Below, piece after piece: positions 1-6,641 of a stretch of DNA of 6,641 nt. Origin of the DNA: a virus (lineage: Duplodnaviria > Heunggongvirae > Uroviricota > Caudoviricetes); the IMG/VR virus record IMGVR_UViG_2648501338_000005, one strand, 5' to 3'. The stretch's first letter is position 1. Each line of letters opens with the position of its first letter. Both the position numbers and the translations under genes were made by a program. Under the pieces are notes generated by a model. It was not told the DNA's origin. It saw only the letters and a list, made by a program, of their open reading frames with translations, and did no database searches.

Positions 1-5931: not shown

Positions 5932-6542
5932 TCAGTTCCTGTGCTGGCTGACGTTCGGACGCCAGCTCTCCCAGTTAAACGTCACCCAGCGACCTCCGTT
6001 CATGGACATGCGGTCCATCACCCGCTCGCCGAGAAGTGTATTCATCGCTGCATGATTAAGATTTGTCAGCATCCCCACACTGAGTAACGATGCCGTTCTG
6101 CGGTCAACAATCTGATTAAGCGTGACCTGCTCATTACGCGTATCCCGCTGCATGCCAATTTCATCCAGGACCAGCAAATCCACCCCGCAAAGCTCCTGTA
6201 AAAATTTTTCACCTGATTTGCCGTTGTCGTAACTGTCGTGCAACACACTCATGACATCAGACACAGTGATGATAATTACGCTGCGCCCCTTCTCCATCAG
6301 CCGATTGCCTATCGCCGCCGCCAGGTGGTTTTTTCCTGTGCCAGGCCGGCCACTGAACACAAAATTCGTACAGCCGCCTTCCAGCTCTGCCGCAATGGAT
6401 TTCGCCTGACTCAGGGCATGGCGCTGACCAGCGTTCTGCACCCGGTAGTTACAGAACGTACACTTCCGGTGAAGCGGCTGGATACCGGAGCGGTTAATGA
6501 TTTTTTCAACCCGCGTCTGATGATTCAGACGATTAACCTCCT
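5932..6542 (-). pseudogene. dnaC: dnaC-like AAA+ helicase-loader gene, 5' end truncated by IS insertion
   Basis: Translation retains Walker A (SGRPGTGKNHLAAAIG) and Walker B (DLLVLDEIG) and aligns, from memory, with E. coli DnaC from about residue 43 onward (NRSGIQPLH, ITVSDVMS, LNQIVDRR, LGERVMDRM, FNWES). The frame runs uninterrupted into the IS end at 6543 with no plausible start; the first canonical in-frame start (GTG 6441) would lack a further ~30 aa including NRSGI. Confidence 0.8.
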
Positions 6543-6641
6543 TGAACCGCCCCGGGAATCCTGGAGACTAAACTTCCTGAGAAAGAGGTAAACAGGATGA
6601 CTAAAAATACTCGTTTTTCCCCTGAAGTCCGTCAACGGGCA
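6543..6641 (+). mobile_element. left end of an IS3-family insertion sequence (IS629/IS1203-like), continues beyond window
   Basis: Sequence from TGAACCGCCCCGGGAATCCTGGAGAC onward matches my recollection of the IS629-type left inverted repeat. It is followed by an SD and ATG encoding MTKNTRFSPEVRQRA, the OrfA N-terminus of this family. Only one end is visible, so target-site duplication cannot be checked. Confidence 0.75.
6597..6641 (+). CDS. IS3-family transposase OrfA, N-terminal 15 codons (partial)
   Basis: ATG at 6597 preceded by AGAGG; translation MTKNTRFSPEVRQRA; runs off the window edge. Confidence 0.75.
   Translation, partial: MTKNTRFSPEVRQRA

What the first reader, a model, noticed from the sequence alone, without database searches (positions are those of the whole stretch)
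5932..6641. IS629-like insertion removes the 5' end of the dnaC-like gene, probably disabling the replication module
The dnaC-like frame runs straight into the IS terminal repeat at 6543 with no start codon, while the ATPase core with Walker A and B is intact. The missing N-terminal region is the part that contacts the DnaB helicase in E. coli DnaC. The prophage is therefore probably replication-defective (cryptic), or the truncated ATPase is expressed from an IS-derived promoter with altered function.
Basis: partly seen in the sequence, partly recalled or inferred. Interest (0 to 1): 0.45.

Follow-up and report, generated by a model that had tools for sequence, protein, structure and literature searches.

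The report
IS629 insertion splitting a prophage helicase-loader gene
A common E. coli jumping gene (IS629) has landed inside a prophage's DnaC-like helicase-loader gene and cut off its helicase-binding head; this is an ordinary kind of prophage damage, seen at the end of a short draft-assembly contig.

Summary
The left end of IS629 starts exactly at 6543. It is 99/99 identical to a copy that its depositors annotated as IS629.

On the minus strand, a dnaC-like reading frame (5932-6542) runs into the IS with no start codon. Everything left of the IS (1-6542) is 100% identical to E. coli C325, where the gene is uninterrupted (741 nt, 246 aa). The insertion lies between nt 130 and 131, in codon 44.

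The 43 lost residues align with E. coli DnaC residues 1-41, which hold most of the published DnaB-contact segments. The Walker A and B motifs are intact.

The window is a complete 6641-bp draft contig (JHSS01000050.1) that stops 99 nt into a multicopy IS. "Removes the 5' end" is therefore not shown. A simple insertion and an IS-linked deletion cannot be told apart, and I could not find the other junction.

The junction is real: three independent contigs carry it. It is also rare: none of 5426 complete E. coli genomes has it.

Nothing supports expression from the IS. There is an in-frame stop 8 codons inside it, no promoter-like site, and no Shine-Dalgarno sequence before the first start codon.

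The loader allele is very probably null. "Replication-defective prophage" is plausible but untested, because sibling prophages could complement it. This is ordinary and of low interest.

The parts
5932..6542 (-). 3' 611 nt (gene nt 131-741, stop included) of a prophage DnaC-like AAA+ helicase-loader gene. It encodes residues 45-246 plus two bases of codon 44.
   Evidence: 100% identical to the same part of WP_000790456.1 genes in FORC_042 and C325. Pfam IstB_IS21 64.7 bits. Collinear with E. coli DnaC 6qel_G, E 3.3e-72.
6328..6351 (-). Walker A motif GRPGTGKN (residues 108-115 of the full-length protein)
   Evidence: aligned with DnaC GKPGTGKN
6160..6180 (-). Walker B motif DLLVLDE (residues 165-171 of the full-length protein)
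   Evidence: aligned with DnaC DLLVIDE
6439..6441 (-). GTG, the first canonical start codon left in the frame. Gene callers use it for a 169-aa product (5932-6441). No Shine-Dalgarno sequence lies upstream.
6540..6542 (.). CCT (AGG on the gene strand) directly abutting the IS. Probably the left copy of the 3-bp target-site duplication. This is inferred; the second copy lies outside the contig.
   Evidence: Two other IS629 copies have 3-bp duplications: CAT in L010, and AGG/CCT in LC567824.1 as annotated.
6543..6641 (+). First 99 nt of IS629 (IS3 family), running from the left terminal inverted repeat to codon 15 of orfA. The contig ends here.
   Evidence: 99/99 identical to an annotated IS629 and to a 1310-bp copy. 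L004 continues 139 nt into the IS, also identical.
6543..6567 (+). Left terminal inverted repeat of IS629. It matches the right end of a complete copy at 23 of the first 25 positions.
6568..6570 (-). TAG stop in the dnaC frame, 8 codons inside the IS. It blocks any translational fusion from the IS into the gene fragment.
6597..6641 (+). Start of IS629 orfA (MTKNTRFSPEVRQRA), transcribed away from the dnaC fragment.
   Evidence: CDS start in L010 at the homologous position

Best explanation
An IS629 copy (1310-bp IS3-family element) transposed into codon 44 of the DnaC-like helicase-loader gene in the early-right operon of a lambdoid prophage. The insertion lies between nt 130 and 131, and the IS is oriented opposite to the gene.

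The window is a whole short-read contig. It stops 99 nt into the IS because the IS is a multicopy repeat.

The remaining 3' fragment keeps the AAA+ core. It has lost its start codon, its ribosome-binding site and the two N-terminal helices that in E. coli DnaC hold DnaB. The allele is therefore a null for helicase loading (inferred).

The prophage can then no longer load host DnaB at its own origin with its own loader. Whether it still replicates depends on help from paralogous loaders of sibling prophages or from host DnaC (inferred, not tested).
For: - Exact IS terminus at 6543, 99/99 identical to an annotated IS629.
- Identity to the uninterrupted allele ends at 6542, and window 1-6542 is 100% identical to C325.
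- The intact gene is 741 nt / 246 aa and sits directly downstream of an O-like HTH initiator gene in C325 and FORC_042.
- The gene is continuous across this point in 1395 of 5426 complete genomes.
- The same junction occurs in three other independent assemblies.
- The window equals contig JHSS01000050.1, 6641 bp.
- The lost residues align to DnaC 1-41, and DnaC residues 8-11 and 31-44 contact DnaB (PMC4705694).
- 106 of 116 homologues carry an N-terminal extension of 30 aa or more.
- There is an in-frame stop inside the IS, no Shine-Dalgarno sequence before the first start, and no outward promoter-like site.
Against: - The other IS end and the 5' gene fragment were not found, so a simple insertion is assumed rather than shown.
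- The predicted 5' fragment-IS read-through product (97 aa) is absent from the protein collection.
- No experiment bears on loader activity or on prophage replication.
- Eight of 116 distant homologues (32-40% identity) have almost no N-terminal extension. A short form is therefore not strictly impossible, though these may be partial gene calls.
Confidence: 0.8

Rival explanations
1. IS-associated deletion or rearrangement. The IS629 copy marks a breakpoint, for example an adjacent deletion or recombination between two IS629 copies. On this reading the 5' 130 nt of the loader gene, the O-like initiator and perhaps the whole immunity/integration arm are truly gone or moved. This is the literal reading of the first reader's 'removes'.
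For: - The predicted read-through product of a simple insertion was not found among 5.8 billion protein clusters.
- An N-terminal 44-aa query found only a contig-end partial of an intact gene.
- E. coli genomes hold up to 50 matches to this IS end, which gives ample substrate for recombination.
Against: - Absence of the fusion product is weak evidence. The search tool is heuristic: it did not even return the intact 246-aa protein for the N-terminal query.
- The left-junction DNA pattern is also absent from the scanned DNA collections, so their silence on the right junction says nothing.
- The junction sits at the exact IS terminus next to a CCT target like that of another IS629 copy, as expected for ordinary transposition.
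Confidence: 0.15
2. The N-terminally truncated AAA+ protein is made, from read-through or IS-borne transcription and internal initiation at GTG 6441. It would then have an altered function, such as a DnaB-independent or dominant-negative ATPase.
For: - Gene callers predict a 169-aa product from GTG 6441.
- The AAA+ motifs are intact.
- Transcription from the prophage early promoter could in principle read through the IS. Only one weak terminator-like site lies on that strand, at chance level.
Against: - There is no Shine-Dalgarno sequence upstream of GTG 6441 or GTG 6360. The next ATG (6297) lies after Walker A.
- An in-frame TAG lies inside the IS.
- No promoter-like site faces outward in the visible IS end.
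- From general knowledge of IS3-family elements, the left end carries an inward-facing -10 element, not an outward promoter.
Confidence: 0.04
3. Assembly artefact. The gene-IS join would be a chimeric contig end created by the assembler, not a real junction.
For: - The window is a short draft contig ending in a multicopy repeat.
- No complete genome carries the junction.
Against: - The same junction, to the nucleotide, is present in three other contigs. They come from different samples and, judging by contig names, from different assemblers: ENA k141_53931, an ENA metagenome scaffold and a Logan contig.
- The join falls on the exact first base of the IS.
Confidence: 0.01

Closest known systems
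IS629 (IS3 family) insertions in lambdoid prophages of enterohaemorrhagic E. coli
   Same: - Same element: 99/99 identity over the visible end.
- Same kind of host element, a lambdoid prophage of the STEC type.
- Same consequence, a disrupted phage gene. IS insertions, frameshifts and deletions are described as the usual defects of O157 Sakai lambdoid prophages (PMC2669165).
   Different: - This insertion site (nt 130/131 of this loader gene) is absent from all 5426 complete E. coli genomes searched.
- I found no paper describing it. I did not search the literature for it specifically.
E. coli DnaC helicase loader (PDB 6QEL/6QEM)
   Same: - The intact allele is 49% identical and collinear over residues 1-242, with the same Walker A and B motifs.
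- The N-terminal helices align, including W32 and R40 of DnaC.
   Different: - It is a prophage paralogue next to an O-like initiator, not the chromosomal gene.
- The copy in the window lacks the part equivalent to DnaC 1-41, so it cannot be assumed to bind DnaB.
DnaC-like helicase loader of Shigella phages 75/02 Stx and POCJ13
   Same: Same gene pair, a DnaC-like loader followed by a DUF1627 gene, at 86% nucleotide identity over window 5700-6542. The records annotate it as 'DnaC-like helicase loader'.
   Different: In those deposited phage genomes the match runs uninterrupted up to the point where the window's IS begins. Here the gene is interrupted.

Membership tests
IS629 (IS3 family insertion sequence) | Terminal sequence matching the IS629 left inverted repeat (TGAACCGCCCCGGG...) and the orfA start | tested here: met
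   99/99 identity to a depositor-annotated IS629 (LC567824.1) and to a 1310-bp copy in RM9872. orfA begins MTKNTRFSPEVRQRA at 6597.
IS629 (IS3 family insertion sequence) | Complete element: about 1310 bp, orfA/orfB with programmed -1 frameshift, matching right inverted repeat | not testable with these tools
   The contig ends 99 nt into the element. L004 extends to only 139 nt.
IS629 (IS3 family insertion sequence) | 3-bp target-site duplication flanking the element | not testable with these tools
   Only the left flank (CCT) is visible. The right-junction pattern was not found in any collection.
DnaC/IstB-type AAA+ helicase loader | AAA+ domain of the IstB/DnaC type with Walker A and Walker B motifs | tested here: met
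   Pfam PF01695 at 64.7 bits against a cut-off of 24.1. Motifs located. Aligns with DnaC 6qel_G at E 3.3e-72 for the intact allele.
DnaC/IstB-type AAA+ helicase loader | N-terminal helicase-binding region (DnaC residues 8-11 and 31-44) | tested here: not met
   Residues 1-43, which align to DnaC 1-41, are absent from the window copy. The intact allele has them (PMC4705694).
DnaC/IstB-type AAA+ helicase loader | Loads DnaB onto single-stranded DNA | not testable with these tools
   This needs biochemistry or genetics.
Lambdoid prophage replication module (initiator plus loader) | Loader gene directly downstream of an O-like initiator gene in the early-right operon | tested here: inconclusive
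   True in C325 and FORC_042, which are 100% identical up to the insertion point. There a 317-aa HTH_36 protein sits upstream, preceded by ydaT-like and cro-like genes. In the window's own genome that side lies beyond the IS and was not recovered.

The most novel reading that the evidence does not exclude
The loader gene may be a recurrent target of inactivation. The same IS629 junction sits on two different prophage backbones (window and L004). A separate sample (L007) carries a -1 frameshift only 1-2 nt from the insertion point. This could reflect a mutational or insertional hot spot, or selection to silence a prophage loader that competes for host DnaB, rather than one inherited accident.
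Probability: 0.05. Interest if true: 0.4.

Novelty: new member of a known kind. Interest (0 to 1): 0.1.

Why it matters
It matters little beyond annotation. The 169-aa 'ATP-binding protein' that gene callers report here is a pseudogene fragment and should not be treated as a short loader family.

The junction could serve as a lineage marker for the few E. coli strains that carry it.

IS629 disruption of prophage genes is a well-documented route of prophage decay in STEC. A disabled loader may lower the inducibility of this prophage, but that needs an experiment.

Tried and rejected
(1) Looking for the other IS junction and the displaced 5' fragment:
- I searched the protein collection with the predicted 97-aa read-through product. 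It returned only fusions of other genes to the IS629 antisense frame.
- I searched with the N-terminal 44 aa. It returned only a contig-end partial of an intact gene.
- Exact DNA patterns for the right junction were absent from JGI metagenomes, GTDB representative genomes and IMG/VR.
- A synthetic right-junction query matched no complete E. coli genome.
- The left junction is also absent from the three scanned collections, so those negatives are uninformative.

(2) IS-derived promoter. The consensus scan found none in the IS end on the relevant strand.

(3) Polar terminator inside IS629 on the strand read by phage early transcription. There is only one weak 5-bp-stem hit, at chance level, so no claim is made.

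(4) L007's 1-nt deletion as an IS-excision footprint. No simple excision model reproduces it, because the deleted C129 lies outside the presumed AGG duplication. I left it as an unexplained side observation.

(5) Strain or serotype of the source. Cluster names say only 'Escherichia coli'.

Full report
**What is in the sequence**

On the minus strand an open frame runs from the stop codon at 5932 up to 6543. It reads KEVNRLNHQTRVEKIINRSG...GRPGTGKN...DLLVLDE...WRPNVSQHRN. The first ATG/GTG/TTG in this frame is GTG at 6441.

From 6543 the plus strand reads TGAACCGCCCCGGGAATCCTGGAG..., followed by an ATG at 6597 that opens MTKNTRFSPEVRQRA.

**The IS**

The 99 nt at 6543-6641 are 100% identical to many copies annotated 'IS3 family transposase' in E. 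coli. They match 99/99 the start of a 1310-bp element that its depositors annotated 'IS3 family IS629, target site duplication AGG' in Stx2a phage Stx2_499. They also match the start of a 1310-bp copy in O145 strain RM9872, which has orfA/orfB, a programmed frameshift and a 3-bp duplication.

The first 25 nt are an imperfect inverted repeat of the right end, matching at 23 of 25 positions. The visible part is therefore IS629. The rest of the element cannot be seen.

**The gene and the exact break**

Window 1-6542 is 100% identical to E. coli C325 (NZ_CP124819.1), and 5700-6542 is 100% identical to FORC_042. In both, identity stops at 6542.

In both genomes the gene is uninterrupted: 741 nt, 246 aa, WP_000790456.1, annotated 'ATP-binding protein'. 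Comparing the sequences places the IS between gene nt 130 and 131, inside codon E44. The window keeps 611 nt and lacks 130 nt.

The intact protein is collinear with E. coli DnaC (6qel_G, E 3.3e-72, 49% identity). It hits Pfam IstB_IS21 above threshold.

In C325 the gene lies in a complete lambdoid prophage. The gene order is integrase, excisionase, exonuclease, dicB, LexA-family repressor, cro-like, ydaT-like, a 317-aa O-like HTH protein, this loader, DUF1627, DUF977 and so on to RusA, a DUF1133 gene, and the lysis genes.

**Is the N-terminus dispensable?**

I searched the 203-aa fragment against 1.84 billion representative proteins. Of the listed hits, 116 cover most of the fragment. In 106 of these the match starts 30 or more residues into the protein (median 51). 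Among the 26 with at least 39% identity, all but one have extensions of 35 or more. Eight distant hits have under 20 extra residues and may be partial calls.

The lost residues 1-43 align to DnaC 1-41. Hydrogen-exchange and mutant work places the DnaB contacts of DnaC at residues 8-11 and 31-44, with R40 near DnaB E435 (PMC4705694). W32 and R40 of DnaC are conserved in the intact phage protein.

**Real or artefact?**

The window is the whole of contig JHSS01000050.1 (GCA_001266095.1, 6641 bp). Contigs of short-read assemblies typically end in multicopy repeats, which explains why only 99 nt of the IS are present.

The join itself is real. Contigs from three other samples carry exactly the same junction: L004 (ENA metagenome), L005 (ENA metagenome) and L006 (Logan). 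Their flanks are 99.85-100% identical to the window. L004 extends 139 nt into the IS, all identical.

The allele is rare. None of 5426 complete E. coli genomes has the junction, while 1395 of them have the gene continuous across this point.

**What could not be settled**

The other IS end, the duplication and the 5' fragment were not found. Both a simple insertion that leaves the 5' fragment 1.3 kb away and an IS-linked deletion or rearrangement remain possible.

I favour the simple insertion. The break is at the exact IS terminus and abuts a CCT like the annotated target of another IS629 copy. This is an inference.

**Expression of the fragment**

Reading from the IS into the gene frame meets TAG at 6570-6568, and no start codon lies between that stop and the junction. 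GTG 6441 and GTG 6360 have no Shine-Dalgarno sequence. The first in-frame ATG (6297) is downstream of Walker A.

The consensus scan finds no promoter-like site on the minus strand within the IS end. The single site in 5800-6641 is inside the gene and at chance frequency. The transposase gene points away from the fragment. I therefore treat the 169-aa product that gene callers report as a pseudogene fragment.

**Consequences**

The prophage's own loader allele is very probably null. This is inferred from the loss of the start codon and of the DnaB-binding helices.

That the prophage is 'therefore cryptic' does not follow directly. In O157 Sakai many prophages with IS insertions, frameshifts or fragmented replication genes are still excised, amplified and even packaged through help from sibling prophages (PMC2669165). 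Complete E. coli genomes hold up to four matches to this loader gene.

A polar effect of the IS on the downstream early genes is possible but not supported. There is only one weak terminator-like hit, at chance level.

**Verdict**

This is a correctly read, real and ordinary IS629 disruption of a prophage gene, seen at a contig end. It is a new insertion site of a well-known kind of event. Interest is low.

Noticed in passing
L007 169-182 (Logan SRR9211925_412); equivalent to just right of window 6542: A contig from another sample has the same loader gene without the IS but lacks C129 of the gene (AAGCGAGGAGG becomes AAGGAGGAGG). This is a -1 frameshift 1-2 nt from the IS629 insertion point. 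No simple excision-footprint model fits, and a read or assembly error is not excluded.
   Followed up: partly
L004 1-4561 versus window 4267-6641: The identical dnaC::IS629 junction sits on a second prophage backbone. L004 matches the window for 2375 nt (99.9%) and then diverges into a hok-carrying region. This suggests prophage mosaic recombination after the insertion, or a repeated hit at the same site.
   Followed up: partly
window 6535-6542; L012 1601-1607: The flank of this insertion (TAACCTCCT|TGAACC) resembles the flank of the IS629 copy in ydfJ of O145 strains and Stx2a phage Stx2_499 (AACCCCT|TGAACC, duplication CCT/AGG). This is why BLAST hits run 7-8 nt past the IS end. It may reflect a target preference.
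   Followed up: no
window 1294-1856 (+): A ParD antitoxin / ParE toxin pair lies on the plus strand, embedded in the otherwise minus-strand early region of the prophage. It looks like an inserted cargo module.
   Followed up: no
window 2405-2920 (-); L002 11742-11920: RefSeq marks a short 'frameshifted' pseudogene here in C325, although the sequence is identical to the window. The other gene call gives a 171-aa product over the same stretch. The annotations disagree, but there is no sequence difference.
   Followed up: no
L002 5233-5828: In the C325 prophage that matches the window 100%, a TerB-family gene and a DUF3927 gene occupy the position between the tRNA genes and the SASA-family esterase. 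From my own knowledge of Stx phages, the stx genes sit there.
   Followed up: no
protein hits P0002-P0120: More than a thousand predicted proteins in public data are fusions of unrelated genes to the same antisense frame of the IS629 right end (...VNRPGFPGECFICELRLPDHRFRWKHNKLFLLLPEEYGPAFPAIVDCYTSPPT). Some carry misleading names such as 'outer membrane usher protein FimD'. This is a recurrent annotation artefact of IS629 insertions.
   Followed up: no
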